Shown one piece after another: positions 1-64,000 of a DNA stretch of 64,000 bases. The notes beneath the pieces are model-generated. The model searched no databases. It saw only the letters and a list, made by a program, of their open reading frames with translations, and was not told where the DNA came from. The stretch spans positions 64,001 to 128,000 of the forward strand of contig JANNXA010000034.1 in NCBI GenBank assembly GCA_031409275.1, given 5' to 3'. Both the position numbers and the translations under genes were made by a program. The stretch comes from Planctomycetota bacterium. Its GTDB lineage: Bacteria > Planctomycetota > B15-G4 > SIAN01. The stretch's first letter is position 1. Every line of letters starts with the position of its first letter.

Positions 1-1983
1 CTGGTCGTCGAGCTTCAGGAAGATCTTGTCCTTCTCGAATCCGGAGAAGGAGAAGCCGTCCCCGAAGATCTGGCCCATGTGCTTGTTGGTGTAGCTGCTG
101 TCGTTCACCTTCTGCGTGCCGAACTCGTCCCGAGCATCGAGAGTGGACGCCACCACGTGGCGCCAGTACGTGCTTCAGGTGTCTTTCAAACTGTTCCCGG
201 AGATGAATCCGTTCGCGCACGCGAGGTCGAGGTCGCCATCGAGGTCGAGGTCGAGGAACTGCGGTGCCCAGGCCCACGCGGCTCCGACGCCGCCGAACTT
301 CGAGGAGACCGTCGTGAACTTGCCGTCCTGGAATTGGAACAGCGTGTTGCCGGCCGCGAGCTTCTTCAGCGTCTTCTCGCGCTGATCGCTCGTGTCGCTC
401 TTCACCAGCCGCGAGAGGATGCGGTTGCCGGCGCTCGACGACATGTTCGAGGCGTAGAGATCGATGTCGCCGTCGGCGTCGTAGTCGCCGAAGCAGCAAC
501 CCATCCCGTTGCCGACGTCGACGACGCCGACTTCCGTGGCGATGTCGGTGAACTTGAGTGCGCCGTCGTTGCGCCAGAACTCCTTCACGCCGTAGTCGTT
601 GGCGACGAAGAGATCCTGATCGCCGTCCTCGTCGAAATCGTGCCAAGCCGCGGCATAGGTCCAGCGGTTGGCCGGGAAGCCCGCTTCGGCGCTGCGCTCG
701 CTGAACGTGCCGTCGCCGTTGTTGACGTAGAACGCGTTCTTGCTGCCGTTGTCGGCGGCGAACCACGAGTTGGGACCGGCGAAGCTGCCCTTCTGGTAGC
801 CGGGGATGAAGAGGTCGAGATCGCCGTCATTGTCGGCGTCGGCCGCGCACGGCGAGAAGCCTTGCAGCAGCTCGGTGAAGCCGGCGGCCGCGCTGACGTT
901 CACGTACTTGCCGCCCTCGTTGCGATAGAGCTGGGTCGGCCGACCGACTTTCTCGGCCCCCTCCATCCACCCCGAATGCGCGACCAGCAGGTCGAGGTCG
1001 TTGTCGTTGTCGTAGTCGAAGAAGATGGCACCGGTGCCGGCGGGCGGCTGTGCGACTCCGACCTTCGCGGCGACGTCTTCGAACGTGCCGTCGCCCTTGT
1101 TGCGGTACAGGAAATTCTCGTTCTGCGACGGGACGAAGAGGTCCCACAGGCCGTCCCGATCGAAGTCGGCGACGGCCGCGCCGTTCCAGAAGAACGACTT
1201 GTTGCCGTCCTTGCCGAACTGCGGGCCGCGATGGGCGATGCCTGCCGAGCGCGCAACCTCGGTGAAGATCGAGGCGGGCCGTTCGATGTCGGCGAGCGAG
1301 GTGACCGTCCACCGGTCGACCTGCCACTTGCCGGCGACCTTCTTGATGTGGACGCGGCCGAACTCCTCGCGACCCATGCGGCCTCCGCCCGACTTGCGCC
1401 CGATCACGTTCACGCGCACGGTCAGCGCGCCCTCGACCGGCGTCGACTCGGAGAACTCGGCGCCACGCACCTTCACGAAGAAGAACTCGATGGTGCCGAA
1501 CGGTGCGATGAACTCGCGCCAGCTCTCCAGGAAGCCGCTGCGGTTGACGACCGTGAGACCTGCCTTGGTGTCCCAGGTCGACTTCGTCACGTCGAGCGGG
1601 AACGATTTGCTCTCCGCCTTGCCGGGCTTCGCGAGGTCATGACCGACGAAGTCGGCGGTGAAGAGCCCCTTGGCGCCGTGGAAGTCGCGCAGGCGGATCT
1701 TGTCGCCCCACTCGACGAAGGTGTTGGCGACATCCTCGGAAAAATCTTCGACCTCTTCGAGCGACTTGAGTCGCGCTGCCGGATCCTCGATGGCCGGCAG
1801 CGTCGCCGGGAGCTGCGCAACCGCCACCTCGACTTCAGTGACGGGTGCCGGAGCTGCCGCGGTGGCGGCCCCTTCCGACGGCGGCGCCGGAGTCGGCGCC
1901 TCGTCGCTGCAGGCGGCGACGAGCAGCGCGCATGGCGCGGCCGCTCGTCGGACCCAATTCGCCGTTCGATTCCGAATCTGCAT
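1..1983 (-). CDS. ASPIC/UnbV (CRTAC1-like) FG-GAP/VCBS beta-propeller lipoprotein with an NTF2/SnoaL-like N-terminal region; probable selenoprotein (in-frame TGA at 175-177); 3' partial
   Basis: Lipobox ALLVAAC; repeated DxDxDGxxDL motifs. After ...ANGFISGNSLKDT-TGA the frame stays open to base 1 (STYWRHVVAST...GFSFSGFEKDKIFLKLDDQ), continuing the propeller blade. SECIS-like hairpin follows the TGA. Confidence 0.85.
142..174 (-). promoter_or_regulatory. Candidate bacterial SECIS element
   Basis: Minus strand: TGA-AGCACGTAC-TGG-CGCCAC-GTG-GTGGCG-T-CCA. 6-bp perfect stem plus 3 bp beyond a bulged U; G-first loop 18 nt after the UGA. Confidence 0.65.
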
Positions 1984-2187
1984 CGCTGACTCTCCTTGCC
2001 GCGGTCGACCCGATCGTTCGCGATTCAGTGCGAACCGCTCCGGGCGTGATCATGCGTTCCTCGACACTCCTTGCCGAGCAACTCGAACCGGGTCGATTCG
2101 AGTCGTCCCCTCATCGGGTTGGGGCGACTTGTCTCGCGGCAAGGGCGAGTCTTTCCGCTTGCGGGGGTGCCGACGGCGCAGCGGGTT

Positions 2188-2202
2188 AGGCACACGCATT
2201 GC
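2188..2202 (+). promoter_or_regulatory. Candidate sigma54 (-24/-12) promoter
   Basis: AGGCAC-ACGCA-TTGC fits the GGCAC-N5-TTGC core, about 60 nt upstream of the CDS at 2265. Confidence 0.55.
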
Positions 2203-2264
2203 CTAGCGGGAGCCAGCGCGCACCGCTGCGCACCACACCCCGCTCTCCATGAGGCCTCCCAACC

Positions 2265-3545
2265 GTGACCGCCACCCGCCGCCTTTCGCCTCGCTCTCTC
2301 GTTGGCCCGCTCGCCGCCGCTGCCGCACTTGCCGGCTGCAGCGCGACGTTGCCCACCAATACCCGTGTTCCGATGCAGCCCGAGGAGGCCGGTGGCTACC
2401 GCGGCAATCCGACCAAGCCGTTCGGCTCGCTGTCGCAGGATCTGACCGCGGTCGACCTCGAACCGCAGGCGGATGGCCGCTACACGCTGCGCACCGCGCC
2501 GACGGCGGGCGCGCCGGAGTGGAAGGACCTCGACCTGCGCTGGTTCGTGCCGCGCATCCCGGCGCTCGCGAAGGGCAACGACACGTTGACCCGCGTCGCC
2601 CTGATGCAGCGCGAGTTCAACCGCAACGAGACGAAGTTCGGCGCGGTCGGCGACTACGCCGAGACGAAGATCGCCAACAACTGCCTGCGCGCCGGAATGT
2701 GGGAGGTCGTCCTCGAGAAGAAGAAGGAGGACGGCTCGATGGGCATGACCTATCACGGCTGGTTCGACTTCCCGCTCGACCACTACGCCGCGCTCTTCCA
2801 GCAGGCGAACGGGATGACGTTCGACGCCGCGCGCGAGCTCGTCATCGGCTACCCGGCGTTCGGCGGCTTCGCCTTCCCGCTCGATCAGCTGCGTACGGTG
2901 GAGCGCGAGCGCGTCGTCTCCGCCGCGCAGATCGACCGCCACGCCGCCGACAAGCTCGCCCGTCTGCCCGAGCAGACGCGCAAGGCGGCGCTGGTGCTGA
3001 CGCCTGGCATCGAGACCTACGGCGACTACAGCGATCCGGCGAAGCAGCCGATCCGTGTGGCCGAGTTCAGCGAGCCAGGCTTCTACAACCTCGACAAGCC
3101 GGTCGCGTTCGACTTGTCGTGGCTCGCGAAGCCCGAGTCGATCGCGTGGCGCGCGGTGAAGGGCGTGCAGGCTCCCATCGAGCTGAACGAGCTCGAGATC
3201 CGCTTCGCCGGCGGCCCGCGCATCGTCATCGGGGACGAGGGAATCGCCGCGCTGCCGGTCCGCGAGGCGGCACCGACCAAGGAGTCGGAGACGTTGCGAC
3301 TGACCTTCGGCATCGGCACGCCCGACATCTACGCGACGCTCGCCGAGCGAAAGGCGGAGTTCGAGGGCGGCCGCGCGAACTACCTGCTGCTGCTCGACGC
3401 GCACGGCCAGCACCTCGACAACCACCTTGGCGGTTGCGACCGCGTCTACCTGTGGCGCACCGCGGATGCGTTGCACGTCTACCTGATCGGCTACGAGCGC
3501 ATGACGATCGTGAGCCACCTCACGATCCCGTGGCAGCTGCCCTGA
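2265..3545 (+). CDS. Hypothetical lipoprotein
   Basis: 426-aa ORF with lipobox ALAGC and coding-like composition; no family recognised. Confidence 0.8.
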   Translation: MTATRRLSPRSLVGPLAAAAALAGCSATLPTNTRVPMQPEEAGGYRGNPTKPFGSLSQDLTAVDLEPQADGRYTLRTAPTAGAPEWKDLDLRWFVPRIPALAKGNDTLTRVALMQREFNRNETKFGAVGDYAETKIANNCLRAGMWEVVLEKKKEDGSMGMTYHGWFDFPLDHYAALFQQANGMTFDAARELVIGYPAFGGFAFPLDQLRTVERERVVSAAQIDRHAADKLARLPEQTRKAALVLTPGIETYGDYSDPAKQPIRVAEFSEPGFYNLDKPVAFDLSWLAKPESIAWRAVKGVQAPIELNELEIRFAGGPRIVIGDEGIAALPVREAAPTKESETLRLTFGIGTPDIYATLAERKAEFEGGRANYLLLLDAHGQHLDNHLGGCDRVYLWRTADALHVYLIGYERMTIVSHLTIPWQLP

Positions 3546-3756
3546 TCGCCGCGAGGTTCGGCGCGAGCGGATGAAGCGAAAGATGCGGCCGGCTTCGTCA
3601 GGCGAGGCCGGCCGCTTCACTTCGTCCCGTGAAGCGGCCATGCTCGCCCGCACTCCCGGGACCCACAGCAGTCGATGACGCAACGAGGGGAGAGCGCGCG
3701 CCGCTGGGTCGCGACGGTGCATCTCCCTTCGAATCATTGAAGAGGGAGACACGCGG

Positions 3757-5043
3757 ATGATGCGGATCAAGGAAACGGCGACGCTCTGCGCGCTCTGCGC
3801 GCTCTGCGCGCTCTGCGCGCTGGCGTTGCCGGCGTCGGCGCAGTCGGAGCTCGACCTCAAACTGAAGAAGCTGAACGACGCCGCGCAGGCCGATCCGGGG
3901 CTTTCGGCCGACTTCAAGGCGGCCCTCGCGGACGTCGCGGGAACGCTCGGCAAGGCGCAGGGTGGTGGACTCGGTCCCTGGGTCGACAAACTCAAGTTCT
4001 ACGGCGACTTCCGCCTGCGCCACGAGACCGACTTCCACCTGGACGACCAGGAGAGCCGCAATCGCGAGCGACTCCGCTTCCGGGTGGGCGGCGACTACGC
4101 CGTGAACGACGAGATGAGCGTGGGCGCGCGGCTGGTCACTGGCAGCGCCACCGATGAGAACTCGCCGCACCAGAACCTCGGCGCGACGTTCGACAAGTTC
4201 TCGATCAGCCTCGATCGCGCCTTCGTGACCTGGAAGCCGGCGGCGATCGCCGGCACCTGGATCACGGGCGGCAAGTTCGGCCACCCGATCGAACGCAACC
4301 CTGTCTACGGCGAGCTCATCTGGGACGACGACGTGCAGCCGACCGGCATCGCGGCTGGCGGGACGCATGGCGCCTTCAAGTGGATGGCGGGCGAGTACCT
4401 GCTGCTCGACAACTCGAACAGCGGCACGCTCGAATCGGCCGCGGCCCTGGTCGCGCAGGCGAGCGCCACTGGCAAGCTGAACGACGCCAACAAGGTCACC
4501 GGCGCGCTGACCTTCTATCGCTACAGCCGGTTGAACCCCGATGACGTGAACGGCGGCCGCCTGTTCAGCGAGAACTTCGGCAACGTCGGCGTCGACACGA
4601 CGGGCGACGCCACGCTCGACGACTACCTGTCGCGCTTCACGATCTACAACCCGATGGTCGCGCTGGAGAACAACAGCTTCTCGCAGCCGTTGATCTTCGC
4701 AGCCGAGTACCTCCTGAACCCGCGCGCGAAGATCGACGCCGACTCGGGCTACTCCGTCGGCGTGAAGTGGGGCAAGAACAAGGCGAAGGGCGATTGGCAG
4801 GCCTACTACAACTGGCAGGCGATGGGCCAGGACGCGGTGCTGTCGAACTTCACCAACGACGACTTCCTGTTCGGCACCAACTACCGCGGCCACCTCGTCG
4901 GCGTGAAGTGGCAGTGCCTCGACAAGGCGGAACTCCACTTCTGGGGCTCGGCGATGCGCCGCTCGAACCTCGGCACGTCGGCAACCACCGACGACGACCA
5001 GCTGCAGATGCGCGCGCGGGTGGACCTCAACATCCGGTTCTGA
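3757..5043 (+). CDS. Putative outer-membrane porin (Porin_5-like)
   Basis: Signal peptide, 'KFYGDFRLRHE...RNRERLRFR' motif, amphipathic beta strands, C-terminal Phe. Confidence 0.8.
   Translation: MMRIKETATLCALCALCALCALALPASAQSELDLKLKKLNDAAQADPGLSADFKAALADVAGTLGKAQGGGLGPWVDKLKFYGDFRLRHETDFHLDDQESRNRERLRFRVGGDYAVNDEMSVGARLVTGSATDENSPHQNLGATFDKFSISLDRAFVTWKPAAIAGTWITGGKFGHPIERNPVYGELIWDDDVQPTGIAAGGTHGAFKWMAGEYLLLDNSNSGTLESAAALVAQASATGKLNDANKVTGALTFYRYSRLNPDDVNGGRLFSENFGNVGVDTTGDATLDDYLSRFTIYNPMVALENNSFSQPLIFAAEYLLNPRAKIDADSGYSVGVKWGKNKAKGDWQAYYNWQAMGQDAVLSNFTNDDFLFGTNYRGHLVGVKWQCLDKAELHFWGSAMRRSNLGTSATTDDDQLQMRARVDLNIRF
3782..3821 (+). repeat. 9-bp tandem repeat (CGCTCTGCG) x4.4 in the porin signal peptide
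   Basis: Read directly from the sequence; encodes LCA-LCA-LCA-LCA. Confidence 0.9.
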
Positions 5044-5061
5044 GCGAGATCACGTTCCCGA

Positions 5062-6645
5062 TCAGCGGCGCGCGAAGCTCACGCGCTCCCGGCGTGGCGC
5101 GCCGCTGATCGGGTCCTTGCTCGCCGCGCCGAGGTCGAAGTCACGCGCCGTGCCGCGGTCAAGGTCGCTCGACGGCCGGGCTCGCGCCAGCGCCGCTTGC
5201 CACGCCTCGTGCTGCGCTTCCGGAAAGGGCGCCTCGTTGTCGCGATAGGTGACGGTCCAGAGGTGCCCGCCCGGCCCTGTCGCATCGGGCGCCCACAGCA
5301 GCTCGACGCCGCGTTGGCGGGCGAGCAGCAGCAGCTCGTAGCGCAGCCGCCCTGCCGAGCCGCGCCAACCGCGCAGGTCGGGGCCGACGGTGTTCTCCGC
5401 GTAAGCGCCAAAGACCGCGATGCGATCACCTGGCGCGAGCTGCTCTGAGAACCACTGAAACGCCGCGCGGCTGTTGCGATCCTGCGCGGTCTTGTAGGGC
5501 TGAAGGACGTCGCGCACGGCGCTGCCAAGCGCGAAGAGCGCGAGTGCCAGCGTCGCGATGCGACCGGCCGTGACCGCGCCCCGCGCACCGCGCCAACGCG
5601 CCGTGATGGCGACGACGCCGCTGGCCGCCAACAGGCAGATCGGTACCGCGAGGTGGAGCGTGATGCGGGCGCTGCCACCGAAGGGGTACTTGCGCAGCGC
5701 GGAGGCGACCAACATCGGGAGGAGCGGCGCCAGCAGCAGCAGCAACGGAACGCGCCGACCGCGTCGCCACCACGCGACGGCGCCGGCGACGACCAGCAGG
5801 AAGGTCGCGCTCGAGCCGAAGTTCGGGCCTCCATTGGGGTAGGCGAGCATGTTCCCGGTCAGCTCGCGCAGCAGCCACCAAGGCCAGCGCCACGGCGCCG
5901 ACAGAGGCAGAAAGGCATCGGCCCAGTGGCGCGCGTCGGCGATGCGCTCCTCGCTCCACTGCTGCGCGTGGCCGAAGGCGAAGTACATCACCGCGAAGCT
6001 CGTCAGGATCGTCGCACCCGCAAGCAGCGCCGCCATGCGTCGTTCGCGCCGCGCCCGCATCGCCAGCACGACGCCGCAGCCCGCCGCCACGAAGATCGCC
6101 GGGTAGCTGCACCACACCGCGACCGCACCGATCAGCGCGAAGCGCAGCCACGCTCGTCGCTCGTCGCGCGCCACCCGCAGCGCCGCGTCGTAGAGCAGCA
6201 CGCCCGCCAGCAGATCGAAGGCGTAGGGCTTCACCTCGGCGCCGTGGCGGATCAAGTAGTAGGAGCCGCCGAACCAGGCGATGGCGGCCAGCGCCGTGAC
6301 GCGCGGCAGCAGCCGACGCGCGACTCCGGCGAAGAGCAGCAGCGCCGCGATGCCGGCCAGCAACGCAGGCAGCCGCAGCACCAACGTCTCACCGCCGAAG
6401 TGCTGCACCAGCCAGCCGGTCGGCAACAGCCAGCCAAGCGGCACGACCATCTCGAACTCGAGCGGCTGCAGCAGTCCGTGTCGATCGCGCGCCAGCAGGC
6501 TGCACGCGACGAATGCCTCGTCGCCCCAGATCGGGAAGTCGACCGCGTAGCGAACCACTCGCGCCGCCAGCGCGAGCGCAACGACGATCCAGAGCGCCCT
6601 TCGCCCGCGCATCGCGGCGTGCAGAGCGCGCCGCAGCTCGCTCAT
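5062..6645 (-). CDS. GT-C (family 39/PMT-like) membrane glycosyltransferase
   Basis: Multi-TM protein with 'IWGDEA' loop and 'EVKPYAFD' motif; ATG overlaps the upstream stop (ATGA). Confidence 0.75.
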   Translation of the reverse strand: MSELRRALHAAMRGRRALWIVVALALAARVVRYAVDFPIWGDEAFVACSLLARDRHGLLQPLEFEMVVPLGWLLPTGWLVQHFGGETLVLRLPALLAGIAALLLFAGVARRLLPRVTALAAIAWFGGSYYLIRHGAEVKPYAFDLLAGVLLYDAALRVARDERRAWLRFALIGAVAVWCSYPAIFVAAGCGVVLAMRARRERRMAALLAGATILTSFAVMYFAFGHAQQWSEERIADARHWADAFLPLSAPWRWPWWLLRELTGNMLAYPNGGPNFGSSATFLLVVAGAVAWWRRGRRVPLLLLLAPLLPMLVASALRKYPFGGSARITLHLAVPICLLAASGVVAITARWRGARGAVTAGRIATLALALFALGSAVRDVLQPYKTAQDRNSRAAFQWFSEQLAPGDRIAVFGAYAENTVGPDLRGWRGSAGRLRYELLLLARQRGVELLWAPDATGPGGHLWTVTYRDNEAPFPEAQHEAWQAALARARPSSDLDRGTARDFDLGAASKDPISGAPRRERVSFARR

Positions 6646-8381
6646 CCGTTCGCGCCGCGCCGCGCCACCCACGCTTCCATCCGCGCGCTCAGCAGATCGA
6701 GCGGCAGCGCCCCTTCGCCCAGCAGCTCGTCGTGGAAGTCGCGCAAGTCGAAGCGGGGGCCGAGCTCCGCCTGCGCGGCGCGTCGTAGCTTCCAGATCGC
6801 CAGTTCGCCGAGCTTGTAGGAGAGCGCTTGCGCGGGCCACACGATGTAGCGATCGACCTCGACGATGATGTCATGCAGCGGCTTGCCGGTGTTGTTGGCG
6901 AAGTAGTCGATCGCCTGCTGGCGCGTCCACCCCAGCGCATGCAGTCCCGTATCGACCACCAGACGGATCGCGCGCCACATCTCGTAGGAGAGCTGGCCGA
7001 AGCGCGAGTAGGGATCGGCGTAGAAGCCCATTTCGTAGCCGAGCGCTTCGGAGTAGAGCGCCCATCCTTCGACGTACGCGTTGCAGCCGCCGTGGCGGCG
7101 GAACTCGGGCAGGTCGAGCTCGGCGGCCAGAGCCAGCTGCAGATGGTGGCCCGGCACCGCTTCGTGCAGCGCCAACGCCTCCATCTCCCAGCGCGGCCGC
7201 GAGTCGAGCATGCTGGTGTTGGCATAGAACCAGCCCGGTCGTCCCGCCTCGAGCGAGCCCGGCAGGTAGTAGGCCATCGTCTGCGATTCGGCGCTGAAGG
7301 CGGGCACCTCGATCACGCCGTAGGGCAGGCGCGGCAGCTTTCGCACCAGCTTCACGAGCTGCGGATCGACGCGCTTGCAGAAGTCGCGGTACTCGGACAA
7401 GAGCTGCGCCGCGCTGGTGCAATAGAAGCGCGGGTCGGTGCGCAGGAAACTGCAGAAGTCCGCGAAGCTGCCCTGGAAGCCGCTGTCGCGCACGGTCTGC
7501 TCGAGCGCGCCGCGCAGCCGCGCCACCTCTTCGAGTCCGATCTCGTGGATCGCGCGCGGCGACAACGAGGTCGTCGTCTGCTCGCGCACCTTGAAGGCGT
7601 ACCACGCCTCGCCGTCGGGAAGGTCGCGCCACGCCGTCGATGGGCGCGACCCGGGCAGGTAGCGCCGGGTGAGGAAGTCGCGCAGCGTGACCAGACGCGG
7701 CGCGATCCGCTCGCGCATCAGCGTCGAAGCGTCCTCCTTCATCAGCGTCGCCGCCGGGCCGTCGGCATGCAGGGCGGCGCTGACGATCGGCGCGAGCAAC
7801 GGGCTTTCGAGCGGATCGGCGGTGTAGAGCGCGTCGACTTGGTTCGGCACGTCGCGCAGCGTCACCTGCGGCGGCGTGATCCCGCGCGCGAGCCCTTCGC
7901 GCAGCAGCTCGAGACTCTGGTCGAGGAGCAGCGGCAGCGCCTCGAGGCGCGCCAGGAGGTCGGCACGATCGCGTTCCGTGGCCGCCGGCGCCGCGGCCAT
8001 CAACTGCACCGGATCCTGATGGACGCCGTCCATCTGGGAGATGCAGAGCAGCTCGAAGGGCCAGCGCGTCTCCTCGATCGACTGCTCGCAGTCGCGCACG
8101 AAGAGGTCGAGGTTCAACTGATCCGCGACCGCGAGCTCGCGCCGCGGCAGCGTGCGCGCAGCCGCCAGCGGAGCCTGCAGTTCGCCGCGGCGCCGCTCGA
8201 TGGCCGCGCGCGAACGATCGGAGAAGCGGTGGTTCTCGCCCGGGAAGCCGTGCCACGTCGCACGCTCGGGGAACTCGTGCATCTCCCAGGCCCAGGTCGC
8301 CTGCAGCAGCTCGTGAAGCCGCGCGGCCGCGCTGGTTGCCGGCCGTGCAGCGATCTCCTGGCAACGTCGGGCGAAGTCCAT
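6642..8381 (-). CDS. DUF885 family protein (putative metallopeptidase)
   Basis: Motifs HEAVPGHHLQ, EGWALYSE, VVDTGLH, EVDRYIVWPAQALSYKLG. Confidence 0.9.
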   Translation of the reverse strand: MDFARRCQEIAARPATSAAARLHELLQATWAWEMHEFPERATWHGFPGENHRFSDRSRAAIERRRGELQAPLAAARTLPRRELAVADQLNLDLFVRDCEQSIEETRWPFELLCISQMDGVHQDPVQLMAAAPAATERDRADLLARLEALPLLLDQSLELLREGLARGITPPQVTLRDVPNQVDALYTADPLESPLLAPIVSAALHADGPAATLMKEDASTLMRERIAPRLVTLRDFLTRRYLPGSRPSTAWRDLPDGEAWYAFKVREQTTTSLSPRAIHEIGLEEVARLRGALEQTVRDSGFQGSFADFCSFLRTDPRFYCTSAAQLLSEYRDFCKRVDPQLVKLVRKLPRLPYGVIEVPAFSAESQTMAYYLPGSLEAGRPGWFYANTSMLDSRPRWEMEALALHEAVPGHHLQLALAAELDLPEFRRHGGCNAYVEGWALYSEALGYEMGFYADPYSRFGQLSYEMWRAIRLVVDTGLHALGWTRQQAIDYFANNTGKPLHDIIVEVDRYIVWPAQALSYKLGELAIWKLRRAAQAELGPRFDLRDFHDELLGEGALPLDLLSARMEAWVARRGANG

Positions 8382-8450
8382 GCGGCGCGCGCTCCGGTCC
8401 GCGAGTCGATGCGGAAAAGCGCGAGAAACTAGCAGCGCGCGCGTCCGCCG

Positions 8451-9125
8451 TCAGGCCGTCGGCTTGGCGTCGCCGTCGTCCTTCTTCGATTCGGGTGGCG
8501 GCGGTGGCGGGGGCAGAGGGGTTGCCGCGTGACGCGCCAACGCACCGCGCGCCCGCTCGGCGACGTCGAGCTGCGAGTAGAGCTCGATCATCGTCGTCAC
8601 GTCGAGCTTCAAGTGCAGCAGCAGCAGGTCGGTCAGCTGCCCGATCGGCACGTTCTGCGGCAGGACGACGCTGGGGCTGCGCGCCTTCACGGCGACCATC
8701 AGCTCCTTGCGCAGCGGCGTGGTGTCAGCGGCGGCCGGCGGCTTCTCCGCGAGCGGCGCGACCTCGACCTTTCGGTAGGGGCGATCGCTCGAGACTTCCG
8801 TGAGGCGCACGCGCTTCAGGCCGACCACGAAGATGAGGAAGCGGCCGTCGGGGTAGCGCTCGTGGCGGGCGATCTCGCCGAGTCCGGCGATCTCGTGGAC
8901 CGGCGGCGCGCCAAGGAGCTCGTGCTCGTGGCCGGGGACCACCGTGCCCAGCACGAGGCGACCGTTGCGATCGAGGAGGTCCTCGATCATCTGGCGGTAG
9001 CGCGGCTCGAAGATGTGCAGCGGCAGCGCCGTGCCCGGGAAGAGGAAGAGGCCGGGCAGAGGGAAAAGCGGTACGACGCCATGCGAGGCGGGCGTTGCCG
9101 TGGGGCTGTCGATCGATTCGGTCAT
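8451..9125 (-). CDS. LON peptidase substrate-binding domain protein
   Basis: 'PLFPLPGLFLFPGTALPLHIFEPRYRQM' signature; start set at MTESIDS. Confidence 0.85.
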   Translation of the reverse strand: MTESIDSPTATPASHGVVPLFPLPGLFLFPGTALPLHIFEPRYRQMIEDLLDRNGRLVLGTVVPGHEHELLGAPPVHEIAGLGEIARHERYPDGRFLIFVVGLKRVRLTEVSSDRPYRKVEVAPLAEKPPAAADTTPLRKELMVAVKARSPSVVLPQNVPIGQLTDLLLLHLKLDVTTMIELYSQLDVAERARGALARHAATPLPPPPPPPESKKDDGDAKPTA

Positions 9126-9160
9126 TGGGCGCGATCGTACCGCCGCGCGCGGCAGCGCGA

Positions 9161-9649
9161 TCAGCTCGCTGGCGGCGCCGACCACGGATGACGACGGCGG
9201 AACTCGCCGAGCGCGAGGGCGGCCGCGGTGCTCTGGTTCAGCGAGCGCACCACGCCGCGCACCTGCGGGATCGAGACGCAGCGGTCGCTGCGGGCTTCGC
9301 GCAGCGGGCGCGGCAGCCCTTCGCTCTCGCAGCCGAGCACGAAGACGGTGCGCTCCTCGAAGGGCACGTCGTAGAGCGAGCGCGGCGCCTCTGCCGTGAG
9401 GAACCACGCTTCGCCCAGCGCCGGAAGCGCGGTCAGGAACAGGTCGAGATCGCGGTGGAGGCGCGGATGGACGTGCGGCCAGTAGTCGAGGCCGGAGCGG
9501 CGCACCGCGCTCGCATCGAGCGAGAAGCCGAGCGGCTCGACGAGGTGGAGTTGCGCGCCGAACGCGAGGCACGAGCGGGCGGTGTTGCCCGTGTTCCACG
9601 GGATCTCGGGCCACACCAGCGCGAGATGAAGGTCATGCGTCGGGTCCAT
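9161..9649 (-). CDS. trmL: tRNA (cytidine/uridine-34 2'-O)-methyltransferase
   Basis: SPOUT motifs PEIPWNTGN, RRSGLDYW, GCESEGLP, RSLNQS. Confidence 0.9.
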   Translation of the reverse strand: MDPTHDLHLALVWPEIPWNTGNTARSCLAFGAQLHLVEPLGFSLDASAVRRSGLDYWPHVHPRLHRDLDLFLTALPALGEAWFLTAEAPRSLYDVPFEERTVFVLGCESEGLPRPLREARSDRCVSIPQVRGVVRSLNQSTAAALALGEFRRRHPWSAPPAS

Positions 9650-9715
9650 CGCCGCGAATGTACGCGCGCGCCGTCTCGATAGCGTTGGACGCGATCGAGT
9701 CGCGGGGAGGAAGCC

Positions 9716-11323
9716 ATGCGCAGTGCCGTTTCACGGATCCTGGCGGGAGTGAGCGTCATCGTGCTCGCGGTCGCGGGAGGGGGCGCGCGCGCACGCGAGG
9801 TCGCGAAGCCGCCCGAACTGTGGCTCTACCTCTCCACCAACCTGCTCGTGGACGAGAACGTCGCGAAGGCGCAGGCGCTGCTCGAGCGGGCCGCGCGCGC
9901 CGGCTACGCCTGCATCGTGCTGGCGGACCACAAGCTCTCGCTGCTCGATCAGATGGAGGAGCGCTACACCGGGAACGTGCAGCGTTTCCTGGCGACCGCG
10001 CGCGAGCAGAAGCTGCGCGTGGTGCCGGCGATCTTCCCGGTCGGCTACTCGGAAGGGCTGCTGCACCACGATCCGAATCTGGCCGAAGCGCTGCCGGCGA
10101 AGGCGGTGCGCTTCGTGGTGCAGGACGGGAAGGCACGCGAAGTGGCGCAGCGCCAGGAGCTGCTGCAGCCGGAATGGAAAGACGAGTGCTGGCACGAGGA
10201 GGCGCCCGGCGCGTGGCGCTGTCGCGCCCCCAACGGCAATGCGCGTGTCGTCTTCCGCGTGAAGGTGAAGCCGTGGCATGCCTACCACGTCGCGTTCACC
10301 GTGGAGACCAAGGAGTTCGAGGGCGAGCCCAAGGTGCAGGCGCTGGTGGGGGATCGCGGGCTGATCTTCTCGAACCTCGGCGCCGCGCGCACCCAGCCGC
10401 CGACGCTCCATCACGCCGTCTTCAACTCCTTCGAGCACGAAGAGCTACGGCTCTACTTCGGTGCGTGGGGCGCCGGCGGCGGGGATCTCGTCGTGAGCGG
10501 CGCGTCGCTCGAGGTGGCGGGAATGGTGAACCTCGTGCGTCGCGACGGCGCGCCGTTTCAGGTTCGCGACGTCGGCGGTCGGTTGCTGAAGGAGGGGCGT
10601 GACTACGAGCCGGTTCGCGATCCGAAGATGGGGGTGACGCCCTGGGTCGGCTCGTTCGACGTGTGGCACGAACCGCCCGCCATCGCCACGCGGCTTCCCG
10701 ATGGCACTCCGCTCGACGTCAGCTTCCATCACGTCGTCACGGTACACGACGGTCAGGTGATGATCTGCCCGTCCGAGCCGGCGACGCTCGCCGCACTGGC
10801 CGATCAGGCGCGCCGCGTCGCGGAGTTGTTCGGCCGCGAGGCCTTCTTCCTGTCGCACGACGAGATCCGCGTGCTGAACCAGGACGACTCGTGTCGGCGC
10901 CGGGGCCTCGATGCGGGAGCGCTGTTGGCCGACCACGTTCGCGCCTCCACGCAGATCGTGCGCAAGGTCGCGCCCAAGAGCGAGCTGTGGATCTGGAGCG
11001 ACATGTTCGATCCGCAGCACAACGCGCACGCCGACTACTACCTGGTGCGCGGCGACCTGGCCGGCGCCTGGGAGGGGGTGGCGAAGGAGGTCGGCATCGC
11101 CGCCTGGTACTTCGAGCAGCGCGACACGAGCCTGAGCTTCTTCAAGCAGCGCGGCCACCGATTGCTGATCGCCGGCTACTACGACGGCCCGGTCGCGGCG
11201 ATCGACGAGTGGCTCGTCTCGGCGAAGGCCGTGGGTGGCGTTGCCGCGGTGATGTACACCACCTGGCAGGCGCGCTACGACGACCTCGAGGCGTTCGCCG
11301 CGCGGGTGCGCGCCGCGAAGTGA
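9716..11323 (+). CDS. Secreted glycoside-hydrolase-like protein with inserted beta-sandwich/CBM-like domain
   Basis: Signal peptide; 'SHDEIR' acidic pair, 'IWSDMF' and 'MYTTW' resemble GH20-type TIM barrels. Confidence 0.6.
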   Translation: MRSAVSRILAGVSVIVLAVAGGGARAREVAKPPELWLYLSTNLLVDENVAKAQALLERAARAGYACIVLADHKLSLLDQMEERYTGNVQRFLATAREQKLRVVPAIFPVGYSEGLLHHDPNLAEALPAKAVRFVVQDGKAREVAQRQELLQPEWKDECWHEEAPGAWRCRAPNGNARVVFRVKVKPWHAYHVAFTVETKEFEGEPKVQALVGDRGLIFSNLGAARTQPPTLHHAVFNSFEHEELRLYFGAWGAGGGDLVVSGASLEVAGMVNLVRRDGAPFQVRDVGGRLLKEGRDYEPVRDPKMGVTPWVGSFDVWHEPPAIATRLPDGTPLDVSFHHVVTVHDGQVMICPSEPATLAALADQARRVAELFGREAFFLSHDEIRVLNQDDSCRRRGLDAGALLADHVRASTQIVRKVAPKSELWIWSDMFDPQHNAHADYYLVRGDLAGAWEGVAKEVGIAAWYFEQRDTSLSFFKQRGHRLLIAGYYDGPVAAIDEWLVSAKAVGGVAAVMYTTWQARYDDLEAFAARVRAAK

Positions 11324-11373
11324 CGGCTCTCGCTACGCTGCGCACCCCTCGCGCCCTTCCGGAGACGCTCTGC

Positions 11374-11862
11374 ATGACTCCCGCCGGCCTGCTGCCGCTC
11401 TGCCCGACCTGCTTCGATCGCGTGCTGGCGTGGAGCGCCGCCAAGTGCCCGAGTTGCGCGAAGGACTCGGCCGTCGCCCAATGCGACAGTTGCCAGAAGT
11501 CGCGAGCGGGCGCCTTCGTGCCGGAGGCTGCGACGAAGGACGGATCGAGCGGTGGCGCCCAGCGCTTCGTCTGCTCCGATTGCATGGAGGAGATGTTCGA
11601 GAGCAACGTCTCCGACACGATGTTCAACGCCGTGTTGACCGTCGGCCTGAGCGTCGTCGCCGTGCGCTACTACGGACGCTTCACCTTCCTGCCGGTGGTG
11701 ACGGTGGTCCTCTTCGCGGCATCGCTGGTCTGCCTTGCGATCTGGTGGCAGGCGGCGGCGCGGCGACGAACTCCCAAGCGCTGGTCCACCTCCGCGTGGA
11801 AGCTCTTCGCGAAGCGCGTCGAGAAGGTGATCGCCAAACGACCCGGCGCCCGCTCGCGTTGA
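11374..11862 (+). CDS. Hypothetical membrane protein with four CxxC motifs and 2 TM helices
   Basis: CPTC, CPSC, CDSC, CSDC followed by two hydrophobic segments; GGAG upstream of the ATG. Confidence 0.7.
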   Translation: MTPAGLLPLCPTCFDRVLAWSAAKCPSCAKDSAVAQCDSCQKSRAGAFVPEAATKDGSSGGAQRFVCSDCMEEMFESNVSDTMFNAVLTVGLSVVAVRYYGRFTFLPVVTVVLFAASLVCLAIWWQAAARRRTPKRWSTSAWKLFAKRVEKVIAKRPGARSR

Positions 11863-11898
11863 GGGGCGCCGTGGCGTCGAGTCGAACTTGCGGCGCTC

Positions 11899-12609
11899 TC
11901 AGTTCAGCGCGCGCCAGAGTTGACCATCGACCGACGGCGCTGGATTGCCCGCCATCGAGAAGACGCCGGTGATCAGACCGGTCGAGCCGGTCTCGAAGGC
12001 GGCATCGGGTGGCGGCACGTTGCCGAGTCCCGAGTAGGTGCCGTTGGTGCCACCGACATTGTCGGACTGCACGAGGTCGCCGCCCTGGTTGACGGCGAAG
12101 ACGCGCTTGCCCGCGGTTCCGTAGCCCGCGGGCCACGCGTAGCAGACCCAGGCCACCTCGCAGAGGTTCGGATCTTCGCCGGCCGGCGAACCGCCGCCGC
12201 CCGCTTCGGTCACTGGCGCACCGCCGGGTGCCGGCAGCGCGAGACGGAAGACGTAACCCGACTTGGACACGACGCCGTTCGCGTTCACGACTCCGAGCGA
12301 GCGGGCGAGCGACGAGGGCGTCATGATCGCGCCGCCGTTGGGACCGGTGTTGTCGCGCACCGGCACCATGCCGCCCATTTCGGCGAACCAGCAGTACTCG
12401 CCGAGGCCATCGGTGTCCTGGTCGATCACCGCGGCCGTCTGCGCGACCGACTGCGCCGAGACGATGTGCTTCATCGTCGAGATCGCGGCCGATTCGTTGG
12501 CGCCGATGCGTGCGGACAACAGGTTCGGAAGCGCGATCCCCGCGATGATGGCGATCATCGAGACGACGATCAGCAGCTCCATCAAGGTGAAACCGTTTTG
12601 ACGACGCAT
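11899..12609 (-). CDS. Type IV pilin-like protein (prepilin N-terminal cleavage/methylation; DUF2950-like C-terminus)
   Basis: G|FTLMELLIVV class III signal; 'ANESAAIS', 'KSGYVF' and 'AWPAGYGTAGKRVFAVNQ' motifs. Confidence 0.85.
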   Translation of the reverse strand: MRRQNGFTLMELLIVVSMIAIIAGIALPNLLSARIGANESAAISTMKHIVSAQSVAQTAAVIDQDTDGLGEYCWFAEMGGMVPVRDNTGPNGGAIMTPSSLARSLGVVNANGVVSKSGYVFRLALPAPGGAPVTEAGGGGSPAGEDPNLCEVAWVCYAWPAGYGTAGKRVFAVNQGGDLVQSDNVGGTNGTYSGLGNVPPPDAAFETGSTGLITGVFSMAGNPAPSVDGQLWRALN

Positions 12610-12715
12610 CGTGAGCCTCCCAGGTTCGTTCCTGGGTCGGTTGTCGTCGGCTGCGGGTTTCCACTCAAGGGTCGTGGGCGCGTCGGCACGTCGAACGGAA
12701 GCGATTGCGCGTCGT

Positions 12716-14800
12716 TCAGGGCTTCACGAGGTGGCGCGCCGCCCAGGTGGCCAGCGCCGGGCGGGTCGCCGCAAGCGCCGCCAGAGCCGTACGGGCCTCG
12801 CCGCTCGTCGCATCACGCGCCATTTCGAGCAATTGCAGCGCGGCGCCGTCGTCGAGGCCCGGCAGCGCATCGCGCACCCGTGCGATCGCGTCCGACTCGC
12901 GCGCGCCGTCGAGGCGAGCGGTCGCCGTGGCGCGCGGGCTCGACCAGCCGGCGACATGGTCGCGATCGATCCAGATCGGATTGGTGATCGCCAGCGCACG
13001 CGGCAGGCTCATCGGCCAGTAGGGGGCGGTCACCTTCGGCGCGCTGGCGATCGCCACCAACCAGCTGTCATGGTCGGGGACACGCACGCGCACGCGGCGC
13101 ACGCGCTCGCGCGGGCCGTCGCCTGGCTGCATCTCGTCGAGCGCAACCGCTGCGGCCAACGTGCCGTCGATGACGATCTCGACCTGCTTCGGCGTGATCC
13201 ACGCCGGGTGGCGCACGCGCACCAGCGCTTCGACCTCGTCGCTCGCCGGCTCGACCGTGTCGCCCATGCCGCGCCCCTCGATCTCGATGGTGGCAAACAG
13301 GCCGTAGCTCACGCTGACTCGTCCTTCCTTGAACGCGCGGCAGGCGGCAGCGACGTCGATCTGCGCCGGATCGTCGGTGACGCTCGGCACGTAGGTGCGC
13401 CCCTGACCGACGATGACTCCGACCGCGTGCGAATCGGACGAACCGATCGCGGTGAAGCGCTCGCCGCGATTGAGCAGCGCAAACCACGCGGGGAGCACGC
13501 CTTCCGGAGGCGCCGTCGGGCCATCCGAGTTGACGATCTCGATGCAGTCGAACAGGAAGCGCTGACCGGTGCCGCGCTCGCCGCTCTGATCGTCGAATCG
13601 AAACGCCGTGAGCGGATCCTTGCCGTTCTCTGGCCAGCGCGGGTGATTCAGGATCACGACCTGCGCCCCCTTGGCTCGGATCCCCTCGACGAGCTTGCCC
13701 CAGTCGGTCTCCTTCCAAGGCGGGACGTCGGTCCCGGCCGGCAGCGGGAAGGCGTTCATGTGGCCGTTGTCGCTGGTCACTTCGTTGCCGACGACGGGCG
13801 TGAACCACCGCGTCAGTTGCAGGGCCTGCTGCGTCGGCCGGTAGTCGATCTGATGGTTGTGGTCGGTCGCGATGGGCAGCTCGAGCCCTTCGCCCGCGAT
13901 CGTGAACATGCGCTCTACGACCGTGGCGTCGCCATGCCCGCTGTGCGTCAGCGTGTGGATGTGGGTGTCGCACGCGACCCAGCCCGCCGTGTCGACCTCG
14001 CGCGCGATGACCAGCTCGACCTTGCGCGTGGCGCCGGTCACGACCTCGACGGCGACCTGCGCGACGCTCCATTCCATGCCGCGGCCGGCCCACACCGTCA
14101 CCGGGCCGGGCGGCAGCTCGAGCAGCGCGTGGCCCGCCTGCGTGTAGGCGATGCCGCGGCGCACCGCGGTGGAGCGCGCGTCGGCGTAGTAGAGCTCGAC
14201 GAGTGCGCCGCCTCGGTCGGTGAAGGTGAGGCGCGCGGGCAGCGGCTCGCCGTCGGGATCGTGCACGTCGACCTCAAGGCGCCCGAGCTGCAGCGCTTCG
14301 CGAAGCGAGCGCTGTTCGAGCCGCGCGCGGCCGACCAGCATGTCGTCTTTGGGGTCGCTGGCGATGATGCGCAGCTCGTTCTTGCCGGTCGCGACCGCGC
14401 CGGGCGGCACCACGAAGCGCAGCTCGGTCAGCGCCTTCACGCGCGCCAGCAGGCCGAGCGCCCGCCCATTCAGCTCGACGCTCCAATCGCTGTCGATGTC
14501 GCGTGCCGACAGGTAGAGCAGCCACTCGCCGGCGTTGGCCGCCGCCTCGAAAACGATCACCAGCGGAGCGGCCTCGGGTGGCGCGGGCGCCTCGGTCCAC
14601 TCCGGAGTCGGGTCGTCGCCGACGTGATGCAGCGTCGCGTCGAGCACTCGGCCCTCTACCTGTTGCGGTGCCAGGTCATGGCTGGCGGCGGTGAGCAGCA
14701 GCGGTGCGCTGGCGAGCGCGACCGCGAAGAGCGCGAGGCAGCGCGCGACCGCCCCTTGGCGAGTCGTCCGCGGCGAGCGAGCGCGAGTCGTCATCGTCAT
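12716..14800 (-). CDS. CehA/McbA-family PHP metallohydrolase, secreted
   Basis: DTHIHT, ATDHN, GNEVT..GHMN, LNHP and GSSDSH metal-ligand motifs. Confidence 0.85.
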   Translation of the reverse strand: MTMTTRARSPRTTRQGAVARCLALFAVALASAPLLLTAASHDLAPQQVEGRVLDATLHHVGDDPTPEWTEAPAPPEAAPLVIVFEAAANAGEWLLYLSARDIDSDWSVELNGRALGLLARVKALTELRFVVPPGAVATGKNELRIIASDPKDDMLVGRARLEQRSLREALQLGRLEVDVHDPDGEPLPARLTFTDRGGALVELYYADARSTAVRRGIAYTQAGHALLELPPGPVTVWAGRGMEWSVAQVAVEVVTGATRKVELVIAREVDTAGWVACDTHIHTLTHSGHGDATVVERMFTIAGEGLELPIATDHNHQIDYRPTQQALQLTRWFTPVVGNEVTSDNGHMNAFPLPAGTDVPPWKETDWGKLVEGIRAKGAQVVILNHPRWPENGKDPLTAFRFDDQSGERGTGQRFLFDCIEIVNSDGPTAPPEGVLPAWFALLNRGERFTAIGSSDSHAVGVIVGQGRTYVPSVTDDPAQIDVAAACRAFKEGRVSVSYGLFATIEIEGRGMGDTVEPASDEVEALVRVRHPAWITPKQVEIVIDGTLAAAVALDEMQPGDGPRERVRRVRVRVPDHDSWLVAIASAPKVTAPYWPMSLPRALAITNPIWIDRDHVAGWSSPRATATARLDGARESDAIARVRDALPGLDDGAALQLLEMARDATSGEARTALAALAATRPALATWAARHLVKP

Positions 14801-14997
14801 CCCCCGATCGAATCGGCGGCCGAGGATATCCCGCCTGATTCACGATCACCGTGGCGAGGCGCCGGAACGTCGGCTCCGAACGACAAGGAGAGGCGCGTCC
14901 TCCCGACCGGTCCGCAGCAGGGGCTTCGTGAACGACGCGGGATAGAGTCGCGCCGTGCCGCGCCGCGAACCGCGCGCGCTCGCGGAAGGAGATCACC

Positions 14998-16266
14998 GTG
15001 CTGCATCTGGCTGCGCTCGCCCTCGGCTTCTCGATGGTGTCTGCGGTGGCGAACGGCGGCGCCGGTCAAGCGGCCGAGGCGATCGTCTGGGAGCGGGAGG
15101 TCGCGGTCGCGCAGGCGCGCGCCGCTCGCGAGCAGAAGCCGTTGCTGATGGTGCTGCGCTGCGAGAGGTGAGTGGATTGCAGCGCGTTCGACGGCCAGTT
15201 GGCCGCCGCCACCCCCGAGATCGTCGCGCTGGCCGCCAGCTTCGTCTGCGTGCGCGTCACCGACCTGCGCACGCTCGACCTCGCCCGCTGGCGCGTCGAC
15301 TTCGATCTCACGTTCGCCGCGCTGACCGCGACCCCGGAAGGTGCCGTGCTCCATCGCTACGGCGGCCGCGATGCGCGCGACGCCGAGGCGTTCCTCTCGC
15401 TGCCGTCGTTCGCGGCGTTCCTGCGCGGCTCACTGGCGCGCTTCACGGATGCGGCGCAGCGCCCGGCCGCGCCACCGGCCACGCTGGCGCCCCGCACGAT
15501 CGAGGCTTCGCCGACCTTCGCGCGACGCGATGCCGAGAAGCGCGTCGATTGCGTCCATTGCCACACCGTGAACGACTTCGAGCATCACGACGCCGTGGCC
15601 GAGGGCCGCTTCCGGCGCGACCAGATCTTCGTCTTCCCCGATCCTGCTCGGCTGGGTCTCGAAGTCGAGCGCGACGATCAGCAACAGGTCGCGCAGGTGA
15701 CGGCCGGCGGTGCTGCGGGGCGAGCGGGCCTTGCCGTTGGCGATCGACTGGCCACGGTCGCCGGGCAGCCGCTGTTGACGCGCGCCGACCTGCAGTGGGT
15801 GCTGCACCAGCAGCCGACGGGCGCGTGCGTGGTCGAGGTGGGAATCGTGCGGGCGGGCGCATCGCAGCGGTTGCGAATCAACCTGCGCGCCGGCTGGAAG
15901 GAGGCGGACGCCCTCGAGTACGCGTGGCGGCCCTACAAGTGGAACCTCACGCCAGGACCGGGATTCGGCGGCAAGCTGCTCGACGCGAAGCGCAAAGCGG
16001 AGCTCGGCCTCGCGCCCGACGCCTTCGCTCAGGAAGTCGGCTACCTCGTGACGTGGGGCGAGAAGGCGGCGACCGGCAAGAGCGCCAGCGCGGCAGGCTT
16101 GAAGAAGGGCGACGTCGTGGTCGGCGTCGCCGGCCAGCGCGACTTCAAGAGCGAGGACCATTTCCAGGCGTGGTTCCGTCTCACGCGCAAGGTGGGCGAA
16201 GTGGTCGATCTCGACATCATCCGCGCCGGCAAGCGCCAGACGCTGCGGATGAAGGTGGTCGAGTAG
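14998..16266 (+). CDS. Thioredoxin-fold (Trx7)/PDZ selenoprotein with CxxUxxC motif; TGA at 15169-15171 read as Sec
   Basis: GAAGGAG RBS and GTG at 14998, then a signal peptide and 'IVWEREVAVAQARAAREQKPLLMVLRC-E-R-TGA-V-D-C' in frame with ORF 15172..16266. CxxCH motif and two PDZ-like domains follow; SECIS-like hairpin present. Confidence 0.9.
15172..15212 (+). promoter_or_regulatory. Candidate bacterial SECIS element
   Basis: Stem-loop CGGCC-AGTT-GGCCG (15192-15205); G is the second loop base, loop 25 nt after the UGA; possible lower stem GTGG/CCAC. Confidence 0.65.
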
Positions 16267-16293
16267 CCCGCGCGCTTCGCGGGCGTCCGTGCG

Positions 16294-17778
16294 CTAGCGC
16301 GAGGCCGGCTGCGGAGCGGTGTCGAGCGTCGGCATCACGGCGGGCACGCCGTTGGGGAACAGCTGCTGGCGCTGCTTCACGATTTCGAGCGCGGCGACGC
16401 GGTACGCCTCGGCCAACGTCGGGAAGTTGAAGATGTTGTCGACGAAGCAGTCGACCTCGGTGTCGGCGATCAGCGCCATCTGGCCGACGTGGATCAGCTC
16501 GCAGGCGCCTTCGCCGACGATCTGCACGCCGAGCATCCGCTTGCCGCCGGGATCGGCCACCAGCTTCAGCATCCCGTCCTGGATCGCGCTGATCTGGCCG
16601 CGCGCGAGCTCTTCGTAGCGGGCGCGCCCGACGATGCAGCCGCCGTACTTCTTGATCGCGTCGACCTCGGTGAGGCCGACCTGCGACATCTCGGGGATGG
16701 AGTAGATGCCGGCCGGGATCGTCTCCGAGCCGTGGCCCAGCGTGAGGCCGAGCGCGTGGCAGACCGCGCGCCGCCCCTGCTCCATCGAGGAGGAGGCGAG
16801 CGCGGGCGGCCCGATCACGTCGCCGACGGCGTAGATGTGCGGCACCGTGGTGGCGCAATGGGCATCGACGGCCAGCAATCCGCGGTCGTTCACGGCGAGG
16901 CCGGCGGCCGCGAGGTTGAGCTCATCGACGTTGGACAGGCGACCGAGGCAGCAGAGCAGCCGCTCGGATCGCACCTCGGTGCCATCGTCGAGCGTGGTGA
17001 CGACGGTGTCGATGCCATCCCATTCGACCTTCACGTGGCGGCGGCCGCCGAGGTACTTGCCACCGCTGCGGTGGAAGGCGACGACGAACTTGTCGGTGAT
17101 CTCGGAATCGAGGAAGCCGAGCGGGCGCGGGCCCTTGTCGATCATCGTCACCTTGACGCCGAGCGCCGCGAAGATCGACGCGTACTCGCTGGCGATGACG
17201 CCAGCGCCCAGCACGGTCAGCGACCTCGGCATCCACGTCATCGAGAGGATCGAGTCGCTGTCGAGGATCTTGTCGTGGTCGACCGGCACGTCGGGGGGAG
17301 TGCGCGGGCGCGAGCCGGTGGCGACGATGATCAGATCCGCGCGGGCGCGACGGATCGAGCCGTTGACCAGCTCGATCGCGATGGTGTGCGCGTCGAGGAA
17401 GCTCGCGCGACCATGGAGCTTGGTCGCGCCGTTGCGCTTCAACTGCTCGGTCATGAAGCGCTCGTGCGCCTTCACGACCTCTTCCATGCGCGTCATCAGG
17501 CTCGCGACTTCGAGGTCCTCGCGCACGGTGATCGGGAAGACCTCGCCGGTCTTGCGCCGGAACGCGGTGAAGGCGAGCGCCGTCTCGCGCAGCGTCTTGC
17601 TCGGGATGGTGCCGCGATGGACGCAGGCGCCGCCCACATGGGTCTCGCGTTCGATGAGGAGCACCGTCTTGCCGGCCTTGGCGGCCTGGATGGTCGCCTT
17701 GTGACCGGCCGGACCGCTGCCGATCACGATCACGTCGAACGGTTCGATCTCGCCGTGCGCGGCCGGGCCGGTGCTCAC
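16294..17778 (-). CDS. sthA: Soluble (Si-specific) pyridine nucleotide transhydrogenase
   Basis: GSGPAG, GGACVHRGTIPSKTLRE, GAGVIASEYA, FNFPTLAEAY; GTG start overlaps the HDOD stop. Confidence 0.9.
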   Translation of the reverse strand: MSTGPAAHGEIEPFDVIVIGSGPAGHKATIQAAKAGKTVLLIERETHVGGACVHRGTIPSKTLRETALAFTAFRRKTGEVFPITVREDLEVASLMTRMEEVVKAHERFMTEQLKRNGATKLHGRASFLDAHTIAIELVNGSIRRARADLIIVATGSRPRTPPDVPVDHDKILDSDSILSMTWMPRSLTVLGAGVIASEYASIFAALGVKVTMIDKGPRPLGFLDSEITDKFVVAFHRSGGKYLGGRRHVKVEWDGIDTVVTTLDDGTEVRSERLLCCLGRLSNVDELNLAAAGLAVNDRGLLAVDAHCATTVPHIYAVGDVIGPPALASSSMEQGRRAVCHALGLTLGHGSETIPAGIYSIPEMSQVGLTEVDAIKKYGGCIVGRARYEELARGQISAIQDGMLKLVADPGGKRMLGVQIVGEGACELIHVGQMALIADTEVDCFVDNIFNFPTLAEAYRVAALEIVKQRQQLFPNGVPAVMPTLDTAPQPASR

Positions 17779-18656
17779 AGGACGGTCTCCGCAGCGGTAG
17801 CGATCGCTTCCTTCTTCTTCAGCAGGCCCTCGAGCTCGTCGCGATAGACGTTCAACGGCACGAGCATCGGATGGGAGCGGAGCGACTCTTCGGCGACTTC
17901 GCGCGGGCCCACCGCGAAATGGGCGAGGTCGTCGGCGAGGTTCACCATCATCGCGCTCTGCGCGAAGTTGGGCGCTTCCTGCGGACGGTGGTGGTAGGCG
18001 ATGGTCTCGGCGATGCGCTCGGGGAGCTTCCAGCTCTCCACGAGCTGCGAGCCGACCGCGGCGTGCATGCTGTCGAGGATGTCGTCGACCAGGTTCGACT
18101 CGACGCCGAGCTTGAGATCGCGCTGCACGTCGGCAAGGAGCTGCCAGAGGACCGGCTTGCCGGCGTCGTGCAGCAGCCCGCACAGGAAGGCGTCCTCGAC
18201 GTTCCAGCGGCGCAGGCGGGCGATCTCCTGCGCGAACGCGGCGGCGGCGATCGAGTGCTTGAAGATCGCGCGGACCTGGACGTCGTAGCCGGGGACCCGG
18301 AAGACCTTGGTCTGCGTCGCGATCAGGAGCGCGATCTCCCTGATCTTCTTCATGCCGAGCCGGCTGACCGCCTGCTGCAGCGAGACGATCGGCGCCGTCG
18401 GTGCGTAGAGGGCGGAGTTGGAGATGCGCAGCACGTGCCCGGCCAGCGACGCGTCACGCTGGATGATCTCGCCGAGCTTGCGCACCTCGCAGTTCTCGTC
18501 GGCGGCGGCCTGCATCACGCGCGATGCCGCCTCGGGCAGCATCGGCAGGTCGAAGGAGCCAGCGGTGATCTTGTCGAGGAAGTGCCCGCGGAAACGCGCG
18601 ACCGTGTCGGCCACGCTGCCGATTCCAGCCGTCGTCGCTTTCACGCTGTCCGCCAT
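17775..18656 (-). CDS. HDOD domain protein
   Basis: LPMLPE, DASLAGHVLRISNSALY, GLLHDAGK, WKLPE...AYHH. Confidence 0.9.
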   Translation of the reverse strand: MADSVKATTAGIGSVADTVARFRGHFLDKITAGSFDLPMLPEAASRVMQAAADENCEVRKLGEIIQRDASLAGHVLRISNSALYAPTAPIVSLQQAVSRLGMKKIREIALLIATQTKVFRVPGYDVQVRAIFKHSIAAAAFAQEIARLRRWNVEDAFLCGLLHDAGKPVLWQLLADVQRDLKLGVESNLVDDILDSMHAAVGSQLVESWKLPERIAETIAYHHRPQEAPNFAQSAMMVNLADDLAHFAVGPREVAEESLRSHPMLVPLNVYRDELEGLLKKKEAIATAAETVL

Positions 18657-18781
18657 TCCGCGCGCTCTCCCGTCTCCTCTTCGGCGAGAAGAGGCGTGTG
18701 ACTGGGATGGACGTGCGCGAGGAAGGCGGCGGGGACGCGAACTTTTTTCGAGGGGAGCGGCCGCGGCCGGCTCCCGTTCGG

Positions 18782-20596
18782 TCAGTGGGTGCCCTGGCCC
18801 TCGGTGACCACGTGCTCGCGGTCGAGCGCGAGGTCGGCGAAGCGCTCGCGCTTGCCCGACGGCCAGCGCACCTCGACGGTCGCCGTCGTCTCCGTGGTCG
18901 AGCCGAGCCCGAAGGTCGCCGCGATGTCGCATTGGCTCAGGTACGAGGAGCCGGTGCGCACGTCGCGACGCAGCGTCTTGCCGCCGGTGGTGAGCGTGAC
19001 CACGGCGCCGATGGCGTCGCGGTTCTTCCCGGTGCCGCGCGGGCGGATGCGCAGCCAGCGGTGCTTGAGCGCCTGGTCGTTGCGCATGACGATCGCGGCG
19101 CGGCCGTTCTGGGTCATGACGAAGTCGAGGTCGCCGTCACCGTCGAGGTCGCCGGAAGTGGCTCCGCGCGCGACGACCGGGCGGGTGAAGACCTCGCCCG
19201 ACTTCGCGCTGACGTCGGCGAAGGTGCCGTCGCCGCGGTTCCAGAACAGCTGGGTCGGCTGCTCGTAGGCGACGTCCTTCTGGACCGACTGGATCTCCGG
19301 CTCGATGTGACCGTTGCAGACGAGGATGTCGTGGCAGCCGTCGAGGTCGTAGTCGCAGAAGACGACGGCGAAGGTCAGCGAGAGGTTGGTCGGCGTGGCG
19401 ACGCGCGCGGCGCCGGCGCGATCGATGAAGAAGATCTTGTCGCCGGTCTGCGTGTACATCGCGATCGGCTCCTTCGAGAAGTTGCCGATCGAGATGACGA
19501 GCTTGCCGTCGTTGCACACGTCGCAGGCGTCGATGCCCATGCCCGCTCGTGCGCGGCCGATCTCGTCGAACGCGATGCCCGCCTCGTTGGCCATCTCGGA
19601 GTAGCGGCCGTCGGGCTGGCTCACGAAGAGGTAGTTCGGTTCGGTGTCGTTGCTGACCGCGAAGTCGGGGCGGCCATCGCCGTTCACGTCGGCGACGGCG
19701 ACGCCGAGCGCCTTGCTGTCCTTGCGCAGGATGCCGGCGCGCTCCGTGACGTCCTCGAAGGAGCCGTCACCCTTGCCGCGCCACAGGCGGCAGCTGTCCG
19801 CTTCGTACTTGGTGGGGATGGTGTAGGCCTTGACCGACCCCAGCATCTCGAGGACGTCGTTCTCGATCGACCAGTGCACGTAGCCGCAGACGAACAGGTC
19901 GAGCACGCCGTCGCAGTCGTAGTCGACCCACGCGGCGCTCGTCGACCAGGCCGGGTGCACGCGCCCCTGCTTGTCGGTCCAGGTCGTGGTCTTCAGGCCC
20001 GAAGCTTCGGTGACGTCGACGAACTTGCCGCCATCGTTGCGCAGCAGGTGGTTTGGCCCGAGCGCGGTGATGAAGAGGTCCGCGTCGCCATCGCCGTCGT
20101 AGTCGGCCGCCGTCGCGCCCATGCCGATCAGCGACAGGCCGCAGCCGGCGGCTTGCGTCACATCCTCGAACTTCATGCCGCCGAGGTTCTTGTAGAGCTT
20201 GCAGGTCGGCGCCGGGTCGCTCGCGTGGTCGGGCCACTCTGCGCCCTGCAGGAAGAAGAGGTCTTGCTTGCCATCGGCGTCGTAGTCGAGCATCGCGACG
20301 CCCGCGCCCATCGTCTCCGGCAGGTACTTCTTGCCGCGCGCGCCGCTCACGTGGGTGAAGGCGATGCCGGACGCCGCAGTGGCATCCGCGAAGGCAACGG
20401 CGGGCGCCGCTTTGCCGCCGGTGTCGCGCGGGTCGAACTTCTCCTTGGGAACGTAGGTCTCGGGCGCGATGGGCGTCACCACCTCGACCTTCTTCTCTTC
20501 GCCGCAGCCGGCAAGGAGAGCGACGGTGGCGAGCGAGCTCGCGCCGAGGGTGGTGAAGGTGACGAGTCGAGCGGGACGCGAGTGCGAGCGGGGCAT
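18782..20596 (-). CDS. ASPIC/UnbV (CRTAC1-like) FG-GAP beta-propeller lipoprotein
   Basis: Lipobox LLAGC, 'KYLPETMGAG', DxDxDG repeats, C-terminal ASPIC-UnbV region 'NRDAIGAVV...GSSYLSQ...FGLG...VRWPSG'. Confidence 0.9.
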   Translation of the reverse strand: MPRSHSRPARLVTFTTLGASSLATVALLAGCGEEKKVEVVTPIAPETYVPKEKFDPRDTGGKAAPAVAFADATAASGIAFTHVSGARGKKYLPETMGAGVAMLDYDADGKQDLFFLQGAEWPDHASDPAPTCKLYKNLGGMKFEDVTQAAGCGLSLIGMGATAADYDGDGDADLFITALGPNHLLRNDGGKFVDVTEASGLKTTTWTDKQGRVHPAWSTSAAWVDYDCDGVLDLFVCGYVHWSIENDVLEMLGSVKAYTIPTKYEADSCRLWRGKGDGSFEDVTERAGILRKDSKALGVAVADVNGDGRPDFAVSNDTEPNYLFVSQPDGRYSEMANEAGIAFDEIGRARAGMGIDACDVCNDGKLVISIGNFSKEPIAMYTQTGDKIFFIDRAGAARVATPTNLSLTFAVVFCDYDLDGCHDILVCNGHIEPEIQSVQKDVAYEQPTQLFWNRGDGTFADVSAKSGEVFTRPVVARGATSGDLDGDGDLDFVMTQNGRAAIVMRNDQALKHRWLRIRPRGTGKNRDAIGAVVTLTTGGKTLRRDVRTGSSYLSQCDIAATFGLGSTTETTATVEVRWPSGKRERFADLALDREHVVTEGQGTH

Positions 20597-20664
20597 GTCA
20601 GGTTCCGGAAGAGGAGGTCGTGAGAGAGGAGGTCGACCGGCCAGGCGGAGCGATGGCGCTCGAG

Positions 20665-23523
20665 TCACGAGCCGCCGGCCTTCGGCTTGGCCGGCAGCGG
20701 CGCGAGCTCATGCGCGTGCACGGTGTTCGTCTCGAGGTTGGCGTGCGGATCCTTGTGGCGGAAGTCGTTGGTGAGCGCCTGCGCCGACTCGTCGATCTGG
20801 TACTTCTCGTACGCCTTCGACGCCTCCTCCGCCTCGGCCGTGCGACCGAGCGCCTGCAGGTTCAGCATGCGGTGGTAGTGCGCCTCGCGGTCCTCGGGAT
20901 CGATGTCGAGCACCATCCCGTAGGCCTCGAGCGACTCGGGGAACTTCTGGTCGAGGTAGTACGTGCGGCCGAGCCGGCGCCACGTGTCGCGATCGGCGGG
21001 GAACTCCTGCAGCACGCGCTGGTACGCCTCGATCGCCTGCGCGTAGCGGCCATCTTCCTGCAGGCCGTTGCCCCAGACCCAGGCGGTCTGCGGATCGCCC
21101 GGCGCGAGCTCCTCGCACTTCGACAACAGCTCGAGCGCGCGCGCGATGCTGCCGTCGGTCAGCGCGTTGCGCGCCATGTTGCGGAAGCCGTCGACTTTCG
21201 CCGGCGCCACGCGCTGCACTTCGGCGAACCCGATCTCGGCGAGGCGCGTGTCGCCCTTCAGCATCATCGCGATGCCGTAGTCGTTGGGTCGGATCCACTG
21301 GTCGGGCGAGGCGTAGACGGCCGGCGGCGTCGGGTGCACCGTTTCGCCCATGGCGGCGACGCGCAGCGACACCTTGCTGCCGGCGATCTTGGTGACCGGG
21401 AGGTCGATCTTCTTGTCCGGGGTCTTCGCGAAGACGAAGTCGGTGTAGTGCTGCTTGAACTTGCGCCATTGGAGGTTCGCGGTGAGATCGAGCGTCGTGC
21501 CTGCCGCGCTCGCCGGCACCACGAACTGGTAGCGCACCACGTCGGACGTCGAGGGACCGATCACGTTGGCGTAGAGGCCGACGTGGAAGTCATGCGGATT
21601 GCGCAGCTTCGCCTCGGTCCCGTCGTGGGCGATGATCACCGCGCCGTAGCGATGCGCTGCCGGGTCGAGGTGCTGGTCGGGGCCGATCCAACCGCTGTGC
21701 AGCAGCTGGCCGCCGCCCTGCTGGTCGACCATGAACTCGAGGAAGCCTTCGTTGCTGTCGTTGGTGCCGCCCGGGAAGGTGTGTCCCACTCCCTTGTTGC
21801 GCACGACGACCTGCACTTCGATTCGCTCGCCCGGCACCAGGACCGGCTGGGTGCGATCGAGCGCGGTGACGACTTCGGTCTCGTTGCCCTGCGCGTCGAG
21901 GCGCCGCAGCGCGAAGACGTCGACGCGCATCTTCTCGTCCTGGAGGAAGTGCTCGATCCGCTGCAGCGTGTCGGTGTCGCCGCGCAGCGCCGGCAGCCCC
22001 GTGTTGGCCGCGAGGAAGCGGTGCGACTTGACCTTGCCGTCCTTCGAAGAGACGTCGCCGAGCGGCGCCTCCTCGAGCGGCATGTGGCAGTCCTGGCAGT
22101 TCTTCTTCACCGGAGCGCCGGTGACCGGATCGCGCGGTCGGTAGAAGGTGCGCGCGGCGTTCTGCGCCACGCCGCTGTCGTGCCAGTTGTCGTATTCGTT
22201 CTGTCCGCGGAACCAGCGGTACTTGTTGACCGGCACGTCGAGCGCGACCTTGTGGCACGTCGCGCAGAACTCGCTGGTCTTGAAGAACGGCTTCAGCATC
22301 CGTTCCTTGTGCACGTTCGGCTTCGCCTTGAGGACGATGTCGCCGATCGCGCGCAACGTCCCTTCGCTGGTGTCGTCGAAGAGGTAGGGCGACTCGCGGT
22401 CGTCGGGGATGTTGTAGGCGCCGTTGCCGGTCCGATTGTGCAGCGAGTCGATCGTGTGGCAGGCCAGGCAGGTGAGTCCTGCCTGCGCGTTGGGGCCGTC
22501 CGGATCGAATTCCTTGCCGATCTCGCCGGCCAGCATCAGTGCCGGCTCGTGGCAGCCCGAGCACCACTGCGACGGCTGCTTGCCGATGTCGGGCCGCTCG
22601 CGCATCGCGAGGAAGGACGCCCGATAGAACGGGTTGTTCATCGAGCTGAAGCGGTGCGCCGACTTGCTCCACTGCTCCACCACGTCGGGGTGGCAGCGCT
22701 GGCAGGTGACCGCGCCGATCTGGATGTCCTTCACGTAGCCGTACTTCGCGACCTCATCCTTCAATTGCGCCGCGTCGGGCAGCTCGCCGCGCGTGACGAC
22801 GGCCGACGCCATCCATTCGCCGGTCGCCGTGGTCGCCGGCGACGGGAAGAAGCGGCTGCTCGTGGGCACTTCGGTGAACGAGACGAAGGGGTGGAACGGG
22901 TCGATCGACGCGTCCTGCAGCAGCTCATCTTTCGGGACGGTGGCGAGCACGGTGCCGCGATCGATCGCGATGATGCGGTCGGAACGTTTGGGCAGCGTGA
23001 CCACATGGATGCCGAGCGCGAGGATGGCTGCGACGCAGGCACCGCCGATCGCCTTGCCGATCGAGCTCCAGGTCGGCGGCGTGACCGACGTCACGCGGTG
23101 GATGATGTAGACCAGCGGCAGCCCGACGCCGAGCCCGATGTGCGTCCAGTACTGCGGTTGGTTATCGCGGCTGTTGGCGGCCGTCATGATGAACAAGCCG
23201 CTCAGCATCAGGCCGACCATCGCGAGGATCAGCGAGACGCCGGTGCTGACGGCGACACCGTGGCGGCGCGCCCACGCGCGACCGAGGTGCCACACGGCGA
23301 AGATCAGCGCGCACGGGGTCAGCGCGATGCCGAGCAGCGTGTGGCCGAGCACCATCGACTGATAGAAGACGGGCAGCGTGTCGGGCGGCAGCCGGAACTG
23401 CTCGGTCGCTTCGGTCACGCGGAAGAGCAGCAGGAAGAGCGCGTTCGCGAGCATCGCGAGCCCGCCCCAGACGATGACCTTCAACAACACCCGCTGCGCG
23501 GGCGTCAGGATGCTCTGTCCCAT
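20665..23523 (-). CDS. Membrane-anchored pentaheme c-type cytochrome with C-terminal TPRs
   Basis: Five CxxCH motifs (CQRCH, CSGCH, CLACH, CATCH, CQDCH), about five N-terminal TM helices with His residues, TPR-like C-terminus. Confidence 0.9.
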   Translation of the reverse strand: MGQSILTPAQRVLLKVIVWGGLAMLANALFLLLFRVTEATEQFRLPPDTLPVFYQSMVLGHTLLGIALTPCALIFAVWHLGRAWARRHGVAVSTGVSLILAMVGLMLSGLFIMTAANSRDNQPQYWTHIGLGVGLPLVYIIHRVTSVTPPTWSSIGKAIGGACVAAILALGIHVVTLPKRSDRIIAIDRGTVLATVPKDELLQDASIDPFHPFVSFTEVPTSSRFFPSPATTATGEWMASAVVTRGELPDAAQLKDEVAKYGYVKDIQIGAVTCQRCHPDVVEQWSKSAHRFSSMNNPFYRASFLAMRERPDIGKQPSQWCSGCHEPALMLAGEIGKEFDPDGPNAQAGLTCLACHTIDSLHNRTGNGAYNIPDDRESPYLFDDTSEGTLRAIGDIVLKAKPNVHKERMLKPFFKTSEFCATCHKVALDVPVNKYRWFRGQNEYDNWHDSGVAQNAARTFYRPRDPVTGAPVKKNCQDCHMPLEEAPLGDVSSKDGKVKSHRFLAANTGLPALRGDTDTLQRIEHFLQDEKMRVDVFALRRLDAQGNETEVVTALDRTQPVLVPGERIEVQVVVRNKGVGHTFPGGTNDSNEGFLEFMVDQQGGGQLLHSGWIGPDQHLDPAAHRYGAVIIAHDGTEAKLRNPHDFHVGLYANVIGPSTSDVVRYQFVVPASAAGTTLDLTANLQWRKFKQHYTDFVFAKTPDKKIDLPVTKIAGSKVSLRVAAMGETVHPTPPAVYASPDQWIRPNDYGIAMMLKGDTRLAEIGFAEVQRVAPAKVDGFRNMARNALTDGSIARALELLSKCEELAPGDPQTAWVWGNGLQEDGRYAQAIEAYQRVLQEFPADRDTWRRLGRTYYLDQKFPESLEAYGMVLDIDPEDREAHYHRMLNLQALGRTAEAEEASKAYEKYQIDESAQALTNDFRHKDPHANLETNTVHAHELAPLPAKPKAGGS

Positions 23524-23563
23524 TCCGTCTGCATCTCCGTCAGAGTCGCGATGGTCGCCGGCC

Positions 23564-23730
23564 TTGGAGTCCTGCTCCCGAAGTCTGCCTCACCCTTCGG
23601 GGCGCCCTTCACGCATGACTTCGTCGGGCCTCCTCATCGACTTCCCTCGAAGTCGATGTCGTCGGCCCGCCTCGCCTTGCACGAATCTCGCCTCGGACTC
23701 CTCTCCCGAACTTCGGGATGAGGACACTAG
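23564..23730. mobile_element. MITE-like non-autonomous element (~167 bp)
   Basis: Imperfect 21-bp terminal inverted repeats (TTGGAGTCCTGCTCCCGAAGT / ACTTCGGGATGAGGACACTAG, 16/21 match), CTAG at the right end, internal hairpins, no coding capacity. Confidence 0.55.
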
Positions 23731-24105
23731 GAGCGTGATCGGCCGCTGCCGCCTCGCGAGTGGGGTGCCATCTTGGGCATTCGCCCCGCGGGGCTCGCGA
23801 AGCCGAGTGGATGGCACGTCGCAAGCCGAAGCGAACGTGCCGCTGGCCGGTCGCCGAGAAATTCACGACACGATCGTTAAGTCATTTCAGAATAGACAGT
23901 TGCGTCATTCACAGGAACGCCGGTGGCAGCGCCGAACGGGTGCGACCCGAGGTGCTTTGGGACGTCGCGTCCTGACCTCGCGCGGCCATCGGGACGCGAA
24001 GTCTCAACTCGCTCGCGAGGCTGCGTACGGGGATGCCGTGCCCGCGCGCGTGTCGCCCCAGCAAGTTCGCGCGCCTCGCGTGGGATTTCGAGCCGAGCGG
24101 CGTGC

Positions 24106-24552
24106 TCAGTCGGCTCGCATCCCCTTTGACTCCTCGGGCGCCGGCGCCGCCGCCGGCGCCGGCTTCGGTTCGGGTTCGCTCCAGCCGTAGCGCGATGGCA
24201 GCGGCAGCGGATCGTGGAAGAGCGTGCCCGCGCCGATCTCCAGCATCAGCACGCGCACGCGAGCACCGACCACGCCGACGCCCACTCCCGCCAGCGGCCA
24301 GAGGTCGAGGGAGAAGAACTCGCCATCACGTTCGGCTTCGTTCAGCAGTCCGAGCTCGATCAGGTTGCCGTTCCAGCGCGGCCAGGCGCTGGTCGTGGCG
24401 TAGATCACGCCCGGCCCGTCGACCTCGAAGCGATCGGGCGAGTCCTCGAAGCCGCACGTGACGTGGATGCATCCGGGCGCCGCAAGGCCGACGGTGGCAA
24501 GCAGCGCCGCCGCTGCGAGGCGGCAGACGGGACGAGCGGGCGCGATCGGCAT
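24106..24552 (-). CDS. Hypothetical lipoprotein
   Basis: Lipobox-like AAPGC, AGGAG upstream, Pro/Ala-rich tail. Confidence 0.7.
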   Translation of the reverse strand: MPIAPARPVCRLAAAALLATVGLAAPGCIHVTCGFEDSPDRFEVDGPGVIYATTSAWPRWNGNLIELGLLNEAERDGEFFSLDLWPLAGVGVGVVGARVRVLMLEIGAGTLFHDPLPLPSRYGWSEPEPKPAPAAAPAPEESKGMRAD

Positions 24553-24645
24553 CGAAGGGCTCCTGAGCAACCACGGCGGCGGGCGTCGCTCGCGCGAGTG
24601 GCGGTCGACCGGGGAGTCGCGGTCGGCACGAAGCGTTGGAATCGT

Positions 24646-25044
24646 TCACGGCGGCGGCGCGAACTCGGTCTCGCGCGGCGGGTCGAGACGGAGGTCGAAC
24701 GCCAACCACAGCGCCCGCGCGTAGCGGAAGAAATAGAGCCCGAACAGCGCGATCAGTGCGCCGATCGACACCAGCTGAACGCGCATGGGCACCTGCCAGA
24801 CGAACTGCATCAACAGGAGCAGCGGCAACGCCAGCACGATCGCGACGCCGTAGTTGATGTAGATCGAGCCGAGGAAGTAGCCCTGCTCACGCTCGAAGCG
24901 CAGTCCGCAGCTCGAACAGCGCGCGGCCATGCGAAACCACCCGGAGAAGAGGCGTCCGCCCCCGCACCACGGGCAGAGAAGCGCCAGCGCCCGTTGTCGC
25001 AGCTTCTGACCGCGGCCCGCCGCCGTGGTCGGCGTTTCGCTCAC
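24646..25044 (-). CDS. DUF983 family membrane protein
   Basis: 'CPWCGGGRLF...CSSCGLRFEREQGYFLGSIYINY' plus 2 TM helices. Confidence 0.9.
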   Translation of the reverse strand: MSETPTTAAGRGQKLRQRALALLCPWCGGGRLFSGWFRMAARCSSCGLRFEREQGYFLGSIYINYGVAIVLALPLLLLMQFVWQVPMRVQLVSIGALIALFGLYFFRYARALWLAFDLRLDPPRETEFAPPP

Positions 25045-27218
25045 TGCTTCGCCGACCCGTTCATTCCGAGCGCCTTGATCAGGAAGGCGTACATGTCGGC
25101 CTTCTCCTCGATCTCCATCTGCGTCGACTTGCCGGCGCCGTGGCCGGCGCGCGTCTCGATGCGGATCAAGGTCGGCGCGCTGCCGCCCTGCGCCGCCTGC
25201 AACGCCGCCGCGAACTTGAACGAGTGGGCGGGCAGCACGCGGTCGTCGTGGTCGCCGGTGAGGATCAGCGTGGCCGGGTATTTCGCGCCAATGCCCAGCG
25301 AGTGGAGCGGCGAGTAGGCGTGCAGGAAGGGGAACTGGGCCGGGTCATCCGAGCGGCCGTATTCGCTGGCCCAGGCCCAGCCGATGGTGAACTGGTGGTA
25401 GCGCAGCATGTCGAGCACGCCGACCGCCGGCACCGCCGCCGCGAACAGGTCGGGTCGCTGCGTCATGCAGGCGCCGACCAGCAGTCCGCCGTTGCTGCCG
25501 CCGTGGATCGCCAGCTTGTCGCTGCGGGTGTAGCCCTCGTCGATCAGGTGCTCGGCGACGGCGATGAAGTCGTCGAAGACGTTCTGCTTCTTGCCCAGCA
25601 TTCCGGCGGCGTGCCACTCCTCGCCGTACTCCGCACCGCCACGCAGCATCGCCTGCACGTAGATCCCGCCGAGCTCGAGCCAGGCGAGGCGATCGGTGCG
25701 AAAGCTCGGCGTGACGGCGATGTTGAAACCGCCGTAGCCGTAGAGGAGGCATGGGTTGCGGCCGTCGAGCGTGGTCTCTTTGCGGCAGGTGATGTGGATC
25801 GGGATCCTGGTGCCGTCCTTGCTGCGCGCGAACGCGAAGCGCGTTTCGTACGGCGACAGGTCGAACGGGATCTTGGGAGCGAACCACGGCGCCGCCTTGC
25901 CGGTCGTGAAGTCGTGGCGGTAGACGGTGGTGGGCGAGGTGAACGAAGTGAACGAGTAGTAGGTCTCGGTGTCGCTGTTCTTGCCGCCGAAGCCGCTGGC
26001 GGTGCCGATGCCCGGCAGCGTCAAGTCATGCGCCTCGCCGCTCTTGACGACGTGGACGCGGATGCGCGTGCTGCCGTCGTGGAGGTAGTTGAGCAGCAGT
26101 TTTCCGTTCACCAGGGTCGCGCTGCCGAGCGGATCGTCGCTGGTCGCGACCACTTCCTTCCACTGATCGCGCGCGGGTTGGTTGAAGTCGACCGCGATGA
26201 CGCGGCCGCGCGGGGCATCGAGGTCGGTGCGGAAGTAGAAGGTCGACCCGACCGCGCCGATGGTGTCGTAGCTCGCGTCGAAGTCATCGAGGAGCGGTCG
26301 CATCGATCCCTTGCCGTCGGCGAGGTCCTGCACGTAGATGCGATTGCGCCGATCGGTGCCCTGGCTCACGTTCAGCAGCAGGAAGCGGCCGTCGTCGGTG
26401 ACCCACGGGCTGAAGCCCCATTCGCGCTGATCGGGCCGCTCGTAGACCAGGCGGTCCTGCTCCTGCGTCTCGCCGAGCTTGTGGAAGAAGACCTTCTGGT
26501 CGTAGTTGGTCGCCTCGAGCTCGCTGCCGGCCTCGGGCTGCGGGTAGCGGCAGTAGTAGAAGCCCGAGCCGTCGGCCGCCCACGCGGCGCCGGCGAACTT
26601 GCTCCAGCGCACAACGTCGGCGGTGTCCTGCATCGTCTGCAGGTCGCGCACGTGCCAGGTCTTCCAGTCGGAGCCGCCGTCCGACGTCGCGTAGGCCAGC
26701 CAGCGCGCGTCGTCACTGGGCTCGAAGCTCGAGATCGAGACGGTGCCGTCTCGGCTCAGCGTGTTGGGATCGAGCACCACCAGCGGTTCCGCGTCCTTCG
26801 GCCCCTGCTTGAAGAGGACGGCCTGCGCGGTGAGGCCGGGGTTGCGCGAGAAGAACAGCGTGCCACTGCACTTGGTGATGACGATGCGTCGCTCGTAGGC
26901 GAAGAGCTCGGTGAGCCGCTTGGAGATGCGCGCGCGTTCCGGGATCGTCGTCAGGTAGCTCTCGGTCAGCGCGTTCTGCGCCGCGATCCACGCCTTCGTC
27001 TCGGGGGAGTCGACGGCTTCGAGCCAGCGATACGGGTCGGCGACCTTGGTGCCGTGGTAGTCATCGACCTGCTCGACGCTGTTCGTCTTCGGGTAGCTCA
27101 ATTTCATCGGCGGGATCGTTCCGGTCGCTTGGGGGACGCCGAGTGCGGCGTGAAACGGAACGAACAGCACGGCGCCGGCGACGACGCCGCTGCGCACGAT
27201 GGGATCGACGATCGACAT
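25041..27218 (-). CDS. Prolyl oligopeptidase (S9A)
   Basis: DPYRWLE, YGYGGF, GGSNGG (Ser), DHDDRV (Asp), AGHGAG (His). Confidence 0.95.
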   Translation of the reverse strand: MSIVDPIVRSGVVAGAVLFVPFHAALGVPQATGTIPPMKLSYPKTNSVEQVDDYHGTKVADPYRWLEAVDSPETKAWIAAQNALTESYLTTIPERARISKRLTELFAYERRIVITKCSGTLFFSRNPGLTAQAVLFKQGPKDAEPLVVLDPNTLSRDGTVSISSFEPSDDARWLAYATSDGGSDWKTWHVRDLQTMQDTADVVRWSKFAGAAWAADGSGFYYCRYPQPEAGSELEATNYDQKVFFHKLGETQEQDRLVYERPDQREWGFSPWVTDDGRFLLLNVSQGTDRRNRIYVQDLADGKGSMRPLLDDFDASYDTIGAVGSTFYFRTDLDAPRGRVIAVDFNQPARDQWKEVVATSDDPLGSATLVNGKLLLNYLHDGSTRIRVHVVKSGEAHDLTLPGIGTASGFGGKNSDTETYYSFTSFTSPTTVYRHDFTTGKAAPWFAPKIPFDLSPYETRFAFARSKDGTRIPIHITCRKETTLDGRNPCLLYGYGGFNIAVTPSFRTDRLAWLELGGIYVQAMLRGGAEYGEEWHAAGMLGKKQNVFDDFIAVAEHLIDEGYTRSDKLAIHGGSNGGLLVGACMTQRPDLFAAAVPAVGVLDMLRYHQFTIGWAWASEYGRSDDPAQFPFLHAYSPLHSLGIGAKYPATLILTGDHDDRVLPAHSFKFAAALQAAQGGSAPTLIRIETRAGHGAGKSTQMEIEEKADMYAFLIKALGMNGSAKQ

Positions 27219-27318
27219 TTCGGCTCTCCGAGCTTTCGTCAGATGGACGCTGCGAGCGCCACAGGATGACGGTGCCGGCGCGCCCGCACAAGCGCCGCCG
27301 ATCCCGCGAGATCCGGCG

Positions 27319-28821
27319 TCAAAGCGTCGCGCGGAGGTCCGCTTCGGCGGTGGCCGGCACCACGTCGAGGCGGGGGTAGCGCGCATGGTCCTGGCCCGGC
27401 ACCGCCTTCCAACGCACGCGAATCAGCGGACCGAACAGGTCCTCGACGTCGCCCTCCTCGAGCGGCGGCAGCGCGCCATCGACCACGATCGCGCGCAACT
27501 GCTCGGCGAACTCGGCCGAAGTCTCGTCAGCGACCCGCTCGAGCAACGCCGCCGTGTCGGCGTTCGCTCCGCCGCGCGCCGCAGCCACGACATCGCGCAT
27601 GAAGTCGTCGAGCGAACGCGCGCCGTCGGAGCTCGCGCGGATCTCGCGATCGAGCAGCGCCGCGACGATCGCGCCGCGTTGGTAGGGGAGGTCGCTGACG
27701 TTGCGGTCGCTCCAGAACTCCTGCGTGATGCGAGCCGCGGGTGCGTTGCGCGCAGGATTGGAGAGGAACGCCTGGAGGCAGTGGTTCCACTCTCCTTGCC
27801 AGTGGGCGATGCTCCACGTGCCGCTGCGGACCATGAGGCGGCGCGTGAAGAAGTCGGTGAATCCCTCGGAGAACCAGTATCCGAGCCCTTCGGTCTCCGT
27901 GCCGCGCACGATCTCGCCGTTCCAGTGGTGGAAGTGCTCGTGCGCCAGCAGGCCGGCGATGCGGAAGCGGTCGTCGCTTCCAGGTGCGAGCGTGAATGCG
28001 GGCGTCATGCATAGCGCGAAGCTGCGCGTCAGTCCGGTGCCGCCCAGCGAGTTGCGGTTCGCGTTGCTCGGGTCGAGCGCCAGCGTGAGCACGAAGAGAT
28101 CGTCGCCCGAGTCGGCGAAGAAGGCGCGCTCGTCGCGGATGATCTGCGTGGCGAGGTCGACGAAGTCGTCGTCGGTGAAGCGCAGCGTCCCGGTCAGCGC
28201 CATCAGCAGCTTCTTGCCGGCGAGGTCGCGTTCGTGGAGCCGCACCGCTCCGCCGATGAAGATCGAATGGCAGAAGGCGTCGAGCGTCTCCTCGACCTCG
28301 ACGTGCGGTCCGCGTCCGAACGAGCACGCGGCCCCGCGGCCGGGCGCGTCACACCCTTCGAAGTCGACGACGAAGCGGTGGCGCTCGCCGTCGGCAAGCG
28401 CGTCCGCTCGCAGCAGGCCGATGCTGCCGAGGAATCGAAACGCCTCCGCCGTCACGCACGGGCGGTAGTCGTTGCCCGTGCTTTTCGAGGGTGGCTGCGG
28501 TTCGCCGATCCACCAGGTGGCGGTCAGCGCCGCTTCGGCGGCGTGCGTGACTCGGAAGTCGTTGGCTTCGATCCGCTCGAACGCGAGCGGCTGGCCTGCC
28601 GGATCGTGGAAGGCGAGGTCGTGGAGATGGTCCACGATCGCGTCGACGCCGCCCCAATCGTCAGGTACCGAGAACGACGAGTCGCCATCGGCATCGCCGG
28701 CGACGTGGAGCTCGAACTCGACGCGCGGCGTCGGCACGACCACATGGCGAACGACGTAACGCGCGGCGGGCGCCGTTGCGGAGGTCGCGATGGGGAGAGC
28801 CAGCAGGAGCGTCGCAAGCAC
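27319..28821 (-). CDS. M61-like (gluzincin) aminopeptidase, secreted
   Basis: HEHFHHW and WFSEGFTDF zinc motifs, 'PYQRGA'; start set at the GTG of a signal peptide. Confidence 0.85.
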   Translation of the reverse strand: MLATLLLALPIATSATAPAARYVVRHVVVPTPRVEFELHVAGDADGDSSFSVPDDWGGVDAIVDHLHDLAFHDPAGQPLAFERIEANDFRVTHAAEAALTATWWIGEPQPPSKSTGNDYRPCVTAEAFRFLGSIGLLRADALADGERHRFVVDFEGCDAPGRGAACSFGRGPHVEVEETLDAFCHSIFIGGAVRLHERDLAGKKLLMALTGTLRFTDDDFVDLATQIIRDERAFFADSGDDLFVLTLALDPSNANRNSLGGTGLTRSFALCMTPAFTLAPGSDDRFRIAGLLAHEHFHHWNGEIVRGTETEGLGYWFSEGFTDFFTRRLMVRSGTWSIAHWQGEWNHCLQAFLSNPARNAPAARITQEFWSDRNVSDLPYQRGAIVAALLDREIRASSDGARSLDDFMRDVVAAARGGANADTAALLERVADETSAEFAEQLRAIVVDGALPPLEEGDVEDLFGPLIRVRWKAVPGQDHARYPRLDVVPATAEADLRATL

Positions 28822-28879
28822 GGGAATCTCGTCGAGGGAGAGGAGTCGAATGGCGGTCCAATCGATCGGGGTGAAGAAA

Positions 28880-29066
28880 TTGCGGGAAAGTCCTGCCGTG
28901 TCCGGAGCAGCCTCCGGGGCGGCGAGGGGCGGGAACGAGCGGTGAGGATCGTCCCGCCTTGAGCGATTGGCGCCAGCCGCCGAAGAACCATGCACGAACC
29001 TGAGCCCGGTTGCCGCATGCGATCGGGGAACTTCGAGCGGCAGACGCGAACCCTGCCGTTCCGCAA
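28880..29066 (+). ncRNA. Candidate structured small RNA (~185 nt)
   Basis: Complementary ends and nested stems with G-U pairs on the + strand, followed by a + strand terminator although no convincing + strand gene lies upstream. Confidence 0.3.
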
Positions 29067-29072
29067 GCGAAG

Positions 29073-29114
29073 AGCGGCGCGACGCCGAACCCGTCGCGCC
29101 GCTGCTTTTGTTTT
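29073..29114 (+). terminator. Rho-independent terminator
   Basis: 12-bp stem AGCGGCGCGACG/CGTCGCGCCGCT followed by GCTTTTGTTTT. Confidence 0.7.
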
Positions 29115-29120
29115 CGGGTC

Positions 29121-30305
29121 CTACGTTGCCGCCATCGGGGCCGTTGGGCGCTTGCGGCCGAGCTGCTCGGCGAGCAGGTCGGCGATGAACGCGGCGTTGC
29201 GCCGCTGCTCATCGGCGTCGGGAGCGCCGCTCGGCCGCGCCACCGCCGGCTTCGCCAGCAGCTCGCGCAGGCCATCGGCGATCACCGCGATCGAGGGCGC
29301 TGCGGCGGCGGCCTCGGCGGACAGCCGGCGCACTCCGAAGCGCTCGGCGTGGTAGTCGACGTGGCGCGACTGCAGCGGGTGGCCCGCGATCGGCAGCGCC
29401 AGCGTCGGCAACCGCAATCCAGCGCACTCGGCCAGCAGCGAGAGCCCGCCGGTCACGACCGCCGCGTCGGCGATCGCGAGCCAGCGACAGAGTTCCGCCG
29501 GCGGTCCGGCGCGGCCATCGTCGAGCGCTAGTTCCGGCCCGGAGAAGTGGCGCACGACGAGGTCGCCGCGCTCCTTGGCGATGACATCGACCGCTGACAA
29601 CGCCGCTTCGAACTGCGGCGCTGCGTAGGCGCTGCCGGTGGCCACGACGACCAGCTTCTTCTTGCCGAGCCCGACTTCGTCGCGCAGCGTCGTGCACTCG
29701 CGAAGGTGCAGGCGTGCGAGGCCCGACACCGGGCCTGAGTAACGGAAATAGCGTCGCGACCAGACTCGTAGTTCGGGCTGCGCGAGGTAGCTCGGTTCGC
29801 CGAGGAAGAAGCGCAGCCGCGTGCTGGCGACGACGGCGCGGCGCACCATGCGGGTGGCGGCGGCGCGCGCGAGGCCGTTCTCCGCGGGCGCATCGCGGAA
29901 GTGGTCGGTCAGGAAGACGACGTCGAAGCCGCCGCGTCGCAGCACCGGCGGCGCCGCGAAGAGCGAGTCGACCACGACGAGCTCGGCGCGCAGCGCTTTC
30001 GCGGCGCGCAACGCCGCGTGCGCGTGCGCGGGCGCGAGGCGTCTCACTTCACGCTCGGCGGCGAGGGCCAGCGCGGTCGGCGTACGCTCGGCTGAGGCGA
30101 GTGCCGCCCGATCGGGCACCACCGCCGCCAGCGAGTCATCGACTGGGAAGTTGCACGCCGCGCGCAGCAGCGTCCCCGTCGCCGGGCCAGCCAGGAAATG
30201 GGGTGAAATCACCGGGAACAGCGAGTGGAGCTGCTCGGCAATGGCGAGGCTGCGCCACGCTTTGCCCGTGCCGAGCGGTTCGGTGACGAAGAGGACGTTC
30301 CTCAT
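29121..30305 (-). CDS. GT-B fold glycosyltransferase-like protein (GT28/GT1-like)
   Basis: 'GTGKAWRSLAIA', 'LVVVDSL', 'VVVATGS', 'TGGLSLLAEC...PTLALP...Q'. Confidence 0.7.
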   Translation of the reverse strand: MRNVLFVTEPLGTGKAWRSLAIAEQLHSLFPVISPHFLAGPATGTLLRAACNFPVDDSLAAVVPDRAALASAERTPTALALAAEREVRRLAPAHAHAALRAAKALRAELVVVDSLFAAPPVLRRGGFDVVFLTDHFRDAPAENGLARAAATRMVRRAVVASTRLRFFLGEPSYLAQPELRVWSRRYFRYSGPVSGLARLHLRECTTLRDEVGLGKKKLVVVATGSAYAAPQFEAALSAVDVIAKERGDLVVRHFSGPELALDDGRAGPPAELCRWLAIADAAVVTGGLSLLAECAGLRLPTLALPIAGHPLQSRHVDYHAERFGVRRLSAEAAAAAPSIAVIADGLRELLAKPAVARPSGAPDADEQRRNAAFIADLLAEQLGRKRPTAPMAAT

Positions 30306-30324
30306 CGTGCGCGCTGCCGGCCGT

Positions 30325-30825
30325 TCACGACGCCGTGGCTTCCGCGTCGTCGCGCACGTTTGCGGCGCGCGCGTCGAGGTGCATCGCGTCGGTGATTCCG
30401 GCGACCACGCCGACGAAGAAGCCGGAGATCCAGACCACCCCGGCGCTCTCCATCGCATGCGGATCGGCCGAAGCGGCGGTGAGCGCCGCCAGGATCGACG
30501 ACGGGAAGGAGCCGCAGACCGCGCCGATCAGCAGGCGACGCAAGAAGCGCAACCAGGTGCTCGGCGAACGTTCCGGGAAGAGGCGCAGCAACCACAGCGT
30601 GGGCGCCGTCAGCAGCGCGACGAGCGGCGCCACCAGGAACGCGCCACCCGGCGTCGTGCCGTCGCGCTTCGCCCCCTCGTTCAGCGCCCACATCACGCCG
30701 AGCGCGACGAAGCAGAAGGTCGCGAACAACCACGCGCGCAGGTAGAGGTGCCACGTCGCGCGCCGAGCGGCGACGCGGTGCGGACGCGCAGGGTCTTTCG
30801 CAGGAGTGTCGGCTGGCTCGTTCAC
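30325..30825 (-). CDS. Hypothetical 4-TM membrane protein
   Basis: Hydrophobic segments; GTG start overlaps the upstream stop. Confidence 0.7.
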   Translation of the reverse strand: MNEPADTPAKDPARPHRVAARRATWHLYLRAWLFATFCFVALGVMWALNEGAKRDGTTPGGAFLVAPLVALLTAPTLWLLRLFPERSPSTWLRFLRRLLIGAVCGSFPSSILAALTAASADPHAMESAGVVWISGFFVGVVAGITDAMHLDARAANVRDDAEATAS

Positions 30826-31343
30826 CGGGCGTCGGAGCTTAGCGGCGCGAGCCAGTGCCGCAGCCCGTCGCCGAACTCCTGCCACGGTTCGAGTGCGCGA
30901 TCGACCGGACCGCCTTTCGCGAGCGGTCGCTCGAGACCCAGTCGCGGCATCGGCGGCAGCCAGCGCTCGATGCGAGCCCCGAGCTCGAGCGCTTCGTTCG
31001 CCAGGCTCGCGACCACCGCGTCGCCACTGGCGGGACGGTGCGGAGCGAATCGGGGAACCAGCGGCGCCAGCAGCGCGATCAGCAACACGAAGCCGGCCGC
31101 TTGCGCGAGCAGCAGGAAGCGCTGGCGGTGCGGGCCGGCGAGGAGCGTCGGTGCGGGCGACGGTTCTTCAGCGTCGCTGCGGACGGGGCCGTGGCGTCGC
31201 TCGCGCGCCAACGCCCGCTTCAGCAGCATGCGCGCCGCTGCGACCTCGGTCGGGGCGGGGCCGCGATCGCGAGCGAAGAGCGCGGCGAGGCGCGGATCGA
31301 GGTCGCCCTCGTCGCCGTCCGGCGGAAGCACTTCGCGATTCAT
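30822..31343 (-). CDS. Single-TM protein, probable anti-sigma factor
   Basis: ATGA overlap with the ECF sigma stop; one central TM helix. Confidence 0.6.
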   Translation of the reverse strand: MNREVLPPDGDEGDLDPRLAALFARDRGPAPTEVAAARMLLKRALARERRHGPVRSDAEEPSPAPTLLAGPHRQRFLLLAQAAGFVLLIALLAPLVPRFAPHRPASGDAVVASLANEALELGARIERWLPPMPRLGLERPLAKGGPVDRALEPWQEFGDGLRHWLAPLSSDAR

Positions 31344-31927
31344 GGCATCTCCCCCGGACCGTCGCCCGTCGTGTCGAGCAGCTCCTGGCGCAGCCGCTTC
31401 ATCCCCTGGTAGTGGTTGGCGCGCGCGGCGTCCTCGCGGATCGAGAGGAGCTGCGCGATCTCGGCGAACGAGAGGCCCTGATCATGGCGCAACACCACCA
31501 CTTCGCGCTGCCTCGGCGGCAGCTTGGCGAGGGCGCGGCGCAGCGCGGCGACGTCGTCGGCGAGCTCGAGCGGATCGCCCGCGTCGGCGGCGGCGAAGAG
31601 TTCCGGCTCCAGGGCCGCGGTCGGCGCGCGCCGTGCCTGCTGGCGCCGCCGCCCGCGGCGGACCGTGATCTGCAGGAGCCAGCCGCGGAACGCCTCTGGA
31701 ACCCGAAGCTGGTGGAGCATCCGGTAGCACTGCAGGAAGACGTCCTGGAACAGGTCGGCAGCGTCGCTGGCGCCCACCAGGCGCTGGCAGAGGTGGAGCA
31801 CGGTTCGCTGGTGGCGATCGACGAGCCTTTCGAAGGCCTCCTCGTCGCCCGCCAGGAACGCGCGCACCTCGTCCGCATCGGTCGCGGAATCAGGAGGCTT
31901 GGCCGGGACGGTCATCGCGTGGATCAT
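31340..31927 (-). CDS. ECF RNA polymerase sigma-70 factor
   Basis: 'GDEEAFERLV', 'DLFQDVF', 'FRGWL', region 4 'LPPRQREVVVLR...SFAEIA'. Confidence 0.9.
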   Translation of the reverse strand: MIHAMTVPAKPPDSATDADEVRAFLAGDEEAFERLVDRHQRTVLHLCQRLVGASDAADLFQDVFLQCYRMLHQLRVPEAFRGWLLQITVRRGRRRQQARRAPTAALEPELFAAADAGDPLELADDVAALRRALAKLPPRQREVVVLRHDQGLSFAEIAQLLSIREDAARANHYQGMKRLRQELLDTTGDGPGEMP

Positions 31928-32019
31928 TCCTCGCCCTGGGAGTCGCGCCAGGGCGCGGTCGTGAAATCGCCGGGCGGCGATGGGAAAGGAGGGCGCAACT
32001 GGACGGCCTACCCGAGGGA

Positions 32020-32955
32020 GTGGTGCTGCGGATCGATCGCAAGCAGATCCATGTCGAGATTGGCGATCGAGTGGTCCCTTGCAGCCTGCGCGGGCGCCTT
32101 TTCGAGGGGCAGGACGACGACCCGGAAAGCCGGCCGGTCGCGGTGGGCGACCGCGTGCGCGTCGTGGTCGACGGCGAGCAAGGGAGCATCGAGGAGGTCC
32201 TGCCGCGGCGCACGCGCATCGCGCGTCCGCGGCCGCGCGACCCCTCCGGCTGGCAGGTGATCGCCGCCAACGTCGACCTGCTGGTGATCGTCGCCGCCGT
32301 GAAGCAGCCGGCCACCAAGCCGGGGCTGATCGATCGCATGCTGGTCACCAGCGAGCGCGAGGGGATCGAGCCGCTGGTCGTGTTGAACAAGGGCGATCTG
32401 ATCGATGCGGCCGCCAGCGCGGCGATGGCGGCGCCGTACCGCGAGCTTGGCTACCAGGTCCTGGTCACCAGCGTGCCGGACGGACGCGGCCTCACGGAAC
32501 TGCGCACGGCGATGACGGGGCGCGTCGCGATGCTGCTCGGCCACTCCGGCGTCGGCAAGTCCTCGCTGATGGCGGCGCTCGATCCCGGGATCATCGCGCG
32601 CATCGGAGCGCTGGTGGCGGCCGGCACCAAGATGGCCCGCGGCGCGCACACGACCACGTCGGCGTCGCTGCATCGCCTCGCCTTCGGCGGCTACCTCGTC
32701 GACACCCCTGGCGTGCGCGAGTTCGGCCTGCCGCCGATGGAGCCTTGGGACCTTGCCCATTGGTTTCGCGAGATGAAGCCGCTGATCTCGAAGTGCAAGT
32801 ACGCCACCTGCATCCACGATCACGAGCCGGACTGCGCGGTGAAGGCGGCGGCGCAGGCCGGGACGATCCGGCCCGAGCGGATGCAGACGTATCGCAAGCT
32901 GCTCGACGAACTGCGCGGCGGCGGCGAGCGCATGCAGCGTCACGACTCCTACTGA
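32020..32955 (+). CDS. rsgA: Ribosome small subunit-dependent GTPase A
   Basis: AANVD, NKGDL, GHSGVGKSSL, HTTT, DTPG and zinc finger CKYATCIHDHEPDC. Confidence 0.95.
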   Translation: MVLRIDRKQIHVEIGDRVVPCSLRGRLFEGQDDDPESRPVAVGDRVRVVVDGEQGSIEEVLPRRTRIARPRPRDPSGWQVIAANVDLLVIVAAVKQPATKPGLIDRMLVTSEREGIEPLVVLNKGDLIDAAASAAMAAPYRELGYQVLVTSVPDGRGLTELRTAMTGRVAMLLGHSGVGKSSLMAALDPGIIARIGALVAAGTKMARGAHTTTSASLHRLAFGGYLVDTPGVREFGLPPMEPWDLAHWFREMKPLISKCKYATCIHDHEPDCAVKAAAQAGTIRPERMQTYRKLLDELRGGGERMQRHDSY

Positions 32956-34739
32956 GGCGATCGAGCGCGAGCCTTCTCCGCCTGCAGCACCTCGAACGCC
33001 TTCTTCGCGATGAGCGCGTAGCCGTCGGCGTTGGGGTGGCCGAGATCGGCGCTGAAGTAGCGTTTGCGGTCGTCTGCCTCGAGTTCGGAGCGTGAATGGT
33101 CGGCGTGGACGTCGGCGAGCGGCCAGCCTCGATCGGTCGCCAGCGCGCGCAGTGTTTCGTTGAAGACCGGCTCGTCCTCGGCGAAGTAGGTCAGTACGAC
33201 GACTTCGAAGCCGTGCTCTCTTGCGAGCGTCGCCAGTCGCTCATGCTGCACGGCTGCCAGGCGTGCGAACTCGTCGTCCTTTGCATTCCGGAAGAAGAAG
33301 CGGCGGATGCCCCACCATCCACAGCGACACGGCTCGAGCGCGAGGTTGGCCGCGATCTCTTCGAACGTCGCGCGCGGTCGCTCGAACAGCCAGCGCAGCG
33401 GTGCCGTGCAAGGCGCCTCGAAGCGCTCATGGGCGCGTCGTCTGCCGGCGGCGTGCGCCGGCGAATCGAGCCCCTGGCGCGCACCGTCGACGATCTCCGC
33501 GACCGCCATCCATTCGCGGCCGATGGGGAGGTCGCGTGACCAGTACACCATTTCCCATTTGCCGGGATCGCTGGTGAGGAGGGGGTTGGCCGCCACGGCG
33601 CCGTCCGCGCTGCGCGTGGTCCCAAGCGCGAGGCTGCGGGCGAGCGCGGTTCCGCCGAGCGCGTAGGGCCAGCCGACGCGCGGCGAGATCGACTCGCTTT
33701 GCATCGTGGCTTCGGCGAGACGCGTCGCGGCCGCTTCCCAATCGCGGCGCAGCATCGCGGCGAATCCCTGATGGAGCCGCAGGTAGGCGTTGCCCCACGG
33801 ATCGTGCTCGTGGAGTGGCTGCTGCTCGAAGCGCGCGATCACGTCGGGGTCGCGGGCGCCCGACCATTCCGCGAGGAAGGTCGAGACATGAAGGAAAGCA
33901 TCGGACTCGAGCGCTCGCTCGATGGGGCGCGGGGCGGGGCCCCAGTGGCCGCTTTCGATTCCTTCGAGCTCCCAGGCGTAGGTCGCGATCGACTGGCGCA
34001 GGATGCGCTGGATCTCGTCGAAGCGCGGCGACTCGATCAAGTCGGTCGCTGCCTCGCGCATCAGCTTCGGCTCTTCGACGTTCCAGAAGAACTCGAGCCA
34101 GCTGCTGATGCTGCTGATGCCAGAGGACCTGCTGCTTCGATAGGCCGATTCCCATTCAACGGAAGGAACCGCACACGGATTGGGCACGTCGCGGAGGGCC
34201 GCTCCACCGAACTCGGCGCGCTGGAGGTCACCGCGCAGAGTGCGCCAGAGCGTGCGGCCGATTCGCCAGGTGCGCAGGTGCGAGAGCAGGTCGTTGATCG
34301 AGTCGAGCCTGTGCGCGGTCGGGTCGGCTCGAGGCAAGTCGAGCAGCTCCGGAGTCTGGGTGCGATCGTTATTGCCGGCGAGGAAGAGCACGCAGGAGGG
34401 CGTCGACTCGGCCAGCAGGCGATCGAGCGCATCGAGGGCCATTCGGGTGGTGAAGCCCGCGACACCGACGTTCACCACACGGCGCTCGTCGCCGGCGGCG
34501 TGCAGCAGCTCCTTCAGCTGAGCCGGGTAGGAGTGTCCTTCGTCGGCGCCGATGCCGAAGGTGTTCGAGTCGCCGACGCAGACGATCGATCCGTCATCCA
34601 TGTCGCTCGAAGAGTGGCGACTGCTCTGCACGTGCTCGACCAACTCGCTGCCGAGCGCCAGCGTCAGTTCGCAGGCAGCGAGCGCGAACAGGAGTCGCAG
34701 GCTCCATTTCGTCGCGGGGTGGCGGAATCGCTGGACCAA
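32949..34739 (-). CDS. SGNH/GDSL hydrolase with large helical insertion
   Basis: GDSNT, GVAGFT, GNND and C-terminal DLGHP motifs; N-terminal anchor. Confidence 0.8.
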   Translation of the reverse strand: MVQRFRHPATKWSLRLLFALAACELTLALGSELVEHVQSSRHSSSDMDDGSIVCVGDSNTFGIGADEGHSYPAQLKELLHAAGDERRVVNVGVAGFTTRMALDALDRLLAESTPSCVLFLAGNNDRTQTPELLDLPRADPTAHRLDSINDLLSHLRTWRIGRTLWRTLRGDLQRAEFGGAALRDVPNPCAVPSVEWESAYRSSRSSGISSISSWLEFFWNVEEPKLMREAATDLIESPRFDEIQRILRQSIATYAWELEGIESGHWGPAPRPIERALESDAFLHVSTFLAEWSGARDPDVIARFEQQPLHEHDPWGNAYLRLHQGFAAMLRRDWEAAATRLAEATMQSESISPRVGWPYALGGTALARSLALGTTRSADGAVAANPLLTSDPGKWEMVYWSRDLPIGREWMAVAEIVDGARQGLDSPAHAAGRRRAHERFEAPCTAPLRWLFERPRATFEEIAANLALEPCRCGWWGIRRFFFRNAKDDEFARLAAVQHERLATLAREHGFEVVVLTYFAEDEPVFNETLRALATDRGWPLADVHADHSRSELEADDRKRYFSADLGHPNADGYALIAKKAFEVLQAEKARARSPQ

Positions 34740-34848
34740 GACGCGGGCCTCTGCCGGAGCCTGGGCGAAACCCCCGTCGAGTCGGCGCGTGGCAGCGCGT
34801 CCGGTGGGTCGTTATCGCACCGGCTCGACGGGATTCAAGTCCTGCGGT

Positions 34849-36348
34849 TCAGCGCGTCCCGAACAGTTTCGCGTAGCGATAGAAGACTTCGAGGCACAGC
34901 ACGTTCATCGCGGTCGAGTAGATGCGTCCGCCCTGCGTTCCCCACGGGTCGACCTGTGGATCCCAAGATCCCGTCTCATCCCCTTCCCGCCGCTGATGCG
35001 ATACGACGGTGTCGGCGAGCCCCTGCTCCCAGCGGTTCCACGACTCGCCGCCGACCTGCCACATCGCATAGGTGCCGTAGTACCAGTAGTAGAAGTCGAT
35101 CGATCCCTTGTCTTCGTCCCAGCGCGGGCGCTGCGCAAGCAGCAGGTCGACCCGTCGCTTCTGCGCGGCGCTGGCCGGATCGACGCCGTCGAAGGAGTCG
35201 AGCAGCAGCGAGCAGGCGGTCATCGCCTCGCCCTGGTCGTTGGGCCAACGATCGGCCGCGCCGACCTCGCGCGCCGAGAAGCTGCCCTTCTCGTGGTAGC
35301 CGGTGCGGCCGGTCACCGGATCGGTCATCGAGCGCACCCAGGCCAATCCGTCGCGCAGGGCGTTGTCGTCGATGACGAGTCCAGCTTCACGACCCGCCGA
35401 AAGCGCGAAGAGCATCCAGCCGCTGACCGACACGTCGTTGTCACCGTCCGGCGGCACGGCGTAGCGCCACGCCGCGTACGGGTTGCGGCAGCGGCTGATG
35501 AAGTCGAGCGCCTGCTGCGCCGGGGCCTTCAGCAGCGGCTGCTTCGAGGAGTGCCACGCCTCGACCAGCGCCAGGGTTCCGATCGCGTGTCCGTAGAGGA
35601 AGTGCTGGCCCGACTTCGTTCCGAGGCAGCCGTCATCGGTGTCCTGCACCGAGGTGAGCCAGCGAATGCCGTTGCGGATCACTTCGCGGTCGCGGCCGCG
35701 TTCGGGCGTGTCGCCGAGCCCGAGGAAGGCCAGCAGCGCGAGTCCGGTGCAGCCGACGTCGTTCAAAGCGGAACCCTTGCCGTCGCAGAGGTTGCTGGCG
35801 CAGCGTGACTGGAAGCCGTCGCTGTCCCAGAAGCCGACCGGATCCTGGTGGCGGCGCAGCCAGAGGAGCCCCGCGTCGATCGGAACCTGGACCGCCGTGC
35901 AGCCGATGCGGGCGACGCGTGGCCCGTGGCCGCCGCCGTTGGGTCCACCGGCGCCGCCGCCGAGGCCGATCACGTCGTTTTGGCCGTGGCCAGTGAACGG
36001 AGCATTCACGGGAGAGAGTGTGTCACTCGGATCGACCGAGTCCTGCGGGACGAGCGACTCGATCGTCGCCACCGTCGGATCGTCGATCACCTGTTCGCGC
36101 AGCTCCACCAGCTGCGGCACCGGTGGGGGAGGCAACGTCTCGGGTACGAGGATCTCCACGTCCTCCGGTGGCGGACCGCAGACGATTCCGATCGGCGTTT
36201 CGACGATCGGGACGCGGTAGTCGAATTGCATCAACACGACGATCGCGAGCGCGTGCAGAGCGGCCGACAACCCGATCCATGGCGCGCGACGTAGCGACTC
36301 GCGCAGTTCTTCCTCGAACGATGCTCCCGATTCGGCGGTGGTCGACAT
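34849..36348 (-). CDS. Prenyltransferase/squalene-cyclase-like (alpha/alpha) repeat protein, paralog 2
   Basis: TM helix, Pro-rich linker, QW-like repeats 'WLRRHQDPVGFW', 'TGLALLAFLG', 'YYWYYGT', 'GGRIYSTA'. Confidence 0.85.
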   Translation of the reverse strand: MSTTAESGASFEEELRESLRRAPWIGLSAALHALAIVVLMQFDYRVPIVETPIGIVCGPPPEDVEILVPETLPPPPVPQLVELREQVIDDPTVATIESLVPQDSVDPSDTLSPVNAPFTGHGQNDVIGLGGGAGGPNGGGHGPRVARIGCTAVQVPIDAGLLWLRRHQDPVGFWDSDGFQSRCASNLCDGKGSALNDVGCTGLALLAFLGLGDTPERGRDREVIRNGIRWLTSVQDTDDGCLGTKSGQHFLYGHAIGTLALVEAWHSSKQPLLKAPAQQALDFISRCRNPYAAWRYAVPPDGDNDVSVSGWMLFALSAGREAGLVIDDNALRDGLAWVRSMTDPVTGRTGYHEKGSFSAREVGAADRWPNDQGEAMTACSLLLDSFDGVDPASAAQKRRVDLLLAQRPRWDEDKGSIDFYYWYYGTYAMWQVGGESWNRWEQGLADTVVSHQRREGDETGSWDPQVDPWGTQGGRIYSTAMNVLCLEVFYRYAKLFGTR

Positions 36349-36483
36349 CACACTTCTCCTCGTGGTGATTGCGTCGCGCTCGACGCGCGATCCCATCCAC
36401 GAAGTGTCAACGCAACACCACACCCCCGGTTCTCATGCCGTCGATCCTCTCGACCACGTCAGAGGTCGCGCACCCTTCCCCTG

Positions 36484-36520
36484 AAAACAGCGAAGGCGGC
36501 GAGTTTCCTCGCCGCCTTCG
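36484..36520 (-). terminator. Rho-independent terminator
   Basis: 13-bp stem CGAAGGCGGCGAG/CTCGCCGCCTTCG with GAAA loop, then CTGTTTT on the minus strand. Confidence 0.8.
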
Positions 36521-36581
36521 ATCTTCGTCATCACGTTTCAGTTCTTGCCGCCCGCCCGCATCCTGCCGATCGCCAGTTACG

Positions 36582-36686
36582 GAGCTGAGCGGGGCGAGGA
36601 GGCCCGAGCGCGAGGAGGGCGGGGTGAAGTCTGGCCCAGATGGGCCAACGAACCCCGCCCGACGAAGCGATCGGGCCCCGCAGCTC
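36582..36686. repeat. Nested palindromic (REP/MITE-like) element
   Basis: Nested inverted repeats GGCCCGA/TCGGGCC, GGGCGGGGT/ACCCCGCCC and TGGCCCA/TGGGCCA with outer GAGCT/AGCTC. Confidence 0.65.
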
Positions 36687-36688
36687 GC

Positions 36689-38251
36689 TCAGCGCGAGCC
36701 CATGATCTTGTCGTAGCGGTAGTACACCTCGAGGCACAGCGTGTTGATGGCCGTCGAATAGACGCGGCCGCCGTTGTCACCCCACGGATCGACTTGCGGA
36801 TCCCACGAACCGGTCTCGTCACCGCTGGTGCGCTGGTGGCTGACGACCGTCGTCTCCATCGAGCGCGACCAGTTGTCCCAGCTCTTGCCGCCGATCTGGA
36901 ACATCGCGTAGGAGCCGTAATACCAGTAGTAGTAATCGATCGACCCGGCCGCCTCGTCCCACTTCGGCAGCTTGGCCATGATCAGGTTGTTGGCGCCCTT
37001 CACCGCGGGCGAGTCGGGCTCCTCGTGGTTGAAGACGCGCAGCATCGTCGCGACCGCCGACATCGACTCGGCCTGGTCGGCCGGCCACTTGTCCATGTCG
37101 TCCGGTTCGCGTGCCGAGAGGCTGCCCTTTTCGTGGTAGCCGGTGCGGAAGTTCGACGGATCGGTCATCTCCTCGATGTACGCCATCCCGTCCTTGATCG
37201 CCGCGTCGTCCGACTGGAGACCGGCATCCTTGGCGGCGAACAGCGCGAAGAGCATCCAGCCCGAGACCGAGACGTCGTTGTCGCCGTCCGGCGGGTAGGC
37301 GTAGCGCCACGCCTTGTAGGGGTTGCGCGAGCGACCGATGAAGTTCAGCGCGTTCTGCGCCGGCTGCTTCAGGATCGGCTGCCGCGAGAGGTAGTAGCCC
37401 TCGATCATCGCCAGCGTCGCCAGCGCGTGACCGTACATGAAGTGCTGGCCCGACTTGGCGCCGACGCAGCCGTCATCCGGATCCTGCACCGACTGCAGGT
37501 ACTTGAGCCCCGCCTGAACGACCTTCTTGTAGCGGCCGGTCGTCATCGTGTTGCCGGCACCGAGGAAGGCGAGCAGCGACAGGCCGGTGCAACCGACGTC
37601 GTTCAGCGCCTGTCCCTTGCCGTCGCACTGGTTCGTCTTGCACTGCGCCTGGAAGCCGTCGCAGTCCCAGTACCCTTCCGGATTCTGGTGATTCTTCAGC
37701 CATTCGAGACCGAGCTCGACGGCCTTCTGCGACGCGCGACCGCCACCCTTCGCACCGCCGCGTCGGCCGTACTTGCCGCCACCGAAGCCACCGGCGCCAC
37801 CGCCGACGCCGATGACGTCGTTGGTGCCGCGGCCTTCGAACGGCGCATCGACCGGTGAACGGGAATCGGACTCGACCTCGGAGACGTTCTCGACTTCTGC
37901 GTTGTCGTCAGAGACGACCGGGTCATCGGTCTGCTCTTCGATCTCTTCCTTGGGCTGCTCTGGCGGCGGCGGGATCTCTTCCGGCTCCATGACTTCGGTG
38001 TCTTCGGGCTGGAGCGACGCCTGAATCGCCTGCTCCGGCGCCGGCAGCGGCGTCGAGAAGTCGAACTGCATCAAGATCCAGATCGCGAGCAGATGGATCG
38101 CCAGCGAGATGCCGATCCACGGTGCGCCCTTCATGGCGCCGCGCATCTGGTCTTCGAAGGTCTCCTCGAAGGCGTTCATGTGCTGCTGCTGGAAGACCAG
38201 GTTCTCTGGCGGAGGCGGCAAACGGGCCGGCTCTTCGGGCGTCGACGACAT
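36689..38251 (-). CDS. Prenyltransferase/squalene-cyclase-like (alpha/alpha) repeat protein, paralog 1
   Basis: Same architecture and motifs as 34849..36348; GAGG RBS. Confidence 0.9.
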   Translation of the reverse strand: MSSTPEEPARLPPPPENLVFQQQHMNAFEETFEDQMRGAMKGAPWIGISLAIHLLAIWILMQFDFSTPLPAPEQAIQASLQPEDTEVMEPEEIPPPPEQPKEEIEEQTDDPVVSDDNAEVENVSEVESDSRSPVDAPFEGRGTNDVIGVGGGAGGFGGGKYGRRGGAKGGGRASQKAVELGLEWLKNHQNPEGYWDCDGFQAQCKTNQCDGKGQALNDVGCTGLSLLAFLGAGNTMTTGRYKKVVQAGLKYLQSVQDPDDGCVGAKSGQHFMYGHALATLAMIEGYYLSRQPILKQPAQNALNFIGRSRNPYKAWRYAYPPDGDNDVSVSGWMLFALFAAKDAGLQSDDAAIKDGMAYIEEMTDPSNFRTGYHEKGSLSAREPDDMDKWPADQAESMSAVATMLRVFNHEEPDSPAVKGANNLIMAKLPKWDEAAGSIDYYYWYYGSYAMFQIGGKSWDNWSRSMETTVVSHQRTSGDETGSWDPQVDPWGDNGGRVYSTAINTLCLEVYYRYDKIMGSR

Positions 38252-38276
38252 GGATTTCCTCTCCGGGAGCCCCCGA

Positions 38277-38291
38277 GCAATGAAAGTGCCC
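38277..38291 (-). promoter_or_regulatory. Candidate sigma54 promoter
   Basis: Minus strand GGGCAC-TTTCA-TTGC, 25 nt upstream of the ATG at 38251. Confidence 0.5.
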
Positions 38292-38403
38292 GGGACGACG
38301 GCAGCAGAACGTGCCCCGCCCGGAATGGTTCGCAGGCGAAGGGGCGGGGATTGTAGGCGGCCAGGAAAAGGGCAGCAACACGAACGAAACGTGCGCGAGG
38401 CGA

Positions 38404-39495
38404 TCAGCTCTTCGAGGCGGCGGCTCGGTTCATGCGCGCTCTCCGCTCTTTCGTCCCAGGGATCAGCTGTTCGATCTCGTCATCGAAGAGCTCTTCGGGG
38501 CCAAAGAATGACTCGGCGAGGATTTTGACCACGAAATACTGCTTAGCGCGGTAGTCGCACCGCCCGTTCTGAAGGATCTCTTTGATCTTCGGCGCCGCGT
38601 CCTCGAACGCGAGCTCGCGCCCCGGCTGGCGCGAAAGGACGGTGAAGAGCATCACCGACGCGCTGCCAATCACCGGCGCCGAGAGCTCACCGGGCTCGGC
38701 GGTCCGCGCGAACGCCAGCACGTCTTCGCGCAAGTTCTCCTCATGGTCGAGGTCGTCGATCTTGAGCAGCGAGTAGTCGCCTGGCGCAAGCTCGCCCGCG
38801 GCCGCCTCCAGGCTCGACTTCTCGATCGCTCGCTGTCGCAGCGTCGCGGCCTTGGCCTCGACCGCGGCGCCGTGCACCTCGCGACCGAGCAGCACACGGC
38901 CGAGTTCGACGCGCGTCGGCACCTTGTGCAGCTCCGGGTTGTTCTCCCAGAAGCGGCGGACGTCGTCGGGCCGGGCGATCGTGCAGCGCCGGAACTCGGG
39001 ATCGCTTTGCAGCGACAGCTGCAGCGCAATGCGGCTTTCGGCCTTGCGCCGCATCAGTTCACGCTCGTCGAGCGGGATCGCCGGGTCGGTCCACAGCGAC
39101 CCCCACATGTCACGCGCCTCCTCATCGACGAGCTTGCGCGTGACGACTTCCGCATACATCGGGAAGGCTTTGGCGTGCGCCAGCCAGAGGCGATCGATGA
39201 CGATCTTCTTCGCCTCCTGCATCTGCTCTTCCGGAGTGCGCGGCGCGGCGGGTCGGTCCGGGTCGGCGTTCCTGCGCGAGTCGAGGCGCCACTCGATCAG
39301 CACGTCGCGGATGGTGACGATCTCGTTGTTGACGGCCGCCAGCACGAAGTTGACGTCGATCGGAGTTCCGTCGGGCCGTTTCGGATCGGCCGGCCGCGCG
39401 TCGACGGGCGGCGCCGCTTCCTGCGCGCACGTCGCGTGCGCCGCTGGATCGACGGTGAGCAGGAACAGGACAACGGCCGCGGCAGTGGAACTCAC
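38404..39495 (-). CDS. SurA/PrsA-like peptidyl-prolyl isomerase chaperone
   Basis: Signal peptide, 'LAAVNNEIVT', 'GELSAPV'; coupled downstream of mfd. Confidence 0.7.
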   Translation of the reverse strand: MSSTAAAVVLFLLTVDPAAHATCAQEAAPPVDARPADPKRPDGTPIDVNFVLAAVNNEIVTIRDVLIEWRLDSRRNADPDRPAAPRTPEEQMQEAKKIVIDRLWLAHAKAFPMYAEVVTRKLVDEEARDMWGSLWTDPAIPLDERELMRRKAESRIALQLSLQSDPEFRRCTIARPDDVRRFWENNPELHKVPTRVELGRVLLGREVHGAAVEAKAATLRQRAIEKSSLEAAAGELAPGDYSLLKIDDLDHEENLREDVLAFARTAEPGELSAPVIGSASVMLFTVLSRQPGRELAFEDAAPKIKEILQNGRCDYRAKQYFVVKILAESFFGPEELFDDEIEQLIPGTKERRARMNRAAASKS

Positions 39496-42400
39496 GACTT
39501 GCGATCTCCCATCACGCGCGGTGGCGCAGCTGCCGGCCGCTCTTCGAATTCAGCGAGAAGGTACCGCAGCAGCTCCTCGGGCGTGCGGACTTCGGGCGGC
39601 AGGACCACCATCACGCGCGATCCTTCGACATGGCGCCCCTCGCCACGCCGCAGCCGCAGCTTGCCGAAGCGGTTGTAGTCGCGCACGAACAGCAGCACCT
39701 CGCCGCCGCCGGTGTGGAACACGCGCGCGATGCCGAGCCGCCGGCAGTGCTCCTTCAGCTGGAACATGTCGATCAGGTGCTGCACGGGCGCCGGCGGCCG
39801 CCCGAAGCGATCGCGCATCTCCGTTTGCAGCAGCGCCACCGCCTCGGGGCTGCGCGCCTCGCCGAGCCGCCGCAGGATCTCCATGCGCTGGTGGCTCGAG
39901 CGGACGTACTCGCGCGGCAGGAACGCCGGCAGCCCGATGCCGACGTCGATCTCCTCCGGTTCGGCCGGCAGCTTGTGGCCGCGGCGCTTGGCGATCGACT
40001 TGGCCAGCATGCGGCAATAGAGGTCGTAGCCGATCGACGCGATGTGGCCCGACTGCTCTTTTCCAAGGAGATTGCCGGCGCCGCGGATCTCGAGGTCGCG
40101 GATCGCGATGTCGAAGCCGGCGCCGAGGTGGGACAGCCCTTCGAGCGCCCGCAGTCGCTTGAGCGCGATGGCCGGCAACGGCTTCTTCGGGATGAAGAAG
40201 AGCGCGTACGCCTTGCGGTCGGAACGGCCGATGCGGCCGCGCAGCTGGTGCAGGTCGGCCAATCCCATCAGGTCGGCGCGATCGACCACCAGCGTGTTCA
40301 CCGTCGGGATGTCGATGCCCGCCTCGATGATCGTCGTGCACACCAGCACGTCGATCTCGCGCGCCGCGAACGACAGCGCCACCGACTCGAGCTTGGTGCC
40401 GGGCAGCTGCCCGTGCGCGACGCCGACCCGCGCGCCGGGCACCAACCGCTTCACCTTCGCGGCGACGTCGTAGATCGGCCCGACGCGGTTGAACAGGTAG
40501 ATCACCTGCCCCTCGCGCTCGAGCTCGCGCTCGATGGCGGCGCGCACCAGCTCATCGTCCTCGTAGGTGACGCGCGTCTCGACTGGCAGGCGTCCGCGCG
40601 GCGGCTCGCGCAACGTCGAGATGTCGCGCAATCCCACCAGCGCCATGTGCAGCGTGCGCGGGATCGGCGTCGCGGAGAGCGTCAGCACGTCGACCGTCGT
40701 CTTCAGCTTCTTCAGCGCTTCCTTGTGCTTGACGCCGAAACGCTGCTCCTCGTCGATCACCAGCAGCCCGAGGTCCTTGAACGAGACCTTGCTCGACAGC
40801 AGCCGATGGGAACCGATCGCGACATCGACGTGGCCCTGCCGCAGCCCCTCGATCACCTCGCGCGACTTCTTCGGCGGAGTGAGGCGCGACAACGCCTCGA
40901 CGCGCAGCGGATAGTCGGCCATGCGGTTCTTGAACGTCTCCGCGTGCTGGCGGACCAGCAGCGTGGTGGGGGCGAGGACCGCGACCTGCTTGCCCTGCGT
41001 CGCCGCCTTGAAGACCGCGCGAATCGCCACTTCGGTCTTGCCGAAGCCGACGTCGCCGCACAGCAGCCGATCCATCGCGCGCGGCAGCTGCATGTCGCGC
41101 TTGATCTCTTCCGAGGCGCCGACCTGGTCGTGCGTGTCGGCGTAGGGGAACGAGGCGTCGAACTCCGCCTGCATCTCGTCATCCGGGGCGTAGGCGTGGC
41201 CCGGCCGCGTCTTGCGCTGCGCCTGCAGCTCGAGCAGCTCCTCCGACATGTCGTCGAGCGCGTTCTCGACGTCCGCCTTCTTTCGCGCCCACGATTTGCC
41301 GCCGACCTTGTCGAGCTTCGGAGCGCTGCCGCCGGCGCCGATGTAGCGGCTGACCAGATCGATCTTCGAGGCCGGCACGTAGAGCAGCGTCGCCTCCTCG
41401 AACTCGAGTTCGAGGTAGTCCTCGGTGCCGCCCTCCTGCTTCATCTCCTTCATGCCGCGGAAGAGCGCGACGCCGTGCGTCTGGTGCACGACGAATTCGC
41501 CCGGCGTCAGCTCGAGCATCTCGCGGATCGGGCGCGCCGCCGTCGCGCGCAGTTCGGAGACGCGCTGCAGTCGTGTGCGGCCGAGCAGCTCGTGGTGATT
41601 GCCCGCCCACACTCCCGCCGCCGCGCACCAGAAGCCGGCCGCGAGACCGCCGCGCGCGTCGACGATGCTGCGCCGCGGCGAGGCGGGAAGATGGGCGCGC
41701 AGCAGCGTCGTGATGCGGCGCCCCTCGGCCGCGGTGGCCGAGTAGATCACGAGCTTGTCGATGGCGGCATCGAGCCGATCGCAGAAGCGTCCGAGCTCGT
41801 GGATGCCGCCAGCGCCTTCGACCGGGCGCGCCAACAGCGACTGGTCGGCTCCCGCGTGAAGCTCGGGATGGAGGTCGATGCGCGGCAGCGTGGCGGCGCG
41901 CGCCAACGCCTGTTGCCAGTCGCCCGCGCGTCCCGGCTGCTCCTCCGCCACTTTCGCGACCGCGAGCTCGTGCGCGACCGGATCGATGCGCACGCACAGC
42001 GGAGGCTCGGCGAAATGGTCCTGCGCGGTGAAGCGGCGCACGCCCGCCGCCTCCGACTGCTGCACCAACCGCGTCGCCGTCGGCGTGCCGATCAGCTCGA
42101 CCTCGAGCAGTTCGCCGGTCGACCGCTGCGACTCCGGATCGAACGCGCGCAGCGACTCGATCTCGTCGTCGAAGAGTTCGAGGCGCGTCGGTCGGGTCGC
42201 TCCGTACGGAAAGAAATCGACGATGTCGCCGCGGAACGACACTTCGCCGGGAGCGGAGACCAGCGGGGCGGGTTCGAGACCGCTGGCGTAGAGGCGCCGC
42301 CGAAGCTCCTCGCGGTCGATGCGCTGCCGCGCCTTCAGCACGAGGTGTTCGCTGCGCGGCGCCGTCGGATCGCCCGCCGAGTCGGCGAGTGCCGCCAGCG

Positions 42401-42755
42401 ACGCGAGCACCACGCGCACGCCGTTCGGATCGCGCAGCTGCGCCAGCGCCTTCTCGCGCTCGCTCTTGTTGCGGCGCGCTTCCGGCGTGCCCGCTTCGAA
42501 GCGTTCGAGCTCCGGCAGGCGCGCCATCGTGATGCCCGGCGCCAGCAGCGGCCAGTCGAGCTCGACATCCTTCGCGTCGCTGGCGCGCGCCGTGACCAGC
42601 AGCAGCCGCACGTTCGCGGCGTTGGCGAGCGCTGCCGTGAACCAGGTGGCGGCCGAGCCGTGAACTTCGCTGACGCTCGCGCTCGCGCGTTCGCCGCGCG
42701 CCACCGCCAGCAACGCCGGTGCGATCTCGGGTCGTGGCAAGGCAGGAGCGCTCAT
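39492..42755 (-). CDS. mfd: Transcription-repair coupling factor
   Basis: RID 'VVHQTHGVALF', CGDVGFGKTEVA, DEEQRFG, SATPIPRT, QLRGRIGRS, DLEIRGAGNLLG. Confidence 0.97.
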   Translation of the reverse strand: MSAPALPRPEIAPALLAVARGERASASVSEVHGSAATWFTAALANAANVRLLLVTARASDAKDVELDWPLLAPGITMARLPELERFEAGTPEARRNKSEREKALAQLRDPNGVRVVLASLAALADSAGDPTAPRSEHLVLKARQRIDREELRRRLYASGLEPAPLVSAPGEVSFRGDIVDFFPYGATRPTRLELFDDEIESLRAFDPESQRSTGELLEVELIGTPTATRLVQQSEAAGVRRFTAQDHFAEPPLCVRIDPVAHELAVAKVAEEQPGRAGDWQQALARAATLPRIDLHPELHAGADQSLLARPVEGAGGIHELGRFCDRLDAAIDKLVIYSATAAEGRRITTLLRAHLPASPRRSIVDARGGLAAGFWCAAAGVWAGNHHELLGRTRLQRVSELRATAARPIREMLELTPGEFVVHQTHGVALFRGMKEMKQEGGTEDYLELEFEEATLLYVPASKIDLVSRYIGAGGSAPKLDKVGGKSWARKKADVENALDDMSEELLELQAQRKTRPGHAYAPDDEMQAEFDASFPYADTHDQVGASEEIKRDMQLPRAMDRLLCGDVGFGKTEVAIRAVFKAATQGKQVAVLAPTTLLVRQHAETFKNRMADYPLRVEALSRLTPPKKSREVIEGLRQGHVDVAIGSHRLLSSKVSFKDLGLLVIDEEQRFGVKHKEALKKLKTTVDVLTLSATPIPRTLHMALVGLRDISTLREPPRGRLPVETRVTYEDDELVRAAIERELEREGQVIYLFNRVGPIYDVAAKVKRLVPGARVGVAHGQLPGTKLESVALSFAAREIDVLVCTTIIEAGIDIPTVNTLVVDRADLMGLADLHQLRGRIGRSDRKAYALFFIPKKPLPAIALKRLRALEGLSHLGAGFDIAIRDLEIRGAGNLLGKEQSGHIASIGYDLYCRMLAKSIAKRRGHKLPAEPEEIDVGIGLPAFLPREYVRSSHQRMEILRRLGEARSPEAVALLQTEMRDRFGRPPAPVQHLIDMFQLKEHCRRLGIARVFHTGGGEVLLFVRDYNRFGKLRLRRGEGRHVEGSRVMVVLPPEVRTPEELLRYLLAEFEERPAAAPPRVMGDRKS

Positions 42756-42819
42756 CGCGGCACGCTACCATCCGCGCTCGACGACGAGGCGCAGTGCAAG
42801 AGCCGCGGCGAGGGCCACC

Positions 42820-44931
42820 ATGACGACGTTGGGACGACTCGTGACGGGCGCGCTGCTGGGCTTCGCCGCGTGGCCTGCGTCCGCACGCGCGCAGGCGGGT
42901 GGCGACGAATCGAGCCTGATCGCCGCGATCGAGTCGGCGCGCGATGACGCCGACGTCGAGCAGCTCGCGCAGCTCGCGATGAAGAAGACGCCAACCGCCG
43001 CCAAGGCGCTGGTCGCCTTCTACGGCAACCTCGCCAGCATCTGGATGAAGCGCGAAGTGCTGCGCGCGCTTGGCCAGTTCGACGGCGCCGGCGAGGCGGC
43101 CGCGCCCGCGCTCGATCACGTGGCGACGGTTGCCGCCAACGCCACCGAACCGGAGCTGCGCGACGCCGCGTTCGAGGCGCTCGCCCAATGCACCCGGCTG
43201 GGGCCCGCCTACCTCGCCAAGGTGGTCGAGCTGCCGGTGCAGGATCAGGTGCGCGAGCGCGCGCTCGCGCTGCACGGGAAGCTCGCCGACCCGAAAGCGA
43301 ACGAGGAGTGGTATCGCAAGCTCTACAGCGACGAGAAGCTGCCGAAGAAGTTGCGCGAGCGCGCCTTCGAGGCGCTGGTGAAAGGGATGAAGGACGCCGA
43401 GCTGATCAAGGCGTTCAAGGACCTCCACGATGGCACGCTGCGACGACTCGCGCTGGAGGCGTTGGCCACGCGCGACGTGGCCGCCACCGCGGACCTCGCG
43501 CTCGACACGCTGAAGCAGGTGAATGCGTTGCCGACCGATCGTGCCGCGGCGGCGCGCGTGCTCGCGGAGAAGAAAGGGGCGAAGGCGGCCGACGTGCTGA
43601 TCGAGATCGGCCTGACGCAGGCCACCACCGGCGAGCATCTGCGCGAGGCGGTGGCGACGCTGCTCGCCGAGATGAAGGACGAAGGGGTCGACAAGCGTCT
43701 CGCCGGCCTGCTCGGCAAGGGCAAGCCGCACGAGAAGCTCTTCGCGCTCCACGCGACGCGCCACTTGCTGCTCGCCGACGACAAGCTGCGCAAGAAGGTG
43801 CGCGCGCAGATCGACGACAAGGATGTCGAGGTGCGCCAGCTCGCCATCCGCTTGCTGGGCGAGGCGCGCGACGTCGAGGTCGCCGCGGATCTCGACAAGG
43901 TGCTGGCGAAGAGCAAGGAGCGTGGCGACCTGCCGGTCGTCGTCGCGGCGCTCACCGCGATCCGCGCCGGCGAAGAGGGATGGCGCAAGAAGCTGCTCGA
44001 GTTCGCAGCGGGCGCCGACCGCGATCTGCGCAACGGCGCGTTGCAGTCGCTCTCCGCCGCGCCGCAGGCCGCCGACCTTCCGCTCTATCGGCAGGCCTTG
44101 ACGCACGCGGACTGGTCGACGCGCCTCATCGCGCTGGCCGCGATCGAGAAGCTGCGCGATCGCGACAGCGTCGGCGACGTCGTGGCGCAGATGCAGAAAG
44201 AGGACGGGCGCACGCAGGCGGAGTTCGGCGCGGCGCTCTTCCGCCTCACCGGCGAGCTGCACGAGACCGACGCGGCGACCTGGAAGAAGTGGTGGGAGGG
44301 GCCGGGCCGCTCGCTGCCGTTGATCAGCGCCGCCGACCTCGAGAAGAAGGTCGCCGAGCGTGAACGCAAGCGCCTGAAGCAGACGACCGTCGCCCGCTTC
44401 TTTGGCGTCAAGATCGACTCGCACAAGGTCACCTTCGTCGTCGACATCTCCGGTTCGATGGCGGAGCAGTTGCAGAGCACCATCACCGATGGCCGCCCGG
44501 CGACGCGCATGGACGTGGTGAAGCGCGAACTGGTGAAGGCGATCGAGGCGCTCGAGGCCGGCGCCTGGTTCAACGTCGTCACCTTCAACGCCGCGGTCGC
44601 GCCCTGGAAGCCCGCCTTGACGCCGCTCACCGACAAGAGCCGCGCCGAGGCGATCGACTACGTCGAACATCTCGGCTCGCGCGGCGGCACCAACATCTAC
44701 GACGCGCTCGAAGCGGTCTTCCTCGACCCGGAGGTCGACACCGTCTTCCTGCTGACCGACGGCGAGCCGAGCGCCGGCGCCGTCACCGACCTGCAGCGCA
44801 TCCGCGAGCACCTCGCCCGCTGGAATTCGACGCGCCACGTGAAGCTGCACTGCATCGGCGTCGGCGGCGACTTCCCGCTGCTCGAGTGGCTCGCGCTCGA
44901 CGCGGGCGGGACCTACACGAAGTTCAACTGA
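42820..44931 (+). CDS. Secreted HEAT-repeat protein with C-terminal VWA domain
   Basis: Signal peptide, HEAT-like repeats, MIDAS 'DISGSM', 'GGTNIYDAL', 'LLTDGEP'. Confidence 0.85.
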   Translation: MTTLGRLVTGALLGFAAWPASARAQAGGDESSLIAAIESARDDADVEQLAQLAMKKTPTAAKALVAFYGNLASIWMKREVLRALGQFDGAGEAAAPALDHVATVAANATEPELRDAAFEALAQCTRLGPAYLAKVVELPVQDQVRERALALHGKLADPKANEEWYRKLYSDEKLPKKLRERAFEALVKGMKDAELIKAFKDLHDGTLRRLALEALATRDVAATADLALDTLKQVNALPTDRAAAARVLAEKKGAKAADVLIEIGLTQATTGEHLREAVATLLAEMKDEGVDKRLAGLLGKGKPHEKLFALHATRHLLLADDKLRKKVRAQIDDKDVEVRQLAIRLLGEARDVEVAADLDKVLAKSKERGDLPVVVAALTAIRAGEEGWRKKLLEFAAGADRDLRNGALQSLSAAPQAADLPLYRQALTHADWSTRLIALAAIEKLRDRDSVGDVVAQMQKEDGRTQAEFGAALFRLTGELHETDAATWKKWWEGPGRSLPLISAADLEKKVAERERKRLKQTTVARFFGVKIDSHKVTFVVDISGSMAEQLQSTITDGRPATRMDVVKRELVKAIEALEAGAWFNVVTFNAAVAPWKPALTPLTDKSRAEAIDYVEHLGSRGGTNIYDALEAVFLDPEVDTVFLLTDGEPSAGAVTDLQRIREHLARWNSTRHVKLHCIGVGGDFPLLEWLALDAGGTYTKFN

Positions 44932-45098
44932 GCCGCCGAATCGAGGATCCGGTGCCAGCGCGAGGGTCTCGAACGGTCGGACGCTGATCCGCTGGCAACA
45001 TCGATTCCAGCTGGTCGGACCCAAGCGCCGAACTCGCGATAGCCTCGTCCGCGCGGCGTCAACGTCGCCGCCCCCCCCTCGCTCCGGAGTCGAACGAG

Positions 45099-47387
45099 AT
45101 GTCGCCGCTTCCCGCGCTCGGGTTCCTGTTGTCGGCGATCTTGCAGGTGCCGCCGCCCACCGACGAACCCGCGCCGAATCCTGCGTCCGTGCCGCTGCAA
45201 TCCGCCGGCACGCTGCGGATGGTCGAACTGCTGAGACAGTGCACCGCGCGCGTCGATCCGCAGAAGGCGCCGTACATGAACGATGTGCGCGTGCCGTTGA
45301 TCCGCGCTTCCGTTGCGACCGCGTCGAATCCGGGCGAGAAGCGCCGCCTGCGCGAGGTGCTCGGCTACGAGCTGCTGCTGAACGGCGAGACCCAGGCGGG
45401 GATCGACGAGCTCACGTCGCTTCGCGCGGAGTACCTCGCGAAGAATCCGCCGAACGCCGCGACCAAGCTGCCAGGGATCCGCAGCTTGCTCGCGATCGCC
45501 TGGATGCGGCTTGGCGAGCAGGAGAACTGCCTCGCCAATCACGGCCCCGACAGCTGCCTCGCTCCGCTCCAGGGCGGCGGCATCCACGCTTTTCCGCGCG
45601 GAGCGGAGAACGCGTTGAGGGAGCTCACGGACGCCCTGCACGACACGCCGGACGACCTCGGCGCGCGCTGGATCTACAACGTCGCGTCGATGCAGCTCGG
45701 GCGCTGGCCGGATCAGGTCCCGAAGGAACTGCTGGTCCCGGCGGCTGCGTTCGCGTCGGACTGCGACTTCCCGCGCTTCTTCGACGTGGCGCCGCGACTC
45801 GGGCTCGACACCGTCACGGGCGCGGGGGGCGCGATCGCAGAGGACTTCGACCGCGACGGCTTCATCGACGTCTTGTGCTCCGGATTCGGTCTGAGCGAGC
45901 AGCTCCGCGTCTTCCGCAACAACGGCGATGGAACCTTCACCGACCGGACGAAGGCGGCGGGACTCGAAGGGCTCTTCGGCGGCTTCAACTGCCTCGACTT
46001 CGACTTCGACAATGACGGCTTCGTCGACGTCATCGTGCCGCGCGGCGCGTGGTTTCGTGGCGAGGGCAAGTTCCCGAAGTCGCTGCTGCGCAACCGCGGC
46101 GACTTCACCTTCGAGGACGTGACCGAACAGGCGGGAATGCTCACGTTCGCTCCCTGCCAGAAGGCGTGCGTCGGCGACTTCGATGGCGATGGGTGGCTCG
46201 ACCTCTACTACGGGTGCGAGTACAGCAAGGACGCTCCGATCTCGCCCGAGCTCTGGTGGAACCAGCGCAATGGCACGTTCCAGAATGTCGCGACCGAGGT
46301 CGGGCTCAACCCCAAGCTCTTCATCAAGGGCTGCGCCGCCGGCGACTACGACAATGACGGACGCATCGATCTCTACTCGTCGGTGCTCGGCGCGAAGAAC
46401 CACCTGTTCCGCAACGAGCCCGTGGTCGCGCCGGCCGGCCGCCCGAATTTCCGCTTCCGCGACGTGACCGTCGAGGCCGGCATCCCCGACTTCCAGGACA
46501 ACTTCACGACGTGGTTCTTCGACTACGACAACGATGGATTCCTCGACATCGCGACTTGCGGCTACACGGTCCTGAACGACAAGGCGCCCGCCGACGTCGC
46601 CCGTCTCTACCTCGGCATGCCGACGACCGGTGACCGGTTCCACCTCTATCGCAATCGCGGAAACTCGACCTTCGAGGACGTCTCGCGCGCGATGGGCGTC
46701 GATCGCTCGATCCTCTCGATGGGCGCCAACTTCGGTGACATCGACAACGACGGTTGGCTCGACTTCTACATCGGTACCGGCGATCCCGACCTGCGCACGC
46801 TCATGCCGAACAAGATGTTCCGGAACGACGGCGGCAAGCGGTTCCAGGACGTGACAAGCGCCGGCGGCTTCGGCCATCTGCAGAAGGGCCACGGCGTCGT
46901 CTTCGCCGACTTCGACAACGACGGCGATCAGGACCTCTACCACTCGCTGGGCGGCACCTACACCGGCGACAAGTACCAGCACGTCCTCTTCGAGAATCCG
47001 GGGTTTCCCGGCAACCACTGGATCACGATCGAACTGCGCGGAGTGAAGTCGAACCGCTACGGCGTCGGGACGCGAGTCGCGATCACGGTGGCGACGCCGG
47101 CCGGCTCGCGCGTGATCCACGTCGTCGGCGGCACCGGCAGCGATTTCGGCGGCAACTCGCTGCAGCTCGAGATCGGACTCGGCGATGCGACGGCGATCGA
47201 GAAGATCGAGCTTTTCTGGCCAGCGTCCGGCATCCGCCAGTCGATCCCTGGCAACGCCGTCGGCCTCACCTTGGATGAGAAGATCCTGATCGAGGAGGGC
47301 GACGACACGGTCGTGCCCGTCCCGATGAAACGGATCGATCTTTCGCCCGACGACGCGCCGCCGACCGAGCACCACCACCACCACTGA
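45099..47387 (+). CDS. ASPIC/UnbV (CRTAC1-like) FG-GAP propeller protein with N-terminal helical Cys/His domain and C-terminal His5
   Basis: 'GEQENCLANHGPDSC', DxDxDG repeats, 'GHLQKGHG', ASPIC-UnbV tail, ends in EHHHHH. Confidence 0.9.
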   Translation: MSPLPALGFLLSAILQVPPPTDEPAPNPASVPLQSAGTLRMVELLRQCTARVDPQKAPYMNDVRVPLIRASVATASNPGEKRRLREVLGYELLLNGETQAGIDELTSLRAEYLAKNPPNAATKLPGIRSLLAIAWMRLGEQENCLANHGPDSCLAPLQGGGIHAFPRGAENALRELTDALHDTPDDLGARWIYNVASMQLGRWPDQVPKELLVPAAAFASDCDFPRFFDVAPRLGLDTVTGAGGAIAEDFDRDGFIDVLCSGFGLSEQLRVFRNNGDGTFTDRTKAAGLEGLFGGFNCLDFDFDNDGFVDVIVPRGAWFRGEGKFPKSLLRNRGDFTFEDVTEQAGMLTFAPCQKACVGDFDGDGWLDLYYGCEYSKDAPISPELWWNQRNGTFQNVATEVGLNPKLFIKGCAAGDYDNDGRIDLYSSVLGAKNHLFRNEPVVAPAGRPNFRFRDVTVEAGIPDFQDNFTTWFFDYDNDGFLDIATCGYTVLNDKAPADVARLYLGMPTTGDRFHLYRNRGNSTFEDVSRAMGVDRSILSMGANFGDIDNDGWLDFYIGTGDPDLRTLMPNKMFRNDGGKRFQDVTSAGGFGHLQKGHGVVFADFDNDGDQDLYHSLGGTYTGDKYQHVLFENPGFPGNHWITIELRGVKSNRYGVGTRVAITVATPAGSRVIHVVGGTGSDFGGNSLQLEIGLGDATAIEKIELFWPASGIRQSIPGNAVGLTLDEKILIEEGDDTVVPVPMKRIDLSPDDAPPTEHHHHH

Positions 47388-47637
47388 TCACCGGCACGGC
47401 GCGATCGCTGCACGCCAACGCGGTGTGAAGACGTCGCGCAGTCGACTCGATCCATCCCGCTCGCCCGCCTCGGCTTCGCGAGGTTCGGGCCGATGCGAAG
47501 CAACGACCTCGCCATCGCGAGCGCCGTCGTCACGTCGTTCCTTCACGTGCCGTTGATCGTCTCTTTGCGCGCGCCCGCGATCCTTCACCATCGATGAAGG
47601 CCGGCCTGCGGCGTCGATCCACGCGATGCGCTGCAAC

Positions 47638-47681
47638 CCTCACGCGCTCTTCATCACGCCTCCACACCGTTGGCCTAGGTT
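47638..47681 (+). promoter_or_regulatory. Candidate PhoB/OmpR-type direct-repeat box with -10 element
   Basis: CCTCAC, CTTCAT and CTCCAC at exact 11-nt spacing (47638, 47649, 47660), then TAGGTT. Confidence 0.4.
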
Positions 47682-47757
47682 CCTGCGCCATCGGAGATCC
47701 AGGCGAGATCGGCTCCCGCGGACTCCGGTTTGAGACCTCAGCTCGAGGAGACATCCG

Positions 47758-49662
47758 TTGAAGAATCCAGCTCACAAGGCCCTGCTGCTAGGCATGGGCA
47801 TGGCTGGGATGGTCGGACGCGCGCACGCGGCCGAGATCCTGGTCACGACTGACATCTCCACGTCGACGACGTGGACCGCGGACAACACCTACAACCTCCA
47901 GAATCAGATCTACGTCATGCCGGGCGCGAGCCTGACGATCGAGGCGGGCACGCTGATCATCAGCGACACCGGCGTCGGCGGCAGCCTCGCGGTGACCAAG
48001 GGCGCGCAGATCTTCGTGCAGGGCACGCAGGCGGCCCCGGTGATCTTCACGTCGAAGGCGGACCAGGCCACCTGGACCGGCGGCGACCCGAAGACGGGCG
48101 CCTGGCGCGAAGGCGTGAACGAGTGGGGCAACCTGACGATCATGGGCGCGGGGTACATCTCCGAGAACGCCGTCGCGGGCAACACCGCCACTCCGAACGC
48201 GAACAACGTCGCGGCGATGGAAGGGCTCGTCGCCGGCTTCTCCGGTGACACGAAGGTCCTCTACGGCGGCGGCAACGACGACGACGACAGCGGCTCGATC
48301 AGCTACGTCTCGCTGCGCTTCGGCGGCAAGGTCGTCGGGCTCAACAACGAGCTGAACGGTCTTTCGCTCGGCGGCATCGGCCGCGGCACCGACATCCGCA
48401 ACGTCGAGATCATGAACAACGTCGACGACGGCGTGGAGATCTGGGGCGGCACGGTCAACCTCAAGTACCTCAGCATCTGGAACATCGGCGACGACTGCGT
48501 CGACCTCGACCAGGGTTATCGCGGCAAGATGCAGGACCTCCTGCTGGTGCAGGGCTATTCGACGAACGCGAGCCAGGGCTCGGGCGTCGGCGACAACTGC
48601 TTCGAGACCGACGGTGCCGAGGATTCGGACTGGCAGCCGGTCACCACGGCCACGATCTACAACGCGACGGTCATCGGCCAGCCGGTCGACGGCGACCACG
48701 CCACCGCGTGGCGCGACAACGCGCGCGTCCAGTACCGCAACTGCATCTTCATGGACCTCGGCGAGCGCCTGGTGTCGTTCGACAACCAGGACGGCGATGG
48801 CGGCAGCGGCTACGGCTTCAACGGCACGCTGTCGTGGGCAAGCACGTGGACCACGGACTGGAACAACTACTCCAGCGTGAACGCGCCGGCGAATCCGGCT
48901 GATTTCTACAAGGCGCAGACCTCGGGCAAGCTCGCCGAGATCACCGACAGCGTCTGCTTCCGCAACCTGAACAGCGCGGCCTACACCGAGGCGAACAACC
49001 GCAACGTCTTCGACGTCGCCAACAACAACGTCCAGATCGCGGGCTTCGCGGACGTCGACTCGCCGGTCACCACGCTGACCCGCGGCGCGGCGGTCGTCAA
49101 GGGCGGCAAGACGATGCTGCCGGTCACCTACCTCGATCCGCGTCCGGCCAATGAGGCGCTGACCAGCGTCGAGTGGGCTCCGAAGGACGGCTTCTTCCAC
49201 TCGGCGCGCTATCGCGGCGCGTTCAAGCCGGGTCTCAACTGGCTGTGTGGTTGGACGGCTTCGCAGGCCTATGGCTTCACGCCGACCGACTGCGGTTGGA
49301 CGGACCTCGAGAACGCGCTTGCCGGCACCAACGGCGATCCGCTGCTGACGGCCACCGGCGATCTGACGCCGGACACCGACATCACCGTCTACGTCAGCAA
49401 TGGCCTCCCGAATGCCTACGCGGCGCTGATCTTCGGTTTCTCCCGCATCGATATCCCCTTCCAGCAAGGGATCCTCGTCCCGTTCCCGAACGTCGTCATC
49501 CTCGGCCTGTTGACCGATGCCAACGGCGAGATCGAGATCACCGACACGATCCCGAGCGACGCTCCGTCCGACCTGAGCTTCTACGTCCAGTTCTGGATCT
49601 CCGATTCGGCGGGTCCGAAGAAGTGGTCGGCCACCAACTGCCTCCAGGGCACCACGCCCTGA
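47758..49662 (+). CDS. Secreted beta-helix-like protein associated with the TonB-dependent receptor, with a ~120-aa C-terminal beta domain
   Basis: GAGGAG plus TTG start, signal peptide, 'LTIEAGT', 'NELNGLSLGGIGRGT', 'DDGVEIWGGTV'. Confidence 0.85.
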   Translation: MKNPAHKALLLGMGMAGMVGRAHAAEILVTTDISTSTTWTADNTYNLQNQIYVMPGASLTIEAGTLIISDTGVGGSLAVTKGAQIFVQGTQAAPVIFTSKADQATWTGGDPKTGAWREGVNEWGNLTIMGAGYISENAVAGNTATPNANNVAAMEGLVAGFSGDTKVLYGGGNDDDDSGSISYVSLRFGGKVVGLNNELNGLSLGGIGRGTDIRNVEIMNNVDDGVEIWGGTVNLKYLSIWNIGDDCVDLDQGYRGKMQDLLLVQGYSTNASQGSGVGDNCFETDGAEDSDWQPVTTATIYNATVIGQPVDGDHATAWRDNARVQYRNCIFMDLGERLVSFDNQDGDGGSGYGFNGTLSWASTWTTDWNNYSSVNAPANPADFYKAQTSGKLAEITDSVCFRNLNSAAYTEANNRNVFDVANNNVQIAGFADVDSPVTTLTRGAAVVKGGKTMLPVTYLDPRPANEALTSVEWAPKDGFFHSARYRGAFKPGLNWLCGWTASQAYGFTPTDCGWTDLENALAGTNGDPLLTATGDLTPDTDITVYVSNGLPNAYAALIFGFSRIDIPFQQGILVPFPNVVILGLLTDANGEIEITDTIPSDAPSDLSFYVQFWISDSAGPKKWSATNCLQGTTP

Positions 49663-49725
49663 TCGCAGTCTCCACGCCGCGGACACTGCGCGGCTTGGCG
49701 TGATCGGTTCCTGATCGGTTCTTTC

Positions 49726-49762
49726 GGGGCGGCCGCCCGTTGGCGGCGGCCGCCCCTTCTCT
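49726..49762 (+). terminator. Intra-operon stem-loop (terminator or RNA stabiliser)
   Basis: 12-bp stem GGGGCGGCCGCC/GGCGGCCGCCCC followed by TTCTCT. Confidence 0.55.
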
Positions 49763-49822
49763 CGAGTCCGCCTGTGTCCTTGCTGTTCCTGTCTCGTCCT
49801 GACTCCAGACGGTGCTTCCCCT

Positions 49823-51067
49823 GTGATGAACGTACTCATGCTTCTGATGGTCGCGACGACGATGTCGCTCACCGAGTCCCTGGAGGCGTGCACCGCTCAG
49901 GTCCCACTGCCGGCGCCAGCTCCGGCAGTGGCGGCGACCGATGAGTCTGTGGCGAGCCCGTTCGACGCGCTGATCGATCTCGCCTGGCGCAGCGCGATCG
50001 CCGTTCCGCTGAACCCGCATGCGAAGACGCGGGCGCGGCTGCAGGAGTCGGTCGTCGACGCCTGCCTCGATCGAGCGGACCCGCAGCGCGCGCTGGCGTG
50101 GATCGACGCCATCGAGAACTGGCGCCGCGGCGCCGTCTACGCCGACTACGCATTTCGTTGCGCGAAGGCGGGCTCCCACGACGAGGCGCGCCGCGCCCTC
50201 GCGGTCGCGCTCGAGATCGCGAAGCTCCCGCCCGACGCGAATCCGCAGGATTGGCAGCGCGATCGCATCCTCTCCGGCGTCGCGCGCGCCTTGCTGGTGC
50301 TCGGGGATCGCGAGCCGGCGGCTCGCCTGGAGCTCGGCCTGTCCGAGTCGGAGTCGGGTCGCAGTGGCATCGTGCTGGCGGGCCAGCTTCCAGTCGAAGA
50401 ACTCGACGCGCAGCTCGCGATCCTCGACCCGATCCTGCTGAATGGCACGCTCGACCAGGTGCGCCACGCACTGGCCACGCTGACCGAGCTCTTTGACCGC
50501 TTCTACGCCGACGACGAGCGGCGTGGCTCGATCGAGTCGCGCATCGATTCCGTGCAGAGGAAGCTGCCGGTCGATCTGCGAATCGACGCGAGCCTCCGGA
50601 TGGCCGCAGCGGCCGTCGCCCACGACGCGCGGCCGCGCGCGCTGGCGCTCCTCGAGGACGCGCAGCGCGCGCTCGACGCCGCCCACTGGACGCCGGAGCT
50701 GCTGGTTCCGCTGCTCGCGCGCCTCGCGGTCGCGCGCCATGGCGCCGGCGACGCGACGCGCGCCCGCTTCGATCTCGACGCCGCGCTCGCGCACTTCCAC
50801 GCCGACCACGCGCGCATCGTCAACATCGATCGCGCCGACGCGCTGCGACCCGTCGCGGAAGGCTATGCGGCGCTCGGCGATCGGGCCGCGGCGCTCGCCG
50901 TCTATCGGCTCGCAGTCGAAGCTGGCGTCGAGAACCCGAACTCGCGACCGCGCGCCGAGGACCTCGTCCTGACGCTGCTGTCGCTCGCGAGTCACGCGGT
51001 CGAGCCTGACGCGCCGCTCCTCGATCGGTTGCGCAAGATCCACGAACTGCTGGGCGATCCGTGGTAG
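49823..51067 (+). CDS. Hypothetical alpha-helical repeat (TPR-like) exported protein
   Basis: 414-aa Ala/Leu-rich helical ORF overlapping the receptor start. Confidence 0.75.
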   Translation: MMNVLMLLMVATTMSLTESLEACTAQVPLPAPAPAVAATDESVASPFDALIDLAWRSAIAVPLNPHAKTRARLQESVVDACLDRADPQRALAWIDAIENWRRGAVYADYAFRCAKAGSHDEARRALAVALEIAKLPPDANPQDWQRDRILSGVARALLVLGDREPAARLELGLSESESGRSGIVLAGQLPVEELDAQLAILDPILLNGTLDQVRHALATLTELFDRFYADDERRGSIESRIDSVQRKLPVDLRIDASLRMAAAAVAHDARPRALALLEDAQRALDAAHWTPELLVPLLARLAVARHGAGDATRARFDLDAALAHFHADHARIVNIDRADALRPVAEGYAALGDRAAALAVYRLAVEAGVENPNSRPRAEDLVLTLLSLASHAVEPDAPLLDRLRKIHELLGDPW

Positions 51068-54000
51068 CGGCGGTGTGCCGGCGGCTGTGGTGGGCAGCGG
51101 CCGGCCTCCTCCTCTTCGTCCTGGCCGCTCCGGCTCACGCGCAAGCGCAAGTCGGCTCCATCCGCGGCCTCGTCCTCGACAAGGACTTCGACGCGCCGCT
51201 GCCGGCCGCCGACGTCACCCTGCTCGAGCTGAACCAGAAGGTCGTCGCCAACGACCAGGGCGGCTTCCTCTTCGCGCAGGTGGCGCCAGGCCGCTACACG
51301 CTGGTGTTCGCGAAGGAGGGCTACGTCCGCCAGGTGAAGAGCGACGTCGTCGTCACCGCGGGCCAGCTCACCGACCTGCGCGTCGCGCTTCCCGGCGACT
51401 ACTCCGACATGGAGGAGTTCGTCGTCGAGGACGTGCTGCGATCGGCCGCCGGCACCGAGGCGGCGCTGCTCGAGCTGCGACTCGACAGTCCGGCGCTGCT
51501 CGATTCGATCAGCTCCGAGCTCATGAGTCGCGCCGGCGCCAGCGATGCGGCGGGAGCGTTGCGACTGGTCGCGGGCGCCTCGGTGGCGGACGGCAAGACC
51601 GCCGTCGTTCGCGGCCTGCCCGATCGCTACGTGAGCTCGCAGCTGAACGGCGTGCGCCTGCCGACGGCGGACGAGGACAAGCGAGCGGTCGAGCTCGACC
51701 AGTTCCCGAGCGCCGTCATCGAGAGCATCCAGGTCAGCAAGACCTTCACGCCCGATCAGCAGGGCGATGCGTCGGGCGGAGCGGTCGACGTGCGCCTGAA
51801 GGGCGTGCCCGACGAGTCGATCTTCCAGATCAAGACGCAGCTCGGCGGCAACTCGCAGGTCACCGGGATCAACGATTTCCTGTCGTATCCGGGCGGTGGC
51901 GTGAACACCTGGGGTCGCGAGGATGGCGATCGCGACATCCAGAGCGATCGCATCGGCAGCAGCTGGGAGGGAGCGGCCGGCACCTCGACCGAGCCAGCGC
52001 CCAACGACTACAAACTCTCGCTCGCGCTCGGCGGCAAGCACGACCTCACCGACGACTGGAAGATCGGCGGCTTCCTGAGCCTCTTCTACGAGCGCGACAG
52101 CTCCTACTTCGACGACGGCGTCGACAACTCCCTGTGGATCGAAAACCCGGGCGATCCGCTGACGCCCGAGACGATCCAGGGCACGCCACAGGACGGCGAC
52201 TTCAAGACCGCGCTCTACGACGTGACGCAAGGCAGCGAGATGGTCCAGTGGGGCGGCCTCGCGACGTTCGGCATCGAGTCGGAGCACCACGAGGTCGCGC
52301 TCTCCTGGCTGCGCACCCACACCGCCGAGGACACGGCGACGCTGGCCATCGACACGCGCGGCAAGGAGTACTACTTCCCCGGCTACGACCCAGCCGATCC
52401 GAGCGATCCCGGCAATGCTCCAAACAACCTGAACGCTGCGCCCTACCTGCGCCTCGAGACGCTCGAGTACACCGAGCGCACCACCGACTCGCTGCAGCTG
52501 CACGGTCGCCATGAGCTGCCGCTGTTCGACCGCGGCGGCGACGGCTCGATGAGGTTGCGTCCGCCCGAGCTCGACTGGACCCTCTCCGCGAATGCGGCCG
52601 ATCTCGACCAGCCCGACAAGCGCCAGTTCGGCGCGCTGTGGTTGCCGGAGTCGCTGAATCCCGGCGCGCCGCCGTTCATCCCGCCCTTCACGACGCCCGA
52701 GACGTGGTTCCAGTACAAGCCGTCGGCCAACTTCACGCTCGGCAACTTCCAGCGCATCTGGAAGACGATCGCCGAGGAGAGCACGCAGTACACGGTGAAC
52801 CTGAAGCTCCCGTTCGATCAGTGGACCGGCGATCGCGGCTACTTCAAGTTCGGGCTCTTCGACGACGCGGTCGATCGCGACTTCGACCAGGACACGTTCA
52901 GCAACTTCAACGACAACAGCAGCTTCAGCGGCGGCTTCGACGAGCCCTGGAGCGCGGAGTTCCCGGACGAAGTCCACCCGATCACCGCCTCCTCGTTCGA
53001 CGTCGACTACAAGGGTGATCAGGAGATCTCCGCCTGGTACGGGATGGTCGATGTCCCGCTGATCTCGGCGTTGCACCTGATCGGTGGCGCGCGCATCGAG
53101 TCGACCGATCTCGCGATCGTGAACGACGCCGAAGCGGACGCGACCTGGTTCCCGCCCGGCGCCATCGCGCCGGTGGTGCTCGGGCCGGGCGACGCCGATG
53201 TCGAGTTCAGCCAGCGCGACGTGCTGCCGTCGATCGGCCTGAACTGGGAGCCGCACGAGACGGTGACGCTGCGCGGCGCCTACAGCAAGACCGTCGCGCG
53301 CCAGACCTTCAAGGAGCTCACGCCGATCCTGCAGCAGGAGTTCCTCGGCGGCCCGATCTTCATCGGCAATCCCGAGCTCACGATGAGCGAGCTCGAGAAC
53401 TTCGACCTGCGCGCCGACTACCGACCGCTGGAGCAGAGCCTGCTCTCCGCGTCCTGGTTCCACAAGGACGTCAAGGACCCGATCGAGTACGTGCAGCGCG
53501 TGGTCGGGTTCACGTACACCACCGCAGTCAACTATCCGAAGGGCAAGCTCGATGGCTTCGAGCTCGAGGCGCGCCAGGGGCTTGGCGTCCTGTGGGATCC
53601 GCTGCAGGGTTTCGGGGTCGGCGGCAACGCGACCTTCATCGATTCCGAGGTGACGCTGCCGGCCAACGAGATCGCGGAGTTCAACCTCCCGAACATCCGC
53701 CAGCCGATGCGCAAGCGCGACATGACCAACGCGCCCGACCACCTCTTCAATCTCTACGCGACCTGGGACATCGAGGCGAGCCGGACGCAGCTCGCGCTCT
53801 TCTACACCGTGCAGGGCGACGCGCTGGTGGCCGGCGCGGGGCAGTCGAACGGCAACTTCGTGCCGAGCGTGTACGCCAAGGAATACGCGACGCTCAACTT
53901 CAACATCGCGCAGAAGCTCGGCGACCACTTGAAGCTGCAGCTGCAGCTGAACAACCTCACCAACTCGAAGATCAAAGAGGTCTATCGCGCCGACGGGATC

Positions 54001-54078
54001 GGCGGCGACGTCACCAAGACCTCGTATGCGAAGGGTGTCGACTACTCGATCGGGCTCAGCGCGGAGTTCCGCTTCTGA
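51061..54078 (+). CDS. TonB-dependent receptor with N-terminal carboxypeptidase-regulatory-like domain
   Basis: Plug 'VRGLPDRY...LDQFPSAVIESIQVSKTFTPD', 'GNPEL...NFDLR', C-terminal Phe. Confidence 0.95.
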   Translation: MVAAVCRRLWWAAAGLLLFVLAAPAHAQAQVGSIRGLVLDKDFDAPLPAADVTLLELNQKVVANDQGGFLFAQVAPGRYTLVFAKEGYVRQVKSDVVVTAGQLTDLRVALPGDYSDMEEFVVEDVLRSAAGTEAALLELRLDSPALLDSISSELMSRAGASDAAGALRLVAGASVADGKTAVVRGLPDRYVSSQLNGVRLPTADEDKRAVELDQFPSAVIESIQVSKTFTPDQQGDASGGAVDVRLKGVPDESIFQIKTQLGGNSQVTGINDFLSYPGGGVNTWGREDGDRDIQSDRIGSSWEGAAGTSTEPAPNDYKLSLALGGKHDLTDDWKIGGFLSLFYERDSSYFDDGVDNSLWIENPGDPLTPETIQGTPQDGDFKTALYDVTQGSEMVQWGGLATFGIESEHHEVALSWLRTHTAEDTATLAIDTRGKEYYFPGYDPADPSDPGNAPNNLNAAPYLRLETLEYTERTTDSLQLHGRHELPLFDRGGDGSMRLRPPELDWTLSANAADLDQPDKRQFGALWLPESLNPGAPPFIPPFTTPETWFQYKPSANFTLGNFQRIWKTIAEESTQYTVNLKLPFDQWTGDRGYFKFGLFDDAVDRDFDQDTFSNFNDNSSFSGGFDEPWSAEFPDEVHPITASSFDVDYKGDQEISAWYGMVDVPLISALHLIGGARIESTDLAIVNDAEADATWFPPGAIAPVVLGPGDADVEFSQRDVLPSIGLNWEPHETVTLRGAYSKTVARQTFKELTPILQQEFLGGPIFIGNPELTMSELENFDLRADYRPLEQSLLSASWFHKDVKDPIEYVQRVVGFTYTTAVNYPKGKLDGFELEARQGLGVLWDPLQGFGVGGNATFIDSEVTLPANEIAEFNLPNIRQPMRKRDMTNAPDHLFNLYATWDIEASRTQLALFYTVQGDALVAGAGQSNGNFVPSVYAKEYATLNFNIAQKLGDHLKLQLQLNNLTNSKIKEVYRADGIGGDVTKTSYAKGVDYSIGLSAEFRF

Positions 54079-54103
54079 GCCGCAGTCGGCGCGTGGACCT
54101 CCC

Positions 54104-54934
54104 ATGGACATGGAAACGATGAAGCAGGATCACGGGAACGAATCGACCGGAAAGCGCCGCCGCGCGCTGCTTGGCCGCGGCGTGCTCACCGCGGCAGTCG
54201 GCGTGTTCTGCGCCGCGACGATGCTGGCGCGATCGGACGAGAGCGGCGTCGACACGGCGCGCGACGCGATCGCGAAGTGGGTCGAGACGCGCCGCATCCT
54301 GTCGCAGGAACGGCGCGACTGGGAGCTCGGCCGCGAGCTCCTGGACGATCGCATCGCGCTGGTGCAGCGCGAGATCGAGGCGCTGCAGGGCCGCATCGCC
54401 GACGCGCAGAAGAACGTCGGCGAAGCCGATCGCAAGCGCCTCGAGCTGCTGGCCGACAACGATCGTTTGAAGGCGGCGTCGAGCGCGCTGCTCGGCACGG
54501 TCGCCAGGCTTGAAGGTCGCACCAAGTCGCTGCTCGCCCGCCTGCCTGATCCGATCCGCGAGCGCGTCAAGCCGTTGAGCCAGCGCTTCCCCGACGATCC
54601 GGCGCAGACCAAGCTCTCGCTGGCCGAACGTTTCCAGAACGTGGTCGGCGTGCTGAACGAGGTCGACAAGTTCCACCACGAGATCACCATGACCAGCGAA
54701 GTGCGCCAGCTTCGCGACGGCACCGCGGCCGAGGTGACCGTGCTTTACGTCGGGATCAGCCAGGCCTACTACGCCAGCGCCAACGGCAAGGCCGCCGGTG
54801 TTGGCAGCGCTGGCAAGGAGGGCTGGCAGTGGACGCCGGCGGATGACGCTGCGCCCGAGATTCGCAAGGCGATCGCGATCCTGCGCAACGAAGCGGTCGC
54901 CGACTTCGTGCACCTGCCGATCCGGATCGATTGA
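54104..54934 (+). CDS. DUF3450 family coiled-coil protein
   Basis: Signal anchor, long coiled coil, 'SLAERFQNV', 'LYVGISQAYY'; position in the TonB operon. Confidence 0.8.
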   Translation: MDMETMKQDHGNESTGKRRRALLGRGVLTAAVGVFCAATMLARSDESGVDTARDAIAKWVETRRILSQERRDWELGRELLDDRIALVQREIEALQGRIADAQKNVGEADRKRLELLADNDRLKAASSALLGTVARLEGRTKSLLARLPDPIRERVKPLSQRFPDDPAQTKLSLAERFQNVVGVLNEVDKFHHEITMTSEVRQLRDGTAAEVTVLYVGISQAYYASANGKAAGVGSAGKEGWQWTPADDAAPEIRKAIAILRNEAVADFVHLPIRID

Positions 54935-54948
54935 GAGGAACTGAACTC

Positions 54949-56397
54949 ATGCAACTTCCCGCGACCGTTCGGTCCGTCCTGTTCCTCTCGTTGTCGAGCG
55001 TTGCGGCCGCGCCACGCGCAATGGCCCAGGAGACGCCGCCCGCCGCGCCCGCGTTCGCGGACGCCGCCGCGTCCGTGCAACGCCAGCTCGCCGAAAGCGT
55101 TGCCGAGCTCGACACGCTTCGCGCGCAGATCGCGGGCGAGCAGATCCCGCTCAGTCGAGAGCTGCGCGACCTCGAAGCGAGCCTCGTGCAGCAACGCTCC
55201 GCCTATCAGGACGTGGCCAAGGTCCTCGACGGGCGCACGCTCGACCTCGCCAACCTGCGCACCGAGATCCAGGCGCGCCAAGGCGAGTCGAGCTACCTCT
55301 CGAACCTGCTCGGTGAGTACATCAACAACTTCGAGTCGCGTCTCCACATCGCCGAGCTGCAGCGCTACGCCAACGAGATGAAGGCCGCGAAGCTCGCGCC
55401 GGAGAACAGCAACCTCTCCGCCGAGCAGGTCTACGCCGCGCAGGCGGGGCTGCTCGAGCTGTCGCTCGACCGCCTCGAAGAGGCTCTCGGCGGCAGTCGC
55501 TTCGAAGGGACGGCAGTCGATCCGGGCGGCGTCGTGAAGCGGGGCACGTTCGTGCTGCTCGGGCCCGCGGCCCTCTTCGCCTCGGACGACGGCAAGGAGG
55601 TCGGCACCGCCGAGCAACGCCTCGGCTCGCTCGAAGCGTCGGTGCTTCCGTTCACGAAGCCGGAGGACCTGCAGGCCGCGAGCCGGGTCGTCGGGACGTC
55701 GAGCGGACGCTTCCCGCTCGACCCGTCGGGCGGCAACGCGCACAAGATCGCGGCGACGCAGGAGTCGCTGATCGAGCACATCAAGCTCGGCGGCCCGGTC
55801 ATGGTGCCGATCTTCGTGGTCGGCTTCGCGGCGCTGTTCGTGGTGCTCGCCAAGTGGCTGTCGATGGCGTTCCTGCGCAAGCCGTCGGCCAGCCGCATGA
55901 GCGCGCTGCTCGCCGCCGTCGCGCGTCGCGACCAGCCGGGCGCGAAGCTCGAGGCGCAAGCGGTCGGCGGTCCCAGCGGGGCGATGCTGGCGGTCGGCGT
56001 CGCCCATCTCGACCAGCCTCGCGAGCTGATCGAGGAGGTGATGTACGAACAGGTCCTCGCCACGAAGCTCAAGCTGCAACGCTTCCTGCCCTTCGTCGCG
56101 CTCTCGGCTTCGGCGGCGCCGCTTCTCGGGCTGCTCGGCACCGTGACCGGCATCATGAACACGTTCAAGCTGATCACCGTGTTCGGCACCGGCGACGTGA
56201 AGACGCTGTCGAGCGGAATCTCCGAAGCGCTCATCACCACCGAGTACGGCCTGATCGTGGCGATCCCATCGCTGTTGCTGCACGCGCTGCTGACTCGCAA
56301 GGCGCGCGGCATCGTCGACGACATGGAGCGCAGCGCGATCGCGCTGATGAACGAGTACGGCAAGAGTGCGTCCTCCAACGTCGGGACCGCGGCGTAG
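54949..56397 (+). CDS. Extended MotA/TolQ/ExbB proton channel (TtpC-like)
   Basis: Signal peptide and coiled coil, 'PLDPSGG', 'APLLGLLGTVTGIM', 'GISEALITT'. Confidence 0.85.
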   Translation: MQLPATVRSVLFLSLSSVAAAPRAMAQETPPAAPAFADAAASVQRQLAESVAELDTLRAQIAGEQIPLSRELRDLEASLVQQRSAYQDVAKVLDGRTLDLANLRTEIQARQGESSYLSNLLGEYINNFESRLHIAELQRYANEMKAAKLAPENSNLSAEQVYAAQAGLLELSLDRLEEALGGSRFEGTAVDPGGVVKRGTFVLLGPAALFASDDGKEVGTAEQRLGSLEASVLPFTKPEDLQAASRVVGTSSGRFPLDPSGGNAHKIAATQESLIEHIKLGGPVMVPIFVVGFAALFVVLAKWLSMAFLRKPSASRMSALLAAVARRDQPGAKLEAQAVGGPSGAMLAVGVAHLDQPRELIEEVMYEQVLATKLKLQRFLPFVALSASAAPLLGLLGTVTGIMNTFKLITVFGTGDVKTLSSGISEALITTEYGLIVAIPSLLLHALLTRKARGIVDDMERSAIALMNEYGKSASSNVGTAA

Positions 56398-56413
56398 GCC
56401 GCGTTGCGAAACG

Positions 56414-57100
56414 ATGCCGACCATGGACACGATGCTCGTGCAGCTGCGCTCGCTCTGGGAGCGTGCGGTCACCATCTGGGTCGCGGGTGGCTGGGGCATG
56501 GCCGCCATCGCGTTCGACGCGCTGGTGCTCTTCGCGATCGGGATGCATGTGCACCTCGGCCTGCGCGCGAAGGGCTTCCACGCCGTGCACGAACGCACCT
56601 GGCGCCACTGGATCGACCATCCGCGCGAGCGGCATGGTCCGATCGGAGCGCTGCTCGACTTCGTTGGCGGCGCGCGCTCGCTCGCCGAAGCGGGCCAGGC
56701 CTTCTCTGGACTGCGCGCCACCGAACTCGCCTCGTTCGACCGCGACCTGCGCGTGATGCGAGTCTGCGTCACGCTCGCGCCGTTGCTCGGGCTGTTCGGC
56801 ACCGTGACCGGGATGCTCGCCACGTTCGGCGCGCTGGCGTCGGGATCGGGCGGCGAGAAGACCATGGGGATGATCGCGAAGGGGATCTCGGAGGCGCTGA
56901 TCACCACCGAGACCGGCCTCGTGATCGCGCTCCCGGGCCTCTTCCTGACCTACCAATTGTCGCGTCGACGTGACAGCTACAAGACCTTCCTCACCCATCT
57001 CGAGACGGTCTTCACCCAACAGCTTCACGCCGCGATGAAGCGGACGCGCGTGGCCGCGAGCGCCGCGGCGGCCGTGTTTCCCTCGACCTCTCCCTTCTGA
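56414..57100 (+). CDS. exbB: MotA/TolQ/ExbB proton channel protein
   Basis: 'APLLGLFGTVTGML', 'GISEALITTETGL'. Confidence 0.85.
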   Translation: MPTMDTMLVQLRSLWERAVTIWVAGGWGMAAIAFDALVLFAIGMHVHLGLRAKGFHAVHERTWRHWIDHPRERHGPIGALLDFVGGARSLAEAGQAFSGLRATELASFDRDLRVMRVCVTLAPLLGLFGTVTGMLATFGALASGSGGEKTMGMIAKGISEALITTETGLVIALPGLFLTYQLSRRRDSYKTFLTHLETVFTQQLHAAMKRTRVAASAAAAVFPSTSPF

Positions 57101-57115
57101 GCTGCGAGCCACTTC

Positions 57116-57529
57116 ATGGGACGTTTCCGCGATTCTGGATCGGATGAGGGCGGCGAAGGCGGCATCGACCTTTCGCCGATGATCGACTGCGTCTTCATCC
57201 TGCTGATCTTCTTCATCGTGACGACGACCTTCGTCGAGGAGACCGGCGTCGAGGTCGACAAGCCGCAGGCCGCGTCGGCCGTGCGGCTCGAGAAGACCAG
57301 CATCCTGATCGCGCTCACCGCCAAGGGCGAGGTGGTCTACGGCGGTCGCGACATCGGCATCGGCGGCGTGCAGCCGTTGGTGAAGCGGCTGCTGCAGAAG
57401 GAAGAGCTGCCGGTGATCGTGCAGGCCGACGCGGCGGCGGCGTCGGGGATGCTGGTCCGCATCATCGATCAGGCGAAGCTCGCCGGCGCGGCGAAGGTCA
57501 GCATCGCGGCCGCGGCGCCCCGGAGCTGA
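57116..57529 (+). CDS. exbD: Biopolymer transporter ExbD
   Basis: '[21 protein letters not shown]'. Confidence 0.9.
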
Positions 57530-57534
57530 CGGCG

Positions 57535-58227
57535 ATGGTCACGGAACCGCGAAGCTCTGCCGCCAGCCGCCTCCTGCGCAGCGTCGGCGTTTCGGCTGGA
57601 GCGCTGGCCGCGGCGGTCGGATTGTTCCTGCTGCTGCCGGTGCTGCAGGCCATCAGCGAGACGCCGCCGCACGACTTGATGGTGATGGAGGTCGACACCG
57701 CGAACGTGCCGCCGCCACCACCGCCGCCGCTCGAGGAGGAGCCGCCGCCCGAAGAGAGCGAGCCGGAGCCGGCGCCGCCCGACTTGACCGCGGATGCCGC
57801 GCCGCTCGATCTCTCGCAGCTCGAACTCGCCCTCGATCCAGGACTCGGCGCCGGCGCGATGGAGGGTGACTTCGCCGTCAAGCTGCAGGGGGTCACGAGT
57901 GCCGCGAAGGTCACCGGCGACGGCGACGAGGTCGACGCCCTCTTCTCGCTCTCCGATCTCGACCAGAAGCCGCGCGTCATCTACCAGCCGAGCCCGACGT
58001 TGACCGCGGAAGTGCGCAAGAAGGCGCCTGGCACGGTCTACGTGCTGTTCGTCGTCGACGCGTCGGGCAAGGTGCAGGACCCCGTCGTGCAGAGTTCGAC
58101 CGACCCCGTCTTCGAGCCGTCGGCGCTCGCCGCCGTGAAGCAATGGAAGTTCGAGCCAGGGAAGCGCAGCGGCCAGGCCGTGCGCTTCCGCATGCGCGTG
58201 CCGATCTCGTTCCCGAAAGGAGGCTGA
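57535..58227 (+). CDS. tonB: Energy transducer TonB
   Basis: TM helix, Pro-rich linker, TonB_C 'FVVDASGKV...AVKQWKFEPG'. Confidence 0.9.
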   Translation: MVTEPRSSAASRLLRSVGVSAGALAAAVGLFLLLPVLQAISETPPHDLMVMEVDTANVPPPPPPPLEEEPPPEESEPEPAPPDLTADAAPLDLSQLELALDPGLGAGAMEGDFAVKLQGVTSAAKVTGDGDEVDALFSLSDLDQKPRVIYQPSPTLTAEVRKKAPGTVYVLFVVDASGKVQDPVVQSSTDPVFEPSALAAVKQWKFEPGKRSGQAVRFRMRVPISFPKGG

Positions 58228-58229
58228 CC

Positions 58230-59609
58230 TTGTTCCTCTCCCGTGCTTTCCTCGCGCTGCTGTTGGCGGCGCCGTTCGTCTCCTCGCTGGCGGCGCCGGC
58301 GCCGGTGCGCGCGCGTGCGGACGAGCTTGCGCTCTGGAACGATCCGGGGTTCCAGCGCCGCTTCGCCGAGAGCTACCTCGCCGAGAGCGACGTCGAGCCG
58401 AAAGTCACCTCCCACGAGCGCGACGCGCTGCAGAAGGTGCTCGAGCTGATCGCCGCGGACAAGCCGGCCGACGCGATCACGCTGATCGAGAAACAGCGCG
58501 GGCCGGCCGCCAGCGCTGTGCTCGACTTCATGCTGGCCAACCTGCACTTCCAGAAGGACCGGCTCGATCCGGCCGCGGCCGCCTACAAGATCGCCGTCGA
58601 GAAGTACCCGAAGTTCCGGCGCGCCTGGAAGAACCTCGGCCTGATCGAAGTGCGCCAGGAGCGGTTCGCCGACGCCATGCGCTCGTTCACGCGCGTGATC
58701 GAACTCGGCGGCGGCGATGCGATCACCTACGGACTGCTCGGCTTCTCCTGCTCCAATGTCGAGCAGCACCTCGCGGCCGAGTCGGCCTACCGGATGGCCG
58801 CGCTGCTCGATCCGGAGGCGCTCGACTGGCAGATGGGGCTGGCGCGCAGCTTCTTCAAGCAGAAGCGCTACGCCGACGCCGCGTCGCTATGCGGCAACCT
58901 GATCGAGCGCCATCCCGAGCGCGCCGATCTGTGGCTGCTGCAGGCGAACGCGTGGATCGGGTTGCAGCAGCCACTGCGTGCTGCGGAGAACTACGAGATC
59001 GTCGAGCGGCTGGGCCGTTCCACCGCCGAGAGCCTGCACATGCTGGGCGACATCTACCTGAACGAGGGGATGTACGACCTCGCCACCGATGCCTACGTGA
59101 ATGCGCTCGACCGGGCGCCGACCGCCAGCGCGGCGCGACCGCTGCGCGCCGCGAAGGTGCTGACGGGACGCGGGGCGCTGGCGCAGACACGCCGCCTCGT
59201 CACCAGCATCGTCGCCGTGAAGGGGGAGACGCTCTCCGTCGACGAGAAGAAGGCGCTGCTCAAGCTGCGCGCGCGCCTCGCCGTGGCCGAAGGCGCCGGC
59301 GAGGAGGAGGTGCGGGTGCTCGAGGAGATCGTCGCGCTCGATCCGCTCGATGGCGACGCGCTGCTCTTGCTGGGCCAACACCGTCAGCGCGCCGGCGATG
59401 CGGAACGCGCCGTCTTCTTCTACGAGCGGGCGGCGAGCCTGCCGGCGTTCGAGGCCGATGCCAAGGTGCGCCACGCCCAGCTGCTGGTCGGGCAGGGTCG
59501 CTACTCCGAGGCGCTGCCGTTGCTGCGAAGGGCGCTGGTCGTCAAGCCGCGCGATGCGGTGCAGGACTACCTCGAGCAGGTCGAGCGCGCGGCGCAGACT
59601 CGCGGCTGA
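58230..59609 (+). CDS. Exported TPR protein of the TonB operon
   Basis: AAGGAGG plus TTG start, signal peptide, multiple TPRs. Confidence 0.85.
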   Translation: MFLSRAFLALLLAAPFVSSLAAPAPVRARADELALWNDPGFQRRFAESYLAESDVEPKVTSHERDALQKVLELIAADKPADAITLIEKQRGPAASAVLDFMLANLHFQKDRLDPAAAAYKIAVEKYPKFRRAWKNLGLIEVRQERFADAMRSFTRVIELGGGDAITYGLLGFSCSNVEQHLAAESAYRMAALLDPEALDWQMGLARSFFKQKRYADAASLCGNLIERHPERADLWLLQANAWIGLQQPLRAAENYEIVERLGRSTAESLHMLGDIYLNEGMYDLATDAYVNALDRAPTASAARPLRAAKVLTGRGALAQTRRLVTSIVAVKGETLSVDEKKALLKLRARLAVAEGAGEEEVRVLEEIVALDPLDGDALLLLGQHRQRAGDAERAVFFYERAASLPAFEADAKVRHAQLLVGQGRYSEALPLLRRALVVKPRDAVQDYLEQVERAAQTRG

Positions 59610-59624
59610 CACGCCGCCGCTCGC

Positions 59625-60404
59625 TCAGGGCGTCGCGTCGTCCTCGTCGTCGTCGCTGTCGGGAGGCAGCTCGGCCTTGAGTTCGCGCAGCGCGTTCTTG
59701 GCGGCGCGCTGCTCGGCCTTCTTCTTGTTGGCGCCGAACGCCGGCGGGAACGAGCGGCCGTTCAGCACGGTGCGCACTTCGAAGGTGCGTTCGTGGTCGG
59801 GGCCGGCGGTCGTCATCAGTTCGTAGGTGGGTGTGCCGAGTCCAAGCTGCTGGGTGTGGAGCTGCAGCAGCGATTTGTGGTTGGTGGCGGCGCGCTTGAT
59901 CGAGCTGCGACGGATCAGGTCGCCAAGCTGCACCACGACGAACTCGCGCGCCTTGTCGATCCCGGCGTCGACGTAGAGCGCGCCGATCAGCGCTTCGGTC
60001 GCATTCGACGCCACGGAGCGCGGGATGGGGCCCTGCTGCAGCATTCCCTTGGCCATCAGCAGGTGGTCGACGATGTGCAGCCGTTTGCCGAGGTGGGCGA
60101 GCGCGGCGCGACTCACCACCGACGACTTGACGCGCGTCAGCTCCCCTTCGTCGGCGTCGGGGAAGAGGTGGTAGAGGTGCTCGGCGATCAGCAGGCCGAG
60201 CACCGCGTCGCCGAGGAACTCGAGCCGCTCGTAGCTCACCTTCGTCATGTCGATCATCGACGGATGGGTGAGCGCCGTGATCAGCAGCTGCGGATTGGCG
60301 AAGACGTGACCGATCGCCTTTTCCATGGCGGCGAGCGCCGCTGCGGGCAGAGCATCGGCGAACTCGTGCTCGCGGCCGCTGCTCTCGTCACGGATCTTCG
60401 CCAT
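59625..60404 (-). CDS. rnc: Ribonuclease III
   Basis: ALTHPS, ERLEFLGDAVL, EALIGALY, dsRBD 'KKKAEQRAA'. Confidence 0.95.
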   Translation of the reverse strand: MAKIRDESSGREHEFADALPAAALAAMEKAIGHVFANPQLLITALTHPSMIDMTKVSYERLEFLGDAVLGLLIAEHLYHLFPDADEGELTRVKSSVVSRAALAHLGKRLHIVDHLLMAKGMLQQGPIPRSVASNATEALIGALYVDAGIDKAREFVVVQLGDLIRRSSIKRAATNHKSLLQLHTQQLGLGTPTYELMTTAGPDHERTFEVRTVLNGRSFPPAFGANKKKAEQRAAKNALRELKAELPPDSDDDEDDATP

Positions 60405-60530
60405 GGGGGCGGGCGTTCTAGGTGCACGGGCGGTTGGCGGCAAGGACGCGAATCGACGCCCGGGGCTAGAACTTCTCAACGGCCGGGTCGTACGGCGGGG
60501 TCCCGCCACACGTCGCCCTGAGGAGTCGCC

Positions 60531-61664
60531 ATGCGCGAAACCATGATCGACCGAAGGTTGCTGCTGAGCTGGCTGATGCTGTGGCCCATCTCCACGACAC
60601 CGGCCGTTCTCGCCATCGCAGCGCCGTTGCTGCCCGCGCAGGCGGAGTCGCGATCGGCGGCGCAGGTCGACGCGCGCGCGCTCGAGACGCTGCGTTTGCG
60701 CACGCTGCAGGCGAAGTCGGACGCGTTGTGGGTGCAGGTCGATGGCGAGTTCGTCACGCAGGAGTACTTCAACACTCCGCGCGGGCCGATCGAGCTGATG
60801 TCGTGCAACAAGTCGGTGGTGAATCTGCTGGTCGGGATGCTGATCGATGACGGGACGATCGCATCGGTCGACGCGCCCGTCACCACCTGGTTCCCCGAAT
60901 TCGTCGAGGCGCTCGAGCGGGCGGGCGGCGTGAAGCTCGACGAGACGGCGCGCGCGCAGCGGGCCGGTGTCACGCTGCTCCACCTGTTGACTCACACTTC
61001 CGGTCTCGCCGCGGATGCAACCACCGAGAAGATCTACGCCAGCCCCGACTTCGTGAAGTTCGCAGTCGAGAGTCCGCTGAAGACGGCGCCCGGGACGGCG
61101 TTCTTCTACAACAACGTCGCCTGCAACCTCCTCTGCGGCGTCATCGAGAAGGCGAGCGGCCAGAAGGCGGATGACTTCGCGCGCGAGCGCCTCTTCGACC
61201 CGCTCGGCATCACCGAGTTCGAATGGACGCATGACGCCGCCGGCAATCCTCATGGCATGGCCGGCTGTCAGCTCCACGCGGAGGACCTCGCGCGCATCGG
61301 GCAGCTCGTGCTCCAGCGCGGGATGTGGGAGGGCGAGCGGCTGATCAGCGGGGCGTGGCTCGACGCGTCGATGCGCCCCGCCTTCCCGCAGCTCGGCGGT
61401 GGCGCGGAGATCTGCGGTCGCCTCTGGTGGCTCGACCTTGCGCCCGCGAAGCCGATCGACGACGGCACCGCCGCTGCGCCGCCCGCCGTCCGCGCGATCC
61501 GCGCCGACGGTTTCCTCGGCAACTACCTCGTGATCGTCCCGTCGACCGGTCTCGTCGCCGTTCGCCAGCGCCGCTACCCGACCAACGGAGCCGAGGTGAA
61601 CGACCGGAAATTCAACTTCCCCGACTTCATCAACCTCGTGCAGAAGCTCGTGCCGGCGAAGTGA
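60531..61664 (+). CDS. Serine hydrolase, beta-lactamase-related
   Basis: SxxK (SCNK), HLLTHTSG, YNN, LFDPLGI, DGFLG. Confidence 0.9.
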   Translation: MRETMIDRRLLLSWLMLWPISTTPAVLAIAAPLLPAQAESRSAAQVDARALETLRLRTLQAKSDALWVQVDGEFVTQEYFNTPRGPIELMSCNKSVVNLLVGMLIDDGTIASVDAPVTTWFPEFVEALERAGGVKLDETARAQRAGVTLLHLLTHTSGLAADATTEKIYASPDFVKFAVESPLKTAPGTAFFYNNVACNLLCGVIEKASGQKADDFARERLFDPLGITEFEWTHDAAGNPHGMAGCQLHAEDLARIGQLVLQRGMWEGERLISGAWLDASMRPAFPQLGGGAEICGRLWWLDLAPAKPIDDGTAAAPPAVRAIRADGFLGNYLVIVPSTGLVAVRQRRYPTNGAEVNDRKFNFPDFINLVQKLVPAK

Positions 61665-61749
61665 CGGCGCGGCGGTGCGCGACACGGAGCTGTCGATCGT
61701 CACCGATTGACGCCGCCTACTTGCGCCGCGATCTCTTCGGAGTTCTCGC

Positions 61750-62124
61750 TTGGATCCTCTGCACGCCACCTCCCTCCTCCCGTTCGTGCCGAGCGGGAAG
61801 GAGTACGACGCGAGCCGCCGGCTCTTCCGCGAACTCGGCTTCGAGGAGCTCTCGGAGAACCACGGCTATGCCCGTTTCCGCAACGGCGCGACGCAGTTCA
61901 TCCTGCAGCGCTACGACGAGCGGAGCTTCGCCGAGAACTTCATGGTTCGGCTCGAGGTGCCCGATCTCGACGCGTGGTGGGAGGCTGTCGCGAAGCTCGG
62001 CCTCGAGCAGCGCTACCCCGGTTTCCGGATCAAGCCGCCGCAGCTCTTCCCGTGGGGCCGCGAAGTGAACTTCATCGACATCGCCGGGGTCTGTTGGCAC
62101 GTCTGCCCGGCCAAGGGCGGCTGA
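61750..62124 (+). CDS. VOC/glyoxalase family protein
   Basis: 'PFVPSGKEYDASRRLFRELGF', 'PWGREVNFIDIAGVCWH'. Confidence 0.85.
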   Translation: MDPLHATSLLPFVPSGKEYDASRRLFRELGFEELSENHGYARFRNGATQFILQRYDERSFAENFMVRLEVPDLDAWWEAVAKLGLEQRYPGFRIKPPQLFPWGREVNFIDIAGVCWHVCPAKGG

Positions 62125-62166
62125 GCGCATCCGGCGGCGGAAGGCCACGTGTCTCGAGCGGCGCGT

Positions 62167-62547
62167 TCAGTTCGCCTCGCTCGGCGTCTTCGCGTTGGTG
62201 CGCCACGCCTCGGCCAGGTTCTTGGTTGGAGCCTCGGTGTTGCCGACCAGCACATTCAGGTCGCTGACGAGTCCGGTGCAGAAGCCGCCGATGCAGCCGG
62301 TCACCATTCGCTCGACGATGCGGATCGGGATCACGATCGGCGCCGCGAGGCAGGTGCAAGCCGTCGGCAGGCTCTCCGCCTCGTCATCGGCAGCGTCGAC
62401 ATCATCGAGATCGCGCGAATCGACGGCTGCTTCGACGAACTGCCACGGTGTGGTGAAGGTGCAGACGACCGGCTTCACCACCGTGCAGCCTTGCAGCGTC
62501 AGGGCGGTGGCGAGCAGCGCAAGCAGCACGTTCCGGTGCGAGATCAT
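62167..62547 (-). CDS. Hypothetical small lipoprotein
   Basis: Lipobox LQGC; GAGG RBS. Confidence 0.7.
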   Translation of the reverse strand: MISHRNVLLALLATALTLQGCTVVKPVVCTFTTPWQFVEAAVDSRDLDDVDAADDEAESLPTACTCLAAPIVIPIRIVERMVTGCIGGFCTGLVSDLNVLVGNTEAPTKNLAEAWRTNAKTPSEAN

Positions 62548-62573
62548 GTCGTGTTCCTCGCTGGTTCAGGAAA

Positions 62574-63188
62574 TCACCACGAAGAGGTCCAGTCCATCCA
62601 GCAGCCGAGAGTATCGAAGGGCGAGATCAAGAACTCGACGGGCGCCGCGACCACGTCGATGACCAGCGTCACCGGCAGCACGAAGGCGTAGGCCCAAGCC
62701 CCCGGGCGATCCCAGTCCGTGCGAAGCACGCCGACGGGATCACCGAAGAGGAGCGCCGCGTCGCCGGGCGGTCGCACCGCAAGGCGCTCGTAGGCCATCG
62801 GATACCCGTTCTGGTCGTTCACGCCACGCTGACACCAGACGGCCCAGATTTCCGACGGTACGTCCGCCACCGCGGACGGCGGCGCCGTCGCCCGCACGAT
62901 CGAGTGCGCACTCGGGGGCAACGCTGTTCCATCCATCACCAGCACCCGAGACCAGCGGCGATCGTCGTAGGGACGGCCGCGGAAGGCGACTCGTTGTCGC
63001 TGTGCGTTGGTGAAGGTGAGATCGACCGTCACCTCGCCATCGGCGCTCACCGTCACGTCATCGAGCTGCTGGATCCGGACCTGTGGCCGAACGTCATGCA
63101 CCCAGGTCGAGAGGCATCCCGGAAACGACGCCGCCATCGCTGCCAGAACCGCGATGTTGCACATCGACCTTCGCCGTCTCATTCGCAC
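62574..63188 (-). CDS. Hypothetical lipoprotein (YceK/YidQ-like C-terminal motif); start uncertain
   Basis: FPGC lipobox-like motif, 'LPVTLVIDVVAAP'. Confidence 0.6.
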   Translation of the reverse strand: MRMRRRRSMCNIAVLAAMAASFPGCLSTWVHDVRPQVRIQQLDDVTVSADGEVTVDLTFTNAQRQRVAFRGRPYDDRRWSRVLVMDGTALPPSAHSIVRATAPPSAVADVPSEIWAVWCQRGVNDQNGYPMAYERLAVRPPGDAALLFGDPVGVLRTDWDRPGAWAYAFVLPVTLVIDVVAAPVEFLISPFDTLGCWMDWTSSW

Positions 63189-63231
63189 CGTGTCGCTCCC
63201 TGCTTCGCGTCGGTGGTTCGTGCGGCGTCAG

Positions 63232-63999
63232 TCAGGGGCTCTTCTTCACCAGCCGCTCCCATTCCTGCTGCGCGAAGCGGTCGGTCATGCCGGCGACGTA
63301 ATCGCAGGTCACGCGCCAGTCGCTGTCGCCGGGGAGTGGGTGGGCGAGGCGCACGCGGGCCCAATCGGCCATCTGGTGTGGGTTCGCGTGCAGATGGAGG
63401 AAGAGCTCGCGCAGTTGGCGACGCGCTTCGCGGCGGACCGACATGACATGGTCGGCGTAGTAGAAGCGCTTGAAGAGGTAGCGCTTCGCTTCCGACTGGA
63501 TCTCTTGCATCTCCGGCGAGAAGCCGATCAGCCGCTCGGGCGTGCGGCGCGCAGCGAGCGGTGACGTCGCGCCGGCGGCCTGCAGGCGCGCGTCGCTGGC
63601 CGCGATGAGGTCGGCGACCGGCAGCGCGAGCGTCGCGTGGACCGTGGGACGCAGCAGCTCGTCGGTGGCGGCCAGCGGGTAGCGGCGCTGCGCCTCTCGC
63701 CGCGCGCGACGCCACAGTTCGAGCTCGCCTAGCTCGGAGTCGTTGAAGACGCCGAAGCGCAGGCCGTCGTCGAGGTCGTGCGAAATGTAGGCCAGCGAGT
63801 CGGCGCCGTCGGCCACTTGCGCCTCGAGCCACGGCTGCGGCTCGACGTCGATGTCGGCCGAGGTCGGCCCGCTGCTCTTGGTGCCGTGCTTCAGCAGTGC
63901 GCTGCGCATCTCGTAAGTGAGGTTCAACCCCAGTCGGCCGGGATAGGGATTCTCCAACAGATCGACGATGCGCAGCGCCTGCGAGTTGTGCTCGAAGCC
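63232..63999 (-). CDS. dgt: Deoxyguanosinetriphosphate triphosphohydrolase, 5' partial
   Basis: GFEHNSQALRIVD, GLNLTYE, ADSLAYISHDLDDG, CDYVAGMTD; frame open to the window edge. Confidence 0.93.
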   Translation of the reverse strand, partial: GFEHNSQALRIVDLLENPYPGRLGLNLTYEMRSALLKHGTKSSGPTSADIDVEPQPWLEAQVADGADSLAYISHDLDDGLRFGVFNDSELGELELWRRARREAQRRYPLAATDELLRPTVHATLALPVADLIAASDARLQAAGATSPLAARRTPERLIGFSPEMQEIQSEAKRYLFKRFYYADHVMSVRREARRQLRELFLHLHANPHQMADWARVRLAHPLPGDSDWRVTCDYVAGMTDRFAQQEWERLVKKSP

Positions 64000-64000
64000 G

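Follow-up and report, generated by a model that had tools for sequence, protein, structure and literature searches.

A 64,000-nt stretch of DNA (the window; G000:C34:64001-128000) was analysed, and it holds a minus-strand propeller gene interrupted by an in-frame UGA. Judged from its sequence, codon 603 of this gene is very likely decoded as selenocysteine (Sec), as the first-pass annotation had proposed. The Sec machinery of the host, conservation of the UGA, a covarying SECIS element and co-occurrence with Sec genes all agree with that assignment; the gene is real, and very likely it encodes a selenoprotein of a multi-phylum family. The fuller reading, to which we give a probability of about 60%, is that the gene encodes a Sec-containing, likely lipid-anchored and exported CRTAC1-type propeller of 962 residues, which would be a selenium-dependent oxidoreductase whose recycling is done by the thioredoxin fused to it. 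Its function is best hinted at by the C-terminal TlpA-like CxxC domain.

The minus-strand ORF from 1983 to 175 encodes 602 aa, with the C-terminal end ...NGFISGNSLKDT, followed by TGA 177-175. A frame open for 58 codons from this TGA to the window edge had been reported, and our reading-frame check gave the same result; on contig C34, read-through of TGA 175-177 adds 359 codons without a stop (those 58 included), so that the gene extends 906 nt beyond the edge to G000:C34:63095. If the TGA is Sec, the product has 962 aa and the two annotated fragments would be one protein. Past the window edge on C34, the propeller ends with its last blade, and UnbV_ASPIC and then a TlpA-like thioredoxin with CxxC follow. 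The ASPIC-UnbV tail that the first-pass annotation expected in the downstream contig is thus present, at residues 732-794 (Pfam). The features are as follows.

1..1983, minus strand: propeller gene, 5' two thirds of 962 codons (read-through product P0001)
1909..1983, minus strand: candidate lipoprotein signal peptide with lipobox L-V-A-A-C25, recognized by eye; its hydrophobic stretch is short
1279..1761, minus strand: N-terminal alpha+beta domain, residues about 75-235 (AlphaFold2 model)
1..1278, minus strand: CRTAC1-type FG-GAP beta-propeller, residues about 236-709, running past the edge (Pfam PF13517, E 3.5e-40; model versus 9etn_A)
352..435, minus strand: first of two helical insertions, a pair of helices at residues 517-544 that follows the conserved N-M-S-S-x-A-G-x-R; largely missing in the canonical paralog
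175..177, minus strand: in-frame UGA, codon 603, inferred Sec in the motif D-x-U-S-x-x-W-R (homolog alignment)
61..177, minus strand: second helical insertion, predicted Sec-capped helix 603-614 plus helix 629-641; missing in the canonical paralog (model)
144..165, minus strand: bSECIS-like hairpin whose core stem pairs 162-157 with 153-148 around a GUG loop (156-154) that starts 18 nt after the UGA
1..3 and beyond the window edge, minus strand: last blade, UnbV_ASPIC 732-794 and TlpA-like thioredoxin 826-943 (Pfam, fold match)

The Pfam scores were 136.8 bits for FG-GAP (cut-off 26.9) and 40.4 bits for UnbV_ASPIC (cut-off 23.4). The thioredoxin domain at 826-943, called as redoxin by Pfam, displays the motif W-A-T-Y-C863-K-S-C866 plus P930. 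No Pfam match at E<=1e-5 was found for the N-terminal domain, which appears NTF2/SnoaL-like when the predicted secondary structure is read. A simple lipobox pattern matched 22 of 59 database N-halves, some of which begin without a true start. The canonical paralog at 18782-20668 aligns at 100% HH probability, with its PTQLFWNR opposite KDKIFLKL, and is devoid of the UGA-carrying segment. Within window 18782-23523, minus strand, this canonical CRTAC1-like paralog immediately follows a gene for a 952-aa membrane protein that has several CxxCH motifs as well as TPR-like repeats.

All four of the Sec genes whose presence had been at issue were found in the host genome: selA (E 7.8e-123), the SelB wing (E 6.4e-17), tRNA-Sec (selC, 76 bits) and selD, the last itself carrying a TGA. 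Among 59 tRNAs, tRNA-Sec is the sole one with a UCA anticodon, and TGA is the main stop, ending 2119 of 2552 long ORFs. Global recoding of UGA, already considered unlikely in the first-pass annotation, was rejected because of this tRNA set and stop usage. Reading of UGA as Trp, Cys or Arg by a near-cognate tRNA or an alternative code is likewise highly improbable. Arg codons (CGG/CGC), one or two changes from TGA, do occupy 7 of 98 homologous sites, but Trp occupies none, the only UCA reader is tRNA-Sec, TGA ends most genes, and the hairpin, which matches the bSECIS model, disappears where the UGA does.

The same in-frame TGA was present in 4/4 other searched genomes of the genus (in G041, the paralog only) and in 8/8 metagenome loci. 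Exactly one TGA was found in 28 of 38 matches from 42 genomes of the class. Among 401 genomes of the phylum, 89 gave a match, and by hand count 123 of the 150 matches listed hold one TGA and 27 none, with 34 further matches lying outside those 150. From 201 genomes of Acidobacteriota (the phylum of G415), 36 matched, with exactly one TGA in 31 of 43 matches; the column position was confirmed as UGA in 16 of 24 parsed loci (1 of 25 unparsed). Neither TAA nor TAG was seen in the class, phylum (matches listed) and Acidobacteriota matches. Named TGA carriers come from three phyla, Planctomycetota, Verrucomicrobiota and Acidobacteriota, and the UGA is kept down to about 31% identity. At 98 distinct homologous sites in fetched loci, the column holds 66 TGA, 11 Cys, 7 Arg, 3 Glu, 3 Gln, 2 Ile, 2 Asn, 2 His, 1 Phe and 1 Asp, with no Trp, UAA or UAG among them; such counts overstate significance because related sequences share descent and are not independent. 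The terminal stops of the same 66 UGA genes are mixed (30 TGA, 19 TAG, 9 TAA, 8 run off), and GC bias therefore does not explain a pure TGA column.

This recurrence leaves a negligible chance that the TGA reflects faulty sequencing or that a pseudogene acquired it by a recent nonsense mutation. The assembly, in 55 contigs and 92.9% complete, might favour such a cause, but the same codon stands in the same column at 66 distinct sites in three phyla, with frames intact on both sides. Sequencing error in particular was ruled out by the genus genomes, the metagenome loci and the 66 distinct UGA sites. Contigs of runs X1 and X2, which may be the source of this DNA, are identical across the TGA site. 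None of the sequencing runs listed holds RNA, and no relative was found among viral contigs.

Could the UGA instead be a true conserved stop, with the 3' half forming a gene of its own that is coupled in translation and begins at the GTG 18 nt further on or at the ATG at 78? We rejected this explanation, which is very unlikely. The split falls inside one propeller and leaves a 3' half with no signal peptide, and unsplit homologs exist at 53-55% identity (P0002, P0003). It is true that gene callers split the gene here, as 59 of 120 protein-database matches end exactly before the column (NCBI names the half proteins 'VCBS repeat-containing protein'), that TGA is the main stop of the genome, and that GTG at +19 occurs in many homologs; still, the six codons between UGA and GTG change synonymously while their amino acids are conserved, TAA or TAG never stands at the column while terminal stops are mixed, and UGA forms are found only alongside Sec genes.

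Alternation of UGA with Cys, looked for as a mark of Sec, proved real but a minority pattern: Cys occupies 11 of the 32 non-UGA sites, all in one separate clade, and occurs besides in P0002, P0028 and P0036 among the full-length database matches, the others of which have D, H, S, E, A, R or N. The remaining 21 of the 32 carry R, E, Q, I, N, H, F or D, nearly all without hairpin and CxxC. Since most non-UGA relatives are non-Cys, the scaffold has a role needing neither selenium nor sulfur at the site. The Cys clade (L161-L169, L037, L070, L078) shows D-Y-C-T-x-F-W-x-H-D-I-Y and no thioredoxin; in several members another Cys precedes that of the site by four residues (C-x-D-Y-C), possibly an internal resolving Cys.

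Up to seven family matches occur in one genome (G214, among the matches listed). In the host itself, a second UGA paralog lies on the minus strand around G000:C14 295797, with D-L-U-S-F-W-W-R and a hairpin; 534 codons follow its UGA, including a thioredoxin motif W-C-C-R-C and then a TPR-like tail. A third paralog (L038; G000:C7:32303-32896) has Arg at the site and lacks both the in-register hairpin and the thioredoxin; it is likely a Sec-less derivative.

The SelB wing was detected in 289 of 401 phylum genomes. All 72 phylum genomes with a TGA among the matches listed carry Sec genes, 70 of them the SelB wing and 2 (G062, G279) selA and tRNA-Sec. Acidobacteriota genomes with a TGA gave 25/25, of which 24 have selA and the last (G499) selB and tRNA-Sec; in both phyla together, 97/97 genomes with a UGA among the matches listed hold Sec machinery genes. 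Neither selA, SelB wing nor tRNA-Sec scored over the cut-off in G149, G224 and G264, nor selA or SelB wing in G337, and the five homologs fetched from these four genomes are all Cys. In the Acidobacteriota G517, G582 and G618 none of selA, selB and tRNA-Sec was found, and the parsed loci carry Ala, Ser and Gly; absence of Sec genes from these seven genomes is unproven because they are incomplete drafts. At one locus (L206:4324-9337, G444:C1), a UGA family member precedes selA by 440 nt in the same orientation, the sole case noticed, and G017, G018, G019, G020, G021, G025 and G026 have two or three selB matches each.

The first-pass annotation had described a hairpin CGCCAC-GTG-GTGGCG 18 nt after the UGA. 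The hairpin is present and its G-first loop does start at 18 nt, but the stem starts at 12 nt (window 162-148). Locally the fold extends to 9 bp, and the UGA plus 37 nt folds at -13.2 kcal/mol. Like the bSECIS elements of the consensus model in the review PMC13188914, the hairpin has a 3-nt G-first loop 18 nt downstream, a stem of 6-9 bp and an energy below -7.5 kcal/mol, and it agrees with the constraints in the legend to Fig. 2A of that review. Hairpins of the kind defined there occur at 43 of 55 UGA sites (expected 14.2) versus 6 of 30 others (expected 5.9). When a 5-bp stem in fixed register was scored, it was intact at 46 of 55 dereplicated UGA sites versus 1 of 30 others, for which synonymous-codon resampling expects 2.7 and 0.7, respectively. 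Four of the nine UGA sites missing the stem read R-T/A-V-V-R, and there the stem appears shifted by one base. Independent Acidobacteriota loci gave an intact stem in 16/16 UGA versus 1/8 others (one locus unparsed).

Covariation, which had been suggested as a check of the element, was found at all 5 stem pairs: once near-duplicates and the four shifted rows had been removed, 38 of the 55 rows remained, and in these every pair shows two-sided changes and 94.7% of cells are paired, a level reached in 0 of 500 shuffles, with slid registers at 18-67%. Pair 18:28 alone has 21 two-sided changes, in which the silent third base of an Arg codon tracks the first base of a codon for Ala, Ser, Pro or Thr four codons on. 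As far as aligned sequences can tell, such tracking is beyond what protein constraint alone explains. A divergent Sec subfamily (L067 and L174), with D-L-U followed by L-V-I-E-x-V-G-R-R and without thioredoxin, has a different sequence, yet 5/5 pairs in the same stem register.

An AlphaFold2 model of residues 60-962 from a 49-row alignment (A4) reached pLDDT 93.7 and pTM 0.92. Its propeller plus ASPIC superimposed on murine CRTAC1 (9etn_A) with Z 42.4 and rmsd 2.5 over 456 aligned residues, and its thioredoxin domain matched ResA/TlpA/DsbE structures. Residue 603 had been placed in a plain propeller loop; this does not hold in the model, where it is the first residue of the inserted helix 603-614, so that Sec is predicted to cap a helix in a subfamily-specific insertion of the CRTAC1 fold. 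Residues D463, R521, W570, W607, E650 and R678 are invariant in 49/49 rows of A4. We infer that D463, N513, R521, W570, W572, D601, W607, R608, E650 and R678 line one substrate pocket with Sec. Of all Cys, C863 and C866 alone are kept in 22/22 UGA rows of A4, as is P930, and no propeller Cys is conserved in more than 11 of those 22 rows.

The presence of Sec and that of the thioredoxin are coupled, though not without exception. Of the UGA genes, 62 could be assessed (the locus ends too early for 4), and 59 of these have a CxxC 200-340 residues further on, versus 1 of 31 others, the latter split into 0/11 Cys and 1/20 assessable further genes; in Acidobacteriota it is present in 16/16 UGA versus 2/8 others. 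Among the non-Sec relatives, the long ones retain a thioredoxin-like sequence whose motif has decayed, and the short ones stop behind the ASPIC domain. In a quick maximum-likelihood tree (91 rows, site masked, midpoint root, 22 near-duplicate loci excluded), UGA forms occur all over the tree, non-Sec forms without CxxC make up at least 7 separate groups, and the D-Y-C clade (11 sites) is a distinct branch without thioredoxin. The exceptions to the coupling are Sec without thioredoxin in L067, L155 and L174; CxxC without Sec or Cys in the second copy of L172, P0063, L186 and L187; and Cys without CxxC in P0028 and P0036. Loss of CxxC together with Sec suggests that the two serve one shared cycle.

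Based on the sequence and the model, we consider a redox relay reasonably probable, in which the selenolate would reduce an oxidised extracytoplasmic substrate and C863/C866 would re-reduce Sec. SelB would bind the hairpin and insert Sec at 603, and the product would be exported and lipid-anchored. Outside the cytoplasm, the selenolate at the helix N-terminus would attack the oxidised substrate, for which a disulfide, a sulfoxide or a peroxide is a candidate. C863/C866 are proposed as the reductant of the oxidised Sec because the propeller has no conserved resolving Cys, and a DsbD/CcdA-type membrane protein would return the electrons; a DsbD_TM gene is encoded in the genome.

A less probable, though serious, alternative accepts Sec insertion but has the residue bind a metal or act as a covalent nucleophile within the pocket of the propeller, as in a lyase, a transferase or a metal/metalloid site, with the thioredoxin only protecting Sec or acting on other proteins. 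The pocket is indeed rich in conserved Asp, Arg, Trp and His609; an aldos-2-ulose dehydratase propeller, whose entry titles mention an active-site metal, matches with Z 28.4 and rmsd 3.0 over 347 aligned residues and gives a structural example of a related fold that supports catalysis; and a distant match (P0110) bears the name enediyne biosynthesis protein E4. In addition, some Sec or Cys forms have no thioredoxin. This alternative is weakened by the loss of CxxC together with Sec in most lineages, but a protective thioredoxin predicts the same co-loss, so that the relay and the guard role are only partly separated by it.

Compared with SelB/bSECIS selenoproteins (the E. coli fdhF paradigm), the present gene is alike in its in-frame UGA, its intra-ORF hairpin and the presence of selABCD, whereas its host fold is an FG-GAP propeller and its motif D-x-U-S-x-x-W-R has no Cys nearby. 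It shares with CRTAC1/ASPIC-UnbV proteins (murine CRTAC1, 9etn; PF13517 + PF07593) a D-x-D-x-D-G propeller followed by UnbV_ASPIC (phmmer E 2.2e-08), but has an N-terminal alpha+beta domain and a C-terminal CxxC thioredoxin in addition; in contrast to the canonical paralog of the window, it has two helical insertions, one carrying Sec. The thioredoxin resembles TlpA/ResA/DsbE in W-x-x-x-C-x-x-C-x-x-E plus the conserved Pro, with fold and sequence matches to 4nmu, 1jfu, 1st9 and 2b1k, but reaches none of the NCBIfam cut-offs for TlpA, DsbE and ResA (scores of 35.1 vs 230, 26.7 vs 123 and 26.6 vs 170 bits). Unlike in the listed redoxin and TlpA selenoproteins, Sec here lies outside the thioredoxin motif, and a second Sec within that motif was not seen in the family loci. 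Neisseria PilB, a TlpA-like domain joined to MsrA/MsrB, is a thioredoxin-fused repair enzyme. The likeness to PilB is one of logic only, the partner domain here being a propeller instead of Msr.

The first-pass annotation knew of no described ASPIC/UnbV selenoprotein family, and within their scope the catalogues searched contain none. In the 2026 review PMC13188914, Table 1, which by the review's text spans 119 families, names no FG-GAP, CRTAC1, ASPIC or UnbV family; the work of Haft and Tolstoy 2025 and of Haft and Gwadz 2023 is represented by its summary in that table. NCBIfam 20.0 gave four thioredoxin matches only, none near residue 603, and no selenoprotein model at the site. The family terms are absent from deep-Sep (PMC12013277, text and 4 supplements), from the accessible text and 1 supplement of BSepDB (PMC13326102), from SelCysML (PMC13745706, text and 2 supplements) and from the main text of PMC9402790 and PMC2398784. 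Titles and the beginnings of abstracts returned by literature searches mention no such propeller selenoprotein. The family could be among the unvalidated candidates of Deng 2026. The decoding is standard, the scaffold is absent from the catalogues searched, and the family is apparently uncatalogued.

We lean slightly towards viewing the exported CRTAC1-like propellers of Planctomycetota, Acidobacteriota and Verrucomicrobiota as one large, old clade that forms a self-recycling selenoenzyme class, in which the Sec-capped helix, set in a propeller-borne pocket, would do the chemistry and the thioredoxin would reload it, many Sec-less relatives having survived as pseudoenzymes. If true, this would place a selenoenzyme active site on a beta-propeller scaffold missing from those catalogues, often in several copies per genome. 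Very likely the gene adds a multi-phylum selenoprotein family that annotation splits in two. It also offers a handle on bacterial CRTAC1/ASPIC-UnbV proteins, namely a candidate catalytic residue, a pocket and a mutable built-in reductant, and the family may account for a major part of the selenium use of planctomycetes and acidobacteria.

Inspection of 41 neighbours at this locus and 14 related loci revealed no conserved partner beyond close kin and no hint of the substrate. On the plus strand of the window, a divergent 426-aa protein without a Pfam match is encoded at 2265-3545, and a Porin_5 gene lies at 3757-5043. The L051 homolog likewise has the porin gene beside it, and behind the homologs of L046, L047 and L051 lie PBP_like_2 genes.
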